The position numbers and the translations under genes are program-made. A DNA stretch of 64,000 nt from an uncultured Actinomycetota bacterium (GTDB taxonomy: Bacteria; Actinomycetota; Acidimicrobiia; Spongiisociales; UBA5794), in the NCBI GenBank assembly GCA_963700375.1, contig CAVOXF010000007.1, positions 1,010-65,009 on the forward strand, given 5' to 3'. A model generated the notes under the pieces. It was given only the letters and a program-made list of their open reading frames with translations. It made no database searches and was not told where the DNA came from. This document shows, one piece after another, positions 1 through 64,000 of this stretch; the first letter of the stretch is position 1, and each line of letters starts with the position of its first letter.

Positions 1-98
1 GCGGCAGATCTATGGGGATCAGCCGTTCGAGTGTGCAGCGCCACCTCGATCGAGGGTTGGCCAAACTACACAAGTCGCTGGGGGTAGCCGATGACTGA
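1..98 (+). CDS. 3' end of an ECF-type sigma factor (region 4), partial
   Basis: Manual translation from 12 gives MGISRSSVQRHLDRGLAKLHKSLGVADD*, a typical ECF region 4.2 end. Stop at 96-98 overlaps the next ATG at 91. Confidence 0.7.
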   Translation, partial: GRSMGISRSSVQRHLDRGLAKLHKSLGVADD

Positions 99-920
99 TC
101 TGAGAGAACAAGTTTCCGCGTCTACTTTGACGAAGTCGATCCGCCGTTCGACCCTGCTGGGCTGATCCGCGAACCGCGACCAGAACTGACGCCGACCCGG
201 AGAAGCGTCGGGAGAGGCGTGCTGGTCGCTGGGGCTGCCGCGGCGGTACTGGTGTTGGTTCTGGCTTTGCCACTCCTCCTGTTGGCGATCCAGTCCGAGA
301 CCGCAGGCGCACCATCGGCCACGACAACTGAAGCTCCAACCACTACCACTGAACCGGCTACGACTACAACAGTCGCGACAACCACAGCGCCGGATCAAGC
401 GATCAGTAGAACGCCCGAAGCACCGGCAGAGGTCTTCTCTTGGAGTGAAGGCGATATCAGCGACTGGGTGACCGAGGATGAGATGGAAGCTGTCCTCGCA
501 GACTTGTCGATCGAGTATGTAGGCACGTGTTCTCTACGACGAAGTCGAGTTCGGACGTAGCGGGGAGTCCGACGAATTGGCGTTGGCGGAGTGGGTGTGG
601 GCGGTTGGTCCAATCGACGGTCTGAATCGTTGGGAAGTCAGGGTCCACAACGGTGACCACAACGTGGATGACTTGTGGCTCTACGGGACCGATCTGGAGT
701 CCCCAAAGGGGAGATCACCACGGGCGGTTGGGGGATCTTCACCGCGCGAGGTCCGAACTCTGACGAATCGTTCTGTATCGGTTTGGTTCCGCCCAAGGAG
801 GTATTCGGCCCCTACGTCCAAGACGGGGTATTCAGCGCCGATATCCCAGACGACATCTATGTAGAGATGGTCTCGGCGGTCGCCTCGATGATGCTCGAAG
901 AGTTGCGTTGGGTTGACTAG
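91..920 (+). CDS. Membrane-anchored Thr-rich protein, putative anti-sigma partner (frameshifted, probably sequencing errors)
   Basis: ATG at 91 is coupled to the sigma stop. Short N-terminus (MTDLREQ..YFDEVDPPFDP), one TM helix (VLVAGAAAAVLVLVLALPLLLLA), Thr-rich linker, then an extracellular domain split across ORFs 219-560, 577-864 and 675-920. Confidence 0.55.
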
Positions 921-1147
921 CACCGGCCGACCGAGCGACTACCCACCGCCGCCACGACTCTGACTCAGACTCCACCGCCCATATCCGGCTGGGTGTGTTG
1001 ATTTGCGATGATCAGGGTGGTGTTGCACGCCCCGGTCGGGCGGTGAGGGTCCGGTTGAACTGATACGACCAGTTCGGTTGGTCTCGGTCCGCCGTCCCGG
1101 TGGCGTGTGCCACCCCTTCCGCCTGTTAGCGAGAGAAAGGGGCGGTC

Positions 1148-2186
1148 ATGTCGATGGTATCCAGTGTGGTTGGTGGTGTGGACACGCATGCCGATGTGCA
1201 TGTGGCAGCGGCGCTCGATCAGAACGGTGGTTTGTTGGGGATCGAGTCGTTCCCGGTCAACGAGGCCGGCTACCGGCGGCTCGCCGAGTGGCTCGCCGGG
1301 TTCGGTCCGGTCGTCAAGGTCGGTGTCGAGGGCACCGGGTCGTATGGCGTCGGCCTGGCCCGACACCTCCACGCCAATGGCATCGAAGTGGTGGAGGTGG
1401 ATCGGCCGAATCGTCAGAAGCGCCGCAAACTCGGCAAGTCGGATCCGATCGACGCCGAAGCCGCAGCACGTGCCGCCCTGTCCGGGGAAGCGAACGTGAC
1501 GCCGAAGCGGCGTGACGGGACTGTGGAACAGATGCGGGTGTTGATGATCGTGCGGGGGTTCAGCGCGGATGCAACGCAATCAGACGTTGAACCAGCTCCG
1601 GCAGATCGTGATCTGTGGCCCCGACGAGATCCGGACACGTTTCAAGGACCGATACAAGACTGGCTTGGTGACTGAGGCTGCTGCGATGCGGCCGCGTAAG
1701 GGTTCCGACCCGATCACATACACGACGTATGTGGTGATCCGTAGTCTCGCCCGTCGCATCAAGGACCTCAACGACGAGATGCGCAGCATCGACCAAGCTC
1801 TCACCGAGTTGATCGGCGCCACGGCGCCTTCGCTGCTCGAGTGTTACGGCGTCGGTGCCGCCACCGCCGCCACACTGCTCGTCACGGCGGGCGACAACCC
1901 CGACCGGCTCCACACGGAACGGTCGTGGGCGCATCTGTGCGGTGTCTCACCGGTCCCGGCCGGATCGGGGAAGACCAGCGGACGGGTCCGTTTGAATCAT
2001 GGCGGAGACCGCAACGCCAACGCTGCGCTCTACCAGATCGTCCTCACCCGCATGAGCAGCGACGCCGAGACCCGCAACTACGTCAGGAGACGCCGAGCCG
2101 AAGGCCTCTCCACACGCGAGATCATGCGCTGCCTGAAACGCTACGTCGCCCGACAAACGTTCAAACACCTGCCCCGAGCAGCATGA
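1148..2186 (+). CDS. IS110-family DEDD recombinase/transposase (one frameshift near 1554-1558)
   Basis: RuvC-like motifs GVDTH, VEGTGSYG, KSDPIDA (ORF 1148-1675) and C-terminal GVSPVPAGSG..RLNHGGDRNANAAL (ORF 1569-2186). The frame changes at a G5 run. Confidence 0.92.
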
Positions 2187-2192
2187 AGATCC

Positions 2193-2348
2193 GGTGGGTG
2201 GGGTCTGACCCAGTATCCGGCTGACGCACCATTTCTGGTGCTGTCCTCGTAATGACCTGTCGACCCCACCCGCCCATCCGCCAGGGCGGTGTGACCTCAT
2301 AGGAGCCTGCCACCAACACGGTGTCGCCCAACCCAGTCCTGTCCACCC
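2193..2348 (+). ncRNA. Putative IS110 bridge RNA (target-binding and donor-binding loops)
   Basis: 13-bp stem 2193-2205/2262-2274 encloses an internal loop and the hairpin GCACCA-tttc-TGGTGC. A second loop spans 2284-2348. Loop segments match both element junctions. Confidence 0.7.
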
Positions 2349-2391
2349 AACCCGAAAGCACCTTGACAAAACAGCGCACATAGGAGAGTCA

Positions 2392-2900
2392 TTATGTTCG
2401 GCGGCCGGCGAGGCCGTGGCAGTGCTTGTACTTCCGGCCTGACCCGCACGGGCATCGTTCGTTGCGGCCGATCTTGGCGGACCCGTCGAGTAGGGGACGT
2501 GAGCTTTGACGCAGTTCAGCCTGTCGCTCTCGGGCCTCAAGTTCTTCCTCCCAACGTCGCAGTCGCTCTCCCCGCTCGCGTTCCGCCGCCTCCGCATCGA
2601 CCTCACGCTCTCGGAGTGCGATCTTGGCCTGCTCGACTCGCCAGCTCTTCTTCGGCACGTTCAGCGAACACTGGCACCTCGTCACCGGGGATGTCACCGA
2701 ATACGCTCACGAGCTCGCGGTCGATGAGCATCATGATGGCCCGGCCCATCGAGATCCCCGCTGAGTCGCAGTACCGCTTCCACGTCGCCCACTTCGCCGC
2801 CGTCACCGGAACCCGGACCATCCGGTACACCTCGTCGTGGCCGAGGCCGGAGAGCAGCTTGCGGTCGATCCTCGCCAGCGTGCCTCGTATCGAGTTCCAT
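2392..2900 (-). CDS. RHH-like / coiled-coil / SEC-C motif protein (frameshifted)
   Basis: Joined frames give [62 protein letters not shown], then an E/R-rich coil, then [19 protein letters not shown] (SEC-C). Confidence 0.7.
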
Positions 2901-2912
2901 CACGCGCCCCCT

Positions 2913-2930
2913 GTGTCTACATGTAGACAC
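2913..2930. promoter_or_regulatory. Perfect 18-bp palindrome, putative operator
   Basis: GTGTCTACATGTAGACAC lies just upstream of the RHH-SEC-C gene start. Confidence 0.55.
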
Positions 2931-3277
2931 CGGGCAACTTGTTGCAGGTGCGTGTGTGATTTGGGGGTGTCTGCGCGCATCTGCGATGAGGCGGCCGGCG
3001 TCGTGGCCGTTCTTCGGATCGTTGCGGTCGTGGATGGCATTGGCGGTGCTCCGATTGTGTTCCGGGGGTTCTCGATCGTGGGATTGCCGTGGCGTCTTGG
3101 TTCGTGTTGGATGCAGAGATTGGTCCCGTGCCTGGGTTCTGGCCGACCCAGATAGGGCTCGGACGGATCGTTCAGCCCTTGAATCGCCAACCGGACCAAC
3201 GGGGCCGTCATCGACGACGGAATCTCCACTGAGGCCAACGAGCGTTGAGTGCTCCATGTCCACGGAATAGACACGCC

Positions 3278-3444
3278 AACCCTCTCACCAGAGTGTCAGT
3301 AACCCTTTCACCAAAGTGTCAAGGACCCTCCAATCCCTGTCGTGGACAGCGTTTTCGGACCGTCGGATCACGGATCCGCCGACGTCGAGTTTCTGGCGAA
3401 TGACTGTCGAGTTGGAGGGCTGCTGACACTCTCGCGAGAGGGTC
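3278..3444. repeat. 23-bp-phased direct and inverted repeats upstream of the integrase
   Basis: AACCCTCTCACCAGAGTGTCA (3278-3298), AACCCTTTCACCAAAGTGTCA (3301-3321) and an inverted copy at 3424-3444. Degenerate copies near 3324 and 3401. Confidence 0.75.
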
Positions 3445-3492
3445 ATCCGGCATCGTCGTGGTTGAGGTCGATCCCCGATCCGGCGATAGGAG

Positions 3493-4644
3493 GTGCTCGT
3501 GGCATCGATCCGCAAAGTCGTCCACCGCACCGGCCGCATGTCGTGGCAGGCCCGGTGGCGGGACCCGACCGGGGTCCAACGGTCGAAGAACTTCGGTCGC
3601 CGCATCGACGCCGAACGGTTCCTCGTCACTGTCGAGGCCCGCAGACTCGCCGGCACCTACATCGACCCCAGGGCCGGACGGATCCACCTCGGCGAGTTCA
3701 CCCAGCAGGCGACCGCGGGGTGGGTGAACCGCCGCGACTCGACCAAGGCCCGCGACGAGTCGTATCTGCGTAGCCTCGTCCTGCCCGTCTTCGCCGACAT
3801 GCCGATCGGCGCCATCAGTGTCTTCGACGTCCAGGAATGGGTTTCGAACCTCGACGCCGACGGCTACGCCCCGGCCACCATCCGCAAGGCCTACCAACTG
3901 CTGGGACGGATCTGCAACGACGCCGTCAACGGTGGCCTCATCGCCCGCACCCCCTGCCGCGACGTCACCCTGCCCAAGATCGAACAGACCGAGAAGCGGT
4001 TCCTCTCCCCCGACGAGATCACCCGGCTCGCCGACACCATCCACCCTAGATACAGGGCCCTCGTGATCACCGCGGCGTACACGGGCTGTCGCATCGGGGA
4101 ACTCATCGCCCTCGACACCAACCGCTACCAGCCAGACAAGCGCATCATCCGGATCGAACAGTCCCTCGCCGAAGTCCGCGGCCACCTCCGCTTCGGACAA
4201 CCCAAGACCGCCGCCGCCCGACGCGCCGTCACCGTGCCATCATGGCTCCCCCACGTCATCGACCAGCACTTGGCCGACTACCCGCCCGGACCCGACGGTC
4301 TGATCTTCACCGCGCCTGAAGGCGGACCCATCCGCCGCAACACGTTCCGCAGCCGCTTCTGGCTCCCCGCCGTCGCAGACTCGGTCGCCGAGCCGATGAG
4401 GTTCCACGACCTCAGACACAGCCATGTTGCGCTGCTGATCGCCGAAGGCGCCCACCCTGCCGTGATCGCCTCGAGGCTCGGACACACCAGCGTCAAGACC
4501 GTCCTCGACGTCTACGGCCACCTCTACGAAGGCCTCGACCGCAATGCAGCCGACACGTTGGACCCTCCCTGGGACCCGTCTGATGTGGACGCATTGTGGT
4601 CGCGGCGCAACCGACACCGTGATCAAGGAAGGGGGCTGACCTAG
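3493..4644 (+). CDS. Tyrosine recombinase / phage-type integrase
   Basis: N-terminal arm-binding-like WQARWRDP; catalytic motifs TGCRIGE, PKT, HDLRH, LGH, Y (DVYGH); SD AGGAGG; ends 31 bp from a tRNA 3' end. Confidence 0.95.
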   Translation: MLVASIRKVVHRTGRMSWQARWRDPTGVQRSKNFGRRIDAERFLVTVEARRLAGTYIDPRAGRIHLGEFTQQATAGWVNRRDSTKARDESYLRSLVLPVFADMPIGAISVFDVQEWVSNLDADGYAPATIRKAYQLLGRICNDAVNGGLIARTPCRDVTLPKIEQTEKRFLSPDEITRLADTIHPRYRALVITAAYTGCRIGELIALDTNRYQPDKRIIRIEQSLAEVRGHLRFGQPKTAAARRAVTVPSWLPHVIDQHLADYPPGPDGLIFTAPEGGPIRRNTFRSRFWLPAVADSVAEPMRFHDLRHSHVALLIAEGAHPAVIASRLGHTSVKTVLDVYGHLYEGLDRNAADTLDPPWDPSDVDALWSRRNRHRDQGRGLT

Positions 4645-4675
4645 GAAACCCAACAACCACAAGGGCTCCCGACCG

Positions 4676-4748
4676 TGGGCGTTGACGGGCTCGAACCGCC
4701 GACCTCTGCCTTGTAAGGGCAGCGCTCTCCCAACTGAGCTAAACGCCC
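4676..4748 (-). tRNA. tRNA-Val(TAC)
   Basis: Reverse complement folds as a cloverleaf; anticodon arm CTGCC-CTTACAA-GGCAG; GGTTCGA T-loop; no encoded CCA. Confidence 0.96.
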
Positions 4749-4776
4749 GGAACGGGCATGGTAACGCCGGGTCGGA

Positions 4777-5568
4777 TCAGATCGTACGCGGAAGTGAGAG
4801 ACGTGCGCCGGACCGGGCCGTACGAGTCGTATTGGTGCGCTGGGTCCAACCGCTCGGGTCCACCGTCACGTCGGTGTTGTCGCACCCGCCGGCCTTGCGC
4901 TGCTGGTAGTTCACCGAGACCGTCCGAACCGGAATCGACTGCCCCTCCTCGCCCGTCGCCGACAGATCACTCCACCGCGCCGCAAACGACGCGTGATCAC
5001 AGCGCGCAAACGACTCGGTCCAGACGACGGGGCCTCGGAGGTACTCGCCGGGGCTGTAGAGGTCTCTCACGACCGACACCTCGCCGCTGTGCATGTCTTC
5101 GATGCGGCCCTGCCACGCGAACAAGCCCGCCGGGGCCAGATCGGGCGAGCGGTCGATCACCAGCCGGTAGGGCCGGTTCGGATACCAGAGGAAGTCACGG
5201 GTGTTCGGATCGTTCGGTGTCGATGGCAGGGGCGACGGGGAACCTGCAAGGAGTCCGCCTTCCTCGGGCGGGGCGTAGCCACCCCAGTTCGCTGCGCTCG
5301 CTGCCGGGAATCTCGGATTGTGCTGGAGGCCGAGGTGTGCCCCTCCCCCGCCCGGCTTCACAAACGAGACCTGCAGCGCCCAGAAGACGAGCCGGTCGAC
5401 CGTCGGTAGATCGATGATCTCAAGCGTCGCGGCGACACTGGTCAGGCGTTCCCCGAACGGGACCTCCCACCACAGATGGAACGACGAGGCTCCGTTCCCG
5501 CCTTGCGGCTCGCCCGACACGCGGAGTGCGTCCGCACCGCTGCCAAAGAGCCAATCGAGCCATCCCAT
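4777..5568 (-). CDS. Hypothetical protein (Trp-rich, beta-sandwich-like)
   Basis: 263-aa ORF with protein-like composition (SFHLWW, FWALQVSF, AHLGLQ, VVWTESF). Confidence 0.75.
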   Translation of the reverse strand: MGWLDWLFGSGADALRVSGEPQGGNGASSFHLWWEVPFGERLTSVAATLEIIDLPTVDRLVFWALQVSFVKPGGGGAHLGLQHNPRFPAASAANWGGYAPPEEGGLLAGSPSPLPSTPNDPNTRDFLWYPNRPYRLVIDRSPDLAPAGLFAWQGRIEDMHSGEVSVVRDLYSPGEYLRGPVVWTESFARCDHASFAARWSDLSATGEEGQSIPVRTVSVNYQQRKAGGCDNTDVTVDPSGWTQRTNTTRTARSGARLSLPRTI

Positions 5569-5631
5569 CGTCTCAATGTACCGCCAATCCGACGGGCTGT
5601 CGGCGCACGGCCCCGGTACGCTTCCGCCTCA

Positions 5632-6033
5632 ATGACCGTTACCAAGAGCCGCGTGCTCCGATCGTTGTTCCTCGTCCTTGGGTTCTTCTTCCTGGGGCTT
5701 GCGTTCGTTGGCGTTGCGGTTCCGCTGATTCCCACTGTCGGACCGGTGCTGCTCGCAGCCTTCTTCTTCTCGAAGTCATCGGAGCGATTCGACAACTGGC
5801 TCGTCAACAACCGCCTCTTTGGTGGCATCGTCAGAGACTGGCGGGCCGGCCTCGGCTTCACCATCCGGGCAAAGACGATCGCCATTGTCGCCATCATCGT
5901 CACGTTCACGATCTCGGTGGTGTTCGTCGTCGAGCCGGCGTTGCTCAGAATCGCGTTGGTCGTGTTCGCGTCTGCACTCTCCGTATACATCGCCCAGCTT
6001 CCGACCAAACAGAACGTGCCGGAACCGGTGTAG
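5632..6033 (+). CDS. YbaN/DUF454 family inner membrane protein
   Basis: GVAVPLIPTVGPVLLAAFFFSKSSERFDNWL..LFG.IVRDW signature. Confidence 0.88.
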   Translation: MTVTKSRVLRSLFLVLGFFFLGLAFVGVAVPLIPTVGPVLLAAFFFSKSSERFDNWLVNNRLFGGIVRDWRAGLGFTIRAKTIAIVAIIVTFTISVVFVVEPALLRIALVVFASALSVYIAQLPTKQNVPEPV

Positions 6034-6097
6034 CCGGCCGATCAGTTCGATCGAAGGTTCGGTCGAACGTCCGCGCGAACACATCCGAGATGATGCG

Positions 6098-6427
6098 CTA
6101 TCCCTCCGGATCGGTCGTCGGGAGTTCATCCGGCATCAGAGGACTCGGCCGGTTGCTGTGGTAGCGGTCGAGAGCCTCGGCATCGCAGACCGAACAGAGC
6201 AGTACGATCCGGGTTCCAACAACCGAGAGTTGGGTTCCTCTCCCCTTCTCGACGATTGCGAGCGGTGCGGACTGCATGTCGTCCCCGTCGCACGTGGGAC
6301 ATCGTGGCGAGAGGTCCCGGGTCCATGCGGTACCGCACACCCCGCACGTGACCGTGATCAGATCGTCGGTCCGCTTTCCCATGAGATCGTCGCCTTCAGC
6401 GCACTCCGGACAGCGGAGCGTGTTCAC
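6098..6427 (-). CDS. Zinc-ribbon hypothetical protein
   Basis: Four CxxC pairs (CPEC, CGVC, CPTC, CSVC); start overlaps the upstream stop. Confidence 0.75.
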   Translation of the reverse strand: MNTLRCPECAEGDDLMGKRTDDLITVTCGVCGTAWTRDLSPRCPTCDGDDMQSAPLAIVEKGRGTQLSVVGTRIVLLCSVCDAEALDRYHSNRPSPLMPDELPTTDPEG

Positions 6428-7107
6428 AATGCAGTGAGAGCGCTGTCGACCGCTCGACCGACGGTGAACGGAAGCCCTCCGGTCACGACGGCGGCGCCGG
6501 CGGCCTTCTCGCCGGATGGCAGTTCGAGGAGCACCGTCACCACCGTGGTCCCGTCGACCTCGCGAGTGTTGGTGGCGAATCGCGACGGCGCGGGGAATCC
6601 TCGCAGCCGAGCCACGGCGGATGCAACGGCGGTGGTCAGACCATCGGGACCCGGCTCGACCGCGGCTTCAGCTTCCCGGCCGAGGTCGTCGATCGCGCGG
6701 ATGTCGACGCCGTTGGATGTCTCCTCGATGGCGAGCCTCAAGAAGCGCCCCGCACCGGCGGCCGGAGCATCCTCCACGGCGAGATGCGACGGTTCCGGCT
6801 CGGCGAACGCATTGGGAAGGGTCTCCACGAGGCTGCGCCCGAGACCGGTCCTTCGCTTTGCCGGCTCGGCGGGAGGGAGGTCGTCGTAGTCACGACGATC
6901 GCCGAAGCCGGTCACGGGGCCCGGGTCGAGGCCTTTGAACGATCCGGAGGCCACGAGTCGTTCGACCGAACGCTGAACGTCACGATCGGGCACGGTGCCG
7001 TCGGTCCAGACCCGCACCAGAGGAGGCGCGCCCACTTGAGGTGTCACGTCAACCGACGCGACACCCGGCAAGGAACGCACCGCGTGGCGCAGTTCATCAG
7101 CGGTCAT
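6424..7107 (-). CDS. Hypothetical protein
   Basis: Long ORF, likely start MTADEL after a GGGGA SD; coupled to the zinc-ribbon gene. Confidence 0.7.
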   Translation of the reverse strand: MTADELRHAVRSLPGVASVDVTPQVGAPPLVRVWTDGTVPDRDVQRSVERLVASGSFKGLDPGPVTGFGDRRDYDDLPPAEPAKRRTGLGRSLVETLPNAFAEPEPSHLAVEDAPAAGAGRFLRLAIEETSNGVDIRAIDDLGREAEAAVEPGPDGLTTAVASAVARLRGFPAPSRFATNTREVDGTTVVTVLLELPSGEKAAGAAVVTGGLPFTVGRAVDSALTAL

Positions 7108-7169
7108 GTCGATCCCCCTGATCGAGCCCCACATGGATTGTACCTTGCCCGGGGGGCCCGGAGAAAGGG

Positions 7170-7571
7170 TCAGATTGCCGGCTCCACTCTGGACCAGACC
7201 ATGATGCACGCATTGGCCAGGTACTCGAACCCGTTGTCGGCCAGATAGGCCAGCACGGCCTCGTTCTCCGCTCCCGGCTGGATCCACACCGTCATGAGAC
7301 CGAGCTCCTTGGCCCGCTCGAGGAGGCGAAGCGTTCGCTGCGGCGGCACGACGAAGTTCACGATGTCCGGCGTCTCCGGTAGGTCTCCGAGATCGGCGTA
7401 TGCCGGGTCGCCGTCGATCGTGTCCTTGGTGGGGTTCACGGGATACACCCGGTAGCCCTTCCCCTTGAGATCTCGGTAGATGCGGTTCCCGTACTTCCCG
7501 GGATTGTCGGTGGCACCGACGATTGCGATGACCGGGTTGCCTTCATTGAGCAGCGTGCTGATGGTATCCAT
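7170..7571 (-). CDS. CoA-binding protein (YccU-like)
   Basis: IAIVGATDNPGKYG, YPVNP, VWIQPGAE, NACIM motifs. Confidence 0.9.
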   Translation of the reverse strand: MDTISTLLNEGNPVIAIVGATDNPGKYGNRIYRDLKGKGYRVYPVNPTKDTIDGDPAYADLGDLPETPDIVNFVVPPQRTLRLLERAKELGLMTVWIQPGAENEAVLAYLADNGFEYLANACIMVWSRVEPAI

Positions 7572-7613
7572 GAGATTGGGAACGCTACCGTACCCGGTCG
7601 TCATTCCATCCGG

Positions 7614-9545
7614 TCAGATCTTCGTCTCCTCGCCCTTCGTCCGGAACACCGTTCCGAGCGTCTCGAACAGGATCTTGACATCCACCTTCATCGAACGGAT
7701 CTCGACATACTCGTCGTCGAGAGCCGTCCGTTCTGCCATCGAGATCGAATCGCGACCGTGCACCTGGGCGTAGCCGGTGATACCGGGCTTGACCAGGAAC
7801 CTCGGATTGTCGAGCCCCACGAGATCCGCCTCCTCCGGCACGAGCGGGCGGGGCCCGACCAACGACATCGAGCCCTTGAGCACGTTCCAGAGGTTCGGGA
7901 GTTCATCGAGGGACCATCGGCGCAGGAAGCCTCCAACTCTGGTGATTCGCGGGTCGTCATCGATCCGAATCGTGTACTCGGCCTCGACCTGGCCGTATTG
8001 CTGTAACTGTTCGAGGTGCGCGTGGAAGACGGCGTCATCGTGGTCGAATGCCATCGTGCGCAGCTTCACCATCCAGAAGTCCACGCCGTCCCGACCGGTT
8101 CGGAGCTGCCGGAAGAGCGCTGGACCCCGGGAATCGACCTTGACGGCAATCGCAGCGATCAACAGCACCGGGGCGAGCAGCAGCATCGCAATGAGCGCCG
8201 CGGCAATATCGAGCGAGCGCTTTGCCACTGCGTATCCATGCGAGATCTCCCCTTCTTCCGGGTCGCGCATCAGCGCCCCGATCACCAGCGCCGCAAGGGC
8301 GAAGCTCTCGCCGACGACGAACGCGATCACCACGTGCAGCACCGGGTCGGAAATCGGAATGGCCAGGGCGATGACGGAGGCGGCGACGGCCGCAAACCAC
8401 GATACGGCCAGTCGGACGGCCCGGCCGCGGGCCACGAGGATCTGACCGATGAACAACCCCGCCGAGGCAAGAACCACGCCCGCGGAAGCAAGCGCAGCGA
8501 CGGTAGTGGTGGGACGGAACCCATCGCCGAAAGCGATGGCGACCATGGACGGACCGACGATGGCACCGATCCCGGCGCCCACGAACGCGAGCGCAACCCC
8601 GGCGATTCCCATACCTCGCGCCCATGACCGCAACTCTCGGCGCTCGCCCCGAGCGGCCATCTCCGTGAACGGCGGAAGGACCCTGGCAATGAGGTTGTAG
8701 CCGAGCGTCAGCGGGGCCCTGGCGAGCACGAGCGTGGCGTAGGTGATCGAGAACTGGGAAGCCGTGGCACCAAGGGCGCCGGCGACCAGCGGCCCCGCGA
8801 GGAGCAAGGCCTGCGACGCTGCGGACGAGAGGACGAGTCCGAACAACAGGCCCTGCTCGCCGACGTGCTCGGCGTGTTCATCGACGAGCTCGCCGCGCGA
8901 GCCGGTTCTCCGTTGCTCGGGTGTGCGGAACGGGCGCCAGAAGAAGATCACCAGGGGTCCGAGAACTTGAGCCCAGGCAAAACCGGTCACCGTCGGCCCA
9001 ACGATCACCACGATCACGGCGATGACGAGGCGCAGTACCGACGCGGCGCCGCTCGCATATCCGTACGACCGGAATCGGCGATTCCCAGCGAGGTAGCCGC
9101 GACCGACGGCGAAGAAGAAGTGGAATGCAACCGTCGCGATGACGAACCATACGAACGAGGACTCACCGTCGAAGTAGGTGTCGGCGGTTGACCACACGAC
9201 GGCCGCGGCGACGGCGCCGGTCGAGACCGTCAGAGCGATGGCGCGGATCGGTACGACCCAGCCTCGATAGCCGAGCGTGATCCTTCGGATCACGAACTGC
9301 TCGATCGGCAGCAGGATGATCACGAACGCGAGGAAGTGCGCTGTGAGAAGAGCTGCGATCGGAGCGAACGCCTCCTCCCCGAGGCTCCGGCCACCGAGGA
9401 ACTGATACGCGTAGGCGCCGACGCCCGCGACGAGGCTGCCCAGGACGATGTCGAGCGTGCCGTCGCTCCGCATGTAGGCGTACCTCGTGCGGTGCGAATG
9501 CGCAGGCAGATCGGAGGATTGGTCGTCTCGCGGGGTGTCGTTCAC
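7614..9545 (-). CDS. Fusion of a polysaccharide-flippase-like membrane domain and a monotopic phosphoglycosyl (sugar) transferase
   Basis: About 430 aa with many TM helices, followed by KRSLD..FRQLRTG..KLRTM..DDPRITRVGGFLRRWSLDELP..GSMSLVGPRP. Confidence 0.82.
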   Translation of the reverse strand: MNDTPRDDQSSDLPAHSHRTRYAYMRSDGTLDIVLGSLVAGVGAYAYQFLGGRSLGEEAFAPIAALLTAHFLAFVIILLPIEQFVIRRITLGYRGWVVPIRAIALTVSTGAVAAAVVWSTADTYFDGESSFVWFVIATVAFHFFFAVGRGYLAGNRRFRSYGYASGAASVLRLVIAVIVVIVGPTVTGFAWAQVLGPLVIFFWRPFRTPEQRRTGSRGELVDEHAEHVGEQGLLFGLVLSSAASQALLLAGPLVAGALGATASQFSITYATLVLARAPLTLGYNLIARVLPPFTEMAARGERRELRSWARGMGIAGVALAFVGAGIGAIVGPSMVAIAFGDGFRPTTTVAALASAGVVLASAGLFIGQILVARGRAVRLAVSWFAAVAASVIALAIPISDPVLHVVIAFVVGESFALAALVIGALMRDPEEGEISHGYAVAKRSLDIAAALIAMLLLAPVLLIAAIAVKVDSRGPALFRQLRTGRDGVDFWMVKLRTMAFDHDDAVFHAHLEQLQQYGQVEAEYTIRIDDDPRITRVGGFLRRWSLDELPNLWNVLKGSMSLVGPRPLVPEEADLVGLDNPRFLVKPGITGYAQVHGRDSISMAERTALDDEYVEIRSMKVDVKILFETLGTVFRTKGEETKI

Positions 9546-9653
9546 TGATGAGCTTCGTGATTGTCGGCGGGTTCCCGGCAGGTTACTCCGGTACCCCGGG
9601 TCCCGACGCGATCGTTGCCACGACTACCGGAACGCGATTCCTACTATGCGCGG

Positions 9654-11102
9654 ATGACGAGCAGGTCATCCAAACAACGTTCGTCCAATCCGCTCGTCGC
9701 GGCTGCGGCGTCGGCCTTGGTTCCCGGTCTCGGTCAATTGCTGGCAGGCGACCGGAAGAAGGCACGAAACCTCTTCATCATCGATGTTGCCGTGCTCGCC
9801 GTTCTGCTCTTCTTCTTCCATGACAAGGTCTCCATCCTCACGGCATTCGTGAAGCCGACGTCGATGGTGCTTCTGATGATCGTCAACATCGCCCTGCTCG
9901 GGTACCGGGTCTGGGCCGCCGACGACGCCTACCGCTCAGCGTCGACCACGGGGCCGTCGGTCAGCCGCGTCGCCGGACTCACCGCATTGATCGCCCTCGG
10001 TGCATTCCTGCTGATGCCCCATGTGGTGTTCGGCTACTACGACCTCGTCCAGTACAGCCTGATCACGACCGTCTTCGATGGTGGCGAGGCATCGGCGTCC
10101 ACCACGACAACCACCGGCAACACGCCCGCCACCGGGAATACCGACGCCTCTGGTTCCACCACATCCTCGACGACCACAACGGTCGTCGAGGAGACACCGT
10201 GGGAGGACCTCGACCGCCTGAACATCCTGCTGCTCGGCGGCGACTTCGGCGTCGGACGGACGGGGATCCGCACCGACACGATGATCACCGTGAGCATCGA
10301 TCCCAAGACCGGCGAAGCGGCCATGTTCCAGGTGCCCCGCAACTGGACCTACGCCCCTCTCCCGGAAGGCCATGGGATCTGGGACTGCAACTGCTACCCC
10401 GAACTGATCAACGAACTCTGGATCCAGGGCGAACAGCATCCAGAAGCCTTCCCAGGCCCGGGTGATCCGCCGGAGAACGCCGTGAAGGGTGTGATCTCGG
10501 AGTTCCTCGGCATCCCAATCCACTATTACGCTCTCGTGAACCTCGATGGGTTCGTGGACATCATCGACGCCATCGGCGGTGTCGACATCTATGTGCCCGA
10601 GAAGATCGTCGACGACGAGTATCCCCTCCTCGACGGCACGCTCACACGCCTCGTCATCGAGCAGGGCGAGCAGCACATGAACGGCGTCGAGGCCCTCGCC
10701 TATGCCAGAACCCGACACGCCGACAGCGACTACTTCCGCATGTCGCGGCAGCGGTGCGTGCTCGAGGCCGCCATGGAACAGACCGATCCGACATCGCTGC
10801 TCCTGAACTTCGGTAAGTTCGCCGAGGTCATCAAGGAAACGACGACCACCGATATCCCGATCGATCTCCTCCCGAAGCTCGTCGAGTTGCTGCCCTCGGT
10901 GGACATGGAAGCGGTTGTCTCCGTCCGGTTCATTCCTCCCGAGTACCACCTCAAGTATCGGGACGACGGGAAGCCGGGGCGAATCGCCAACATCGACCTC
11001 GTCCACGAGCACGTTCAGCTCGTGATCGACGATCCGGAGTTGGCGAAGGTCCAGCTCAACCTTCAGGATTCCGAGGACTGCCCAACGGCACCGATCGGCT
11101 GA
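9654..11102 (+). CDS. LCP (LytR-CpsA-Psr) family protein with a multi-TM N-terminus
   Basis: NILLLGGD, RTDTM, VPRN, YYALVNLDGFVDIIDAIGGV, ALAYARTR, SDYFRMSRQR. Confidence 0.92.
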   Translation: MTSRSSKQRSSNPLVAAAASALVPGLGQLLAGDRKKARNLFIIDVAVLAVLLFFFHDKVSILTAFVKPTSMVLLMIVNIALLGYRVWAADDAYRSASTTGPSVSRVAGLTALIALGAFLLMPHVVFGYYDLVQYSLITTVFDGGEASASTTTTTGNTPATGNTDASGSTTSSTTTTVVEETPWEDLDRLNILLLGGDFGVGRTGIRTDTMITVSIDPKTGEAAMFQVPRNWTYAPLPEGHGIWDCNCYPELINELWIQGEQHPEAFPGPGDPPENAVKGVISEFLGIPIHYYALVNLDGFVDIIDAIGGVDIYVPEKIVDDEYPLLDGTLTRLVIEQGEQHMNGVEALAYARTRHADSDYFRMSRQRCVLEAAMEQTDPTSLLLNFGKFAEVIKETTTTDIPIDLLPKLVELLPSVDMEAVVSVRFIPPEYHLKYRDDGKPGRIANIDLVHEHVQLVIDDPELAKVQLNLQDSEDCPTAPIG

Positions 11103-11474
11103 TCAGGTCTGCCGCGAGTCCTTGCGGTGGTAGTGCGTGCCTTCGAGGTCCGATTCGGATCGCCACTCGCCGAAAATGATCGCCGGAGCGCGTACCGGCG
11201 CAACGGGTTCCGGTACTTCATCGAGCTCGTCGAGATCGATGGACAATTCCGGCTCCACGTGAGCGTTCAGAGATCGCCGCTCGTACTTGGACGGCCCACG
11301 CATGACCACCGTCACCTCGTCGACGTCGATCTCGACCTCTTCATCCGTCACCACACTGGGCTTCGGCGGCGGTGGCACGACGGCGTGGCGGCCCTTGATC
11401 CGAGCGTTGTTGAAGCCGGTCGTATACGAGCGTGAAGTCGTGGGACCGGGGTTGAACTTCTTCGGTGCGGGCAT
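11103..11474 (-). CDS. Hypothetical protein
   Basis: 123-aa low-complexity ORF with an SD-like AGAGGG upstream. Confidence 0.45.
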   Translation of the reverse strand: MPAPKKFNPGPTTSRSYTTGFNNARIKGRHAVVPPPPKPSVVTDEEVEIDVDEVTVVMRGPSKYERRSLNAHVEPELSIDLDELDEVPEPVAPVRAPAIIFGEWRSESDLEGTHYHRKDSRQT

Positions 11475-11531
11475 ACGTGTCCCTCTGGACGCTTGAAACA
11501 GCGTACCCCTGCAACTCAGCGCGGGAAAGGG

Positions 11532-11744
11532 CTATACCGATGAATGGTCATCTGTCTGGCTCGGTGTCCGATTCGACGCGATCGCCGAGATTGCCAGCCC
11601 TGCGCCCAGCAACAGCACGGCTCCAGGGACGATCCATTGCCCAACACCGCTGGGAATCCAATCGCGGGACGGCGCGAGGAACGCCATGCCCACGAAGAGC
11701 AGTCCGAACACGAACGAGATGGCATCGAATCGGTGACGGTACAT
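11532..11744 (-). CDS. Small two-TM protein of the PspC module
   Basis: MYRHRFDAISFVFGLLF..; follows the PspC gene after a 3-bp gap. Confidence 0.8.
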   Translation of the reverse strand: MYRHRFDAISFVFGLLFVGMAFLAPSRDWIPSGVGQWIVPGAVLLLGAGLAISAIASNRTPSQTDDHSSV

Positions 11745-11747
11745 GTG

Positions 11748-13037
11748 CTATCCCTCCCAGAGGGGTTCAGGGACGTTCTCGAGGGGAACGTCGACGATAA
11801 CCGATCCGAAATCGGCCCTCGCATCAATGGTGAAGATCGCCGCGGGTTCGTCTACGCGGATCTCGACGGTGTTCGACACGCCGATTCCGGCGCTCTGGTC
11901 TCCCAGGATCTCGACGGATCCGATTCCGGCCGACCCGGTCACGGTCGCTCGAGCGTCTTGTGGGAGCCAGATCCGCAGCTCCCCGGCACTCACGCGGGCG
12001 TCGAGCGAGATGGGGTAGCCGTCGGATGGCGGCTCGAACCACCGGAAATCGAGTTCAAGGACTCCAGCGGCATGGTCGTACTGGAAGCTGACCGCCTCGA
12101 GATCGTCAATGGTGTGCACCTGCACGTACCGATCACCGGCCTCGCCGCTGAACGACCACTCGGAGACGAAGCTGGCGAGGAACAGGAACGGTGCGAGTAC
12201 GAGACCGATGAAGATCAGCCACCGGGCCCTCCCGAAGAGCGTCCCGACGAGCAACCCTCCTCCGATCACACCGACGGCTGTCGCGAGATAGTGGACCGGG
12301 TCCGGATAGAGAACGTCGGCCGCGTCGAGAAGGGCGAGGCCGCCCAGCACGATCAGGAGCGCAGCGAGCGTCAACCGGCCGAGGATCGACTTCGGTCTCG
12401 GCGGCCGCGGTCGTGGCGCAGCGGCGGCCGCAACGGGGGCCGTCGTCGCAGCGGCGGCCGCAACCGGGGCGACCTCGTCGATCTCATATTCCGCCGCTTC
12501 GACCGACTCCGTTTCGTCCGCGTCGTCGTCATCGGCGGGTGCATTCCTGTCGTCGGTATCCGCGTCGTCGTCATCGGCCCCCGGCCCGGAATCGTCGTCT
12601 GACGGTTCCGCCGGGTCGGTGGGGGCCTTCGAACCGGTGAGATCCCCTCGGTAGAGCAACACGCCGATCACGAGCAGCACGCCTGCCACCACAAACTTGC
12701 CGGAGATCAGATGGAACGAAGACACGAGGATGACCGCGGCCATGCCGATCAGCACGACGCCGATGACCATCGAAGTATTCGAACCATCGAATCCGTCGAC
12801 CCACCCCTCGGCAATCGACCGGTCGCTTCCCTCATCGGGGATGAGTATCCATCCGAGACCGTAGAGAAGGAAGCCGACCCCGCCGAACAGGGCCAGCAGG
12901 ACGAACGCGACACGGAACCAGGCCGGGTTGACGGAGAACCGCCGGCCGAGGCCCGCGGCCACCCCGGCGAACGCACGGTCGTCGTACGGCCGACCGAGTG
13001 GTGGGCGCTGCAGGTGAGGTTGGGTTGATGTGCTCAT
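11748..13037 (-). CDS. PspC-domain membrane protein with a C-terminal LiaF/DUF2154-like domain
   Basis: DRAFAGVAAGLGRRF..WFRVAFVLL..YGLGWILIP; C-terminal G.LELD/GELRIWLP beta repeats. Confidence 0.88.
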   Translation of the reverse strand: MSTSTQPHLQRPPLGRPYDDRAFAGVAAGLGRRFSVNPAWFRVAFVLLALFGGVGFLLYGLGWILIPDEGSDRSIAEGWVDGFDGSNTSMVIGVVLIGMAAVILVSSFHLISGKFVVAGVLLVIGVLLYRGDLTGSKAPTDPAEPSDDDSGPGADDDDADTDDRNAPADDDDADETESVEAAEYEIDEVAPVAAAAATTAPVAAAAAPRPRPPRPKSILGRLTLAALLIVLGGLALLDAADVLYPDPVHYLATAVGVIGGGLLVGTLFGRARWLIFIGLVLAPFLFLASFVSEWSFSGEAGDRYVQVHTIDDLEAVSFQYDHAAGVLELDFRWFEPPSDGYPISLDARVSAGELRIWLPQDARATVTGSAGIGSVEILGDQSAGIGVSNTVEIRVDEPAAIFTIDARADFGSVIVDVPLENVPEPLWEG

Positions 13038-13072
13038 GGGGTCATGATGCGCTACCCGGCCCGAGAGCGCTA

Positions 13073-13130
13073 TTGGGGATGTTCCTGGTCGAACCCTGAG
13101 GGGTCAGGGTGATCTCAGGGTCGTCACGGG
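13073..13130. promoter_or_regulatory. Repeated TCAGGGT boxes in the divergent PspC promoter region
   Basis: ACCCTGA (13093), TCAGGGT (13104, 13115) and TCACGGG (13124); consistent with NarL-type regulator boxes. Confidence 0.55.
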
Positions 13131-13168
13131 TTGTCGCCCGACCGGGCCTGTGACAACATCACTATCGC

Positions 13169-14395
13169 ATGGACACCACCGCCGAACCCAATCACCACGA
13201 GCACCCGGATCGGATCCAGATCCTGAGCGGCCGCCTGACGCGGTCGAACGATGACCGCGTCATCGCCGGGCTCTCGGCGGGGATTGCCTCCCGGCTCGGT
13301 ATTCCAGCGGTCTATGTGCGGGCCGCGTTCGTCTCGCTGACGCTCGCTGGGGGCTTCGGGGTTCTCTGCTACCTCGCCGGGTGGATCGTCACGCCGGATG
13401 AGAGGCGGTACGGGTCGATGATCGAAGCCGACCACCCGGCAACAACCGGGCAGCACGTCGGCCTCGCTCTCGGGTTCCTCGCTGTGCTGATTGCCCTCGA
13501 GGCCTTCGGCCTGTGGTTCGGTCCCATCGTCTGGCCCGCCACCCTCGTCATCTTCGGAGCCGCGCTCATCTGGGATCGTTCCAGCGCCGAGTCCAGGAAA
13601 CGCCTCACACGCCTCACCCGACCATCTGAGAACGGAGCCGGCAGAAGCAAGACCCAGATCTTCGCCGGAGCGGCTCTGATGGCGGTCGGCATCGTCGTCG
13701 TGCTGGCCTCGCTCGACTCCATCCAGTCGCTCGGACCAGCCGCAATCGCCGTACTGCTGACCGCCGCGGGATCCATGCTCCTCTTCGGGCCGTGGATCTG
13801 GGGGCTCTTCGAGGAGCTGTCAGACGAGCGCAGGGCGAGGATCCGGGAGCAGGAACGCGCCGACATGGCCGCCCACCTCCACGATTCCGTGCTTCAGACC
13901 CTCGCGATGATCCAGCGCAGCGACGATCCCCAACGCATGATCACGCTTGCACGAGCGCAGGAACGCGACCTACGCACCTGGCTCTTCGACCCGGCCGGTG
14001 CGGCATCGACCGGCACCGTCGGCGAGGCGATCACCGGGGCCGCGGCCAAAGTGGAAGCCGACTTCGATTTGCCGGTTGAGGTTGTCGTCGTGGGAGATCG
14101 AGCGCTCGACGATGCGGCACATCCGCTCGTTGCGGCGGCATCCGAGGCGATGGCCAATGCCGCCGAGCACTCCGGCGCTCGGTCCATATCCGTCTACGTC
14201 GAGTGCACCGACGTGACCGTCGACGCGTGGATCACCGACCAGGGCGTCGGTTTCGACCCGGATGCCGTTCCCGACGATCGAAGAGGCATCTCCGAGTCGA
14301 TCATCGCCCGCATGGCGCGGTCCGGAGGCGAGGCGGTCCTTGTTTCCACACCGGGCGAAGGCAGCGAAGTCCATCTACGATCGGGGCCCCGATGA
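13169..14395 (+). CDS. PspC-domain sensor histidine kinase
   Basis: N-terminal PspC, AAHLHDSVLQ H-box, EAMANAAEH N-box, DQGVGF G1. Confidence 0.93.
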   Translation: MDTTAEPNHHEHPDRIQILSGRLTRSNDDRVIAGLSAGIASRLGIPAVYVRAAFVSLTLAGGFGVLCYLAGWIVTPDERRYGSMIEADHPATTGQHVGLALGFLAVLIALEAFGLWFGPIVWPATLVIFGAALIWDRSSAESRKRLTRLTRPSENGAGRSKTQIFAGAALMAVGIVVVLASLDSIQSLGPAAIAVLLTAAGSMLLFGPWIWGLFEELSDERRARIREQERADMAAHLHDSVLQTLAMIQRSDDPQRMITLARAQERDLRTWLFDPAGAASTGTVGEAITGAAAKVEADFDLPVEVVVVGDRALDDAAHPLVAAASEAMANAAEHSGARSISVYVECTDVTVDAWITDQGVGFDPDAVPDDRRGISESIIARMARSGGEAVLVSTPGEGSEVHLRSGPR

Positions 14396-15024
14396 CCACC
14401 ATCTATCTCGTTGATGACCATGAACTCTTCCTGAGCGGCGTGCGCGCTGAACTCTCCGAGCGATTCGACGTCGCGGGCTGGTCCACCGACGTCGACGCCG
14501 CGGTGGATGGGATCCGGACGAGCCGGCCGGATGTCGTCCTCATCGATGTCCACATGCCGGGCGGCGGCGGTCTGTCCGTGGTCGGCAACGTCCACGAGAC
14601 GAACCCTGACATCCGCTTTCTCGCACTCTCGGTCTCAGACGCTCCCGAGGACGTCATTGCGATGATCCGGGCAGGGGCTCGCGGCTACGTGACCAAGTCC
14701 ATCGATCCGGACGCCCTCGCAGACGCGATCGAGCGCATCGCGGCCGGCGACGCCGTGTTCTCACCGAAGCTTGCGGGATTCGTCCTCGACGCGTTCTCCG
14801 ACACGGTCCCCGTCGAGGCTGATCCTGAACTGGATCAGTTGACGCCCAGGGAGCGGGAGGTCCTCCGTCAGATCGCCCGCGGCTACGCGTACAAGCAGGT
14901 CGCGACGCGGCTCTCGATCTCGGTGAAGACCGTCGAAACGCACGTCTCGGCCGTGTTGCGCAAGCTCCAGTTGTCGAACCGCCACGAACTGGCGAGATGG
15001 GCCTCCGAACGTCGAATCGTGTGA
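14392..15024 (+). CDS. NarL/LuxR-family response regulator
   Basis: VDDH, DVHMP, GYVTK, LTPREREVL..HTH. Confidence 0.95.
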   Translation: MTTIYLVDDHELFLSGVRAELSERFDVAGWSTDVDAAVDGIRTSRPDVVLIDVHMPGGGGLSVVGNVHETNPDIRFLALSVSDAPEDVIAMIRAGARGYVTKSIDPDALADAIERIAAGDAVFSPKLAGFVLDAFSDTVPVEADPELDQLTPREREVLRQIARGYAYKQVATRLSISVKTVETHVSAVLRKLQLSNRHELARWASERRIV

Positions 15025-15175
15025 ATTGGGTAGGGTTCGCACGATGCACCTGTTGCGACCCGTCGTGTTGAACAGCGCCGTAGCCCGGTCCGCGGTTGTT
15101 TCATCAATTCTTGGCCACGGTGCACCACACTAGGAGCCACTGATCGTCCCCTCCTCCAGCGCAAAGGCACCCCAG

Positions 15176-17029
15176 ATGAAGAATCCACTCCGACCCCTCG
15201 CCGCATTCTTCGGGAAGCCGCACGTCCAGACCGGGCTCGCGCTCGGGGCAGCCGCGGCGATCGAATCGAACCAACCTTCGCTCATGGACCGACCGAAGAC
15301 GGACCAAGCGCTCGTCGTCGCCGGGTCATTCGCGTCCGGCTACATCGCAGGGAGCGGATACTCCCAGGTCATCCAGCGCGTCCCGCTCGCAGCACCGGTC
15401 GTCACCGACGCCGTCGCTGGAATCACTTCCGCAGCGTTCGCGGTGCTTGCCGGGCCGCGGCTGCGGACATCACGGCTCGGTTCACTTGCCGTCACAGCTG
15501 CTCAGACGCGTTCATACGCCTCCGCTGCCGCGCTCACGATGGAACTCGTGCGCCGTTCGGTAGGGGCGGCATCATCACGCGGCCCGATCGCGCGAGCCGG
15601 TGCGTTGATCGGAACGGCAGCCGCCGCCGATGCCGTATCCCTCACCTATCTCACGAATCGTCTCGGACGGTACGAGGCGGATGGCCAGAGGCCTCCTACA
15701 ACCGCGGATGTGGCCTGGACCCTTTCGGTCGGAACCGGAGTTGCGGTCGGAGCCGGTGCAGTCGTGATGGCAGAGCGCAAGGCCGCCGAGGCGTCGGCGT
15801 CGCTGCTCAGCCGCAGGGCCGGCGGTCCAGCCACCGCCTGGCTGCCGCTCACCCACGCCCTGATCGGAGGAAGCCTCATCTACGGCGTACGAACCGGATT
15901 CGGTCGCTTCCTTGGGAAGATCGCGGCATCGAACAGCCGGACCGAGGTCCGCTATGCAGAACCCCCTACGGCAGAGACGGTTAGCGGAAGCCCCGATAGC
16001 GTGGTTGCCTTCGAAGATCTCGGCCTGCAGGGACGGCGGTTCGTGATCGAGGCTTCGAACGGCGAACAGATCAACGACGTTATGGGCGAGAGCGGTTCGA
16101 TGGACGCCATACGGGTGTACGTCGGCGTTGCATCGGCTGCCACCGTAGAGGAACGGGTGGCGCTTGCGATCGAGGAGCTCCTCAGGACCGGTGCATTCGA
16201 CCGTGCGCTCCTCATCGTTGGTTCACCGGCCGGCACGGGTTACTTCAACTACATCCCGGTGGAGGCCGCCGAATACCTGGCACGGGGAGATGTTGCCTCG
16301 GTGGCCATCCAGTACGGTTCGCTGCCTTCGATGCTCTCAGTCCGGAAGATACCCCTCGCCATCGAGCAGCACGGCGCCCTTCTGCGGGCCATCAACGACG
16401 TGCTCGCCCAGCGCGAACCCGGCCATCGACCAAGAGTGGTTCTCTACGGCGAGAGCCTCGGGGCCCAGACCAGCCAGGGTGCGTTCATTGGAGGAGGAAC
16501 GGCCGTCCTCGACGACCTTCGGATCGACCGGGCGTTGTGGGCCGGCACCCCCTATGCCGGGAAGTGGCGGAAGGAACTTCTGGCGGGTGGGTCAAACATC
16601 GACGACACACTGTTCGGGACCTTTGCGTCGATCGACGAATATCGAGAGCTCCCCATCGGCGTGCGCGAATCGATTCGATTCTTCTTCCTCAACCATCACG
16701 AAGACCCCGTCACCCGGTTCGGCCTCGACGTCGCCTACCAGGAGCCGACGTGGCTCGGACCCCCCGATCAGCGCCCACCGAACGTCTCGCTCACCCAAAG
16801 GTGGGTGCCCGCCGTCACGTTCTGGCAGACGGCGATCGACACCAAGAACGCGGCGACGGTCATCCCGGGGGCCTTCAACGCCCTCGGCCACGACTATCGG
16901 GCCGACCTCGCACAATTCGTGAGCACGGCCTATGTCCTCACGGACGTCACCGACGAGCAGATGGCGAGCATCGAAAATCGCTTGAGAGAGTCCGAGATCG
17001 AACGAGCAGCCCGGATCGCCGAGGGCTAG
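15176..17029 (+). CDS. Membrane alpha/beta hydrolase (Abhydrolase_9-like)
   Basis: LGLQGRRFV, IRVYVG, PAGTG, QYGSLPS, YGESLG nucleophile elbow, DPV, GHDY. Confidence 0.88.
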   Translation: MKNPLRPLAAFFGKPHVQTGLALGAAAAIESNQPSLMDRPKTDQALVVAGSFASGYIAGSGYSQVIQRVPLAAPVVTDAVAGITSAAFAVLAGPRLRTSRLGSLAVTAAQTRSYASAAALTMELVRRSVGAASSRGPIARAGALIGTAAAADAVSLTYLTNRLGRYEADGQRPPTTADVAWTLSVGTGVAVGAGAVVMAERKAAEASASLLSRRAGGPATAWLPLTHALIGGSLIYGVRTGFGRFLGKIAASNSRTEVRYAEPPTAETVSGSPDSVVAFEDLGLQGRRFVIEASNGEQINDVMGESGSMDAIRVYVGVASAATVEERVALAIEELLRTGAFDRALLIVGSPAGTGYFNYIPVEAAEYLARGDVASVAIQYGSLPSMLSVRKIPLAIEQHGALLRAINDVLAQREPGHRPRVVLYGESLGAQTSQGAFIGGGTAVLDDLRIDRALWAGTPYAGKWRKELLAGGSNIDDTLFGTFASIDEYRELPIGVRESIRFFFLNHHEDPVTRFGLDVAYQEPTWLGPPDQRPPNVSLTQRWVPAVTFWQTAIDTKNAATVIPGAFNALGHDYRADLAQFVSTAYVLTDVTDEQMASIENRLRESEIERAARIAEG

Positions 17030-18363
17030 ACAGCGTCGGCGACGGCCTGCACGACGGCGCGGCGGTGTTCGAGGACTCCCTCGTAGAGATCGGTGCGATG
17101 GGACCGCCACGAACCGCGCCATGCCCGCCAGACGAGCCGCCCCCGTTCGAGCAGCGCGAACACCGCAAAAACATACAGCGGCATCACGAGCAGCAGCGCG
17201 GCCACGCCTTCGATTCCTGACCGCGTCCAACCGAACCAGCCGGCGACACCCCACGTGACGCCGAACAGGAGTATGGCGGAGGCGGGCTTCACGGTGGCGG
17301 CCATGGCCGGGGCCATCTTGACGCGTCCAATCAGCCAGAGGAGGAGAAACGGGACGATGTTGATCACGAGGCCTACCAGAGCGAACGGCAGCAGGAGAAC
17401 GCCCACAATCAGGTTCCAGATGATGCGCCAGAAGAAGGAACGCCGACTTTGGTGGGATGTCACCATCTGCTGGTCGGAGAGGCCGACGGCCTCGAGGTCG
17501 GCCGTATAGCGATCGACCGCTTCTGTGATGGCCTCTTTGGTCTCCCCAGACCGTTGCGAGAGCAGATTCGCCAGGGCGGATTCGTCGGCGTAGTCCACCT
17601 CCACACGAGCGCCCGGGATGGAACGGAGCGCAATCGCTGCAGCGGCCGTGAGCCCCCGCTCTTGCTCCCAATCGGCATAATCGGGCGCCGATCGCCTCAG
17701 ACGTCCTTCGATATCGGCCGTCAGGGCCCGCACGGCATCCCGATTCGAAGCATCCTGCGCCGTCCCGGGTTCGGCGTACCGACCGATCTCCTTGTCGACA
17801 TCGAGCGGCACTCCGACGTTGACCCACACCTTCGAACGGAGCGCCGCCTTGTCGTCATAGTGGATGCCCGAGGGAATGATCTGGATCCCGTCGACACCGG
17901 ACGCTCTCGCACCGAGAGCGATCCGGGCAGCCCCGGTCTTCACCCTGGCGATGGCGGGATCGTCCACTGTGATGCCCTCCGGGAAGATCATCACGAGGTC
18001 GCCCTCTCCAAGGGCGGTGTACGTCGAGTGGAACATCTGGTCGTTGCCGGCCGGTCCCTTGTCCGCCGGCTTGTGAGTCGGGATGGCTCTGAAGAACTCC
18101 ATCAACCGCCTGGCGATCGGGTACCGCCAGATCACGTCCCGCGCGATGAAGCGAGGCACCCGATCAAGGGCGTATGCCTGGACGAGGGCGTCCGAGAAGC
18201 CGCCGAAATGATTGGAAACTGCAAGCTGCGGCCCGGACGCCGTCTCGCCTGCTGCCTGCCGAACCTCAACGCTGCGATAGATGAGACGGACCGCAAGCCC
18301 GGCAACGTTCTTCGTGAAGCGCTCGCGTCGGCTGAGATGCGCCTCCGGTCGAGCTTCCTTCAC
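17026..18363 (-). CDS. Glycerolipid acyltransferase (PlsC-like) with C-terminal TM helices
   Basis: NH...SD and IFPEG motifs, KTGAARIA. Confidence 0.88.
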   Translation of the reverse strand: MKEARPEAHLSRRERFTKNVAGLAVRLIYRSVEVRQAAGETASGPQLAVSNHFGGFSDALVQAYALDRVPRFIARDVIWRYPIARRLMEFFRAIPTHKPADKGPAGNDQMFHSTYTALGEGDLVMIFPEGITVDDPAIARVKTGAARIALGARASGVDGIQIIPSGIHYDDKAALRSKVWVNVGVPLDVDKEIGRYAEPGTAQDASNRDAVRALTADIEGRLRRSAPDYADWEQERGLTAAAAIALRSIPGARVEVDYADESALANLLSQRSGETKEAITEAVDRYTADLEAVGLSDQQMVTSHQSRRSFFWRIIWNLIVGVLLLPFALVGLVINIVPFLLLWLIGRVKMAPAMAATVKPASAILLFGVTWGVAGWFGWTRSGIEGVAALLLVMPLYVFAVFALLERGRLVWRAWRGSWRSHRTDLYEGVLEHRRAVVQAVADAV

Positions 18364-20738
18364 CCGGCCTCCTCGTCAACTGCGAACCACGATACCCAGG
18401 GTCCCTCGTGGTGGTCGACCACGCGCAGAACGACGTGGAGGACGACGGCGGATGCAACGGTTGCAGCGGCGATGACAGCGATGATGTCCACCGGGGGGAT
18501 CACCAGGTCGAAGAATCTCCTACCGAACGGGACAACGAGCGTCAGAGCGAACACCGCGACCATCGCCCCCACCAGCGCCATCCGGCTCGGCGTGAGGGGT
18601 ATCACGAGCTCGATCAGCACCCACATGCCGACCAGGACCATCGTGATCGTCGTCGCGCTTCTCGCGATCGTGAGATCTCCTTCGATCGCACGGGCCGCGC
18701 TGTACACGCCGTACGCCGCCGCCGCTGCGATTACACCCGACGGCACGGCAAATCTCATGATCCGTCTGAACGCGCCCGTCCGAACAGGTTCGTCGGTTGG
18801 CTCGAAGGACAGGAAGAATGCGGGGATCCCGATCGTCAACGAACCGATCAACGTCAGGTGGCGAGGAAGCAGCGGGAACACCCGTCCGACGAGCCCAATT
18901 GCTACAGCAAGGATCGCTGCGTAGACGGTCTTCGTAACGAAGAGTGAGGCAACCCGTTCCATGTTCGCGATAACGCGCCGCCCTTCGGCGACAACGTATG
19001 GCAGCGACGCGAACCGGTTGTCGAGGAGGACGATCTGAGCGACGGCCCTGGTGGCCGGTGCCCCCGAGCCCATCGCTATCCCGATATCGGCACCCTTGAG
19101 GGCGAGCACGTCGTTGACGCCGTCGCCGGTCATCGCGACCGTGTGCCCGGCGTTCTGCATGGCCGTCACCATGTGCCGCTTCTGATCGGGAACGACGCGC
19201 CCGAACACTGATCCTTCGTTGATGGCCTGTTCGAATTCGGGTGTTGCCACATCCGGTAGCTCTCGGGCGTCGATGGCGCGATCCGCTCCCGGAACGCCGA
19301 CGGTGCCTGCGATCGAGCCAACGGTCAACGCGGCGTCGCCGGAAATGACCTTCGGGGCAACGTTCTGGTCGAGGAAGTAGGCGACCGTGTCGGCCGCGTC
19401 CGACCGGATCTCCTCGGCGAACGTCAGATAGCCGACCGGTTCGAGGCCGACGGGAAGCGTGCCCTCGTCCTCGGGGAGCGGCGATTCGGTTGCGGCGACG
19501 AGCAGCACCCGTTCGCCCCTGGACCCGATGGCGCCCAGGCGTCCGAGAAGGGTCGGATCGTCGCTCCCGAGGACGATTTCGGGCGCACCGATGACCCACG
19601 AGCATCCGTCGGTGAAGCGAACCGCCGAGAACTTCCGAACCGAGGAGAATGGTACGAATCGTTCGACGACCCACCGGGGTGGGTCGGGATAGGCCTGAGC
19701 GACGCCCTGCATCGTCGGATTCGGGTGCGGGTCGGCCGCAGCGATCGCAGCAACGGCACCTGCGACGTCGGCGGCATCCCGGTCCCCGAGCGTAACGGTC
19801 TCGCGATGGCGGACGATGCCGGTGGTGAGGGTGCCGGTCTTGTCGACGCACACGACATCGACCCGGGCGAGGGTCTCAACCGCCGGCAGTTCCTGCACAA
19901 GCGCCTGGCGCTTCCCGAGGCGGATGACTGCCACCGCCGACGCCATCGACACGAGAAGCACGAGACCCTGGGGCACCATCCCGACCACGCCGGCCACGGT
20001 CGAGACCATGGCCTCGCCGATCGATCCGTCGGTCTGCATCTGGCTCCACAGCAGCAGGCCGCCGATCGGGATCAGCATCCAGGTGACGACACGTAGAATC
20101 TGGTCGATCCCCTGCTGGAGTGCGCTCTTCATGAGGGTGAACTTCTTCGCTTCGACCGCAAGGTGTTGCGCGTACGCATCGTCGCCGACGGCCGTCGCGC
20201 GGATCGTCACGGAGCCGGCCACGATGAATGACCCGGAGAGAACCGAGTCACCGGGATCCTTGTGGAGCGGATCCGCCTCTCCGGTAACGAGCGATTCGTC
20301 GATCTGCACGCTTCCGGACGCCAAGACGGTGCCATCCGCCGGCACCTGGTCGCCCGTCGACAGTTCGATCACGTCGTCGAGGACGACTTCACCGACCGGG
20401 ATCTTCGCGGATTCACCGTCACGAACAACGGTCACGTTCGGGGCAACGAGGACGCTCAAGCGGTCGAGCGTGTGCTTTGCCCGCAACTCCTGCACGATCC
20501 CGATGATCGCGTTCGCCGTCATCACGAATCCGAAGAGCGCGTCCGGTAGGTGCCCGAAGATCAGCACGATCACGAGCATCACCGACATGATGGCGTTGAA
20601 ACGGGTGAGCAGGTTCGAGCGGAGGATGTCGGCGACCGACCGTGATCCTCTGACCTCGACGGTGTTGACCTTCCCCGCTGCGACGCGTTGGGCCACCTGG
20701 GCGGCCGTCAGCCCCCGTTCATCGGCTTCGATCGTCAC
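18360..20738 (-). CDS. Cation-transporting P-type ATPase (CtpE-like)
   Basis: TGEA, VPQGL, DKTGTLT, SGD, MTGDGVND. Confidence 0.95.
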   Translation of the reverse strand: MTIEADERGLTAAQVAQRVAAGKVNTVEVRGSRSVADILRSNLLTRFNAIMSVMLVIVLIFGHLPDALFGFVMTANAIIGIVQELRAKHTLDRLSVLVAPNVTVVRDGESAKIPVGEVVLDDVIELSTGDQVPADGTVLASGSVQIDESLVTGEADPLHKDPGDSVLSGSFIVAGSVTIRATAVGDDAYAQHLAVEAKKFTLMKSALQQGIDQILRVVTWMLIPIGGLLLWSQMQTDGSIGEAMVSTVAGVVGMVPQGLVLLVSMASAVAVIRLGKRQALVQELPAVETLARVDVVCVDKTGTLTTGIVRHRETVTLGDRDAADVAGAVAAIAAADPHPNPTMQGVAQAYPDPPRWVVERFVPFSSVRKFSAVRFTDGCSWVIGAPEIVLGSDDPTLLGRLGAIGSRGERVLLVAATESPLPEDEGTLPVGLEPVGYLTFAEEIRSDAADTVAYFLDQNVAPKVISGDAALTVGSIAGTVGVPGADRAIDARELPDVATPEFEQAINEGSVFGRVVPDQKRHMVTAMQNAGHTVAMTGDGVNDVLALKGADIGIAMGSGAPATRAVAQIVLLDNRFASLPYVVAEGRRVIANMERVASLFVTKTVYAAILAVAIGLVGRVFPLLPRHLTLIGSLTIGIPAFFLSFEPTDEPVRTGAFRRIMRFAVPSGVIAAAAAYGVYSAARAIEGDLTIARSATTITMVLVGMWVLIELVIPLTPSRMALVGAMVAVFALTLVVPFGRRFFDLVIPPVDIIAVIAAATVASAVVLHVVLRVVDHHEGPWVSWFAVDEEAG

Positions 20739-20760
20739 AGCCCTGTTCCCGCCATGGGTC

Positions 20761-21372
20761 CTACCCGCCGAAGTGCTCGTCGTAGTCGGCCATCGCCTCG
20801 GCGACGACCCGGACCGCGTGGTCGTGGCCGTAGATCTCGGGAATCTGGACCTGGTCCTCCTCCCCCGGCATCGTCTTGTACGTGAGGAAGTAGTGCTCGA
20901 GCCGCGAGATCAGGGCACTCGGGATGTCGGTGATGTCGCGAGCTCCGCCGAGGACGGCGTCGTCCACGAGAATGGCGATGATCTTGTCGTCCGCCTCTCC
21001 GTGGTCGATCATGCGTATACCTCCGACGACCCGAGCGTTGAGCATGATCTCGGATCGGTCGATGGCCCGCTCGGAGATCACGCAGATATCGAGCGGATCA
21101 CGGTCCGCCTCGGTCACCTCCGGCGAGAGCGCCGCAACTCGCTCTCCGCAGAACGTCTGGGGGATCAGGCCGTAGAGGGTGGGTGGTGAACTGCTGCCCC
21201 GCTGTGGGCGATCGACTTTCAGGTACCCAGTCCGCTTCTCGACTTCGTACTTGACGAAGTCGAACGGCGAAATCTCGATGAACGCGGTCACGATCTCCGG
21301 GGCGTCCGGGCCGGGATCGAGTCCATGCCACGGATGCGGGCGCCACCGGAAGAACGGTTCGGGGAATCCCAT
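20761..21372 (-). CDS. ppa: Family I inorganic pyrophosphatase
   Basis: HPWH, KYE, VDR, YGLIPQT, DRDPLD, DDKII, YK. Confidence 0.93.
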   Translation of the reverse strand: MGFPEPFFRWRPHPWHGLDPGPDAPEIVTAFIEISPFDFVKYEVEKRTGYLKVDRPQRGSSSPPTLYGLIPQTFCGERVAALSPEVTEADRDPLDICVISERAIDRSEIMLNARVVGGIRMIDHGEADDKIIAILVDDAVLGGARDITDIPSALISRLEHYFLTYKTMPGEEDQVQIPEIYGHDHAVRVVAEAMADYDEHFGG

Positions 21373-21462
21373 GCAACCTCCTCCCCCGCGATCGTAGCCG
21401 GGCTCGGCGAACTGGCTCCATTCGGCACCGTGCCCTGGGTCGATTTCTGCCCGATCGGCTGC

Positions 21463-22285
21463 TCAGCGATCGAGGCCCGGCGATGCTGCCGCGAACACGG
21501 CCCCGGCATAGTCCAGAATCCGCTCGGCGCCTCCGACGCGGCCGACCACTTCGGCATACGGAAGGATCGAACCCTCCCAGCCATCCGTGTGCCAGCGCGC
21601 ACCCGACGGCAGGGCCACGTTCAGCAACGCCTCGGCGTCGAACGGCCACGGGTTCGAGTAGAAGTAGGCGTCGCCGGCCGGATAGAAGCCGAGATTGATC
21701 TGAGCCGGGATCTCTGACGACTCGCCGACTTCCTTCGTCGGAACCGTTCGCGTGCCGAACCATTCGAACGCAAGGTCGAAGCCATGTGGCCAGAGCTGGA
21801 CGGGGCCAACGTTGCCACCAATCCGATTCCGGTGGGCGGCAAGCACCCCCTCGGCCGCTGCGAGGACCTGGAAGATCTCGAGCGCGTCGACTTCACGGTA
21901 GGGACGGGCCTCATCGCTCTCGAACCTCGAGCGGTCGTAGTCGCCTGTCAGCCCGAACTCGGCTGCGGCCGCGATCAATGCATCCCCCATTTCGGTAGCG
22001 GTGAACCCTGCGTTCATCGGGAACCTGCGGGTCTCGCCGGCGGAGGTTTCCAGGATGATCAGACTCGTCCGGGGGTCCATGCGCACGTACGCTGCCCCGC
22101 CGTCGGGCAGCGTCATGGTCTCGGTCATCATGCCGTCGGGGCGGACCTGGAGCGAGACGTGCCACCACTTCGAATGCGCGAGCGCATGCGCACGGGGCAG
22201 GGCCGCGATCGCATGGGCATAGGCGTGCAGCGTTGCCCTCGTCGGTTCACCGTCCGTCGGAAGCGCTGGGAGGGCTGGCATCATG
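21463..22285 (-). CDS. DUF5996-like hypothetical protein
   Basis: WWHVSL, PVQLWPHGFDLA, GFYP..AYFYSNPWP. Confidence 0.75.
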
Positions 22286-22373
22286 GCTGGCTCCGTTCTC
22301 GTGGTTCGTCCCGGTTCAATGCCGGCCGGGCGCAATGCATTCCCGGTTCGACGGTGGCGGTACGCTGCCGGAC

Positions 22374-22928
22374 ATGAAACCGCTCATGCTCCCGGACCCA
22401 TTGATTCATCCTTCGGCGTTCATCGCTCCGACGGCCCGAGTGTACGGATCGGTCGAGATCCGGGCGCTCGCCGTCGTCATGTTCGGCGCAGTCCTGCGGG
22501 CCGAACTCGATGCAATCGTGATCGGCGAGGAGTCGAACCTTCAGGACAACGTCGTGGTTCATTCGGACCTGGGGATGCCGACGTCGATTGGCCGGCGGGT
22601 GACCGTCGGCCACGCCGCTGTGGTCCACGGTGCCACCATCGGCGACCGCTGCCTTGTCGGCATCGGAGCGCTGGCCCTCAACGGCTCGCTGCTCGGGGAC
22701 GGCGCCTGGCTCGCAGCTGGATCGGTGTTGCCGGAGGGCAAATCGATTCCGCCCTGGACGCTGGCGGTTGGAACTCCGGCGAAGCCACTGCGGGAACTGA
22801 CGTCCGAAGAGATCGAGCGGCAGGATCAAGGAGTGGATCTCTATCTGCAGTTCGGGGCGACGTATCGGGGGTTGCCAGTCGCCAGTCGCCAGTCGCCAGT
22901 CTCGTTCGAGAAGGCCTCCCAGCCCTGA
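22374..22928 (+). CDS. Gamma carbonic anhydrase family protein
   Basis: Hexapeptide repeats, SNLQDNVVVH, VGHAAVVHG. Confidence 0.92.
   Translation: MKPLMLPDPLIHPSAFIAPTARVYGSVEIRALAVVMFGAVLRAELDAIVIGEESNLQDNVVVHSDLGMPTSIGRRVTVGHAAVVHGATIGDRCLVGIGALALNGSLLGDGAWLAAGSVLPEGKSIPPWTLAVGTPAKPLRELTSEEIERQDQGVDLYLQFGATYRGLPVASRQSPVSFEKASQP
22874..22901. repeat. Heptamer tandem repeat (GCCAGTC)n
   Basis: Repeated GCCAGTC units at the 3' end of the gamma-CA gene. Confidence 0.8.
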
Positions 22929-22943
22929 GCGCGGCACATCAGG

Positions 22944-25900
22944 CTACGGTGCGACGGCTCGTTCTAGGGCTTCTAGGATGCGTTTCTCGCTGATCTTGCT
23001 CTTGGTTCCTATGGATTGCGCGAACACGCTCACCCGGAGCTCCTGGAGCATCCACGCCACCTCGATCAGTTGCGTCGAGTTCGGGACGGCGTCTGAGAGT
23101 TCGTCGCGCTCGGCCTCCAGGTCCCGGATGCGGTCCATCGCGGCACGATCCTTCTCCACGCGATCGGGAAGCGCTTCCAGGCGCCGTGAGACGGCCCGCA
23201 CGTACCGATGGATGTCCGGCAGTCGCTCGATGCCGACCGCCGTCAGGAATCCCGGATAGATCAGCCGGTCGACCTGCTCCTCGACGTCGAACACGACGTC
23301 CGGGTAGTGCGCCAGTGACCCGCCGGCCAGCGTCGCCCGCACCTCACGGAGTTCGTCCAGAATCTCGAGGGCATCCGATGCCACGGCAACCAGCAGGTCC
23401 GGAGACGCTGCACCGATCTGCGTGAGCAGGCGGTCAAACGAGGTGGCATCCCAGACGGGTCCGCCTGCCTCGCCGAGCAGGTCGTCGACCGCACACATCA
23501 GGCAATCGTCGGCCCATTCGTTGAACGACTCGTAAGGGCCGGCTGCAATCGCACCGAGACCATCGTCGGTCACGAGGGGCCGAAGCACCCTCGCCGGCGA
23601 CGGCAGGCCGAGCACGATCAGCTTCCGCGTGCCGGCCCACATGGAAGCCGACTGCTCTCCGGACGTGGCGAATAGCCGGACTGCGACCGCGTCACCGTCG
23701 TCAATGAGGGCCGGGTACGCCGTCATCGACCGTCCCGGCCCTTCGATCTCTGCCTCGGTCGGAAGGTCGCCGAAGTCCCACGATGTGATCCCAGTGCGCT
23801 CGACGCCGTGGCCCAACGTCGCCACCGCCGCCTGGGCCTCGGCTCGTAGTTGATCGGCCAGCAGTGCGAGGTTCGGGCCCTCAGCGAGGACGGAGCCGTC
23901 TTCTCCAACGACACGGAAGAACGGCCTCAGGTGCGAGGGAATTCGATCCAGGTCGAATGCATCCAGCGGAATGGCTGCTCCGGCCCGTTTCGTCAGCTCG
24001 CGCCGCAGGAACGGCACGAGCCCTTCCTCTGCGGGGTCATGCGTCGCCAGCACCGAATGGGCGGTTGCGGGTATCGGCGCCAACTGCTTCCGGAATCTCT
24101 TGGGGAGTGAACGCATCATCGCGACGACGAGCTCTTCACGAAGACCGGGAACCGACCATTCGAAGATGCCCGGGTCGACCCGCCCAAGGCCGCCGATCGG
24201 CACGCTGACGATCAGCCCGTCGGTCGCGCTACCCGGATCGAATTCGTAGGTGAGCGGCATCGAGACACCGCCGTACTGCCAGACCTCCGGGAATGCTTCC
24301 GCCCCGGGCGTTTCGATCTCCGGTTCGAGGAGATCGTCGACCGCAAGGTCGAGCCGGTGCGGGTCCGTCAGTCGCACGTCCTTCCACCATCGATCGAAGT
24401 GCCGCACGGAGACGATGTCCTTCGGAATCCGGCGGTCGAAGAACTCGACGACCGCTTCGTCGTCGACGAGCAGATCGGTTCGTCGATACCGCGCCTCGAG
24501 GTCGAGCACTTCGCTGATGACCGCGGCGTTGTGTTCGACAAAGCGGTGGTGCGCATCCCACTCCCCCGCAATGAGTGCATGACGTATGAAGAGGTCGCGG
24601 GCGGCCTCGGGATCGATCCTTCCGTACAGCACCGGACGGGCGGTCTGCAGCGGAAGTCCGTAGAGGGAGACCGACTCGTTCGCTGTCGCGGCGCCGCGTC
24701 TCTCGTCCCACACCGGATCCGAGTACGAGCGGCTCACCAGGTGATCCGCGGCGCTCTCGATCCATTCGGGTTTGACCGATGCGACACCACGTGCCCAGAG
24801 GCGGGTCGTCTCGACCAGTTCCGCCGCCATCACCCACTCGGGGGGTCGTTTGAAGAGGGTCGAGCCGGGGTTGATCGAGAAGCGACTGCTTCGTGCGCCC
24901 CGGTACTCGAAAGATCCATGGTCCTTGGTCCCGACGTTGGACAAGAGGCCGGTGAGCAACGTCCGGTGAACCACCTCGCGCTGCGCCGGCTCGCGGTTGG
25001 GTACGAACCCGAGGTCCTTCGTCACGTCACGGAGTTGGGCACGAAGATCCTGCCACTCCCTGACCCGTCGATAGTTCAGATACTCGTTCTTGCAGAGACG
25101 CCTGAACTGGCTTGACGACCTGGCCCGTCGTTCTCCGCTCAGGTACTCCCAGAGATGCAGCCAGCTGTAGAAGTCGGACTCTTCATCCCTGAATCGGGCG
25201 TGGGCCTGGTCCGCCTGGGCCTGCTTCTCTGCAGGGCGCTCTCGCGGATCTTGTATGGCGAGAGCGGCCGTGATGATGAGCACCTCGCGGAGACTTGCCG
25301 TGCGGGTCGATTCGAGAATCATCCTCGCGAGCCGAAGATCGATGGGTAGATCGGCGAGGCTGCGGCCGAGCTTGGTGAGCCTCTGAAGGCCCTCCTCGCG
25401 GCCGGCTTCGATCGCTCCCAACTCGACAAGACGAGCGATGCCGTCCCCAATCGACCGGGAGTCCGGCGGGTCGAGAAACGGGAAGGTCTCGATCGCTCCG
25501 AGGTCGCGTGCCGTCATCTGCAGGATGACGGAGGCAAGGTTCGTCCGTTGGATCTCCGGCTCGGTGAACTCCGGACGTCTCTCGAAGTCGTCCTCTTCGT
25601 AGAGGCGGATGCATATGCCTGGTCCCAACCGGCCACAGCGTCCGGCACGCTGGTTGGCCGACGCCTGTGAGACGGGTTCGATCGGGAGACGCTGCACCTT
25701 GGTTCGCCGGCTATATCGAGAGATGCGGGCCGTCCCGGCGTCGATGACGTACCGGATGCCGGGAACCGTTAGCGACGTTTCGGCAACATTCGTTGCCAGC
25801 ACAATCCGGCGGCCCGTGTGGGGGCGGAACACACGGTGCTGCTCGGCCGCCGAGAGGCGGGCGTAGAGCGGCAGAACCTCGGTGTGGGGCAGGCCCAGTT

Positions 25901-26825
25901 CGTTGAGCGCATCGGCGGCATCGCGGATCTCCCGTTCACCGGCGCAGAACACGAGGATGTCGCCGTTCCCCTCGATGGACAACTCCGCGGCCGCGTCGCA
26001 GATACCTTGGATCTGATCCCTCGGTTCCGACTGGCCCGGATCATCGAGCGGGCGGTATCGGATCTCGACGGGATACGTCCTCCCGGACACCTCGATGACC
26101 GGCGCGTCCTCGAAGTGTTCTGAGAACCGTTCAGTGTCGATCGTCGCTGACGTGATGATGATCTTGAGATCCGGCCGCATCGGCAACAGGTTCTTCAGGT
26201 ACCCAAGGAGGAAGTCGATGTTGAGACTCCGCTCGTGCGCCTCATCGATGATGATGGTGTCGTAGCGTTCGAGCCGTCGATCTCGATGGATCTCCGCGAG
26301 CAGCAGCCCGTCGGTCATCACCTTGACCAGCGTCGAATCACCGGTCTGGTCCGAGAACCGCACCGCGTAGCCCACGGCCTCCCCCACCGTTGTGCCGATC
26401 TCTTCCGCAATCCGATCGGCAATCGACCGAGCGGCGATCCTGCGCGGCTGGGTGTGACCGATCGTTCCTTCGACTCCTCGGCCGAGCTCAAGGCAGAACT
26501 TGGGGATCTGCGTGCTCTTCCCCGATCCGGTCTCACCGGCGACAATCACGACCTGATACTCCCGGATCGCCTCCAGGATCTCATCCCGCCATGCGGTGAT
26601 CGGGAGTTCCTCCGGATAGGCGATCCGCTTCGGGACGGCGGCCGTGCGTGCGGCGATCCGCTTCTCGGCTGCGTCGATGGCTTCCGTCACCCGAGCCACA
26701 CTCTGCCCTCGCAACTTCGGGTCCTCGGCGCGTTCGGCCCCCGTCAGACGCCGATGCAGGCGCCGCCGTTCGGTCCGAGGCAGGCGATCAATACGCCGAC
26801 GAAGGTTGCCTGGGGGCTGGGTCAC
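22944..26825 (-). CDS. hrpA: ATP-dependent RNA helicase HrpA
   Basis: GETGSGKSTQ, DEAH, SAT, QRAGRCGR; C-terminal ELRVSVFAQ..ISEKRI; 1293 aa. Confidence 0.96.
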   Translation of the reverse strand: MTQPPGNLRRRIDRLPRTERRRLHRRLTGAERAEDPKLRGQSVARVTEAIDAAEKRIAARTAAVPKRIAYPEELPITAWRDEILEAIREYQVVIVAGETGSGKSTQIPKFCLELGRGVEGTIGHTQPRRIAARSIADRIAEEIGTTVGEAVGYAVRFSDQTGDSTLVKVMTDGLLLAEIHRDRRLERYDTIIIDEAHERSLNIDFLLGYLKNLLPMRPDLKIIITSATIDTERFSEHFEDAPVIEVSGRTYPVEIRYRPLDDPGQSEPRDQIQGICDAAAELSIEGNGDILVFCAGEREIRDAADALNELGLPHTEVLPLYARLSAAEQHRVFRPHTGRRIVLATNVAETSLTVPGIRYVIDAGTARISRYSRRTKVQRLPIEPVSQASANQRAGRCGRLGPGICIRLYEEDDFERRPEFTEPEIQRTNLASVILQMTARDLGAIETFPFLDPPDSRSIGDGIARLVELGAIEAGREEGLQRLTKLGRSLADLPIDLRLARMILESTRTASLREVLIITAALAIQDPRERPAEKQAQADQAHARFRDEESDFYSWLHLWEYLSGERRARSSSQFRRLCKNEYLNYRRVREWQDLRAQLRDVTKDLGFVPNREPAQREVVHRTLLTGLLSNVGTKDHGSFEYRGARSSRFSINPGSTLFKRPPEWVMAAELVETTRLWARGVASVKPEWIESAADHLVSRSYSDPVWDERRGAATANESVSLYGLPLQTARPVLYGRIDPEAARDLFIRHALIAGEWDAHHRFVEHNAAVISEVLDLEARYRRTDLLVDDEAVVEFFDRRIPKDIVSVRHFDRWWKDVRLTDPHRLDLAVDDLLEPEIETPGAEAFPEVWQYGGVSMPLTYEFDPGSATDGLIVSVPIGGLGRVDPGIFEWSVPGLREELVVAMMRSLPKRFRKQLAPIPATAHSVLATHDPAEEGLVPFLRRELTKRAGAAIPLDAFDLDRIPSHLRPFFRVVGEDGSVLAEGPNLALLADQLRAEAQAAVATLGHGVERTGITSWDFGDLPTEAEIEGPGRSMTAYPALIDDGDAVAVRLFATSGEQSASMWAGTRKLIVLGLPSPARVLRPLVTDDGLGAIAAGPYESFNEWADDCLMCAVDDLLGEAGGPVWDATSFDRLLTQIGAASPDLLVAVASDALEILDELREVRATLAGGSLAHYPDVVFDVEEQVDRLIYPGFLTAVGIERLPDIHRYVRAVSRRLEALPDRVEKDRAAMDRIRDLEAERDELSDAVPNSTQLIEVAWMLQELRVSVFAQSIGTKSKISEKRILEALERAVAP

Positions 26826-26889
26826 AGTCCGGAAGGGTACGACGGTTGAGGACCACGAGCTGCGAGCAAGGCCGGACCTCAGGCGCGGA

Positions 26890-26928
26890 TCGGATCGATT
26901 CTTCCCCTCAGGGGAAGAATCGATCCGA
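26890..26928. terminator. Perfect 18-bp hairpin directly after the DUF222-HNH stop
   Basis: TCGGATCGATTCTTCCCC-tca-GGGGAAGAATCGATCCGA. Confidence 0.7.
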
Positions 26929-28062
26929 CTACGCGACGCGCCAACTCGTGCGGCGTGGGGGTGCGTGGTTTCGTGGTCGGAGGAGTTGCCTTCGTTGCGG
27001 TGGGGTGGTGGGGTCGACGGTGAAGCCGTGGCCGTGGATCACGACATGGTGGTGGAACCAGCAGACGGTGGTGAGGTTGTCGGGGTCGGTGCGGCCGCCC
27101 TGGGACCAGGGTCGGATGTGATGCACCTGGAGGCGATACCTGCTGACGCAGCCCGCGATCGTGCACCCGGCGCCGTCGCGATGCAGGACGAACCGTCGCA
27201 GACGGGGCGGGATCAGCCGACTGCGGCGCCCCATAGCGAGTGGAGTGCCGCCTTGGGTTCTTGCAGTGACTTCGATCACACCGTCACACAGGATCGCTTC
27301 AAGAGTATGCGGCCCGGCCTGCGGCCCCGCCTCCACCTGAATACCCGTCTCACCGTTCGTAGGTGCAGCTTCGGTGGCGTCTACAAAGACCGTCACCATC
27401 GGAGCGGCTGATTCGACCGTGGCGCCGTCACCACCGTGGACGGAGTCCAACGCAATCGCCCACAAGGCGTCCGCGTTGCGGGTGGTGCGCGACGGTGCGG
27501 CGTCTGGACCGTAGGGGAAGGAGTCGCCTCTCGCTTCGAGGGCTTCGACAACGACCCGGCCCGCAAACGCGGGCAACTGCCCACGCAGACTCCACGCCGA
27601 CTCGTCAAGGTTCGGCTGAACCGACACATACCGTCCATCGAACGCGACCTCTTCATCGAGGCGGGTCATGTGACGGCGCCGTGCAGCGAGATGCCGAATC
27701 CCGGCAATATCCAACCCGGCCGTCTCATTCAAAACGTCGAGCGAATCGTCATGACCCGCAAAACGAGACACCGCCACCGCCCGATCGAAGCCAATAGCAC
27801 CCGAAGCCATAGCGTGATCGACCTCGGGAAGCCGCTGCAGTCGACTCGCCGTGGAGACGAGCTCCCGGGCGGTCTCGGGGGCGACGTCGAGGCGTCCCGT
27901 TACCCATTCGACCAGGGATCGGTGACCGTCACGCAGCGCCGTTTGGCGCCGGTCGAGTTCCCGCAGGACCGTCAACTGTGAGGCTCGGTGTCGGGCGATG
28001 GCGGCTTCGTGATCAAGCAGCTTCTGCTCGAGTGTTGCGGTTGTGGAACTCGTCGTATCCAT
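26929..28062 (-). CDS. DUF222 / HNH endonuclease protein (13E12-repeat-like family)
   Basis: RNADAL, ILCDG, RRFVLHRD..CTIAGC..VHHI..W..GGRTD..NL...CWFHH. Confidence 0.9.
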   Translation of the reverse strand: MDTTSSTTATLEQKLLDHEAAIARHRASQLTVLRELDRRQTALRDGHRSLVEWVTGRLDVAPETARELVSTASRLQRLPEVDHAMASGAIGFDRAVAVSRFAGHDDSLDVLNETAGLDIAGIRHLAARRRHMTRLDEEVAFDGRYVSVQPNLDESAWSLRGQLPAFAGRVVVEALEARGDSFPYGPDAAPSRTTRNADALWAIALDSVHGGDGATVESAAPMVTVFVDATEAAPTNGETGIQVEAGPQAGPHTLEAILCDGVIEVTARTQGGTPLAMGRRSRLIPPRLRRFVLHRDGAGCTIAGCVSRYRLQVHHIRPWSQGGRTDPDNLTTVCWFHHHVVIHGHGFTVDPTTPPQRRQLLRPRNHAPPRRTSWRVA

Positions 28063-28068
28063 ACCCGC

Positions 28069-28090
28069 AACGTATCAGCGCTGTGTGACA
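28069..28090 (-). promoter_or_regulatory. RecA-NDp-like (PafBC-type) promoter, leaderless
   Basis: Minus strand reads TGTCACAC-N8-TACGTT-N6-ATG. Confidence 0.6.
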
Positions 28091-28276
28091 GAAACCGGGT
28101 CTGGGAACAGGAATCTCGAAGAATCTTGCGAATTCCTTGGTCTCTGTTCACGGCGAGGTGGAGACCCCTTCCGCCGACGCCCCTGGCGCCGCCGCCTTCC
28201 CCTGAGGAAGAGGATTCTGAAGGGGAGAATGCGGTGGGAAGGGGAGGAATCTTGGAGGCGGACTTGGGGAGCGCGG

Positions 28277-28744
28277 TCAACTGACGGAGCTGGTCACGGT
28301 GATGTCGACGGTATCGGCTGAGACCGAGATCCAGTGATCTCCGTCACGCTCGAACAGGTATGTGCGACCGACGGAGTCGCGGTATCCCTTCTGGAAGGCC
28401 ACATCCACGGCAACCACGCTGCCATTCGGTTGGTACGGCTCGGCGGGCGAGATCAGGATGGCTCCGTCGACGAAGCGGCCATCGTCGCCGGTCCGAGCCT
28501 CAAGGGATGCCTCGGTCACGTACTCGACCTCGTCGGAGAAGCCGGTTCGGATTGCCTCGCGCATGTCGTCGGGGAGCGTATCGGGGGCCAAGATCTGCGC
28601 CCCGGGACAGAGCACCTCGACACAGGCAACCGAGAAGGCGGTCGCACGCACGGCCACAACGTCCTCTTGCGTCAGCTCGGAGGTCGACTCGGAACAGGCG
28701 CACACCATCATGACGAGCACAGCCACCAGTGCCCATATCCGCAT
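28277..28744 (-). CDS. Putative lipoprotein
   Basis: MRIWALVAVLVMMVCACS signal peptide with lipobox-like Cys. Confidence 0.7.
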   Translation of the reverse strand: MRIWALVAVLVMMVCACSESTSELTQEDVVAVRATAFSVACVEVLCPGAQILAPDTLPDDMREAIRTGFSDEVEYVTEASLEARTGDDGRFVDGAILISPAEPYQPNGSVVAVDVAFQKGYRDSVGRTYLFERDGDHWISVSADTVDITVTSSVS

Positions 28745-28809
28745 ACCGTCCACACCTTGGTCGCTGTCACCGCGTCGGAGACGACACTCGGGTCGTCCAA
28801 CGCGAGACT

Positions 28810-29964
28810 TCAGACGTCTCGCTTGAAGATCGCTGCGGCGCCCATGCCGCCGCCGATGCACATGCTCACGATGCCGTATTCGACACCGCGCCGCTCCATC
28901 TCGTGGAGAAGAGTCGCGGTGAGCTTCGCCCCGGTGCATCCGAGCGGGTGGCCGAGGGCGATGGCACCGCCGTTCACGTTGACGATCGCGGGATCGAGAC
29001 CGAGCTTCCGGATCGAGTAGAGCGCCTGACTGGCGAACGCCTCGTTGAGCTCGACCAGCCCGATGTCGGCAATCGTCAACCCGGCAGCTTCGAGCGCCTT
29101 CGGGATCGCCACGGTTGGGCCGATCCCCATCTCATCCGGGTGTACCCCGGCCACCTGATAGGTGACGAGTTCGGCAAGCGGCGTCAGCCCAAGTTCGGCG
29201 GCCGCTTCCCGGGTCATGAGGACCTCGATCGCTGCACCATCAGAGGTCTGCGACGAGTTGCCTGCCGTCGACCGACCGTCGACCTTGAAGACCGGTCGGA
29301 GCTTGCCCAACCCCTCGACGGTGCTCTCACGGGGACCTTCATCGGTGTCGAAGACCACCTTCTTCCCGCCAAGGCTGACCTCGATCGGGATGATCTCCTC
29401 CTTGAAGCGGCCTTCCGTGATCGCGGCGATCGCCCGCCGATTCGATTCCACGGCGAAGGCGTCCTGGTCTTCGCGGCTCACGTCGTAACGTTCGGCCACG
29501 GTCTCGCTCGTGATTCCCATCGAGTCGTACGAGGCAGGGAACGTATCGACCAGCGTCGGATTCGGGGCCGGCTTCTGGCCACCCATCGGAACGAGCGACA
29601 TCGATTCCACGCCGCCGGTGATCACGATCTTTGACCATCCGGCTGCGATCTGGGCCGCGCCGCTGGCGAGCGATTGCAGGCCGCTGCTGCAGAACCGGTT
29701 GAGCGTCATGCCGGGCACCGACACGGGCAGGCCGGCGCGGAGTGCTCCAATGCGAGCAACGTTCATTCCCTGTTCCGCCTCGGGGAAGGCGCATCCAATG
29801 ATCACATCATCCACATCTGCCGGATCGAGATCCGGGACTCGTTCCATGAGCGTCTCAATCAACTGACCGAGCAGCTCATCGGGCCGCGTCTCGCGCAGCG
29901 TTCCGCGACCCGACTTTCCAACTGCCGTGCGGTGTGCGTGGGTGACCACCACTCCTGTGCTCAT
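28810..29964 (-). CDS. Acetyl-CoA acyltransferase (thiolase)
   Basis: NRFCSSG, NEAFA, GHPLG, CIGGG. Confidence 0.96.
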   Translation of the reverse strand: MSTGVVVTHAHRTAVGKSGRGTLRETRPDELLGQLIETLMERVPDLDPADVDDVIIGCAFPEAEQGMNVARIGALRAGLPVSVPGMTLNRFCSSGLQSLASGAAQIAAGWSKIVITGGVESMSLVPMGGQKPAPNPTLVDTFPASYDSMGITSETVAERYDVSREDQDAFAVESNRRAIAAITEGRFKEEIIPIEVSLGGKKVVFDTDEGPRESTVEGLGKLRPVFKVDGRSTAGNSSQTSDGAAIEVLMTREAAAELGLTPLAELVTYQVAGVHPDEMGIGPTVAIPKALEAAGLTIADIGLVELNEAFASQALYSIRKLGLDPAIVNVNGGAIALGHPLGCTGAKLTATLLHEMERRGVEYGIVSMCIGGGMGAAAIFKRDV

Positions 29965-29984
29965 GCGACTACTCCTCCTGCTCG

Positions 29985-32393
29985 TCAGTTCCGCAACGGT
30001 TTCCCGGTCTCCAGCATGTGCAATATCCGATCGATGGTTCTCTGTTCCCGGCAGAGGTTCACGAACGCCTCGCGCTCGAGATCGAGGAAGTCCTGCTCGG
30101 AGAGCATCGTGCCCGCCGGCACGTCACCCCCGCACAGGACCGTGGCGAGCACCGTGCCGAGATGCTCGTCGTATTCACTCAGGTAGCCGCCTTGCCGCAT
30201 CCCGTGCACGCCAACCTTGAGAGCCGCGATCCCGGTTGATCCCGGTACCGGCACCTTGCGCGGCATCGGGGCCTTGTAGCCCATCTGTGCCATAGCGAGG
30301 ACGTCGGCCTTCGCATCGGCCAGCACCGCATCGGGGTTCAGTGTGATTCGGTCGGTTCGGCGGAGGAACCCGTACGACTTGGCTTCTTCGGCGCTGGTGG
30401 AAACGGTGGCGGTGCCGACCGTCATGAACACCTTCTCCATGAACGGGAACAGGTCCACCTTCACGCCTTCCGGAACGGACCCGTAGAAGCGGAACGCCAT
30501 CTCCTTGCATCCGCCGCCTGCGGGAATCACACCGACCCCCAACTCGACGAGGCCGATGTAGGACTCGGCAGCCGCTCGCACAGCGTCACCGTGCATGACG
30601 GCTTCGCAGCCGCCTCCGAGGGCCATGCCACGCGGGGCGACCACGACGGGCCCGTCGCAGTACTTCATTCTCATGAACGTGTTCTGGATGATCCGAACGG
30701 CCTGATCGATCTGGTCCCAGTCCTGTGACATGGCGAGCATGCCGATGAGCCCGACATTGGCGCCGACCGAGAAGTTGGTCGCCTCGTTGCCGACCACCAA
30801 CCCGACGAGTTCACCGGCGTCGACCATGTCGCAGCCGGTCGCGATGACTTCCAGGATCGTGTTGTCGATGGCGTTCATCTTCGTGTGGAAGGCGACACAG
30901 CCGACGCCGTCTCCCATGTCGTACAGCGTTGCGCCAACGCTCCCGCCGATAACCCTCCCTTCCTCGGCGAGCGTTGAGAGGAAGATCGTGCCTTCGGCGA
31001 CCGGGACGGGGAGATACTCCTCGGTTCCAACATCCCAGAAGAAGGCGCCGCCGTCACGCTTGACGTACCACGAACCCTCGCCGACTTCGAGCAGCCGATC
31101 GACGGCTTCGGGAACAACCATCCCCTCGGAACGCATGCGCTCGACGGACCCGGCAACACCTATGGCATCCCACGTCTCGAACGGTCCGAGTTCGTAGTTG
31201 AAGCCCCACCGCATGGCCCGGTCGACGTTGACGATGTCGTCGGCAATCTCGCCGAGGAGTTCGAGCGCATAGATGCATGACTCGGCGGTGACCTTCCAGG
31301 CGAATCGGCCGTGATCGTCGTCGAATTCCGTCATCGCCGCGATCTTCCCGCCGACGTCCTCGACCTTGCGGGCGGCACCGACCGACGCCAGGCGGAGTTT
31401 CCCGGCATCGACGTACGCGAGCGTTTCGAGATCGAGGCTCAAGATCGTGCTGCCCTGCTCGCCACTCACCTTCTTGTAGAACCCGGCGCCGGTCTTGCCG
31501 CCGAGGCGGCCGTCTGCGATCAGGGCCTGCATCTCATCCGGGACCACGAAGCGGTCCCGCCACGGGTCGTCGGGACACCCCTCGCCGATCGTTGCGAACA
31601 CATGAGCCATGGTGTCGAGGCCCACGATGTCCACCGTGCGGAACACGGCAGACTTCGGCCGACCCATCGCCGGTCCGAACACGACATCGACCTCGGCGAC
31701 ACCGAGGCCGTATTCCTTCATCCAGTGGAACACCGAAGCCATTCCGAACGTGCCGATCCGGTTCGCGATGAAGTTCGGGGTGTCCTTGCAGTACACGACG
31801 CCCTTGCCGAGCACGTTCTCTCCGAAGTCGGCCATGTCGGCGAACACAACGGGATCGGTGTCGCCGATGGGAACCATCTCGAGGAGGCGCATGTAGCGGA
31901 CCGGGTTGAAGAAGTGGGTCACCATGAAGTGACGCCGGAAGTCGTCGCTGCGTCCCTCGGCCATCGCCTCGGCTGAAAGACCGGAGGTGTTCGACGACAC
32001 GATGCTTCCCGGGCGCCGGTGCCCGTCCACCATCTCGAACACGCGCTGCTTGATGTCCATCCGCTCGACAACCACCTCGACGATCCAATCGCACTCGGCG
32101 AGTCTTTCGAGGTCGTCCTCGTAATTGCACGGGGTCACCATCGATGCGAGATCCGGTCGATAGAGCAGGGCCGGTTTCGCCTTCTTCATGGCCGCGATGC
32201 CGGCATCAGTGATCCGGTTGCGGACCGTCCGGTCGTCCAACGAAAGCCCTGCTGCCGCCTCTGCTTCCGTGAGGTCTCCGGGAGCAATATCGAACAGATA
32301 CGAAGGGATGCCGGCATTGGCGAGATGGGCGGCAATGCCCTGGCCCATCACCCCGGCTCCGAGGACTGCTGCCCGCTTGATCCGAATGCCCAT
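29985..32393 (-). CDS. 3-hydroxyacyl-CoA dehydrogenase / enoyl-CoA hydratase (FadN-like)
   Basis: True start MGIRIKRAAVLGAGVMG after GGAG; SNTSG, HFFNP, ALGGGCE, ends GKPLRN. Confidence 0.93.
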   Translation of the reverse strand: MGIRIKRAAVLGAGVMGQGIAAHLANAGIPSYLFDIAPGDLTEAEAAAGLSLDDRTVRNRITDAGIAAMKKAKPALLYRPDLASMVTPCNYEDDLERLAECDWIVEVVVERMDIKQRVFEMVDGHRRPGSIVSSNTSGLSAEAMAEGRSDDFRRHFMVTHFFNPVRYMRLLEMVPIGDTDPVVFADMADFGENVLGKGVVYCKDTPNFIANRIGTFGMASVFHWMKEYGLGVAEVDVVFGPAMGRPKSAVFRTVDIVGLDTMAHVFATIGEGCPDDPWRDRFVVPDEMQALIADGRLGGKTGAGFYKKVSGEQGSTILSLDLETLAYVDAGKLRLASVGAARKVEDVGGKIAAMTEFDDDHGRFAWKVTAESCIYALELLGEIADDIVNVDRAMRWGFNYELGPFETWDAIGVAGSVERMRSEGMVVPEAVDRLLEVGEGSWYVKRDGGAFFWDVGTEEYLPVPVAEGTIFLSTLAEEGRVIGGSVGATLYDMGDGVGCVAFHTKMNAIDNTILEVIATGCDMVDAGELVGLVVGNEATNFSVGANVGLIGMLAMSQDWDQIDQAVRIIQNTFMRMKYCDGPVVVAPRGMALGGGCEAVMHGDAVRAAAESYIGLVELGVGVIPAGGGCKEMAFRFYGSVPEGVKVDLFPFMEKVFMTVGTATVSTSAEEAKSYGFLRRTDRITLNPDAVLADAKADVLAMAQMGYKAPMPRKVPVPGSTGIAALKVGVHGMRQGGYLSEYDEHLGTVLATVLCGGDVPAGTMLSEQDFLDLEREAFVNLCREQRTIDRILHMLETGKPLRN

Positions 32394-32524
32394 AGGTCCA
32401 CTCCTCGCGCTTCGCTCACTCGTCGGTGCTGCCCCGCACAGTGGTTGACGATTGAGTTCGGGACCAGAGTCGGAGGACCCCTCCGGCCGGCGCACCGCCA
32501 CATCCGTTCGCCGGACCTTGCCGG

Positions 32525-33317
32525 CTAGCCTTCGATCAAGGCACGAACATCGTCTGGAATCGGCGCAGCAGACGGCATCCGGATCGGAGCAATCGAGATC
32601 AGGTCGTCGCGCGCCGCTTCGATGTCGGTACCGTCGAGCGACGCGAACTCGAGAAGCCTGCCGTTGAAGTCGTGGTGGTAGAACCCGTTGCCCCGATGGC
32701 TGAAGAGCCGGTCGTACCCGATCCGCGCAACGGTGGTCAGCTGCCGGGGCGTGTCGACTGTCGCGTCGAATGGCACGTTGATGGACACGATGTCGGCCAG
32801 ATTCGCGAGCCCGGCGTCCGCGACAACCCCCACCAGCTCCGTCCCGACATCGGCGAGGCGTTCCCAATCGCTTGCGGCGGCCGGGTCGAGTGCACGTCGT
32901 TTCCATGCCGGCCAGTCGCCGTTCGCCCCGGTCGAGATCGCGATCGATGGGACGCCCGGAGACCCATCCTTCGACGGCGGCCCCAATCGTGCCCGAGGAC
33001 ATCAGGAATCCGGCCCCATGGTTGTATCCGATGTTGATACCGGACACGACCAGTCCTGGCGGTTCTTCGAACAGTCCATGGATACCGATCTGCACGGCGT
33101 CCGCCGGATATCCCGTGCAGGTCCACACGGTCTCGCCGTCGAGGTCCACTTGGTTCGTGCCGATCGCACCGAACCGCGTGATCGCCTTTCCGACCCAGCT
33201 TCGCTCCCGGTCGGGCACAACCACGCGTACCGTTCCGAGCCGCTGAAGGGCAGCGGCGAACGGAGCGAGCGCGGGACTGTCGATGCCGTCGTCGTTGGTC
33301 AGCAGGATCCAGCCCAC
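32525..33317 (-). CDS. surE: 5'/3'-nucleotidase SurE (frameshift near 32955, likely sequencing error)
   Basis: ILLTNDDG, GYPADAV, VSGINIGYN, SSGTIGAA; continues in ORF 32525-32986 (SINVP, GTD). Confidence 0.88.
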
Positions 33318-33324
33318 GCTCGGG

Positions 33325-34269
33325 TCAGCGCTCTTCCCGGAAGTATGGGATGCCGAGAGCTGCCGGTGCTCCGAGGAACCTCGCTCGCTTGCCACTCGTG
33401 AGCGCGATCATCGCGATGATCGCCAGCAGGAACGGCAACATGTCGAGCAAGGTGGCCGGCACGTTGATCTCCAGCGTCTGGAAGGTGAAGTTGAGTCGTC
33501 CCGCGATCCCGAACAGGTACGCGACCCAGAGTGCCCGCCACGGGCGCCAAGAAGCCAGGATCACGAGAGCGATCGCGATCCACCCTGCCTGCCCGATCGG
33601 GTTGTCCTGCCACGACGGCACCAATGCAAGCGAGAAGTAGGCGCCGCCGAGTCCGGCAAGCGCTCCGCCGAGCATGACGTGGATGTAGCGAACCTTGGAC
33701 ACATTGATGCCGGCCGCCTCGGCGCTGGCGGGGTCCTCTCCCACGGCACGCACCGTCAGGCCGGGGCGGGTGCGGAAGAGGTAGTAGCTCGAGGCGGCAA
33801 CGACCGCCCAGGAGACGTAGACGAGAGCGTCGTGGCCGAAAATGAGCGGTCCAACGATCGGCAGTCCGGCGAGTCCCTCCGGGAAGATCGGTTCGAACAC
33901 CGCCTTCGACGGCTGACCGATCAACGGATCCGAACCTGCTTTGCCGATGTACACAGCAACGCCGGTTCCAAAGATCGTCAATGCCAATCCCGAGACGATC
34001 TGACTCACTCGGAGCGTGATCGAGTTGAAGGCGTGGATCAAAGACATCCCTGCTCCGGCCACCAGGGCTGCGAACACCCCGAGCCAAAGGCTGCCGGACA
34101 CGAACGTAGCCCAGAATCCCGCCACCGCGCCGAACAACATCATGCCCTGCACACCAAGGTTGAGTATGCCCGATCGCTCGGTGAGGATCTCACCGACGGT
34201 GCCGAACACGAGCGGCGTCCCGAGACCAATACCGGCCATGAGCGTGAGCATGAGTACGGAATCGTTCAT
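33325..34269 (-). CDS. ABC transporter permease (nucleoside/purine type)
   Basis: ERSGILNLG, RAVGEDP..A..AGINV, GWIAIA, APAALGIPY. Confidence 0.93.
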   Translation of the reverse strand: MNDSVLMLTLMAGIGLGTPLVFGTVGEILTERSGILNLGVQGMMLFGAVAGFWATFVSGSLWLGVFAALVAGAGMSLIHAFNSITLRVSQIVSGLALTIFGTGVAVYIGKAGSDPLIGQPSKAVFEPIFPEGLAGLPIVGPLIFGHDALVYVSWAVVAASSYYLFRTRPGLTVRAVGEDPASAEAAGINVSKVRYIHVMLGGALAGLGGAYFSLALVPSWQDNPIGQAGWIAIALVILASWRPWRALWVAYLFGIAGRLNFTFQTLEINVPATLLDMLPFLLAIIAMIALTSGKRARFLGAPAALGIPYFREER

Positions 34270-35381
34270 GCTGCCTGTGCCTCCGGCTCGGCCTTCGCCT
34301 CACCGGCGATGGGGTCGGGACGGTGAATCCGGTTCGAGATCAGGAACTCGCCTGCGACGGCGAAGATCAGAATCGCGCCTTGAAGGATCTTGACCGTTGC
34401 CGAGGGCACGCCAATCGACTGGAGCGCCGGACCGGCGTTGTTCAGCGCACCCATCAGGATGGCGACCGGGATGATGGCGATCGGGTTCAGACGAGCGAGC
34501 GCGGCGACGATGATCCCCGTGAATCCCAGTCCGAGGTCGAGGGACCGTGGATCCATCTTGCCGAGAATCCCCGCCACGAGGATCGAACCCGCGAGACCGG
34601 CGGCGGCTCCGGAGGCGAGGAAGGTCCCGAGCACCTTCTTCGGCACCTTGATGCCCGCATACCGGGCGGTGTCGAACGAGTCTCCGACGATTCGATACTC
34701 GAATCCGCTCCTCGTCTTGCTGATCACGAACCAGGCGATCACCGCTACGCCAATGGCGATGAAAAGACCCCAGTCGAGGCGATGGAAGAATTCGGGTATG
34801 CGTCCGCTCTCGATGATCGGCCGCCCCTGGGGGAACTGTGTTGCTTCCGGATCGCGCCACGGACTCGAACTCCCCAGAACGAGGTACTGCATGAGGTTGA
34901 GCGCGATGAAGTTCAACATCAGCGTCGTGATGATCTCGTTGGTTCCGAGGTACACCCTCGGAACGGCGGCCAGCGAGGCCCAGAATGCCCCACCGATCGC
35001 ACCGGCGATGACCACCGCAACAATCGCGATGACCTGAGGTGTCGACTCGGACAGCCAGATCCCGACGCCTGCCGCAACGATGGCGCCGAAGATGAGCTGA
35101 CCCTCACCCCCGATGTTCCAGACCAGCATCTTGAAGGCAATGGCAGCGGCGACACCGGTCAGGATGAGCGGCGTCGCGGAAACGAGCGTCTCGGCGAAGC
35201 CACGTCCAGAGCCAAACGCCGCATCGGCCATCTTCTGGTACACCTCGACCCAGTCGTTCCCCGTGACGGCGAGGAACACCGCCCCGATGATCATCGCGGC
35301 GATCACCGAGCCTATGGGAATCAGGAGCTTGAGCCACCAGGGGGCGAGGCCGCGTGGTTCAACGATGAAGCGGCGGCTCAT
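34266..35381 (-). CDS. ABC transporter permease (nucleoside/purine type)
   Basis: WNIGGEGQ, NEIITTLMLN, ARYAGI, GFTGIIVA. Confidence 0.93.
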   Translation of the reverse strand: MSRRFIVEPRGLAPWWLKLLIPIGSVIAAMIIGAVFLAVTGNDWVEVYQKMADAAFGSGRGFAETLVSATPLILTGVAAAIAFKMLVWNIGGEGQLIFGAIVAAGVGIWLSESTPQVIAIVAVVIAGAIGGAFWASLAAVPRVYLGTNEIITTLMLNFIALNLMQYLVLGSSSPWRDPEATQFPQGRPIIESGRIPEFFHRLDWGLFIAIGVAVIAWFVISKTRSGFEYRIVGDSFDTARYAGIKVPKKVLGTFLASGAAAGLAGSILVAGILGKMDPRSLDLGLGFTGIIVAALARLNPIAIIPVAILMGALNNAGPALQSIGVPSATVKILQGAILIFAVAGEFLISNRIHRPDPIAGEAKAEPEAQAA

Positions 35382-36919
35382 GCCGACTTCTCCTCGCCGT
35401 GACCCGACATGAGCAATCCGAGGTTCTCAGCGGTGGCGTCGGCCGCCGGCATCTCGCCGACGATCTTCCCCTCGTAGATGACCAGCAGGCGGTCCGACAA
35501 CGCAAGCAACTCATCGAGATCCTCAGATATCAGCAGCACGCCGATACCTCGATCTCGCTCCGCGAGAATCTCTTCGCGCACCACCGCCGTCGCACCGACA
35601 TCGAGGCCCCGGGTCGGCGATCGAGCGATCAGAACGCAGTGGTCCTGCGTGACCTCACGGGCGATCAGCGCTTTCTGGAGGTTCCCACCCGACAGGAGCC
35701 GGATCGGCAGTCCGGAACGAACGCCCCGAATGTCGAATCCCTTGATGAGCTCAGCACCTTTGGTCTTGAATGCCTTGGGTGAGAGCATGGGGCCATTCGA
35801 GTATGGCGGCTCACGGAACTGCTTGAGCGCAAGGTTGTCGTCGGTGTCGAGCCCGGGTGCGAGGCCCATCCCGAGGCGGTTCTGCGGAACGTATGCGATG
35901 CCGGCCTTGATCGACTTGAGGACGCTCGTCCCGGTGATGTCGTTCCCCGACAGATGGACGGATCCGCCCGCGACCTTCATGAGGCCGACGATCCCCTGGG
36001 CGAGTTCGCGCTGGCCGTTTCCGGAGACACCGGCGATTCCCACGACCTCGCCTGCGTTGACGGTGATCGAGAGTCCGTCGACCGCATTCAGGCCCCGATC
36101 GTCCACGACCGTCAGGTTGTCGACGACCAAGACGGGTTCCCCGATCGACTCGTTCGGCGCCCGCGTCGGGAGTACGAGGTCTTTGCCGACCATCATCCGA
36201 GCGAGGTCCCGTGGTTCGGCATCCACCGTGTTGACCCTGCCAACGACCCGACCCTCTCGCAGGACCGTCACGCGGTCGGAGACCTGCTTCACCTCGTGGA
36301 GCTTGTGTGAGACGAAGATCAGGGAGCGGCCTTCGTCAGCGAGGGTACGCATGGCCCGGAACAACGCTTGTCCCTCCTGCGGGGTGAGCACCGCCGTCGG
36401 CTCGTCGAGGATCAGAATGCGGACATCGCGGTAGAGCAGCTTGAGGATCTCGACCCGCTGCTGCTGGCCGACCGAAAGCTGCCAGATGCGAGCCGTTGGA
36501 TCGACGGGGAAGTCATAGCGCTCCCCGAGTTCACGGGCTTCGGCTTCGAGTTCGCCCTGCGACAGACGCAACCCGACCTCGGGATTCCCAAGAGCGAGGT
36601 TTTCGGCCACCGTGAGGTTCGATACGAGCCGGAAGTGCTGGTACACCATTCCGATGCCGGCGGCGAGTGCGTGCTTGGGAGACTTCAGGACGATCGGTTT
36701 GCCGTCCATGAGCATCTCCCCCGAGTCCGGTCGGTAGAGACCCGCCATGACCGAACAGAGAGTCGACTTGCCGGCACCGTTCTCACCGAGGAGCGTATGA
36801 ACCTCACCGCGGGCGAGGCTGAAATCGACATCGGCGTTGGCGAGAACCCCGTAGAACGACTTGTCGATATTGCGAAGCTCAACCGCTGGCGGGGTGTTGC
36901 TCTGATCGGCACTCGGCAT
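35378..36919 (-). CDS. ABC transporter ATP-binding protein (two NBDs)
   Basis: GENGAGKST, LSVGQQQRVE, DEPT, LSGGN.QK. Confidence 0.95.
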   Translation of the reverse strand: MPSADQSNTPPAVELRNIDKSFYGVLANADVDFSLARGEVHTLLGENGAGKSTLCSVMAGLYRPDSGEMLMDGKPIVLKSPKHALAAGIGMVYQHFRLVSNLTVAENLALGNPEVGLRLSQGELEAEARELGERYDFPVDPTARIWQLSVGQQQRVEILKLLYRDVRILILDEPTAVLTPQEGQALFRAMRTLADEGRSLIFVSHKLHEVKQVSDRVTVLREGRVVGRVNTVDAEPRDLARMMVGKDLVLPTRAPNESIGEPVLVVDNLTVVDDRGLNAVDGLSITVNAGEVVGIAGVSGNGQRELAQGIVGLMKVAGGSVHLSGNDITGTSVLKSIKAGIAYVPQNRLGMGLAPGLDTDDNLALKQFREPPYSNGPMLSPKAFKTKGAELIKGFDIRGVRSGLPIRLLSGGNLQKALIAREVTQDHCVLIARSPTRGLDVGATAVVREEILAERDRGIGVLLISEDLDELLALSDRLLVIYEGKIVGEMPAADATAENLGLLMSGHGEEKSA

Positions 36920-36959
36920 GCCTGCATCCTAGCCAGACAATATCCGGCCCTCGCAACGT

Positions 36960-36989
36960 ACGAGGGCCCCGCAGATGCGGGGCCCTCGT
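36960..36989. terminator. GC-rich hairpin after the binding-protein gene (terminator or mRNA stabiliser)
   Basis: ACGAGGGCCCCGCA-ga-TGCGGGGCCCTCGT. Confidence 0.7.
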
Positions 36990-37010
36990 TTCGTCTGGTT
37001 GGATTGTCGA

Positions 37011-38138
37011 TCAGCCGGTCGGGCTTCCGATGACTCCCTCAACAAAGTAGTCCATGCTGAAGATGTCTCCGAGCGGTTGCTCGTTTCCGGCCTGGTTCAC
37101 GATCGGATCCGGGAGGACCGAGAAGGTCCCGGCGATGATCTCGCCCTTCCGCGTCTCGATGAGTGCCGCCGTCTCGTCGGAGACCGACGGGCCGAACGGC
37201 GCAATGTTGACCATGCCGTCCGCCATGTTGCCGTAGAACGCCTCAGGGGTCCAGGTCCCGGCCTTGACCGCTTCTGCGGTGGCCAGGTAGTACGGACCCC
37301 AATCCCACACCGCAGCCGTGAGCCAGCCGTTCGGAGCAAACTCGGACATGTCGGTGTTGTATCCGACCCAGCCTGCGCCCGCGGCTTCGGCCGCCTGGCC
37401 CGGTGCCGACGAGTCCTGGTGCATGGCGATCACGTCGACACCTGAGTCGAGCAGTGCCTGCGCGGCGTCACCCTCGGTCGGCGGATCGAACCATGTGGAG
37501 GTCCAAACGACCTGCACCGTGGCCTCGGGGTTGACTTCCCGAGCGCCGAGCGTGAACGCATTGATGCCGCGGAGCACCTCGGGAATCGGGAACGCTGCAA
37601 CGTAGCCGATCTTGCCGGTCTCGGAGCGGGCACCGGCGGCCATGCCGGACAGGTAGCGACCCTCTTCCGCGGCGCCGAAGTAGTTGCCCATGTTGTCCGA
37701 AGTCTTGTATCCGGTCGCATGCATGAACGCAACGTCCGGGAAGTTCGCGGCCGCAGCAAGCATCGGGTCCATGTAGCCGAACGACGTGCCGAAGATCAGC
37801 ATGTTGCCGTCGGCGGCAAGGTCCTCGAACACACGTTGCGAATCAGGACCTTCGGGAATGCTCTCGAGCGTCGTGATCTCCACGCCGGGCATGTTCGCCG
37901 CGAGGTACTGGGCGCCCTGATCGTGGGCCCAGGACCATCCCTTGTCTGCCGTCGGTCCGACGTGCACGAAGGCGACCTTGAAAGCTTCAGCCTCTTCCGC
38001 AGCCGTCGTCGTGGTCTCGTCGCCGCCTGCCGCTGTCGTGGTCGTCTCGTCGCCGCCATCGTCGCTGCTGCATGCTGCCGCTACGAGCGCGAGCACCATC
38101 ATCAGCGCGACCATCAACGTCCATCTCTTCCGAGCCAT
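37011..38138 (-). CDS. BMP-family ABC substrate-binding lipoprotein
   Basis: Lipobox AAAC, DKGWSWAH, GTSFGY, INAFTLGA, WFDP. Confidence 0.93.
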   Translation of the reverse strand: MARKRWTLMVALMMVLALVAAACSSDDGGDETTTTAAGGDETTTTAAEEAEAFKVAFVHVGPTADKGWSWAHDQGAQYLAANMPGVEITTLESIPEGPDSQRVFEDLAADGNMLIFGTSFGYMDPMLAAAANFPDVAFMHATGYKTSDNMGNYFGAAEEGRYLSGMAAGARSETGKIGYVAAFPIPEVLRGINAFTLGAREVNPEATVQVVWTSTWFDPPTEGDAAQALLDSGVDVIAMHQDSSAPGQAAEAAGAGWVGYNTDMSEFAPNGWLTAAVWDWGPYYLATAEAVKAGTWTPEAFYGNMADGMVNIAPFGPSVSDETAALIETRKGEIIAGTFSVLPDPIVNQAGNEQPLGDIFSMDYFVEGVIGSPTG

Positions 38139-38318
38139 GGGCTCTCCCTTCGATCTTCCTTGTGTCGATTTCCGGATCGCCGCTGCGCGCGGCGATTCGT
38201 ATAGAGGACTCTAGATGGAATGGGGATCAGCGTGCGCAACAGCGGCGGCGACGTGCCTGTGGGTGAGGGAGCCACCGGCGGTGACACGTCCAACTGTTGA
38301 GTCCGGCGCCGCGGGAGC

Positions 38319-39344
38319 TCAGTCGACCGAGTGGTTGCGCCGAAACGCGACGAGCTCCGCGACGATCGAAACCGCGATCTCCTCCGGAGTGAGCGCCCCA
38401 ATTCCGAGTCCGACCGGACCGTGCAGACGTTCTGCCTGTTCCTCGCTCATCCCGGCCTGCACAAGGCGATTCTTGCGGGCGGCGTGGTTTCGTCGGCTCC
38501 CGAGAACTCCGATGTAACACGTGCCCGCCTCGGCGAGGAGCGGGAGCAGGACGTCTTCGACCTCCTCGTTGTGTGCGAGACAGACGGCGTAGGTGCGGTC
38601 ATCCGGCGCGACGAGCGGCACGATGTCGGCCGGCCAGCCGACGAGCACGTCCACGGCGTCGGGATACTGGTCGGATTCGGCGAGGCCGGGCCGGTGGTCG
38701 GCAACGATGACCCGAAAGCCGATGGCGCTTGCGGCGGAGCAAAGCGCCTGAGCGGTGTGGCCCGCCCCGTAGATGAGCAGCCTCGGCGGCGAGAGCACGG
38801 GTTCGAGGTACACCCGGGATGCTCCGATGTCGACGGCGCGGGCCTTCTCCCCAGCAATCGTGGCTTCGATGTCCGCTGCCAGTTCATCCGTCAGCGCGGC
38901 CGGGATGGTGCCGGAGATGAGCCCCTTCCCCCGGTCGAAGAGCGCATGGGAGCCCTCGCCCGGTCCGGCAATCACCGTGGCCATCACACCGGTGAAGTCT
39001 GCGCCCGGCACGCCGCCCACCTCGTTGGGCACGCCGGTCCATGGCTCGATGAACACCTCCAAGACCCCGCCGCACGTGAGGCCCAGGCCAAACGCATCCT
39101 CGTCGCTCAGGCCGTACGACACGAGGCGAGGGGTGCCGGTTTCGAGGACGGCCTCAGCGTGGGCGGCGACATCGGCCTCGACACAGCCGAAGCTCACCGA
39201 ACCCGAGGTGCTGCCATCGGACGAGACGAGCAGTCGAGCCTCTGAGCGCCGTGGCACGGACCCGTCCACGCTCACGAGCGTGGCGGCGGCCACGGTCCGA
39301 CCATGTGTCCCCAACCGCCGCGCTTCGTCCAGTGCATGCCTCAT
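38319..39344 (-). CDS. xdhC: XdhC/CoxI family molybdoenzyme accessory protein
   Basis: GSVSFGCVE, GLTCGG, YGAGH, YIGVLGS, PVGLGIGALTPEEIAVSI. Confidence 0.9.
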   Translation of the reverse strand: MRHALDEARRLGTHGRTVAAATLVSVDGSVPRRSEARLLVSSDGSTSGSVSFGCVEADVAAHAEAVLETGTPRLVSYGLSDEDAFGLGLTCGGVLEVFIEPWTGVPNEVGGVPGADFTGVMATVIAGPGEGSHALFDRGKGLISGTIPAALTDELAADIEATIAGEKARAVDIGASRVYLEPVLSPPRLLIYGAGHTAQALCSAASAIGFRVIVADHRPGLAESDQYPDAVDVLVGWPADIVPLVAPDDRTYAVCLAHNEEVEDVLLPLLAEAGTCYIGVLGSRRNHAARKNRLVQAGMSEEQAERLHGPVGLGIGALTPEEIAVSIVAELVAFRRNHSVD

Positions 39345-39499
39345 TGCAGATGATCCTACGTCGCCACGGTCGGGTTGGCTGCAACCGGAACGAGCCGCGA
39401 GATCGCGTGAGCGCATGGCGCACAACGAACAGCGCCCGGGATTGCCGTTGGTAGCATCGCGGGACGCAGCAACAGAGCGGACTCGGGAAGGACGCTTCC

Positions 39500-40609
39500 A
39501 TGACACAGGTGTTCCGGTACGGGCTGTACGGAGTGGGACGCATCGGCCGGGTACACGGACAGATCGTCAAGGAGCAGGGTCACACCATCGTCGCGGTCGG
39601 GGACGAGGTCCTCGCTGCGGCCCTCGATGCGGCCCGGGTTCTCGACGAGCCGACGATTCCGACGTTCACCGATCCTCGCGAGATGATCGCGCGGGTGGAA
39701 CTCGATGCGGTCATCATCTCGTCGCACACGAAGGATCATGCACGCGATGCCGGACCCTTCGTCGATGCGGGAATCCCCGTCTACCTGGAGAAGCCGCTCA
39801 CTGCCGAACTGCCCGAGGCCTTCGACTTCGTCGAGGCGGTGGGAACGGACCGGACCCTCATCCAGATCGGGCTGCAACGGCGATTCGACGAGGCGCTCCT
39901 CCACGCAAAGCAGTTGCTGGACGAGGGATTGATCGGCCCGGTCAGGGAGATCCGCTCGATACTCCGCGATCAGTTCCCTCCCCCTCCGACGTACACGAGC
40001 CGCGGGCTCATCATCGACATGGGGATCCACGTTGCTGATGAGGCGCTCTGGCTTCTCGGGGAGTACCCGAGTGAGATCTGGGCTCGGATGTTCGATGCCA
40101 AGCACTACGACAGCCCTGTCGACGAGGGAGGCAATACCGCGTTCGTCGGGTTCACGACGCCGTCCGGCACCATCGGGCGCCTCGACCTGAGCCGAACCCA
40201 CGCCTCCGGCTACAACAACGAGACGTACATCATCGGCACCGAGGGCACCATCCACGTTGGCCGTTTCGCCGGCTATCCGGGTCCGATCCCTGTCGAGCTG
40301 TGGACGGCCGCCGGCGAACTCCACCCCGATTCGAAGACGTTCCACATGACATACCTCGAAGGCGACTATGCGGAGTTCCAGCCCCGCTTCCACACGGCGT
40401 ACCAGCGGGCCCATCAGGGATTCCGAGAGGCGGTCGAGACGCACCAACCGTTCCGAGTCACCCAGAACGACGTCCTGAATGCGCAAGTGTTGGTCGAGGC
40501 AGCGCACCGCTCCGCCCTCGACGAAGGCCGATCCTGCCGCTTCGCCCATTCGGACAACGTCGAAGAGTTCCGCCGACTGTCGGTGGAGAACGGTCTGCTC
40601 GCCCGGTAG
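39500..40609 (+). CDS. Gfo/Idh/MocA family oxidoreductase
   Basis: GVGRIG, EKP, QRRFD, DMGIH. Confidence 0.92.
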   Translation: MTQVFRYGLYGVGRIGRVHGQIVKEQGHTIVAVGDEVLAAALDAARVLDEPTIPTFTDPREMIARVELDAVIISSHTKDHARDAGPFVDAGIPVYLEKPLTAELPEAFDFVEAVGTDRTLIQIGLQRRFDEALLHAKQLLDEGLIGPVREIRSILRDQFPPPPTYTSRGLIIDMGIHVADEALWLLGEYPSEIWARMFDAKHYDSPVDEGGNTAFVGFTTPSGTIGRLDLSRTHASGYNNETYIIGTEGTIHVGRFAGYPGPIPVELWTAAGELHPDSKTFHMTYLEGDYAEFQPRFHTAYQRAHQGFREAVETHQPFRVTQNDVLNAQVLVEAAHRSALDEGRSCRFAHSDNVEEFRRLSVENGLLAR

Positions 40610-40610
40610 C

Positions 40611-40642
40611 CGGTTGGTGTGCCGCGCGCGGCACACCAACCG
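40611..40642. terminator. Perfect 32-bp palindrome between convergent genes
   Basis: CGGTTGGTGTGCCGCGCGCGGCACACCAACCG. Confidence 0.7.
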
Positions 40643-40921
40643 ACACACCGGGAAGAACGCCCCGAGGCAGAAGGAACAACCCCACACGGCACGACGTCGA
40701 GACCGAACAGGGCTCGACGGAAGTACGCGTCACCGTTCGTGGGCCCGGCAGGACTCGAACCTTCAACGACCGCCGAAACCGCAGCCGGACCACACCAACC
40801 GACACACCGGGAAGAACGCCCCGAGGCAGAAGAAGCAACCCCACACGGCACGACGTCGAGACCGAACAGGGCTCGACGGAAGTACGCGTCACCGTTCGTG
40901 GGCCCGGCAGGACTCGAACCT
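40632..40921. repeat. Two near-identical 131-bp direct repeats containing the tRNA 3' end
   Basis: Copies at 40632-40762 and 40791-40921 differ only in GGAAC/GAAGC; 28-bp spacer. Confidence 0.92.
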
Positions 40922-40972
40922 GCGGCCAAGCGATTATGAGTCGCCTGCTCTAACCAACTGAGCTACGGGCCC
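40899..40972 (-). tRNA. tRNA-Ile2(CAT), lysidine type
   Basis: GGGCCCGTAGCTCAGTTGGTTAGAGCAGGCGACTCATAATCGCTTGG.. resembles ileX-type rather than Met tRNAs; the isotype is inferred. Confidence 0.9.
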
Positions 40973-41075
40973 TCACGCTCCCGACGGACGCGAGCGTAGC
41001 GAACCGGTCGCGGCAGGCGACCCTCTCGGCGTATCCGGTCGGGTATGGTCGGGGTGTTTGCGAGAAGGGAGCTTC

Positions 41076-41759
41076 ATGAAGATCGATATCGACTACCGAC
41101 CGGCGTTCGCCACCGCCAAAGTGACCCTCGACCCCGGAGAGGACATCGTCGTCGAGGCCGGCGCGATGGTCGCCATGTCCTCGGATCTCGAACTCCAGAC
41201 GAAGGCGCGCGGCGGCCTCCTGAAGTCACTCACCAGGGCGACGCTCGGTGGGGAGAGCTTCTTCCTCAATACGTTCTCCGCCCCGGCATCCGGTGGAACG
41301 ATCTACGTGGCTCCGGCGCTCCCCGGTGACATGAAGGTCCTCGAGCTGACCGGCGAGTCGCTCATGGTGCAGAGTGGGAGCTACATAGCGTCGACGCCGT
41401 CTCTGAATGTCGACACGAAATGGAGCGGCGCCAAGACGTTCTTCGCGAGCGAAGGCCTGGTCATGCTGAAGGTCCACGGGACCGGAACGCTCATCGTTTC
41501 CTCGTACGGCGCCATTGAAGAGATCGCCCTCGGTCCGGGAGAGCGCTTCACCTTCGATACGGGTCACCTCGTGACATTCACCGAAGGCATGGAGTTCAAG
41601 GTCCGCAAGGTCGCTGGTTGGAAGAGCACGATCTTCGGGGGCGAGGGCCTCGTGGTCGATCTCACCGGCCCCGGCAAAGCGACCCTGCAGACCCGCAGCG
41701 AAGATGCTCTGCTGAGTTGGCTGATACCTCACTTGCCATCCAAGAACGCCAGCAACTAG
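41076..41759 (+). CDS. TIGR00266/AIM24 family protein
   Basis: EAGAMVAMS, GGESFFLN, LPGD, DTGHLV, GEGLV..GPG...QTR. Confidence 0.9.
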   Translation: MKIDIDYRPAFATAKVTLDPGEDIVVEAGAMVAMSSDLELQTKARGGLLKSLTRATLGGESFFLNTFSAPASGGTIYVAPALPGDMKVLELTGESLMVQSGSYIASTPSLNVDTKWSGAKTFFASEGLVMLKVHGTGTLIVSSYGAIEEIALGPGERFTFDTGHLVTFTEGMEFKVRKVAGWKSTIFGGEGLVVDLTGPGKATLQTRSEDALLSWLIPHLPSKNASN

Positions 41760-41932
41760 TGGTCTGTCGCTGAGGTGGTGTCTGGGTATTCCCGAGGCAT
41801 CGGCGTCATCCGGCACGGACGCACAACGCAGGCGCAGTCGGGACTGCGTCGATGGCCGGGCAGACACGGCAGGAATCTCTGCGACGGACCACGAGCACCG
41901 GACGGCCGGGTCGAGACCGGGGATTCACCTCA

Positions 41933-42661
41933 TCAAGTGAGGCGCCGGTACCAGTAGCGATGCGAGACCTCGTACCCCAGCGATCGGTACAGGGAGATCG
42001 CCCGGTCATCGTCCTCGAGCACCTGGAGGAAGGCGGTCGATGCACCCGTGCTTGCGCCGAACCGGTGCAGTGCAGCCATCATCCTGGTGGCGTGACCCTG
42101 CCTTCGATAGGCTGGATCGACGACCACCTCGAATACACCGAGATAGTCGCCCACCGCCACCCCGAGACCCGCGCCGACCGATGAACCCGCCGCGACCGGA
42201 CTGACGAACGCTGCAGGACCCGGAACCCTGGCAATCGTGGCGAGCCAGGGACCGATCAGCGATGCCTCGATGCCGAGGGCGTCGATCTCTGCCGAGATCC
42301 AGTCGTCCGTCGCGACGGGCGACTCCGCGACATCGCGAACTGCCTGCCCAGCCTCGATGGAACGGCGCATGACGAGCGTCGATGCTTCGATCGAGAGGCC
42401 GCGGTCGGCGAGAACGTCGTCGATGTCGGGATCACAGAGGGGATTGATCCGGAACAGCGTCGGGAGCGCACGCACGCGATACCACTCGGTCACATCGGCG
42501 ATACGCCGCTCGAGATCGCCGGGCAACGGACCGGCCGGCACCGCAGAGTTCCTGCGCCGGGAAAAGCCGTCTCCGGCGAAGAGCGTCCACGCACCCCGCG
42601 TTGTCGACTCCGTCGCGGGCCATGCGACCGCCGCCGCTGCTTCGATAGCCGCGACCGTCAT
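41933..42661 (-). CDS. GNAT acetyltransferase
   Basis: VDPAYRRQGHA, LQV..D..AISLYRSLGY, RRRNS N-domain. Confidence 0.9.
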   Translation of the reverse strand: MTVAAIEAAAAVAWPATESTTRGAWTLFAGDGFSRRRNSAVPAGPLPGDLERRIADVTEWYRVRALPTLFRINPLCDPDIDDVLADRGLSIEASTLVMRRSIEAGQAVRDVAESPVATDDWISAEIDALGIEASLIGPWLATIARVPGPAAFVSPVAAGSSVGAGLGVAVGDYLGVFEVVVDPAYRRQGHATRMMAALHRFGASTGASTAFLQVLEDDDRAISLYRSLGYEVSHRYWYRRLT

Positions 42662-43071
42662 GATTCGAAGAGATAGGGGCGGAGACGCTCGACCATCGGT
42701 TCAGGGAATCGGATAGGCCGCCCCTCGAGGTTGGTGACGGCAGCGCCGAGTTCCTGTTCGACGATCATCTCGCCGTCGCGAATCAGTCGCTGGCGCCACC
42801 GTGACGTGACGCGCTTGAACTCCAGCACCTCGGTCTCGACGACGAGGTCATCGTTCCCCCCGGCCGAACGGAGGAAGCGTGTCGCAATATCGGTGACGAC
42901 GATCATCACGCCGTCGTCCATCATCCCCTGGAGCGTCAATCCGGCCTCGCGCAGCAGTTCGATGCGGGCCGCCTCGAAGTACTGGATGTAGACGGCATGG
43001 TTGACATGGCGGTACGGGTCGAGTTCGTAGAAGCGGACGCGGATCGGGAATCGGTGTTTCACGGCCACCAA
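42658..43071 (-). CDS. Acyl-CoA thioesterase (YbgC/4HBT-like)
   Basis: VRFYELDPYRHVNHAVY..YFEAAR. Confidence 0.9.
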   Translation of the reverse strand: MVAVKHRFPIRVRFYELDPYRHVNHAVYIQYFEAARIELLREAGLTLQGMMDDGVMIVVTDIATRFLRSAGGNDDLVVETEVLEFKRVTSRWRQRLIRDGEMIVEQELGAAVTNLEGRPIRFPEPMVERLRPYLFES

Positions 43072-43130
43072 GGTACCGGATCAGACCAGCGGTGCGGGAA
43101 TCACGGGCCTGCGGTGCGCGATGTCCGGTT

Positions 43131-43586
43131 CTACGCGAAGTCGGCCTGGCGCCACGCTTCGTAGACGACAATCGCCGCGGCGTTCGCGAGATTGAGCGAT
43201 CGACCTCCCTGGGCGATCGGAATGCGCAGCCGATCCTCGACGCCAGGGTGTTCGAGCGCTTCGGCCGGCAACCCGCCCGATTCGCTGCCGAACATCAGTG
43301 CGTCTCCGTGTGCGTATGCCACGTCCGTGTAGAGGCGTTCTGCATGCTGGGTGAACGCGAAGGTGCGGGTTGGACTGACGGTTTCGAGGAACGATTCGAG
43401 ATCGCCGTGGATAGCGACGTCGGCGTACTCGCGGTAGTCAAGACCGGCCCTGCGAAGCCGCGCATCGTCCAGATCGAAACCCAGCGGGCGGATCAGGTGG
43501 AGCCGGTTGCCGGTGTTCACACACAGGCGCATGAGGTTGCCGGTGTTGGGAGGTATCTCCGGCTGGTGCAGGACAACGTGGAACAT
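43131..43586 (-). CDS. trmL: tRNA (cytidine(34)-2'-O)-methyltransferase
   Basis: PEIPPNTGN, LRRAGLDY, FGSESGGLP, RSLNLAN. Confidence 0.95.
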   Translation of the reverse strand: MFHVVLHQPEIPPNTGNLMRLCVNTGNRLHLIRPLGFDLDDARLRRAGLDYREYADVAIHGDLESFLETVSPTRTFAFTQHAERLYTDVAYAHGDALMFGSESGGLPAEALEHPGVEDRLRIPIAQGGRSLNLANAAAIVVYEAWRQADFA

Positions 43587-43618
43587 GTGGGTGGTCCGAG
43601 GTCGGTTCGACCTCTCTC

Positions 43619-44227
43619 CTACTTCCCCTTCGATTCTCCGCGGACGGCCTTCTCCAGGAGCAGCATGAACGACAGGGCAGGGTCTTTCGACTGGATGGCC
43701 TGTGCGGCCGCCCAGTTCTGGCTGATTCTTCGATACATGAACCCCACCAGATCACCGTGGAGCCGCCACCGGTATGTGACGTCTCGTTGGGTTGGCGGAC
43801 GGGCGCCGAACGCCACGAGTCGAACGCGCGGACCATCCGGATGATCGGCCTCCCCATCCTCGAGCAGGTCGGCGATCACGCGTGACACACGGTCCTCGCC
43901 AATTGCACCGAAACGGTTGAGTGCAGCGCCCAGCACCCTCGGGTCGCGCGCCGATGCGTTCAAGTCGGCGCGACCTTCCTTGACCTCTCCGATGATGAGG
44001 TCGATACGCTCGAGGTCGACATCGAGATCAGGATCGACGCCGACGATCGTGTCACCGACTTCACCGCCGCCTCGTCCGGCTCCGGGAAATCGGACGGCGA
44101 GCACGTCAACGTCGGTGACGGTTCGGTACTCACCGTCCTCCATGAGTTCGAGAACCGGGTACTCCGTGACGGTGAAGTACCCGTTCATGTACAGGTAGCT
44201 CTGGACGAGCGCGACGGCCGTGTCCAT
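43619..44227 (-). CDS. Hypothetical protein with a PD-(D/E)XK-like motif
   Basis: LVQSYL..NGY, TDVDVLAVR, IIGEVKEG. Confidence 0.75.
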   Translation of the reverse strand: MDTAVALVQSYLYMNGYFTVTEYPVLELMEDGEYRTVTDVDVLAVRFPGAGRGGGEVGDTIVGVDPDLDVDLERIDLIIGEVKEGRADLNASARDPRVLGAALNRFGAIGEDRVSRVIADLLEDGEADHPDGPRVRLVAFGARPPTQRDVTYRWRLHGDLVGFMYRRISQNWAAAQAIQSKDPALSFMLLLEKAVRGESKGK

Positions 44228-44257
44228 CAGACGCCAGCCGATCGATCGGTCACAGGG

Positions 44258-44539
44258 CTAGACAGCGGCGTACCGCTCCCGACGGCCGTACTCGCTCGCT
44301 CCGTAGCTGGAGATGTCGAGGCACACACCAAGGGCGACGATGATGAAATCGAAGCCCGTGACTCCACCCGGCGCAACGGCGACCCAGGACATGGTGGTCC
44401 ACGGTGCGAAGAGGAACCCGAAGAACGGCCAGAAGAAGCTCGAGAACGCCGCTTCCCATCGGGTCGGCTGCATCAGCCACCAGGCCAGGATCGCGGCACG
44501 CGGGCCAAGGGTCATCAATACGGCGAAAAAGCAGCACAT
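44258..44539 (-). CDS. Small membrane protein
   Basis: MCCFFAVLMTLGPR..GFLFAPWTT.., with a GAGGGG SD. Confidence 0.75.
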   Translation of the reverse strand: MCCFFAVLMTLGPRAAILAWWLMQPTRWEAAFSSFFWPFFGFLFAPWTTMSWVAVAPGGVTGFDFIIVALGVCLDISSYGASEYGRRERYAAV

Positions 44540-44632
44540 GCGGAACCCCTCTCGGATCGTTGAAACGACTCTAGCGGGACGAGCGAAGCGCATCCAGATA
44601 GGCTGCCGCCGAACGCACAGGGAGGCCGCCGG

Positions 44633-45769
44633 GTGGAGTTCAAAGAAGAGCACGTCGCCTTCCGCAGGGTCATGCGGGATTTCGCAGACGCCGAGATCGC
44701 CCCCCACGCCCGCGAGTGGGATCGCTCCCGCTCGTTCCCGCTCGAGGCCGTCGCCAAGATGGGCGACCTGGGCCTGTTCGGACTGCCGTTCCCAGAGCAG
44801 TACGGAGGCGCCGCTTCCGACTTCACAACGTTGTGTATCGCGATCGAGGAGCTCGGTCGCGTCGATCAATCCATCGCGATCACGCTCGAGGCGGCAGTCG
44901 GCCTGGGCATCAATCCGATTGCGGAATTCGGCACGGCCTCGCAACGTGATCGGTGGCTGCCGGACCTCATCGCAGGTCGTACCCTCGCGGCGTTCGGCCT
45001 CACGGAAGCCGGCGGAGGCTCTGACGCGGGCGCTACCCGGACCCGGGCCGACCTGGTCGACGGGGAATGGGTGATCAACGGTTCGAAGGCGTTCATCACC
45101 AACTCGGGGACCGCCATCACCTCGCTCGTGACGATCACGGCGAGGACCGGCCACGACGAGGTCTCGGCGATCATCGTCCCGGCCGGTACGCCCGGATTCG
45201 GTGTCGAACCGGCATACGAGAAGATGGGATGGCACGCCTCCGACACGCACGGACTCCACTTCGCGGACTGCCGCGTTCCCGCCGACCATCTTCTCGGAGT
45301 ACGCGGTGCCGGTTTCGGCCAGTTCCTCTCCACCCTCGACGACGGCAGAATCGCGATTGCGGCGCTCTCCGTCGGGGTTCTCGAGGCCTGTCTCGAGGAG
45401 ACCGTGGCATACGCCGGGAATCGGACGTCGTTCGGAAAGCCGATCGGTGCGTATCAGGCGATCGCGTTCAGCATCGCAGACATCGAGGTCATGACCGAGG
45501 CAGCACGCCTCCTCACCTACAAGGCGGCATGGCTCAAGGACACAGGACAGCCCTACAAACACGCCGCTGCCAGGGCGAAGCTGTATGCCACCGAGTCCGC
45601 CGTCACGGCCACCCGCATCGCCACACAAGTCTTCGGCGGAGCAGGCTTCCTCGACGACACCCTCGTTGCCCGGCACTACCGCGACGCCAAGGTCCTCGAG
45701 ATCGGCGAAGGCACCAGCGAGATGCAGCGTCTGATCATCGCCCGCGGGCTTGGGCTGCCGGTGGAATGA
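44633..45769 (+). CDS. Acyl-CoA dehydrogenase
   Basis: FGLTEAGGGSDA, NGSKAFIT, KMG, GRI, IGEGTSEMQR. Confidence 0.95.
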   Translation: MEFKEEHVAFRRVMRDFADAEIAPHAREWDRSRSFPLEAVAKMGDLGLFGLPFPEQYGGAASDFTTLCIAIEELGRVDQSIAITLEAAVGLGINPIAEFGTASQRDRWLPDLIAGRTLAAFGLTEAGGGSDAGATRTRADLVDGEWVINGSKAFITNSGTAITSLVTITARTGHDEVSAIIVPAGTPGFGVEPAYEKMGWHASDTHGLHFADCRVPADHLLGVRGAGFGQFLSTLDDGRIAIAALSVGVLEACLEETVAYAGNRTSFGKPIGAYQAIAFSIADIEVMTEAARLLTYKAAWLKDTGQPYKHAAARAKLYATESAVTATRIATQVFGGAGFLDDTLVARHYRDAKVLEIGEGTSEMQRLIIARGLGLPVE

Positions 45770-45929
45770 GCGGCGAGTTTCGGACTGCAAGCCCCGAGCA
45801 AGGCGCCGGACCTGATCGTCTTCGTTCAGACTCCCAAAGCCGCCCGCCCCCGGCGTCCGAGCGATCGCCCGGACGCGCCTGCTCCACTGCGTGGGAGAGG
45901 CGGAGACCCGTACCTGGTAGCTTCCTGCC

Positions 45930-46745
45930 ATGCCGACCGGGCTCTACATCCGCGACGGGGATCGCTTCCGTCCTACCGGATTGACGCGGAGCCTGTGGTC
46001 GAGTGATGTGCAACACGGCGGTCCACCGGTCGGGTTGCTGGCCCAGGCGGTCGAGCAGGAGCCGAGCGCCGTTCCGATGCAGGTCGTGCGCCTGACCGTG
46101 GACCTCTTTCGCGGAATCCCCGTCGACCAGCCGCTGCTGGTTGAGACGAGGGTGGTCCGTGACGGGCGTCGAATCCAGGTAGTCGAGGCCACGCTCGCCA
46201 CGGCCGGACAGCAGTTGGCACGGGCTTCCGGGCTCAAGATCCGCACGACCGACGTAGCGTTTCCCGCCACGATCGACCCCTGGGTCCCGCCGCCAGGGCC
46301 CGACGAGGCCGACCCGATCTCCTGGGGGCGTTTCGGTTTCATCCGAACCGACGAACAGCGTTTCCACAGCCATGCGATCGAGGTCCTGACCGTCGACGAT
46401 TCGTTCTTTACTCTCGGTGAGGGCCTTTCCTGGGTTCGCCTGGTGGTGCCGGTCGTCGAGAACGAACCGACCACGCCGTTGGTGCAGACGGCGACCCTGT
46501 CGGATGTCGGAAACGGCAACTCGATGGCCCTCGACGGCCGAGACTGGCTGTTCGTCAACCCGGATGTGAGCCTGACGGTCCATCGCCTCCCGGTGGGCCC
46601 GTGGCTCGGGATGCGATCGCTCGCCCGTCAGCATGGATCCGGCATCGGATCCTCCGACTCGGAGTTGTTCGATGTCCTGGGGCCGGTCGGTAGGGTCGTT
46701 CAGTCCCAGATCCTCGAGCCGAGAACCGCCTCCCGAACGACGTAG
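45930..46745 (+). CDS. Thioesterase family protein (double hot-dog)
   Basis: QHGGPP, LSDVGNG, FVNPDVS...HRLP. Confidence 0.88.
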   Translation: MPTGLYIRDGDRFRPTGLTRSLWSSDVQHGGPPVGLLAQAVEQEPSAVPMQVVRLTVDLFRGIPVDQPLLVETRVVRDGRRIQVVEATLATAGQQLARASGLKIRTTDVAFPATIDPWVPPPGPDEADPISWGRFGFIRTDEQRFHSHAIEVLTVDDSFFTLGEGLSWVRLVVPVVENEPTTPLVQTATLSDVGNGNSMALDGRDWLFVNPDVSLTVHRLPVGPWLGMRSLARQHGSGIGSSDSELFDVLGPVGRVVQSQILEPRTASRTT

Positions 46746-47755
46746 CGGGCGAAGACCTCGGGGTCGGGTTCGAATCCAATCCCCGGCAGGTCGGAGAGAT
46801 CGACGCATCCGCGGGTTCCCTCGGATCCGTCACGCTCGACCGCCCCGTCGAGGTACCACGAAGGAGCCGCGACATCCGAATACACGGCGGCCGGCAGCGT
46901 CGCAATGGCCAGCGTATGGGCTCTCCCGATGGCCGTCTCGACAAGGCCGGACGCCTTGATCCGGAGGCCTGCGGCGAGGGCAATATCGTGAATCGCCCGG
47001 GCGGCGGTCAGGCCGAGGCGCGACGGCTTGACGACCAAGATGTCGGCCGCACCGGCTTCGACCGCCTTGATGGCCATCGACGTCGAGTCGATCGGTTCAT
47101 CGACGGCTACCGAAGCCACCATCTCCTCCCGCAGTCGGGCATGGGAGGCGAGGTCGCCCGACGCGAACGGCTGCTCGATGTAGGCGACGCCGTACCCGTC
47201 GAGTTCGAGGAGAGATCTGCGATCCTCCCAGCGGTACGACCCGTTGGCATCCACACCAACCGGCAGTTGTGGCAGTGCGGCCCGAAGCGCAGCCACCCTT
47301 GACACGTCGTCACGCGGCCGAATCTTGAGCTTCACGGCTGCGGCGCCGGTCTCCTCGACCCGTCGAACCGGATCCTCGTCCAGTCCGACGGCGATCGACG
47401 TTGCGATCGAACGGTGTGATCCTCCGAGGCTCTGCCACAGTGGCGTGCCGTCTCGCCGAGCCATCAGATCGCCCATTGCCTCGTCAATGGCCGCAGCAGC
47501 CGAAGGGGCGAGCACGCTCCCACGCTCGAGCGACGCCCAGGCGTCGTCCACGGTGTCCGGTGTGATCCCGGGGTACGGCGCCGCCTCCCCCCACCCGGCG
47601 ACCATCCCGTCGGTGACCGAAACGATGACAACTCGTCGTTCAGCGACGGTGCCGGTGGCGTTCGAGAACGGTGCCCGCAGCGGAATCGCAAGCTCCCACA
47701 TCCGGCCGTTGATGACCGGGCTGCCGGTCGCCGGATCTTCCGCCACCGGATTCAT
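46700..47755 (-). CDS. Enolase-superfamily enzyme (o-succinylbenzoate synthase / N-acylamino acid racemase-like)
   Basis: GWGE, KLKI, VDAN, YIEQP, DE, VKP. Confidence 0.85.
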   Translation of the reverse strand: MNPVAEDPATGSPVINGRMWELAIPLRAPFSNATGTVAERRVVIVSVTDGMVAGWGEAAPYPGITPDTVDDAWASLERGSVLAPSAAAAIDEAMGDLMARRDGTPLWQSLGGSHRSIATSIAVGLDEDPVRRVEETGAAAVKLKIRPRDDVSRVAALRAALPQLPVGVDANGSYRWEDRRSLLELDGYGVAYIEQPFASGDLASHARLREEMVASVAVDEPIDSTSMAIKAVEAGAADILVVKPSRLGLTAARAIHDIALAAGLRIKASGLVETAIGRAHTLAIATLPAAVYSDVAAPSWYLDGAVERDGSEGTRGCVDLSDLPGIGFEPDPEVFARYVVREAVLGSRIWD

Positions 47756-47913
47756 GGCGACGTCACATCTTCGATGCGAAGGCCGGCCGGTAGCCCGAGC
47801 CGGTGTTCGGCGAGCAGTTCGGGGTCGCCCAGAACCTCCCGGGTCGACCCATCGGCGACGATCCCTGCGGCGGCGCTCACGCCGGGGCCGATTACACCAT
47901 CGGGTATGTGCAT
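47752..47913 (-). pseudogene. 53-aa CbiM N-terminus :: CbiO C-terminus chimera (deletion scar)
   Basis: MHIPDGVIGPGVSAAAG-IVADGSTREVLGDPELLAEHRLGLPAGLRIEDVTSP*; SD AGGAGG; ATGA overlap with the next gene. Confidence 0.7.
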
Positions 47914-47964
47914 CGTATTCCTCCTGGCTCGGCAACCACTCAGACTACCCCGGCATCGGGTGAG

Positions 47965-49707
47965 CTAGGTCGCCGGTTCCTCGGATTCCGACTTCGGATC
48001 TGACGGCTCGGATCTGTTTTCCTCCGGCTCCGATTCCTCGTCGCTCGGGTGTTCGTCGACCCAGGTGAGGGCCCTGTCGTAAGCCTCGCGCAGGGTCTGG
48101 CCGACCCATTCGTCCGACATGAAGACGTAGTCGGCCCCCACGAGATCCGCGACGCCGGCGACCTTCAACTGCTCATGCATGTTCTCGTCGGCGGACACCA
48201 GCATGAGTTGGTTCCCCTGCTCCTTCAATGCCCGTGCGTACTTCTCGAGGACGTCCATGAACGTCGATCCAAGGTCGCTCCGGCCACGGAGGCGCAGGAT
48301 CACGACCGAGCCTTTGGTCTCCGGCGTGATAGTGGGGAGTTTGTCCTCGAACACCGGAGCCGAGGCGAAGAACAGGCTTCCGTACGGCTGCAAGACGATG
48401 ATCTCGCCGGGAGGTACGTCCTGGGGTCGGTCGGTCTCACGGAGGCGCCCGTCTTCCATGATCCACTGCTTGATGACCACCTGATTCGACTGGTTGATGA
48501 TGAAGAGGATCATCGAAATGCCGACGCCGACAAGCACGGCGTACTGCAACGGGATGACCATGGTGAGGGCAAATGTGACCGCCATGACCGTCGCCTGCAT
48601 CGCCCCGGTCTTCCAGACCGCCTTGATGTTGGCCGGCTTCACCGTGCGGTACCCGACCGTCATCAAGAGTCCCGCGAGCGCCGGCATCGCGATGTATCCA
48701 ACGGCGTCGCCGAACACGAGGATGACGATGGCCATGACAATGCCGGCGAGGATGAGCGCGAGCCGGGATTTCGCACCCGCAGCCTTGACGAGCGAACTCG
48801 CCGACATCGAGCCGCCGACCGGCATCCCCTGGAGGAAGCCCGAAGCGACGTTCGCCGCGCCCTGGCCGATGAAGTCCTGCGACGCCCTCGGATAGGTGCC
48901 ATCCGGGTTCGGGAAGTTTGCTGAGATCCCGGCACCCTGGACGAGCCCTACGAAGGCGAGCGAAAGCGCAGGAAGGATCAGAACAAGGACGAGGCCGAGG
49001 TCCGGCAGCATCGGCAGCGGAAGCGAACTCGGGATGTCGGCGATGTCGTTGAGCGTGGCAATCTCGACGTCGAGGTTTGCGTTGATCGCCCAGGTCGCGG
49101 CAGAGGTCAGCAGGATCGCCACGACGAGCCCGAGCGGCCCGAGCTTGGTTCGTTCGAGGAGCACGATCAGAACGATCGTGGCTGCGCCGATCGCCAGCGT
49201 CGGCCAGTGGACCTCGCCGACATTGAAGATCAGGTCGAACGTCCGAACCACGCGGTTCCCGCCCTCGGCCTCATAGCCCGTGAAGTCGTCGAGTTGCCCG
49301 AGGACGATGTTCACACCGACGGCGTTGATGAAGCCGACCATCACCGCGTTGGACACGAAACGCAGGATCGAGCCAAGCCTGAGCAAGCCGGCAACCAGCA
49401 TCACGATCCCTGTCAGGATCGAGAGTGTGAACAGAGCCCGGCCCGGATCCTCTGCGGTGTGGATCACTGAGACATCGGCGACGACGATCGCCATCGCTCC
49501 GGTCGCCTGCACCGCCATGAACGACGAACTGGTGAACAGCGCACCGGTGACGGTCCCGACCATGTACGCGTAGAGGCCGTACACGGGATTGACCCCGGCG
49601 AGCAGACCCCCGGCAAGGCCGTCCGGGACGCTCTCGACGCCGAGAACAACGCCCGCGACCGCATCGCTCTTCAGCGTCTCTCTTCGGTAGAGGGATCGGA
49701 TGTTCAC
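47965..49707 (-). CDS. SulP family anion transporter with STAS domain
   Basis: VPDGLA..LAGVNPVYGLY, GFINAVG, GQGAAN, GSLFFASA. Confidence 0.93.
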   Translation of the reverse strand: MNIRSLYRRETLKSDAVAGVVLGVESVPDGLAGGLLAGVNPVYGLYAYMVGTVTGALFTSSSFMAVQATGAMAIVVADVSVIHTAEDPGRALFTLSILTGIVMLVAGLLRLGSILRFVSNAVMVGFINAVGVNIVLGQLDDFTGYEAEGGNRVVRTFDLIFNVGEVHWPTLAIGAATIVLIVLLERTKLGPLGLVVAILLTSAATWAINANLDVEIATLNDIADIPSSLPLPMLPDLGLVLVLILPALSLAFVGLVQGAGISANFPNPDGTYPRASQDFIGQGAANVASGFLQGMPVGGSMSASSLVKAAGAKSRLALILAGIVMAIVILVFGDAVGYIAMPALAGLLMTVGYRTVKPANIKAVWKTGAMQATVMAVTFALTMVIPLQYAVLVGVGISMILFIINQSNQVVIKQWIMEDGRLRETDRPQDVPPGEIIVLQPYGSLFFASAPVFEDKLPTITPETKGSVVILRLRGRSDLGSTFMDVLEKYARALKEQGNQLMLVSADENMHEQLKVAGVADLVGADYVFMSDEWVGQTLREAYDRALTWVDEHPSDEESEPEENRSEPSDPKSESEEPAT

Positions 49708-49928
49708 GGGTCACCAACTCTCGGCGGGTGCTCGTCTCGGAACAGGTTCCGGTGAGACTACCTGCCAGTTCGGGGCGGTAGGCCATGACCGCGGCGATTG
49801 TTCGGCCGCCGATCGAAACCGAACCGGTCTTGGGAACACGTCGCCTCGCTCCACGGTTGCACTGCAGGCGCCGCGCGCTGGACCTCGCTCCAGCGGACGC
49901 GGCCCACCGACGCGAGGAGCGGAACACC

Positions 49929-50336
49929 GTGAGCGACTGGAACCAGCAGATCATCGACGAATTCAGAGCAGGCGACGGCAAGGTTGGCGGCATGTTCGAG
50001 GGAGCGCCGCTCCTTCTCCTCCACCACGCCGGCGCCCGAACGGGTACCAGGCGGGTGACGCCCCTGATGTATCAGGCCACCCCAACCGGCTATGCCGTCT
50101 TCGCGTCCAAGGCCGGAGCGGATTCGAACCCGGACTGGTTCTACAACGTGGTGACAAACGCCGAAACGAGGGTTGAGGTCGGATCGGACGCCGTGCCTGT
50201 GACCGCGCGCGTGGCCCGGGGCGACGAATACGACGAGATCTGGAACCGTCAGAAGCAGGAATGGCCGCAGTTCGCCGAGTACGAGCGGCAGACATCTCGC
50301 GAGGTCATCCCGGTCGTCATTCTGGAACGCACCTAG
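49929..50336 (+). CDS. F420-dependent nitroreductase-family (Ddn-like) oxidoreductase
   Basis: WNQQIIDEFR, GARTG.RRVTPL, ASKAG..NPDWFYN, REVIPVV. Confidence 0.92.
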   Translation: MSDWNQQIIDEFRAGDGKVGGMFEGAPLLLLHHAGARTGTRRVTPLMYQATPTGYAVFASKAGADSNPDWFYNVVTNAETRVEVGSDAVPVTARVARGDEYDEIWNRQKQEWPQFAEYERQTSREVIPVVILERT

Positions 50337-50505
50337 CGGTCCGATCGACCCGAGGCATCCGATCTCAGCCGGCCTCTACTGGAGCGGGACAAGCATCTCA
50401 CCGTCACCGACCGGGTCCAGAGACGGTTCCTCACCGGCCGGCAGCACCGGAAGCCGTTCGCGAATCGCGGTCGTATGCAGGAGTTCGAGTTCGAAGATCG
50501 TCCAG

Positions 50506-51765
50506 TCACTCTCGGTCGGCAGGACAGGTCGCTTCCCATGAGCCCTGCGATACGGTGGGAGACGTGGAGGCCAAGCCCGATGGCCGGGTCTTGCCGTCGT
50601 CAGTGCGTGCGCGGTTGAATTCGTCGAAGATGTTTCGCCCATGTCCGGGCGGAACGCCTGGTCCGTTGTCGGCGACCGCCAGCGTGACTCCCTCGCCACG
50701 ACAACCGATCCGGATCTCGACTTGCTGCCAACCGTATCGCGCGGCGTTGCTCATCAGGCAGCGAAGGATCTGTCGAACTCGGATCGGATCGCCGAGCGCC
50801 GCTGCGCCGCGTCGTGAATCGGTTTGTCGTCCGGAGTGCGTGGTGCGCCGGCATCAACCACCGCTCGTGCTTCCTCCGCGAGGGCGACCGATACCGACGC
50901 CACAATCAACGCGTGGATGTCGGTCCTAGCGGCACCCAAGAGGTCCTCAACGATGTCCGCGATCTCGCGAACGTGCTGAACGACGAGGTTGACGATCTCC
51001 ATACCTCCTGGCTCGAGTCCGACAGCCCCCTCCCCAAGGGCCGCTGAGAATCCGAGGACGGCGGTGAGTGGGGTGGGGATCTCGTGGCTGATCGAAGCAA
51101 GGAACTGGTCCTTCGACCCTACGAGGGCCTCGAGATCCTCCATCACCTTGCTCCGCTCCGGAACGATCCGATCATCGCTGCAGCGGTCTGGGGCACACTG
51201 ATGTCCTCGTAGCCCCGCGTTCGGTCGACGCGGTAGTCCGTGAAGCCGATCGAACCGACCCACGTCCCACCGACCGAAATCGGGATGCTCAGTTCCGAGT
51301 GCAGCCATCGTCATCGTGGGTATCGCGTTCCCGCCCAGTGGGGTTGGCGGTATGCATGACGGCGATTCGACCATGCGACGGCGCATCATGGACCTCGGAG
51401 AGGTCGCTGTACGGCGATTCCGTCCGGCTGATCCGCGTCGGCTCATCGGCCTCAATCCAGATCTCCGCATCGACGATGTCTTCGCACCAGGGACGGATCA
51501 CCCCGTGGATCGCACGAGAGCACGGTCCGAGAACGGGGTTGGAGGAGTTCTCATCGACGAAGATGTTCTGCGCCGGCGTTGCGTTGAGGAGAGCCGCCGG
51601 CGCAGCAGTGAGGAAGCCCCCCTGCCCGCCAGTGCCAGACCGTGCCGGACGCGATCTCGAACGTGATGACGGTGAGCGACGCGACAACGCGGAAGACGTG
51701 CCGTACACGCCACATACCCCCGATGCGAACGAGTCCCCGACCGTACCCGACACCGAGCCGCGCAC
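50506..51765 (-). pseudogene. Decayed GAF + HisKA + HATPase sensor kinase
   Basis: Fragments in several frames: ELSIPISVGGTWVGSIGF, KDQFLASISHEIPTPLT, SNAARYG, DNGPGVP. Confidence 0.75.
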
Positions 51766-51997
51766 CTTGTGCCGCGACGATTCCTGCCTCGACGGTCATC
51801 GTATCCGCCAGCCCGCATCCGGCGAGCGTGTTCCCCTCTTGCGGCGGTCGTCTTCGACACGCGCACGCCGAGACCTGAGAACGGGCCCACCGCCTTCGAC
51901 CACTTTCGCGTCGTCGCGGCGAGAATCCCCAGAGCACGAGTCAGGGGGCGCCCTGTGCGGCGCCAGCTGACTCGTGCGTTGGGTTCGACGAAAGGGG

Positions 51998-53488
51998 TTA
52001 CAGGCCGCTCTGGTAGGCGGATCCGGTCAGCTTGGTGAGATCCATCGCATAGAGGAGACAGACGCCGCTGCGGCCCCCTGCCTCCCACCCGTCTTGCTCC
52101 GGCCATGTCCCGGTGATGTCGAGCGCCGACACCTCGTAGTCGCTGCCCACGTATGCAGCGAACCCGTTGAGACACACACTCTGCAGTTCGGTACTCAGAG
52201 CCTCATCGCCCGGGTACGGCCCATCGGCAAAGAGGGTTGTGTAGTAGACCTCGTTGTCGTGCGGATCGGCGCAGGCGATCGTCGTGTACCCGGATCCCTC
52301 CGCGTAGAGCGCGAGCTGGTCGTCGTCGAGGCAATCGCCGACGACCAGATCGGCCGTCTCGCCGCCGCCCGCCGTCGTGTCGGAACCGCCGTCGCCGGCG
52401 GCAACCGTCGTTTCTGGCGTTGAGCCGCCGGCCGTGCCGCCTCCGATGAGGGCAAGCTTCTTGTCGGTATTGAGGGTGCCCTCCATGTACGCGAGTTCGG
52501 AATCGCGCCAGACCTCGATCTGAATCGCGGACTCCGCGTCATGACTCCGAAGGACGTCGCAGTAGTCAGACATCGTCCCGTCCGTCGCTGGGATGAGGCC
52601 TTCGATCTCGCTCACGATATCGCCGCCCCGGATGCCTACGAGATCGGCTGGAGACCCGGAAGCGACTGAGTAGACCCAGATGCCGGACCCTTCTTCGGTC
52701 AGCAGCGCCGAGCCGTTGATGCCGATCGATGTGACGTCCTCACCGGCCTGGAGCATCGGGATGACCTGGCGGGCCTCGTCATACCCGATGGCGAACGTCT
52801 GGCCTTGGTCGTCTCCCGCATAGTTCACGCCCACGACGCGACCCTGGTCGGTGACGAGTGGTCCACCGGAGTTTCCGGGAAGAATGTCGGTCGTGTGCTC
52901 GATGACCTTGTCAACGGAGGCCCAGCTCGTCTCACCGTCGGCGTTCTCTTTCGAGACAATGCCATCGAGGAGGGTGTATTCATGATCGCCGAGCGGGAAG
53001 CCGGCGGCGTAGACGTTGATTCCGACCGCCACTTCGTCGGCGTACCAGGCGAGGTATTCGAACCCTTCACCTTCAACATCTATCACGGCGAGGTCGGAGC
53101 ATTCAGAGACTCCAAGAATCTTGGCGTTGCGAGGTTCGTCCTCGCCGTCGACATAGACCTGGAGAAAGGCGGCGCCGGTAACGACATGGTTGTTGGTCAC
53201 GGCGATCCCGTCCGGACTGATGAAGAAGCCACTTCCGGACGACCCCTCGTTGTAGGAAGTGCCTTCGCCCGGATAGTCAAATGACCCCTGAGCTTCGATG
53301 CGGACGACGGCGCCCCGCACATCCTCGAGGGCCTTGACCGCATTGTCTGCGTCGGCAACGACCACAACCGTGGTTTCGCTATCGGCGGCGTCCTCTCCTG
53401 AGCCCCCACAAGCAGCCGCCACCAGCGCAAGAGCGACCAGAAGCACGCTCAGTTCCACTCGCCGCCTGCCGGACATCTGTGATCTCAT
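51998..53488 (-). CDS. Lipoprotein trypsin-like serine protease with PDZ-like and septum-formation-like domains
   Basis: Lipobox AAAC, GSGF, TNNHV, DLA, GNSGGPL, SPA..GIRGGD; C-terminal VGDC..C..PH..EV..C. Confidence 0.88.
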   Translation of the reverse strand: MRSQMSGRRRVELSVLLVALALVAAACGGSGEDAADSETTVVVVADADNAVKALEDVRGAVVRIEAQGSFDYPGEGTSYNEGSSGSGFFISPDGIAVTNNHVVTGAAFLQVYVDGEDEPRNAKILGVSECSDLAVIDVEGEGFEYLAWYADEVAVGINVYAAGFPLGDHEYTLLDGIVSKENADGETSWASVDKVIEHTTDILPGNSGGPLVTDQGRVVGVNYAGDDQGQTFAIGYDEARQVIPMLQAGEDVTSIGINGSALLTEEGSGIWVYSVASGSPADLVGIRGGDIVSEIEGLIPATDGTMSDYCDVLRSHDAESAIQIEVWRDSELAYMEGTLNTDKKLALIGGGTAGGSTPETTVAAGDGGSDTTAGGGETADLVVGDCLDDDQLALYAEGSGYTTIACADPHDNEVYYTTLFADGPYPGDEALSTELQSVCLNGFAAYVGSDYEVSALDITGTWPEQDGWEAGGRSGVCLLYAMDLTKLTGSAYQSGL

Positions 53489-53696
53489 CCTTCGACCCTT
53501 TCGGTCAGTTCGCTGGCCGTCGCCCGAATCTGGCAACGCGGGCGTCTCTTTCCGCACTGTGCCTCGATGGGTGCAGCGCGACTGTCTCCATACGCTTGTG
53601 TCGGCAAACACAAGCCTGGAGTTGAGCCGAGTATCGGGAGAATCCAGCCTGGACCGGCAAGACCGCGATCGGCGCTTCGGTCGAGGATCCGGAGGG

Positions 53697-54689
53697 TCAG
53701 ACGACGTCGTCAGTCGTCGGAGTGTCGGCCGCGAACCACGCGCCGAGACGGTCGAACCCTTCCGCAAGCGTGATCGCGGGACGCCACCGCAGCGCGCGGC
53801 GGGTCTCACTCTGAGCGAACCAGTGGGCCGTCCCGAGTTGTTCGGCGAGGAAGCTGGTCATCGGCGGATCGCCACTGCTCCCCCGCCGCTCCCAGATCCG
53901 CTCTGCAACGAAGCCACCGCCCCAGGCAACGCGATAGGGAATCCGCACGCGAGACGGCTCGAGACCTGCAGCGAGCACGATGCGGTTCAGGATCTCGCGC
54001 ACCGGACGTGGCTCTCCGTTCGTGACAACGAGCGCCCGTCCACCGATTTCGGGGGCGCGGTCGAGGGAAGCCACGAGTGCGTCGGCCGCGTTGGCGACGT
54101 AGGTCGTGTCGATCAGCGCCGCGCCCGTCCCGATGGTTGGGAGCCGTCCGGAGCGGGCACGCTCGACGATTCGGCCGATGAGTTGCGTGTCGCCCGGCCC
54201 CCACACGAGATGGGGCCTGATGGCAACCACCGCCAGGTCGGGCGAGTCTGCGCCGAGGGCGATCAATTCGCCTTGTGCCTTGCTCCGCGCATAGTTGCCC
54301 CGCGCACGGTCTGGATCGGCCGATCCGGCATGAGCGCCCACGAGCGACTTGCCGTGATAGGCGACCGACGGTGATGAGACATACACGAGCCGCCGGACTT
54401 CGGACGACTTCGCTGCCGCGACGACGTTCCGGGTGCCGATGACGTTGGCGGCTTCGTACTCGGACCATGGCCCGGTCACACCCACACGAGCCGCAAGGTG
54501 GATCACGGCATCGACGCCGCCAACCGCCCCGTCGACGGCGTCGGGGTCCGCGACGTCGCCGAGGTGCTCCGCGAGGTCGGAGAAGCCGGAACGGCGCTGG
54601 AATACCGACACGTCGTCGCCGCGCGAGACCAGTCGCTCGACCACGGCTCCGCCGAGCAGGCTCGTCGCACCGGTGACGAGCACCTTCAT
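53697..54689 (-). CDS. oleD: OleD-like NAD(P)-dependent reductase
   Basis: TGATSLLG, YVSSPSV, YARSK, RPHLVWGPGD; last gene of the ole operon. Confidence 0.85.
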   Translation of the reverse strand: MKVLVTGATSLLGGAVVERLVSRGDDVSVFQRRSGFSDLAEHLGDVADPDAVDGAVGGVDAVIHLAARVGVTGPWSEYEAANVIGTRNVVAAAKSSEVRRLVYVSSPSVAYHGKSLVGAHAGSADPDRARGNYARSKAQGELIALGADSPDLAVVAIRPHLVWGPGDTQLIGRIVERARSGRLPTIGTGAALIDTTYVANAADALVASLDRAPEIGGRALVVTNGEPRPVREILNRIVLAAGLEPSRVRIPYRVAWGGGFVAERIWERRGSSGDPPMTSFLAEQLGTAHWFAQSETRRALRWRPAITLAEGFDRLGAWFAADTPTTDDVV

Positions 54690-57256
54690 ATGCGCCCGAC
54701 TCTCCCACCCGCGAGCACTCGTTCCGCCCATCGGGCGAGCCGTGTTCGGTTGATCTTGGAGTTGTGGCGCTTGTCGACGGGGAGGCGTGGCGCCACGAGG
54801 ACCGCGGCAACGTCGACGTCGGGGGCCCGAGCCCGAACGATGTCGGAGAGGGCCTCGTCGGCCAGACCCGGACGCGACCTGCCCCCAGCGGGCACGATAA
54901 CGACGACGACCTGTTGCAGACCTGCCGGTCCGACTCCGACCACGGCGGCGTGCTCCACTTGCGGGGCGTTCGCCACCGCGTGTTCAATCCCGATGGGAGT
55001 CACGGGACCGTTGGCGGTCGTCACGATGTGACCCACCCGGCCCTCGATCCACAGCCGGCCCTCCTCGTCCAGGTGCCCGACGTCTCCGCTCCTGTGCCAT
55101 CCCTCGGGCTGTGACGCGGCGTGCTCCGTCATCCAGAGCTTGTCGTACCCGTCGCGCATGTGCGGAGCCCGAATGCACACCTCTCCAACGACGCCCGGCT
55201 CAGCCGTCAATCCCGTGTTCACGGGCTCGGCCGCGATGAGCGGATCGATCGCGACGTCGACCGAGGGCAGTGGATGCCCGACGCAGACGCCATCTCCCGA
55301 CCCTGCAGCCTCGATGCCGGCGAGGCTGATGTCCGCCACTGGGAGCACCTCGGTCATGCCGTACGGCGTGTGGGCTTCGGCGGCGGGAAGGAGTTGTCCC
55401 ACGGACCGCAGGATCGCCGCAGGCACCGGAGCCCCGGCCGACATCAGCAAACGCACGTCCTGCATGGACGCCGCGTCCTCTGGAGACATCTGATCCGCGG
55501 TGGCGACCACGTTTCTCAGCGCGGCAGGCGAGGCGAAGACCAGCGTCGCGTCGACGGACTGGACGGCAGCGGCGAGCGCGTTTGCGGTCAGGCTCCCCGG
55601 CGACGTCACCTCCATATCGGGCACCACAGAAGGGATCCCCATCGCCGGGCCGTAGAGCGCGAACGGACCGAACGCGGCCACCAGGCGGTCATCGGACCTG
55701 ATGTTGAAGAGGTCGACGAGGGCGTCGCGTTGCGCCTGCATCTGGTGATGTCGATAGGTGACGCCCTTCGCCGGACCGGTCGCTCCCGACGTGAACCCGA
55801 TCGCGGCTTCGTCGGATGAGGTGGGTGGAGGGGGCACCGGACGCCCGCGACCGTGTTCACGGAGTTCGTCCAGAGTCGCGGCCACCCCGACCATCCGCCG
55901 CTGCGCCCGCGACATCGGAACCGATGAGATGCGAACGCCCGGCCAGCGCAGAGCACGGGCGGCGGCGAGGGCACGGGGAATCCCGATGAGATATGCGGGG
56001 TTCGCGCTCGTCAGCGCCCGGGTCATGCCGCGCACACCAAGACCGGCGTCGGCAACGACCACGACAGCCCCGAGGCGCCAGCAGGCATACACGCAGACGG
56101 CCACGTCGATGCCGGGCGGCACCAGGAGGGCGACCCGGTCTCCCTTCTCGACGCCGAGGTCGGCAAGACCCGACGCGACCCTGTTCACATCCGCGTTGAG
56201 TTCAGCAAAGGAGATCACCGCCTCAGGCCCCTCGGGCCCCATCTCGACGATGGCGATCGCCTCATCGGCAGCGTGATCGGCAAGCGCCCCCCACAGCGGC
56301 GCACGCTCGTGCGCGGCTTCCGACGCGAGCGGGCGGCGGTCGATCTGTTCGAGCCACTCGTACACGACAGGCGCGATGTCGGCGTCTTCCGGTACGAGAT
56401 GACTGGCGCCGATGAAGCGGTGAACATCCGCCTGCGGCAACCGTTCAGCGAAGTCGCGTAGGTACAGATCGGAGAAGACCGGGTCGGACGGCCCCCACAG
56501 CAGGAGCGTTGGCGTTTCCCGCAGGTCGGAGAGGCCGGCGGCGATCCTGTCCAGCGCTTCTGCACTCGGATGGTCCGGACTCAGGGGGATGTCCTCAACG
56601 AACGTAGCGATAGCGGCTCGTCGGTCGGCGCTGCCGTATGGGGCTTCGTAGGCCTCGCGGATCGCGCGGGCCGGGCGAGGTCGGGAGAGGGCCATGGTCC
56701 CGCGAACGAACATCGGAGTCGTTGAGCATACCGTCTTCAGCACCCCGGGTACCCGGACCGTCCGGATCAATCCCGGTGCGGCGGAACCAGCGGGCTGGTG
56801 CACCGCCGTGTTCATCAAGACGAGGCCGGCAACCCGCTCGCGGTGACGCTCCGCCCAGCCGAGGGCGATGGGCCCGCCCCAGTCGTGGGCGACAGCGACG
56901 ATCGGACTGCTGAGATCGAGCTGGTCGCTGAGAGCGGACAGATCATCGACCCGCTGCTGCAAACGGCGTACCGTGCCGGTCCGCTCCGAGTACCCCATGT
57001 CGAGCTGGTCGATCGCGATGACCCGAACGTTGTCCGGCGCCTGAACGATCAGGGCGCGCCAGAGATACGACCAGGTTGGGTTCCCGTGGACACAAAGCAG
57101 CGTGAACGTGGGATCGACGACCTGATTGTCGAGGAGATGCCATGTTCGCCCAACACCGTCGAGATCCGGTGTCTCGATCAGGCGCGACCACTCCGGTTCG
57201 AGGCCGGGGAGGCCGGGTGGTGGCAGAGCGGCGGGCGAGACGGGGCCGGCCGTCAC
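54686..57256 (-). CDS. oleBC: OleBC fusion (beta-lactone decarboxylase + beta-lactone synthetase)
   Basis: HGNPTWS, HDWGG, SHLVPED, followed by FTSGATGPAKG, YGMTE, SGD, PVDKRHNSKI. Confidence 0.88.
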   Translation of the reverse strand: MTAGPVSPAALPPPGLPGLEPEWSRLIETPDLDGVGRTWHLLDNQVVDPTFTLLCVHGNPTWSYLWRALIVQAPDNVRVIAIDQLDMGYSERTGTVRRLQQRVDDLSALSDQLDLSSPIVAVAHDWGGPIALGWAERHRERVAGLVLMNTAVHQPAGSAAPGLIRTVRVPGVLKTVCSTTPMFVRGTMALSRPRPARAIREAYEAPYGSADRRAAIATFVEDIPLSPDHPSAEALDRIAAGLSDLRETPTLLLWGPSDPVFSDLYLRDFAERLPQADVHRFIGASHLVPEDADIAPVVYEWLEQIDRRPLASEAAHERAPLWGALADHAADEAIAIVEMGPEGPEAVISFAELNADVNRVASGLADLGVEKGDRVALLVPPGIDVAVCVYACWRLGAVVVVADAGLGVRGMTRALTSANPAYLIGIPRALAAARALRWPGVRISSVPMSRAQRRMVGVAATLDELREHGRGRPVPPPPTSSDEAAIGFTSGATGPAKGVTYRHHQMQAQRDALVDLFNIRSDDRLVAAFGPFALYGPAMGIPSVVPDMEVTSPGSLTANALAAAVQSVDATLVFASPAALRNVVATADQMSPEDAASMQDVRLLMSAGAPVPAAILRSVGQLLPAAEAHTPYGMTEVLPVADISLAGIEAAGSGDGVCVGHPLPSVDVAIDPLIAAEPVNTGLTAEPGVVGEVCIRAPHMRDGYDKLWMTEHAASQPEGWHRSGDVGHLDEEGRLWIEGRVGHIVTTANGPVTPIGIEHAVANAPQVEHAAVVGVGPAGLQQVVVVIVPAGGRSRPGLADEALSDIVRARAPDVDVAAVLVAPRLPVDKRHNSKINRTRLARWAERVLAGGRVGRI

Positions 57257-58272
57257 CAGCGCAGTTCCATCACCGCTGTGTTGATGCCCGAACCGATGCC
57301 CATCAGCAACACCTGGTCGCCTGGATTGAGGTTCTCGGCCTCCATGGAAAGCGTGATCGGAATCGATGCCGGGCCGACATTGCCGAGGAACGGGAACGTG
57401 AGCGGGACTCTGTTGATATCGATCCCGAGCCGCTCGCAGAGCATGTTCGTGTGCACCTGGGAGATCTGATGGAAGATGTAGCGGTCGGCGTCGAGGTATC
57501 CGTGCTCCTCGGCGTCGCCCCACGCAAGCTTGGAGACCTGAAGCCCCGCTTCCAACAAGGCTCTCGTGTCGGTCTGCATCCTGTCGAGGCTCCCGACACA
57601 GAGCTTGTGGTGGCTGGTATCAGCGTGCGCCATCCCACCAACCACCTGGTGGCTGCCGGGGTTGTCGGAGTAGCGGCCGATGACCGCTGCCGCACCTCCT
57701 GATCCGAGGGTGAGCGAGGCAAACTCGGCAAAGAGGTCGGCCATCGTCGCGTCCGGGCCGGAGAGGCGGGCCAGGGTTGTTTCCTGCAGGGCGCGGCTTC
57801 CCTCGCCGTCGACGATCAACGCGTAGTCGATCTGACCGCTGTCGATCATGTTGCCGGCGACCTGCAGAGCGTTCACGAACCCGAGGCAGGCGTTGGAGAG
57901 GTCGAAGCTGAGGCACGAGCTTGGAAGGTCGAGGGTGTGGTGAACGGTCACCGCCGACGAGGGTTCGAGCCGGTCACGGCAGACCGAGGTGTCGATCAAA
58001 AGGCCGATCTCTTCCACACGGATACCTGCGGCTTCGATCGCCTTCGCTCCGGCGGCCGCTGCGGCATCCGTGAACAGGTATCCCTCGGGCCACCACCGGC
58101 GTTCGCGGATGCCGGCCAGGCTCTCGAGCAGACCCGGTTGAGTCCCGACCCGGGCATAGGTGTCCGCGAGAACCTCGTCGAACTGCGCTGAGGTTACGAC
58201 CTCCGGGGCATCAACATGAGCGACCGAGATCAGGGCGGTATCGGTCATTTCGAACATGGCATTGCCGGACAT
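57253..58272 (-). CDS. oleA: OleA acyl-CoA condensing enzyme (thiolase/KAS III fold)
   Basis: LEPS, NACLGF, LTLGSG, HQIS, GNVGPAS, GIGSG. Confidence 0.88.
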   Translation of the reverse strand: MSGNAMFEMTDTALISVAHVDAPEVVTSAQFDEVLADTYARVGTQPGLLESLAGIRERRWWPEGYLFTDAAAAAGAKAIEAAGIRVEEIGLLIDTSVCRDRLEPSSAVTVHHTLDLPSSCLSFDLSNACLGFVNALQVAGNMIDSGQIDYALIVDGEGSRALQETTLARLSGPDATMADLFAEFASLTLGSGGAAAVIGRYSDNPGSHQVVGGMAHADTSHHKLCVGSLDRMQTDTRALLEAGLQVSKLAWGDAEEHGYLDADRYIFHQISQVHTNMLCERLGIDINRVPLTFPFLGNVGPASIPITLSMEAENLNPGDQVLLMGIGSGINTAVMELRW

Positions 58273-58408
58273 CTGAAGCGTCTTCCTTAGCGGGTAGGTG
58301 CGATTCTCGCAGGGTTCCCGCTCAAGCGGTCACCCCGGGAGTGTTCATCGAGCGGCGCCTTCGGCGATACCTCTTCTTGGTGCGGTGGAGTGGTTCCACG
58401 CCCGATTG

Positions 58409-58481
58409 CTCCGGGGGGGAGACTCGAACTCCCAACAAACGGATTAACAGTCCGCTGCTCTGCCGATTGAGCTACCCCGGA
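58409..58481 (-). tRNA. tRNA-Asn(GTT)
   Basis: TCCGGGGTAGCTCAATCGGCAGAGCAGCGGACTGTTAATCCG..GTTCGAG. Confidence 0.95.
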
Positions 58482-58580
58482 AGGCGCCCGCCGGAGAGGC
58501 GGGCGGCGTGAAGAATACCAGAGGGCAACCCCAACTCCCCTGCCGGACCGACACCACTCCCGATGTGAGACAATCACTCC

Positions 58581-58826
58581 ATGAAGCTCAGAACAGGCCT
58601 CGCTGTTGGTCTTGCTGTCGGGTTCGTGTTGGGCGCCCGAGCCGGCCGCGAGCGGTACGACCAACTCAAGAACGCATACGACGGCGTCCGCAACAGCGCG
58701 ATCGTCCGAAGAGTGACCTCCACCGCGGATCGCTCGACCACCACGGTGCGTCGTGCCGCGGGCCAGGGTCTGATCACAGCGAGCGAGAAGATCAACGAAC
58801 GCGCCGAGACGAACGGTTCGGCGTAG
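58581..58826 (+). CDS. Small actinobacterial membrane-anchored (YtxH-like) protein
   Basis: GLAVGFVLGARAGRERYDQL signature. Confidence 0.8.
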   Translation: MKLRTGLAVGLAVGFVLGARAGRERYDQLKNAYDGVRNSAIVRRVTSTADRSTTTVRRAAGQGLITASEKINERAETNGSA

Positions 58827-58967
58827 GCGTAGCGCTCAGGTCCTATGGGAGCGGTGGCGGTCGAACGGGCCGTCAGCTGCGAGCTACGAGCCGGAATACG
58901 CGGCAGACCTCATCCTCACGGTTCTGGTGCCCGGAGCCCCTTCTGCTGCGGACCGGCTCCTGCTTCG

Positions 58968-59705
58968 CTACGCGACTTTCCAGGTTGTGCGGGTTGGTGG
59001 GGCGTGGATGTGTGGGTGTGAGTGTCGTCTGCGTTGGGGTGACGATGAAGGGTCGATGGTGGAGCGGTGGCCATGGATCGCGGCGTGGTGGTGGAACCAG
59101 CACAGGGTCGAGAGGGTCTCCGGGTCGGTGCGGTCGCTGTGGGACCAGGGGATGGTGTGATGCATCTGGAGGCGAGAGCGCGCACGCGGCCTGCCGCGGT
59201 GCAGACCCCGCCGTCACGAACCGGCACACACCGGCGCAGCCTCGGCGCGATCACCCGGCTGCGGCGTCCCGAGGGCGAGCGGGGTGACGTCGATGACACC
59301 GTCGCAGAGGATCGCTTCAGTCGTGTGCGCCCCGACCCGCGGCCCGGCCTCAACCTGAACACCGGCCTCACCATTCGTACCAGCCGCCTCCGACTCGTCC
59401 ACGAACATCGTCACGATGGGGGCAGCGGATTCGATCGTGGCGCCGTCACCACCGATGAGGGAGTCGAGGCTGCTCGACCACAGTGCGTCGGCGTTGCGGG
59501 TGGTGCGTGCCACGGTGGCGTCGGGTTCGTCTGCGAAGACGTCGCCGCTCGCGTCGAGGGCGTCGACGACGACCCGACCCACTGAACCCGGGAGCCGCCC
59601 GTGGAGACGCCACGCCGACCCGTCGAGGTTGGGCTGAACCGACACATACCGTGCGTTGAACGCGACCTGCTCGATCGTCTCGGTGGTGAGAACCTGGTGT
59701 CCCAT
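58968..59705 (-). pseudogene. Decayed DUF222-HNH copy
   Basis: Paralogous to 26929-28062 (YVSVQPNL, RNADAL, ILCDG, CWFHH) with a large N-terminal deletion and frameshifts. Confidence 0.85.
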
Positions 59706-59847
59706 CCCCGCAACGCATCAGCGGCCGGTGACCGAAGCCGATGTGTGGCAACAAGAATCTCGCTGTTCTCGGTCATCCCCCGCGTCGTCGCTGGCGCTCC
59801 TCCGCGGCCCCCCACCCTCAGGGCGGGGGGACAAGGTGCCCCCGCTG

Positions 59848-60984
59848 TCAGGCGCCTTCGAGGTAGCCCTCGAGCTTGTGTGCACGGGCTGGTTGGCGCA
59901 GCTTCGCCAGGGCCTTGGTCTCGATCTGACGAATGCGTTCCCGGGTCACGTGGAAATGATCACCGACCTCTTCAAGCGTGCGAACCTTGCCGTCGGCAAG
60001 GCCGAATCGCATGACCAGGACGTCGCGCTCGCGATCGTTCAGGGCTTCGAGGGCCAGACTCAAGTAGCTCTGGAGCAGGTGGAACGCCGCAGCCTCCACC
60101 GGGATCTCCGCCTCGGTGTCCTCGACGAAGTCGCCGAGCGTCGAGTCGTCCTCCTCCCCCAGCGGGGTCTCCAACGAAACGGGGTCCTGGGCGATCCTGC
60201 GGAGCTCGGTGACCTTGTCCGGTTCGAGTTCGAGCTCCTCGGCGATCTCCTCGATCGTCGGGTCCCGGCCGAGTTCCTGCATGAGCGTGCGCTGGATCCT
60301 GGCGAGCTTGTTGATCGTCTCCACCATGTGGACGGGTACCCGGATGGTGCGGGCCTGATCGGCGAGCGCCCGCGTCACCGCCTGGCGGATCCACCAGGTT
60401 GCGTACGTCGAGAACTTGAAGCCCTTGCGGTAGTCGAACTTCTCAACGGCCCGGATCAGCCCGAGATTGCCCTCCTGGATGAGGTCGAGCAGGCTGAGGC
60501 CGCGCCCGATGTACTTCTTGGCAATCGAGACGACGAGCCTCAAGTTGGCTTCGACGAGCCGCTTGCGAGCCTTGTCGCCGTTGCGGACCGTGCGTTCGAT
60601 GATGATCCGCTCCGCCGGTGCCAGAGCCTCCCCATCTTCGAGTTGATCCTCGGCACGAGTGCCGGCCTCGGCCTGCATGGCGAGTTCGACTTCCTGCTGC
60701 GGAGTGAGCAACGGGAACCGCCCGATCTCCTGGAGGTACATGCGAACCGGATCGGACACATGGACCAACTCGTCATTCGAGAGATTCGTGGCCGAGAGAC
60801 TGTTCGCCGAGTCCTCGCGGATCGGAATGCGCTCTTCGCGAAGGGCGAGGAACACGGCGTCGAACGATTCGTCCGGTGCGCCGACTTCTTCGAGCTCTTG
60901 CTGGACTTCGGTCATGACGAGGAAGCCCCGCTGGCGGCCCCTCGCCGTCAGTTCGTCCAGGACGATTCGGACAATCTCGTTCAT
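59848..60984 (-). CDS. rpoD: Principal RNA polymerase sigma factor RpoD/SigA
   Basis: [45 protein letters not shown]; downstream of dnaG. Confidence 0.95.
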
Positions 60985-62736
60985 TCTCTACTCCGCAATT
61001 CCCTGCGTTCGTTCTGCAACGCTATCAGGCGCTCGAACCGTTCTGAATACCCCTGAGCGTCGGCGGCGGCATCGACGCCGGCAAGTTCGGTCTGTAGAAG
61101 TGCAATTCTGCGCTCAACCGCGTCCTGCTTGAGGCGTTTCAGCACATCGGACGCATCGGGAAGCGGTCGCTGCTGGAGCGCCAGCAATCGCAGCAGGGCA
61201 CCCTCCGGGACGTCATCGGAGCCGATCGAAGCGCCGAGATCTGGAGCTACACCGGGTTCGAGCGGCTCGACCAGCTCGGAAATCAACTCGAATGCCGATC
61301 GATAGGCCAGTTCCGAGAAGAGATCGGCCGTGAAACCGAGCGCCCGGGCGTCCGCATCGTTGGCGAGGAAGAGGCGCAGCGCCTCGCGCTCCGTGCGCTG
61401 CGGCCCGGTCAGATTCAATTCGTCGAGTAGCTGTGGCGTTGCGGCGCTCGGCTGGGCCGATCCACGGAGCGCCGACTCGACGGTCGGGACGTCCACGCCC
61501 GTGCGCCGCGACACGAGAACCGCGTATTCATGACGCACGACGGCATCGGGGTGCAGCGCGATGAGGGCTGCAGCAGCCCGGACCGCACGCCCGCGGGATT
61601 CGGGTTCGTCGAGGTTGAAACCCGCGAGTTCTCGATCGATCCGGAACTGCAGGAGCGGGTCCGACGATTCGACGGCGGCCTTCAGAGCGTCGATGCGCCC
61701 GTCGGCGACGAGATCTGCCGGGTCGCGGCCCTCGGGGAGAACCGCGACGCGCAGATCCAGATCGCCCGGAACGGACCGTTCAAAGCCGCGCTCCGCGGCC
61801 CCGGCACCGGCCTCGTCGGCGTCGAATGCAAGGACGACCCGCTTGGAGAATCGGCGCAGCAGGTCGAGGTGCTCCTCCCCGAGCGCCGTCCCGCAGGTCG
61901 CAACCGCAACCGGCATGCCGGCGAGGTGGAAGGCGATCACGTCGGTGTAGCCCTCGACCACGACCGACTCGTCGGAGCGCACGATCTGGGACTTCGACCA
62001 GTTCAGGCCGTAGAGCAGGCGGGACTTGTGGTAGATCGGCGTCTCCGGGGAGTTCAGGTACTTCGGCCCCTCGCCATCGAGCAGGCGGGCACCGAAACCG
62101 ACGGCATCGCCCTCGTACGTCGTAGATCGGGAACATGAGACGGTTCCGAAACCGATCGACGAGGCCGCCACGGCTGGATCGAGACGCCAGGCCGGCAGCG
62201 GTCATCGCCTCGTCCTTCACTCCGGCCTCTCGCAGATGATTCACGAGGGCGTCCCACGTCTCGGGCGAGTACCCGAGGTGGAACCGGTCGACGACATCGC
62301 CGTCGTATCCACGGCTGCGGAGGTAGCCCCTGGCATGCCCGGCATCGCTGCCCGTCTTGAGACGCGTGGTGTAGAACTCGACCGAACGCTCCACCGCCTC
62401 AATGAGCCGCTCACGGCGGTCCCGGTGCTTCGCCGCGTCGGGGTCGACGGTGAGCGTGACCCCCACCCTGCGGGCGAGGAGCTCGAGTGCATCGGAGAAA
62501 CCAAGGCCCTGCGTTTCCTGGACCCACCCGAAAACGTCCCCGCTCTTGCCACATCCAAAACAGTGGAACAGCCCGCGGGCCGGGTCGATCGAGAGCGACG
62601 CGGTCTTCTCCGAATGGAACGGGCACACGGCCATGACCGAACGCCCCGACCGTTTGACCCGGGTCACCTCGGATGCGAGTTCAACGAGGTCGGTGCGTTC
62701 ACGAACCCGATCAATGTCTTCACGCGAGTACGCCAT
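60981..62736 (-). CDS. dnaG: DNA primase (frameshift near 62112, likely sequencing error)
   Basis: CPFH..CFGC zinc finger, [32 protein letters not shown]. Confidence 0.93.
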
Positions 62737-62794
62737 CAGGGGCCAGCGTAGAGGCACCGCACAATGAACATGCCGGTGCGCGGGACCGGTTGGC

Positions 62795-64000
62795 TCAGGC
62801 CGTCTCGCTCTGCGCTACGCCCGCCATCATCAAGCCGACTTCTTCGCGGGTTGCCGTCTCAGGATCAACGATGCCGATGATCTTGCCCTCGTACATCACC
62901 GCAATCCGGTCCGACAGGCCGAAGACCTCGTCCAGATCCTCGGAGATCATCAGCACAGCCGTCATCGCCGTACGGTGTTCGAGCAGCTTCTGCTGGATGA
63001 ACTCTGCATCGGTCAGCTTGTTGCGCTTGTCGATCAATCGCCGGTGAATGTATTCGGCCGCACCGATGTCGACGCCGCGAGTCGGCTGCGACGCGACCAG
63101 CACGATCGGAGACGATGACAGCTCTCGCGCCATGATGACCTTCTGGATGTTTCCGCCCGAGAGGCTTCCGCATGAGGTCTCGATCGACGGGGTCCGTACA
63201 TCGAAGGACTCGACCAATTCGTTGGCATGGTCCTTGATCGCGGTGAAATTGAACATGCCGGCCTTCAAATACTCGGGACTGGCATAGTCGATGAGCAGCA
63301 GGTTCTCCCACACGGTGAAGTCCGCAATGGCACCTTCCCTCATCCGCTCTTCCGGAACGTAGGCGAGACCGGCCTGCCTGATCTTCAGCGGGAGCACATT
63401 GGTGACGTCCGTGCCTTCGATCTTGATGGTCCCGCTCTTGACCTCACGCAGCCCGGCGATCGTCTCCGCCATCTCGCGCTGTCCATTGCCGGACACCCCG
63501 GCAATGCCGAGGATCTCACCCTTGCGAACGTCGAGGCTCAGGCCATCGACAGCCACGAGTCCGCGGTCTCCCATGACGGTCAGATCCCGAATCTCGAGTG
63601 CAACCTCGCCCGGCTCGGCGGGGAGCCGATCGGGACTGAGCTTCACCTGCCGCCCCACCATCATGTTGGCGAGGCTCTCGCGGGTGGCGCCCTCAACGGG
63701 AACCTCGCCGGTGACGGCTCCGTGTCGCAGGACCGTGATGCGGTCGCTCAGGGCCAGCACCTCGTGCAGCTTGTGCGAGATGAAGATCAGACCGCGTCCA
63801 TCGGCCGTCAGCTGACGGAGCGTTGTGAACAGCTGATCGACTTCTTGCGGCGTCAGCACCGCTGTGGGCTCATCGAGGATGAGAAGCTTGGCCTCGCGGT
63901 AGAGGGCTTTGATGATCTCGACGCGCTGGCGCTCACCGACCGATAGCTGCCACACGACGGCCGATGGATCGACCTCGAGCCCGTATTGGCCGGCCAACTT
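62795..64000 (-). CDS. ABC transporter ATP-binding protein (nucleoside/sugar type), 5'-partial
   Basis: LSVGERQRVE, DEPT, GVSGNGQ, LSGGNIQK; paralog of 35378-36919. Confidence 0.92.
   Translation of the reverse strand, partial: KLAGQYGLEVDPSAVVWQLSVGERQRVEIIKALYREAKLLILDEPTAVLTPQEVDQLFTTLRQLTADGRGLIFISHKLHEVLALSDRITVLRHGAVTGEVPVEGATRESLANMMVGRQVKLSPDRLPAEPGEVALEIRDLTVMGDRGLVAVDGLSLDVRKGEILGIAGVSGNGQREMAETIAGLREVKSGTIKIEGTDVTNVLPLKIRQAGLAYVPEERMREGAIADFTVWENLLLIDYASPEYLKAGMFNFTAIKDHANELVESFDVRTPSIETSCGSLSGGNIQKVIMARELSSSPIVLVASQPTRGVDIGAAEYIHRRLIDKRNKLTDAEFIQQKLLEHRTAMTAVLMISEDLDEVFGLSDRIAVMYEGKIIGIVDPETATREEVGLMMAGVAQSETA

Follow-up and report, generated by a model that had tools for sequence, protein, structure and literature searches.

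A bridge RNA encoded behind the recombinase gene of an actinobacterial IS110-group insertion sequence

The 64,000-nucleotide stretch of actinobacterial DNA analysed here (the window) carries an IS110-group insertion sequence at 989–2390 whose bridge RNA (2191–2365) appears to lie directly after the recombinase gene, a position that we suggest was reached from an ancestral place in front of the gene. We put the probability of this reading, together with the working and the 5′-to-3′ origin proposed below, at about 0.85. The initial annotation, made from the sequence alone, had claimed a bridge RNA with target and donor loops 3′ of an IS110-family recombinase gene, and this is borne out by stem covariation, by matches to a covariance model and by an association between guides and flanks. 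The system is of a known kind; the permuted position of its RNA is new, though Supplementary Table 5 of Durrant et al. may already list right-end RNAs in the IS110 group.

When the window is compared with an empty copy of the target site and with related insertions, the limits of the element become clear. An IS110-family element occupies 989/990–2389/2390 (plus strand) inside the central spacer of a palindromic site, as indicated by the paralogous empty site and by the divergence of flanks in relatives. The uninterrupted site, at C5:12016–12033, reads CGCATATCCGG-CA-TTATGTTCGG. In the window its left half, ending in CCGCCCATATCCGG (975–988, plus strand), precedes the left end, as it does in eight relatives and in copies from the same genome. 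Its right half, TTATGTTCGGCGG (2392–2404, plus strand), was recognized by sequence, by ORF and domain reading and from the empty site, and overlaps the stop codon of a minus-strand gene with a SEC-C motif (2392–2697). In 14 relatives the flanks diverge directly past ...TCA, and the similarity of an RNA-library contig ends at 2391. The right end itself (2379–2391, plus strand) consists of the left-donor motif CATAGGAG, the handshake positions (A)GT and the dinucleotide CA. Its homologue in relatives with a 5′ RNA is the right end T(A/G)(G/A)GAGC-nT-CA, which overlaps the stop codon or lies directly 3′ of it.

C989 and C2390 represent the single base common to both junctions. Every copy of the window clade that was examined has CT at its left junction and CA at its right (9 left, 15 right); in the 5′-RNA relatives a whole dinucleotide (CA or CG) is repeated at both junctions. 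The initial annotation held that the crossover core could not be placed exactly, given a discrepancy of about 2 nt in register between the junctions. This does not stand: C989 and C2390 can be assigned as the ends, and the supposed register problem is a feature of the family, since in all relatives the match to the left donor guide (TAGGAG.) lies 2–3 nt from the crossover dinucleotide, and these 2–3 nt are the handshake positions. The left donor guide of the window has an 8-nt match that ends 3 nt before the crossover base. No inverted repeats above chance were found between the element ends, in agreement with the earlier remark that none were obvious; the longest subterminal repeat (6 nt) is the right donor guide itself, and repeats of at least 6 nt occur in 1970 of 3000 random 60-mer pairs. 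A genome-wide search for the palindromic site gave 24 matches, against 16 in a reversed-sequence control, which shows local clustering (at C5:2670–11623 among other places) but does not demonstrate overall enrichment. A perfect TTGACA at 2363–2368 (plus strand) is conserved in the 3′-RNA clade. We considered whether it could form a circle-junction promoter with the GATGAT of the left end and rejected this, as the spacer would be 37–39 nt in window-type elements; the circle junction of one relative, L028, would read TTGACA-17 nt-CATGAT, and the 17-nt spacing occurs in L028 only.

The recombinase gene (1148–2186, plus strand) was delineated from its ORFs, Pfam domains and alignment with intact genes. 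It encodes a DEDD/IS110 recombinase and is broken by a 1-nt insertion at about 1550–1558 (G run 1554–1558), leaving two ORFs (1148–1675 and 1569–2186); the frameshift was located by aligning the gene with those of L022, L024 and L028, which are uninterrupted (345 aa). PF01548 (E 7.6e-18) and PF02371 (E 7.2e-16) fall on the two ORF halves, and in L024 a single 345-aa protein contains both domains. Similarity to the recombinases of ISCro4 and IS621 is weak but specific (E 2.9e-6 and 4.3e-6, respectively). Four of the seven close relatives examined also have an interrupted gene, and in the window's own assembly no intact copy was found, only fragments besides the window copy. Because its recombinase gene is frameshifted, the window copy could move only with recombinase supplied in trans, and it is probably non-autonomous.

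Judged from sequence, the segment that starts 5 nt past the stop codon (which ends at 2186) is a genuine two-loop bridge RNA, extending from 2191 to 2365 on the plus strand according to its covariance-model match and stem covariation. The architecture described in the initial annotation was recovered here: a 13-bp stem (2193–2205/2262–2274, with one G-U pair), an inner hairpin (2226–2241), and TGACC and CCTGTC strands around each loop (2206–2210 with 2256–2261, and 2292–2296 with 2338–2343). The four matches between the loops and the junctions of the element that had been reported with it proved equally sound. In the target-binding loop (2206–2261, plus strand), TATCCGGCTG at 2214–2223 is identical to 982–991 at the left junction; the sense left guide comprises 2214–2221 and its match runs on to 2223. 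On the other strand of this loop CGTAATGAC (2248–2256), the antisense right guide with its 2-nt handshake guide, is the reverse complement of the right flank GTCATTATG (2388–2396) apart from one G-T wobble. In the donor-binding loop (2292–2343, plus strand), the sense left guide at 2298–2305 has the sequence found again at 2379–2386 in the right end, and ACCCAG (2331–2336) is the reverse complement of CTGGGT (989–994) in the left end. If a G-U wobble is allowed the latter pairing reaches 8 nt, with the right guide and handshake (2331–2338) antisense to 987–994. The target loop is further supported by the family-wide association of guides with flanks, and the donor loop by a comparison of own with foreign guides. 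In a chance control, the four loop strands were set against 20,000 random pairs of 30-nt window stretches; the observed runs of 10, 9, 8 and 8 were reached in 3, 87, 10 and 70 pairs, respectively, and all four jointly in none.

The folding energy of 2187–2389 is unremarkable (z = -0.66; 53 of 200 shuffles fold equally well or better), and the support for the RNA therefore comes from comparison with relatives rather than from thermodynamics. An Rfam scan of 800–2600, with E values up to 10 allowed, returned no matches. Small portions of the 64-kb window are represented in six RNA libraries. Across the four RNA runs examined, contigs cover the leader (1007–1229) in all four and 2251–2391 in X15 only; these contigs are of low depth, come from relatives 90–99% alike and do not establish transcription or its start, end or strand.

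The relatives provide evidence on both the fold and the guides. In an alignment of 21 RNA sequences (A1), the 15 pairs of the outer helix are paired in 92.7% of cases and both sides have changed in eight of them, giving a covariation score of 0.309, whereas shuffles gave 0.138 (0/500) and slid partners no more than 0.112; support is lower for the outer stem of the donor loop (75.1% paired). A covariance model (R1) built from the window RNA and its relatives found 76 matches across 85 sources, and the window RNA scores best among them (148.7 bits, E 6e-36). With filters off, no clear RNA match was obtained at seven loci (L033, L045, L069, L077, L078, L089 and L094). The L033 locus is cut off by a contig end.

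Across the family, the 10-mers at the right junction agree with the guides at 6.75 of 10 positions, compared with 4.23 when permuted (n = 53, 0/5000). The right flank alone (5 nt) gives 3.25 compared with 1.53 (0/5000), or 3.33 compared with 1.46 when each distinct guide is counted once (n = 24, 0/5000), and the left flank alone (9 nt) gives 6.38 compared with 3.48 (n = 42, 0/5000). Handshake and right-end bases agree in 40 of 53 rows. The expectation that target-loop guides covary with flanks is thus upheld in the wider family, at 0/5000 on either side, but only weakly within the window clade (226/5000 permutations for the right flank, 705/5000 for the left), because all copies of this clade have almost identical target sites; at the A/T position, left guide and flank agree in four of nine of them. 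In the donor loop, right guides find their own left end (at least 7/8) in 13 of 17 lineages, compared with 24 of 146 for foreign guides, whereas the left guide is nearly invariant and therefore carries no covariation signal.

IS621, as described in PMC11208160 and PMC11208158, uses a sense left guide, an antisense right guide and a 2-nt handshake 3′ of the right guides. The window element resembles IS621 and the IS110 group, as presented in these papers, in combining a DEDD + Tnp recombinase with one RNA that has target and donor loops, in the senses of its guides and the 2-nt handshake guides 3′ of the right guides, in being free of long inverted repeats and in targeting repeated palindromic sites. 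It differs in having its RNA 3′ of the gene with only a relic on the 5′ side, in sharing one base (C) and not a dinucleotide between its junctions, and in a left donor guide that the handshake positions set apart from the crossover; its protein is also distant from that of IS621 (E about 4e-6 to 8wt6). By homology to IS621, we propose that the RNA would be transcribed with, and processed from, the 3′ UTR of the recombinase gene and held by a recombinase tetramer. In this RNA, UGACC ... CUGUC strands close both internal loops. The 5′ strand of loop 1 is a copy of the left flank as far as the first base of the crossover, and so would pair with the bottom strand; the 3′ strand would pair with the crossover dinucleotide and the right flank, to which it is complementary, and two more bases, the handshake, complement the last bases of the right end. 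Loop 2 follows a like scheme for the two ends of the element itself, right and left. The RNA would in this way join the fused ends of the circular element with the palindromic chromosomal site, and the recombinase would catalyse insertion in the central spacer.

The position of the RNA relative to the gene varies among the 76 R1 matches: 57 lie no more than 260 nt upstream of the gene, 15 right after the stop codon (the window and L018–L031) and three elsewhere. A fragment from the window's own genome (L002) also matches R1, behind a gene remnant, and further 3′ RNAs are present at L033 and at five loci (L102, L104, L106, L107 and L114). The relatives with a 5′ RNA include L034, L036 and L046 from Acidimicrobiia/Actinomycetota MAGs and the Micrococcaceae group L065–L097. 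They share with the window the RNA family (47–138 bits with R1) and the end motifs, namely the right-end motif given above and GATGAT near the left end, and the first three also share its CCGGC left guide and AAUGA right guide; unlike in the window, their RNA lies 40–100 nt upstream of the start codon. By these sequence likenesses the window RNA is the IS110-type RNA of the 5′-RNA relatives, shifted to the 3′ side.

Two modules, one on either side of the gene, are present in five related elements (L098–L101 and L119). Here the outer ends are matched by guides in the 3′ RNA, and the CAUA(G/A)GAGCCUG donor strand and end-matching guides are present in the 3′ RNA only; the loop strands of the 5′ module showed no consistent match to ends or flanks. 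The 5′ module is 91–97% identical among these elements, compared with 81–93% for the 3′ RNA. In L104-type elements a shrunken 5′ module is retained, and in the window a trace of one can be recognized. The left non-coding end of the window element (989–1147, plus strand), defined by its fold and its identity to relatives (78–98%), contains the right-donor sequence CTGGGT (989–994), a GATGAT motif (1007–1012) and a long hairpin (about 1015–1115), and its predicted fold has an energy of -77.9 kcal/mol (z = -3.73; 0/200 shuffles). Pairwise local alignment reveals a relic of an ancestral 5′ bridge RNA at 1068–1120 (plus strand), made up of the right-donor-guide strand, the YUGUCC motif, the 3′ strand of the outer stem and the spacer. 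Aligned with the 5′ RNA and spacer of relatives, it scores 37 for L036 (0/200 shuffles), 38 for L046 (1/200), 40 for L101 (0/200) and 27 for L098 (0/200). Searched with the covariance model, the window gave no significant 5′ remnant (4.6 bits, E 0.13), and the relic is visible by pairwise alignment only. We therefore suggest, from the homology of the RNA module to 5′-encoded bridge RNAs, that a second copy of the RNA may have arisen behind the gene and that the front copy would then have decayed, leaving the relic within the hairpin-forming left end. A tree of 81 rows places the lineages with a 3′ RNA and those with both modules in one subclade, which also includes 5′-only elements (SH-aLRT 88). 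The trees are midpoint-rooted, not outgroup-rooted, and their inner supports are weak (15–65), so it is chiefly from the relic and the literature that the move is given its direction.

The opposite direction, with the 3′ position ancestral in the subfamily, the 5′ position derived and the dual elements en route from 3′ to 5′, would be compatible with such rooting and weak inner branches, and with the better conservation of the 5′ module in dual elements (91–97% compared with 81–93%). We nevertheless consider it unlikely: the window relic, which corresponds to the 3′ half of a 5′ RNA, and the shrunken 5′ module of the L104 type look like decay products of a 5′ copy, only the 3′ RNA of dual elements has the donor strand and end-matching guides, and the RNA is 5′ in most sampled branches and in the IS110 group at large (the "vast majority" according to PMC11208160). 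That the window simply holds an ordinary IS1111-group element with the usual right-end seekRNA or bridge RNA is a reading to which we give little credence. An RNA 3′ of the gene and a palindromic repeat target are typical of that group (PMC11187229, PMC11208160), and the window shares with it, as described in PMC11187229, both the RNA downstream of the transposase gene and site-specific insertion in palindromes that are recombination-site-like or REP-like. ISPpu9 of Pseudomonas putida, an IS110-family element in REP sequences with the Ssr9 small RNA gene downstream of its transposase, is likewise similar by description (PMC12288879). The window element, however, is without the 7–17 bp subterminal inverted repeats of the IS1111 group, its longest end-to-end repeat of 6 nt being at chance level. 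Siddiquee et al. (PMC11187229) describe the guide order of IS1111-type seekRNAs as reversed relative to the IS110 type, whereas the window RNA has the IS110-type order (sense left guide first, antisense right guide second) of its 5′-RNA relatives. R1 also finds the RNA 5′ of the gene in the 57 related matches, and this homology to the 5′ RNAs of IS110-type relatives, together with the 5′ relic, indicates that the RNA is not of the IS1111 type.

It is also very unlikely that the RNA is no working guide here, either as a dead relic in a decaying element or with matches that arose by sequence exchange between the ends and the interior. The frameshifted gene, the interruptions in four of the seven close relatives examined, the fragments that otherwise make up the family in this genome and RNA libraries that hold no proof of a transcript would suit such decay. 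Yet the window RNA is the best-scoring member of its family with all stems intact, and L022, L024 and L028 combine the same RNA with uninterrupted 345-aa genes. Exchange within the element, moreover, does not explain the family-wide association of guides with flanks, because the flanks lie outside the element. The least credible alternative, which we regard as highly improbable, makes the window a chimera in which the RNA is the 5′ RNA of a lost second element that once stood in tandem downstream. The stretch across the stop codon (2177–2206) does resemble the left-end starts of L036 (score 24, 0/300 shuffles) and L034 (18, 4/300 shuffles), a suggestive resemblance only, seen with two of 15 targets tried. 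Against this, the arrangement is common to 15 loci in different genomes, with the right-end motif 13–25 nt past the RNA and unrelated flanks beyond, the empty site shows 989–2390 to be a single inserted unit, and the donor guides of the RNA match exactly these outer ends.

Within the favored reading of a 5′-to-3′ move, the 5′-only elements, the dual elements (L098–L101 and L119), the shrunken-5′ elements of the L104 type and the relic-only window type might be surviving stages of a move by duplication. The 5′ module of the dual elements might then have lost its donor strand and, being more conserved than the gene, might have taken on a new non-guiding job, for example in the control of recombinase expression or excision, with the left-end hairpin of the window as its descendant. 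We regard this staged scheme as tentative and, on balance, doubtful.

Bridge RNA recombinases are a young field, dating from 2024, and serve as a genome-editing platform. In the textbook view the RNA lies before the gene in IS110-type elements and behind it in IS1111-type elements, a split that has been explained by an ancient translocation of the RNA. In the elements compared here, closely related genes have members of one RNA family before them, behind them or both, and a relic marks the position that was vacated; the translocation can therefore be reconstructed and tested. As a resource for editing, the family adds compact orthologues from actinobacteria, with guides that vary naturally. 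The 3′ position also alters the regulatory logic, as an integrated copy could make the RNA within the transcript of the gene; in IS621 the bridge RNA is described as weakly expressed from integrated copies (PMC13626964). If the staged-duplication reading is true, these elements would serve as a model case for the way in which the IS110 and IS1111 architectures could have diverged, and would reveal a second functional class of bridge-RNA-derived RNA.

The initial annotation had read the region behind the recombinase gene as a bridge RNA encoded on the 3' side, and our analysis upholds both the observation and its interpretation. Direct reading of the sequence confirms every annotated position: the recombinase stop codon ends at 2186 (+ strand) and is followed by two similar internal loops, opened by TGACC (2206-2210 and 2292-2296) and closed by CCTGTC (2256-2261 and 2338-2343), the first of which has a 13-bp stem (2193-2205/2262-2274) and an inner hairpin (2226-2241). 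The four guide assignments hold as well. In loop 1, the 5' strand TATCCGGCTG (2214-2223) is identical to the left junction at 982-991, and the 3' strand CGTAATGAC (2248-2256) is complementary to 2388-2396 with one wobble; in loop 2, CATAGGAG (2298-2305) recurs at the right end (2379-2386), and ACCCAG (2331-2336) is complementary to the left end at 989-994, a pairing that reaches 987-994 if a G-U pair is allowed. When 20,000 random pairs of 30-nt window stretches were compared with the four loop strands, runs as long as those observed turned up in 3, 87, 10 and 70 cases, and for all four strands jointly in 0 of 20,000. The stability of the RNA fold, a check the annotation had proposed, is not unusual (z = -0.66), and an Rfam search of 800-2600 gave no match.

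Searching species-representative genomes with the C-terminal recombinase ORF returned 80 related loci. The 14 closest (80-94% identity) come from Acidimicrobiia/Actinomycetota MAGs and share with the window the region 3' of the gene; in more distant relatives (44-53%) the same RNA motifs lie upstream of the gene. Helices and covariation were tested in a 21-sequence RNA alignment (A1), where the outer helix comprises 15 pairs, is 92.7% paired and contains 8 pairs changed on both sides; its covariation score is 0.309, whereas shuffles gave 0.138 (0/500) and slid partners no more than 0.112. The donor-loop stem is weaker (75.1% paired). A covariance model (R1) gave 76 matches in 85 sources, with the window RNA (2191-2365) scoring best at 148.7 bits.

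We then compared the guides with the DNA they would pair with, taking loop strands from a model alignment (A2) and placing each right junction by the element's own left-donor motif and each left junction by its own right donor guide. Across the wider family, target guides follow their flanks, as the annotation had predicted (0/5000 permutations on either side). At the right junction, the right target guide plus handshake (as reverse complement) matched the 10 nt past the donor motif at 6.75 of 10 positions versus 4.23 when permuted (n = 53 distinct pairs, 0/5000); the five flank-only positions gave 3.25 versus 1.53 (0/5000), and keeping a single row for each distinct guide (n = 24) gave 3.33 versus 1.46 (0/5000). 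At the left junction, the left target guide matched 6.38 of 9 flank bases versus 3.48 (n = 42, 0/5000). Lineages with very different targets each match their own flank, examples being right flanks that start TTTTC, TATCC, GGGA.., ATTT.. or TCGT.. and left flanks ending ..CCAAAAAC, ..CTTGAAAAC, ..CACTCCGA or ..GAATTCTGTA. In 40 of 53 rows the first handshake base matches the base at the right end, and the right donor guide matches its own left end at no fewer than 7 of 8 positions in 13 of 17 lineages, as against 24 of 146 trials with foreign guides. Inside the window's own clade the same test had little power (226/5000 and 705/5000 permutations) because all copies use nearly one same site; there, single guide variants often disagree with the flank, and an A/T position agrees in 4 of 9. 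The guides have the geometry described for IS621 in the report sections considered here (PMC11208160, PMC11208158): the bottom strand is the partner of the left guides and the top strand that of the right guides, with two handshake bases 3' of the latter.

The right flank of the element in the window is formed by the 3' end of a gene with a SEC-C motif, of which paralogues exist, and on another contig of this genome (C5) an uninterrupted site, CGCATATCCGG-CA-TTATGTTCGG (C5:12016-12033), adjoins a 93%-identical paralogue. This empty site has the sequence that joining the element's left and right flanks would give, which places the inserted unit at 989/990-2389/2390; the only base common to both junctions is C. 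The annotation had also reported a register difference of about 2 nt between the junctions and regarded it as an obstacle to placing the crossover. The offset is real, but it is no such obstacle, being common to the family: every right end reads T(A/G)(G/A)GAGC, then 2-3 bases, then the crossover dinucleotide (CATAGGAG-AGT-CA in the window). The bases in between are pairing partners of the target-loop handshake guide, and thus the shifted position of the left donor guide is a family trait rather than a misplacement. In 5' relatives the dinucleotide, CA or CG, is repeated at both junctions. Every copy seen in the window's clade has CT at the left junction (989-991) and CA at the right (2390-2391), with a right donor guide complementary to CT and a right target guide complementary to CA, a constancy that is not explained by simple exchange around one common dinucleotide.

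In the 14 related loci, similarity stops directly past ...TCA and the flanks farther out differ. The left flanks of relatives all resemble the left half of one palindrome: the target site is an arm ending CATA and an arm starting TATG with a 6-8-nt spacer, within which the element is inserted. The target halves in the window (975-988 and 2390-2404) are a variant of the palindromes GCCCATAGGTGCCGATATGGGC, which occur in either orientation every 0.4-2 kb at C5:2670-11623 (8 sites) and near several contig ends, with further sites at C7:497-518, C7:113034 and 114199, C2:534484-540020 and C6:781702-817959; genome-wide they are not clearly enriched (24 versus 16 in a control). A tyrosine recombinase gene (3493-4644, +; Phage_integrase E 2.2e-17) lies beside small genes 1.1 kb downstream of the element, and might be part of an integrative element or a site-specific system acting on these palindromes.

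The window's own genome holds no second full copy, only a C-terminal gene fragment accompanied by RNA at C5:159516-160051, one N-terminal fragment on C6, and about nine short left-end copies (among them C2:536042, C4:255416, C5:9746, C5:130614, C5:159082, C6:412495, C6:808821 and C6:824833). These solo copies consist of a half-site and the initial 33-145 nt of the left end. Those on C2, on C4 and at C5:9746 are immediately followed by a palindromic site, a full one on C2 and at C5:9746, and those at C2:536042, C5:9746 and C6:808821 share about 45 nt more, farther left. They may be deletion scars or a small repeat in its own right. The recombinase is encoded by overlapping ORFs (1148-1675 and 1569-2186; DEDD_Tnp_IS110 and Transposase_20 domains), and alignment with relatives locates one extra base at about 1550-1558, beside a G run. 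Three of seven relatives examined have an uninterrupted 345-aa gene (L022, L024 and L028), and in L018, L020, L026 and L030 it is interrupted too; by itself, the copy in the window is unlikely to be active. Near the right end, a perfect TTGACA (2363-2368) is kept across the clade. In a circular form of L028, TTGACA-17 nt-CATGAT would span the junction; a window-type circle has 22 additional bases, setting the hexamers 37-39 nt apart.

Judged by its sequence, the element would work like an IS110-group bridge system, with which it shares the recombinase domains, the two-loop RNA and the target and donor guides, but not the RNA position. An IS1111-type identity is very unlikely: no subterminal repeats exceed chance, in line with the annotation; the guide order is of the IS110 type, going by the description in PMC11187229; and homologues of the RNA are encoded 5' of the gene. 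Exceptions to the usual IS110-group RNA position are implied by a published statement, in the portion considered here.

How the RNA came to lie behind the gene is suggested by its distribution. Of the 76 R1 matches, 57 precede the gene by no more than 260 nt, 15 follow the stop codon directly (in the window and in loci L018-L031), 3 are situated elsewhere and 1 is in the own-genome fragment. In L033, a 50%-identical relative, the RNA begins right past the stop and the contig then ends. A second scan with the L033 protein as query added lineages with a 3' RNA (L102, L104, L106, L107 and L114) and five loci (L098, L099, L100, L101 and L119) in which two bridge-RNA-like modules flank one recombinase gene, as at 1867-2037 and 3113-3299 in L098. 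Such dual elements give scores of 48-72 bits for the 5' module and 88-99 bits for the 3' module. A CAUA(G/A)GAGCCUG donor strand is present in the 3' RNA, whose guides fit the outermost ends, so both modules belong to one element. The 5' module is without this strand, and its loop strands show no consistent match to ends or flanks; among four dual elements it is 91-97% identical, the 3' RNA 81-93% and the gene 72-83%. L104-type elements retain a shrunken 5' module. In the window itself, 1068-1120 at the left end aligns with the 3' part of relatives' 5' RNAs (scores of 37 with L036, 0/200 shuffles; 38 with L046, 1/200; 40 with L101, 0/200; 27 with L098, 0/200), covering the right-donor-guide strand, YUGUCC, the outer-stem 3' strand and the spacer.

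Two further observations concern these regions. The recombinase-gene leader folds into a long, very stable hairpin (1015-1115; -77.9 kcal/mol for 989-1147, z = -3.73), conserved among relatives, whose 3' arm overlaps this remnant of the former 5' RNA. Window 2177-2206 (last codons, stop and first stem strand) resembles the left-end starts of the 5'-type relatives L036 (0/300 shuffles) and L034 (4/300), and not 13 other targets; the resemblance may be left over from an old right-end/left-end junction.

We also built a quick maximum-likelihood tree from 81 recombinases (midpoint root, weak inner supports). It unites the 3' and dual lineages with the 5'-only L032, L036/L046 and L038 group as a single subclade (SH-aLRT 88), which sits among 5'-only lineages. 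Together, the RNA positions, dual modules, relic and tree favour a route in which the RNA module was duplicated to the 3' side and its 5' copy later decayed. We infer the order of steps: a 3' duplicate would have arisen, and the 5' copy would then have decayed. The main interest of this family is that relocation of a bridge RNA can be traced in it, with intermediates that survive.
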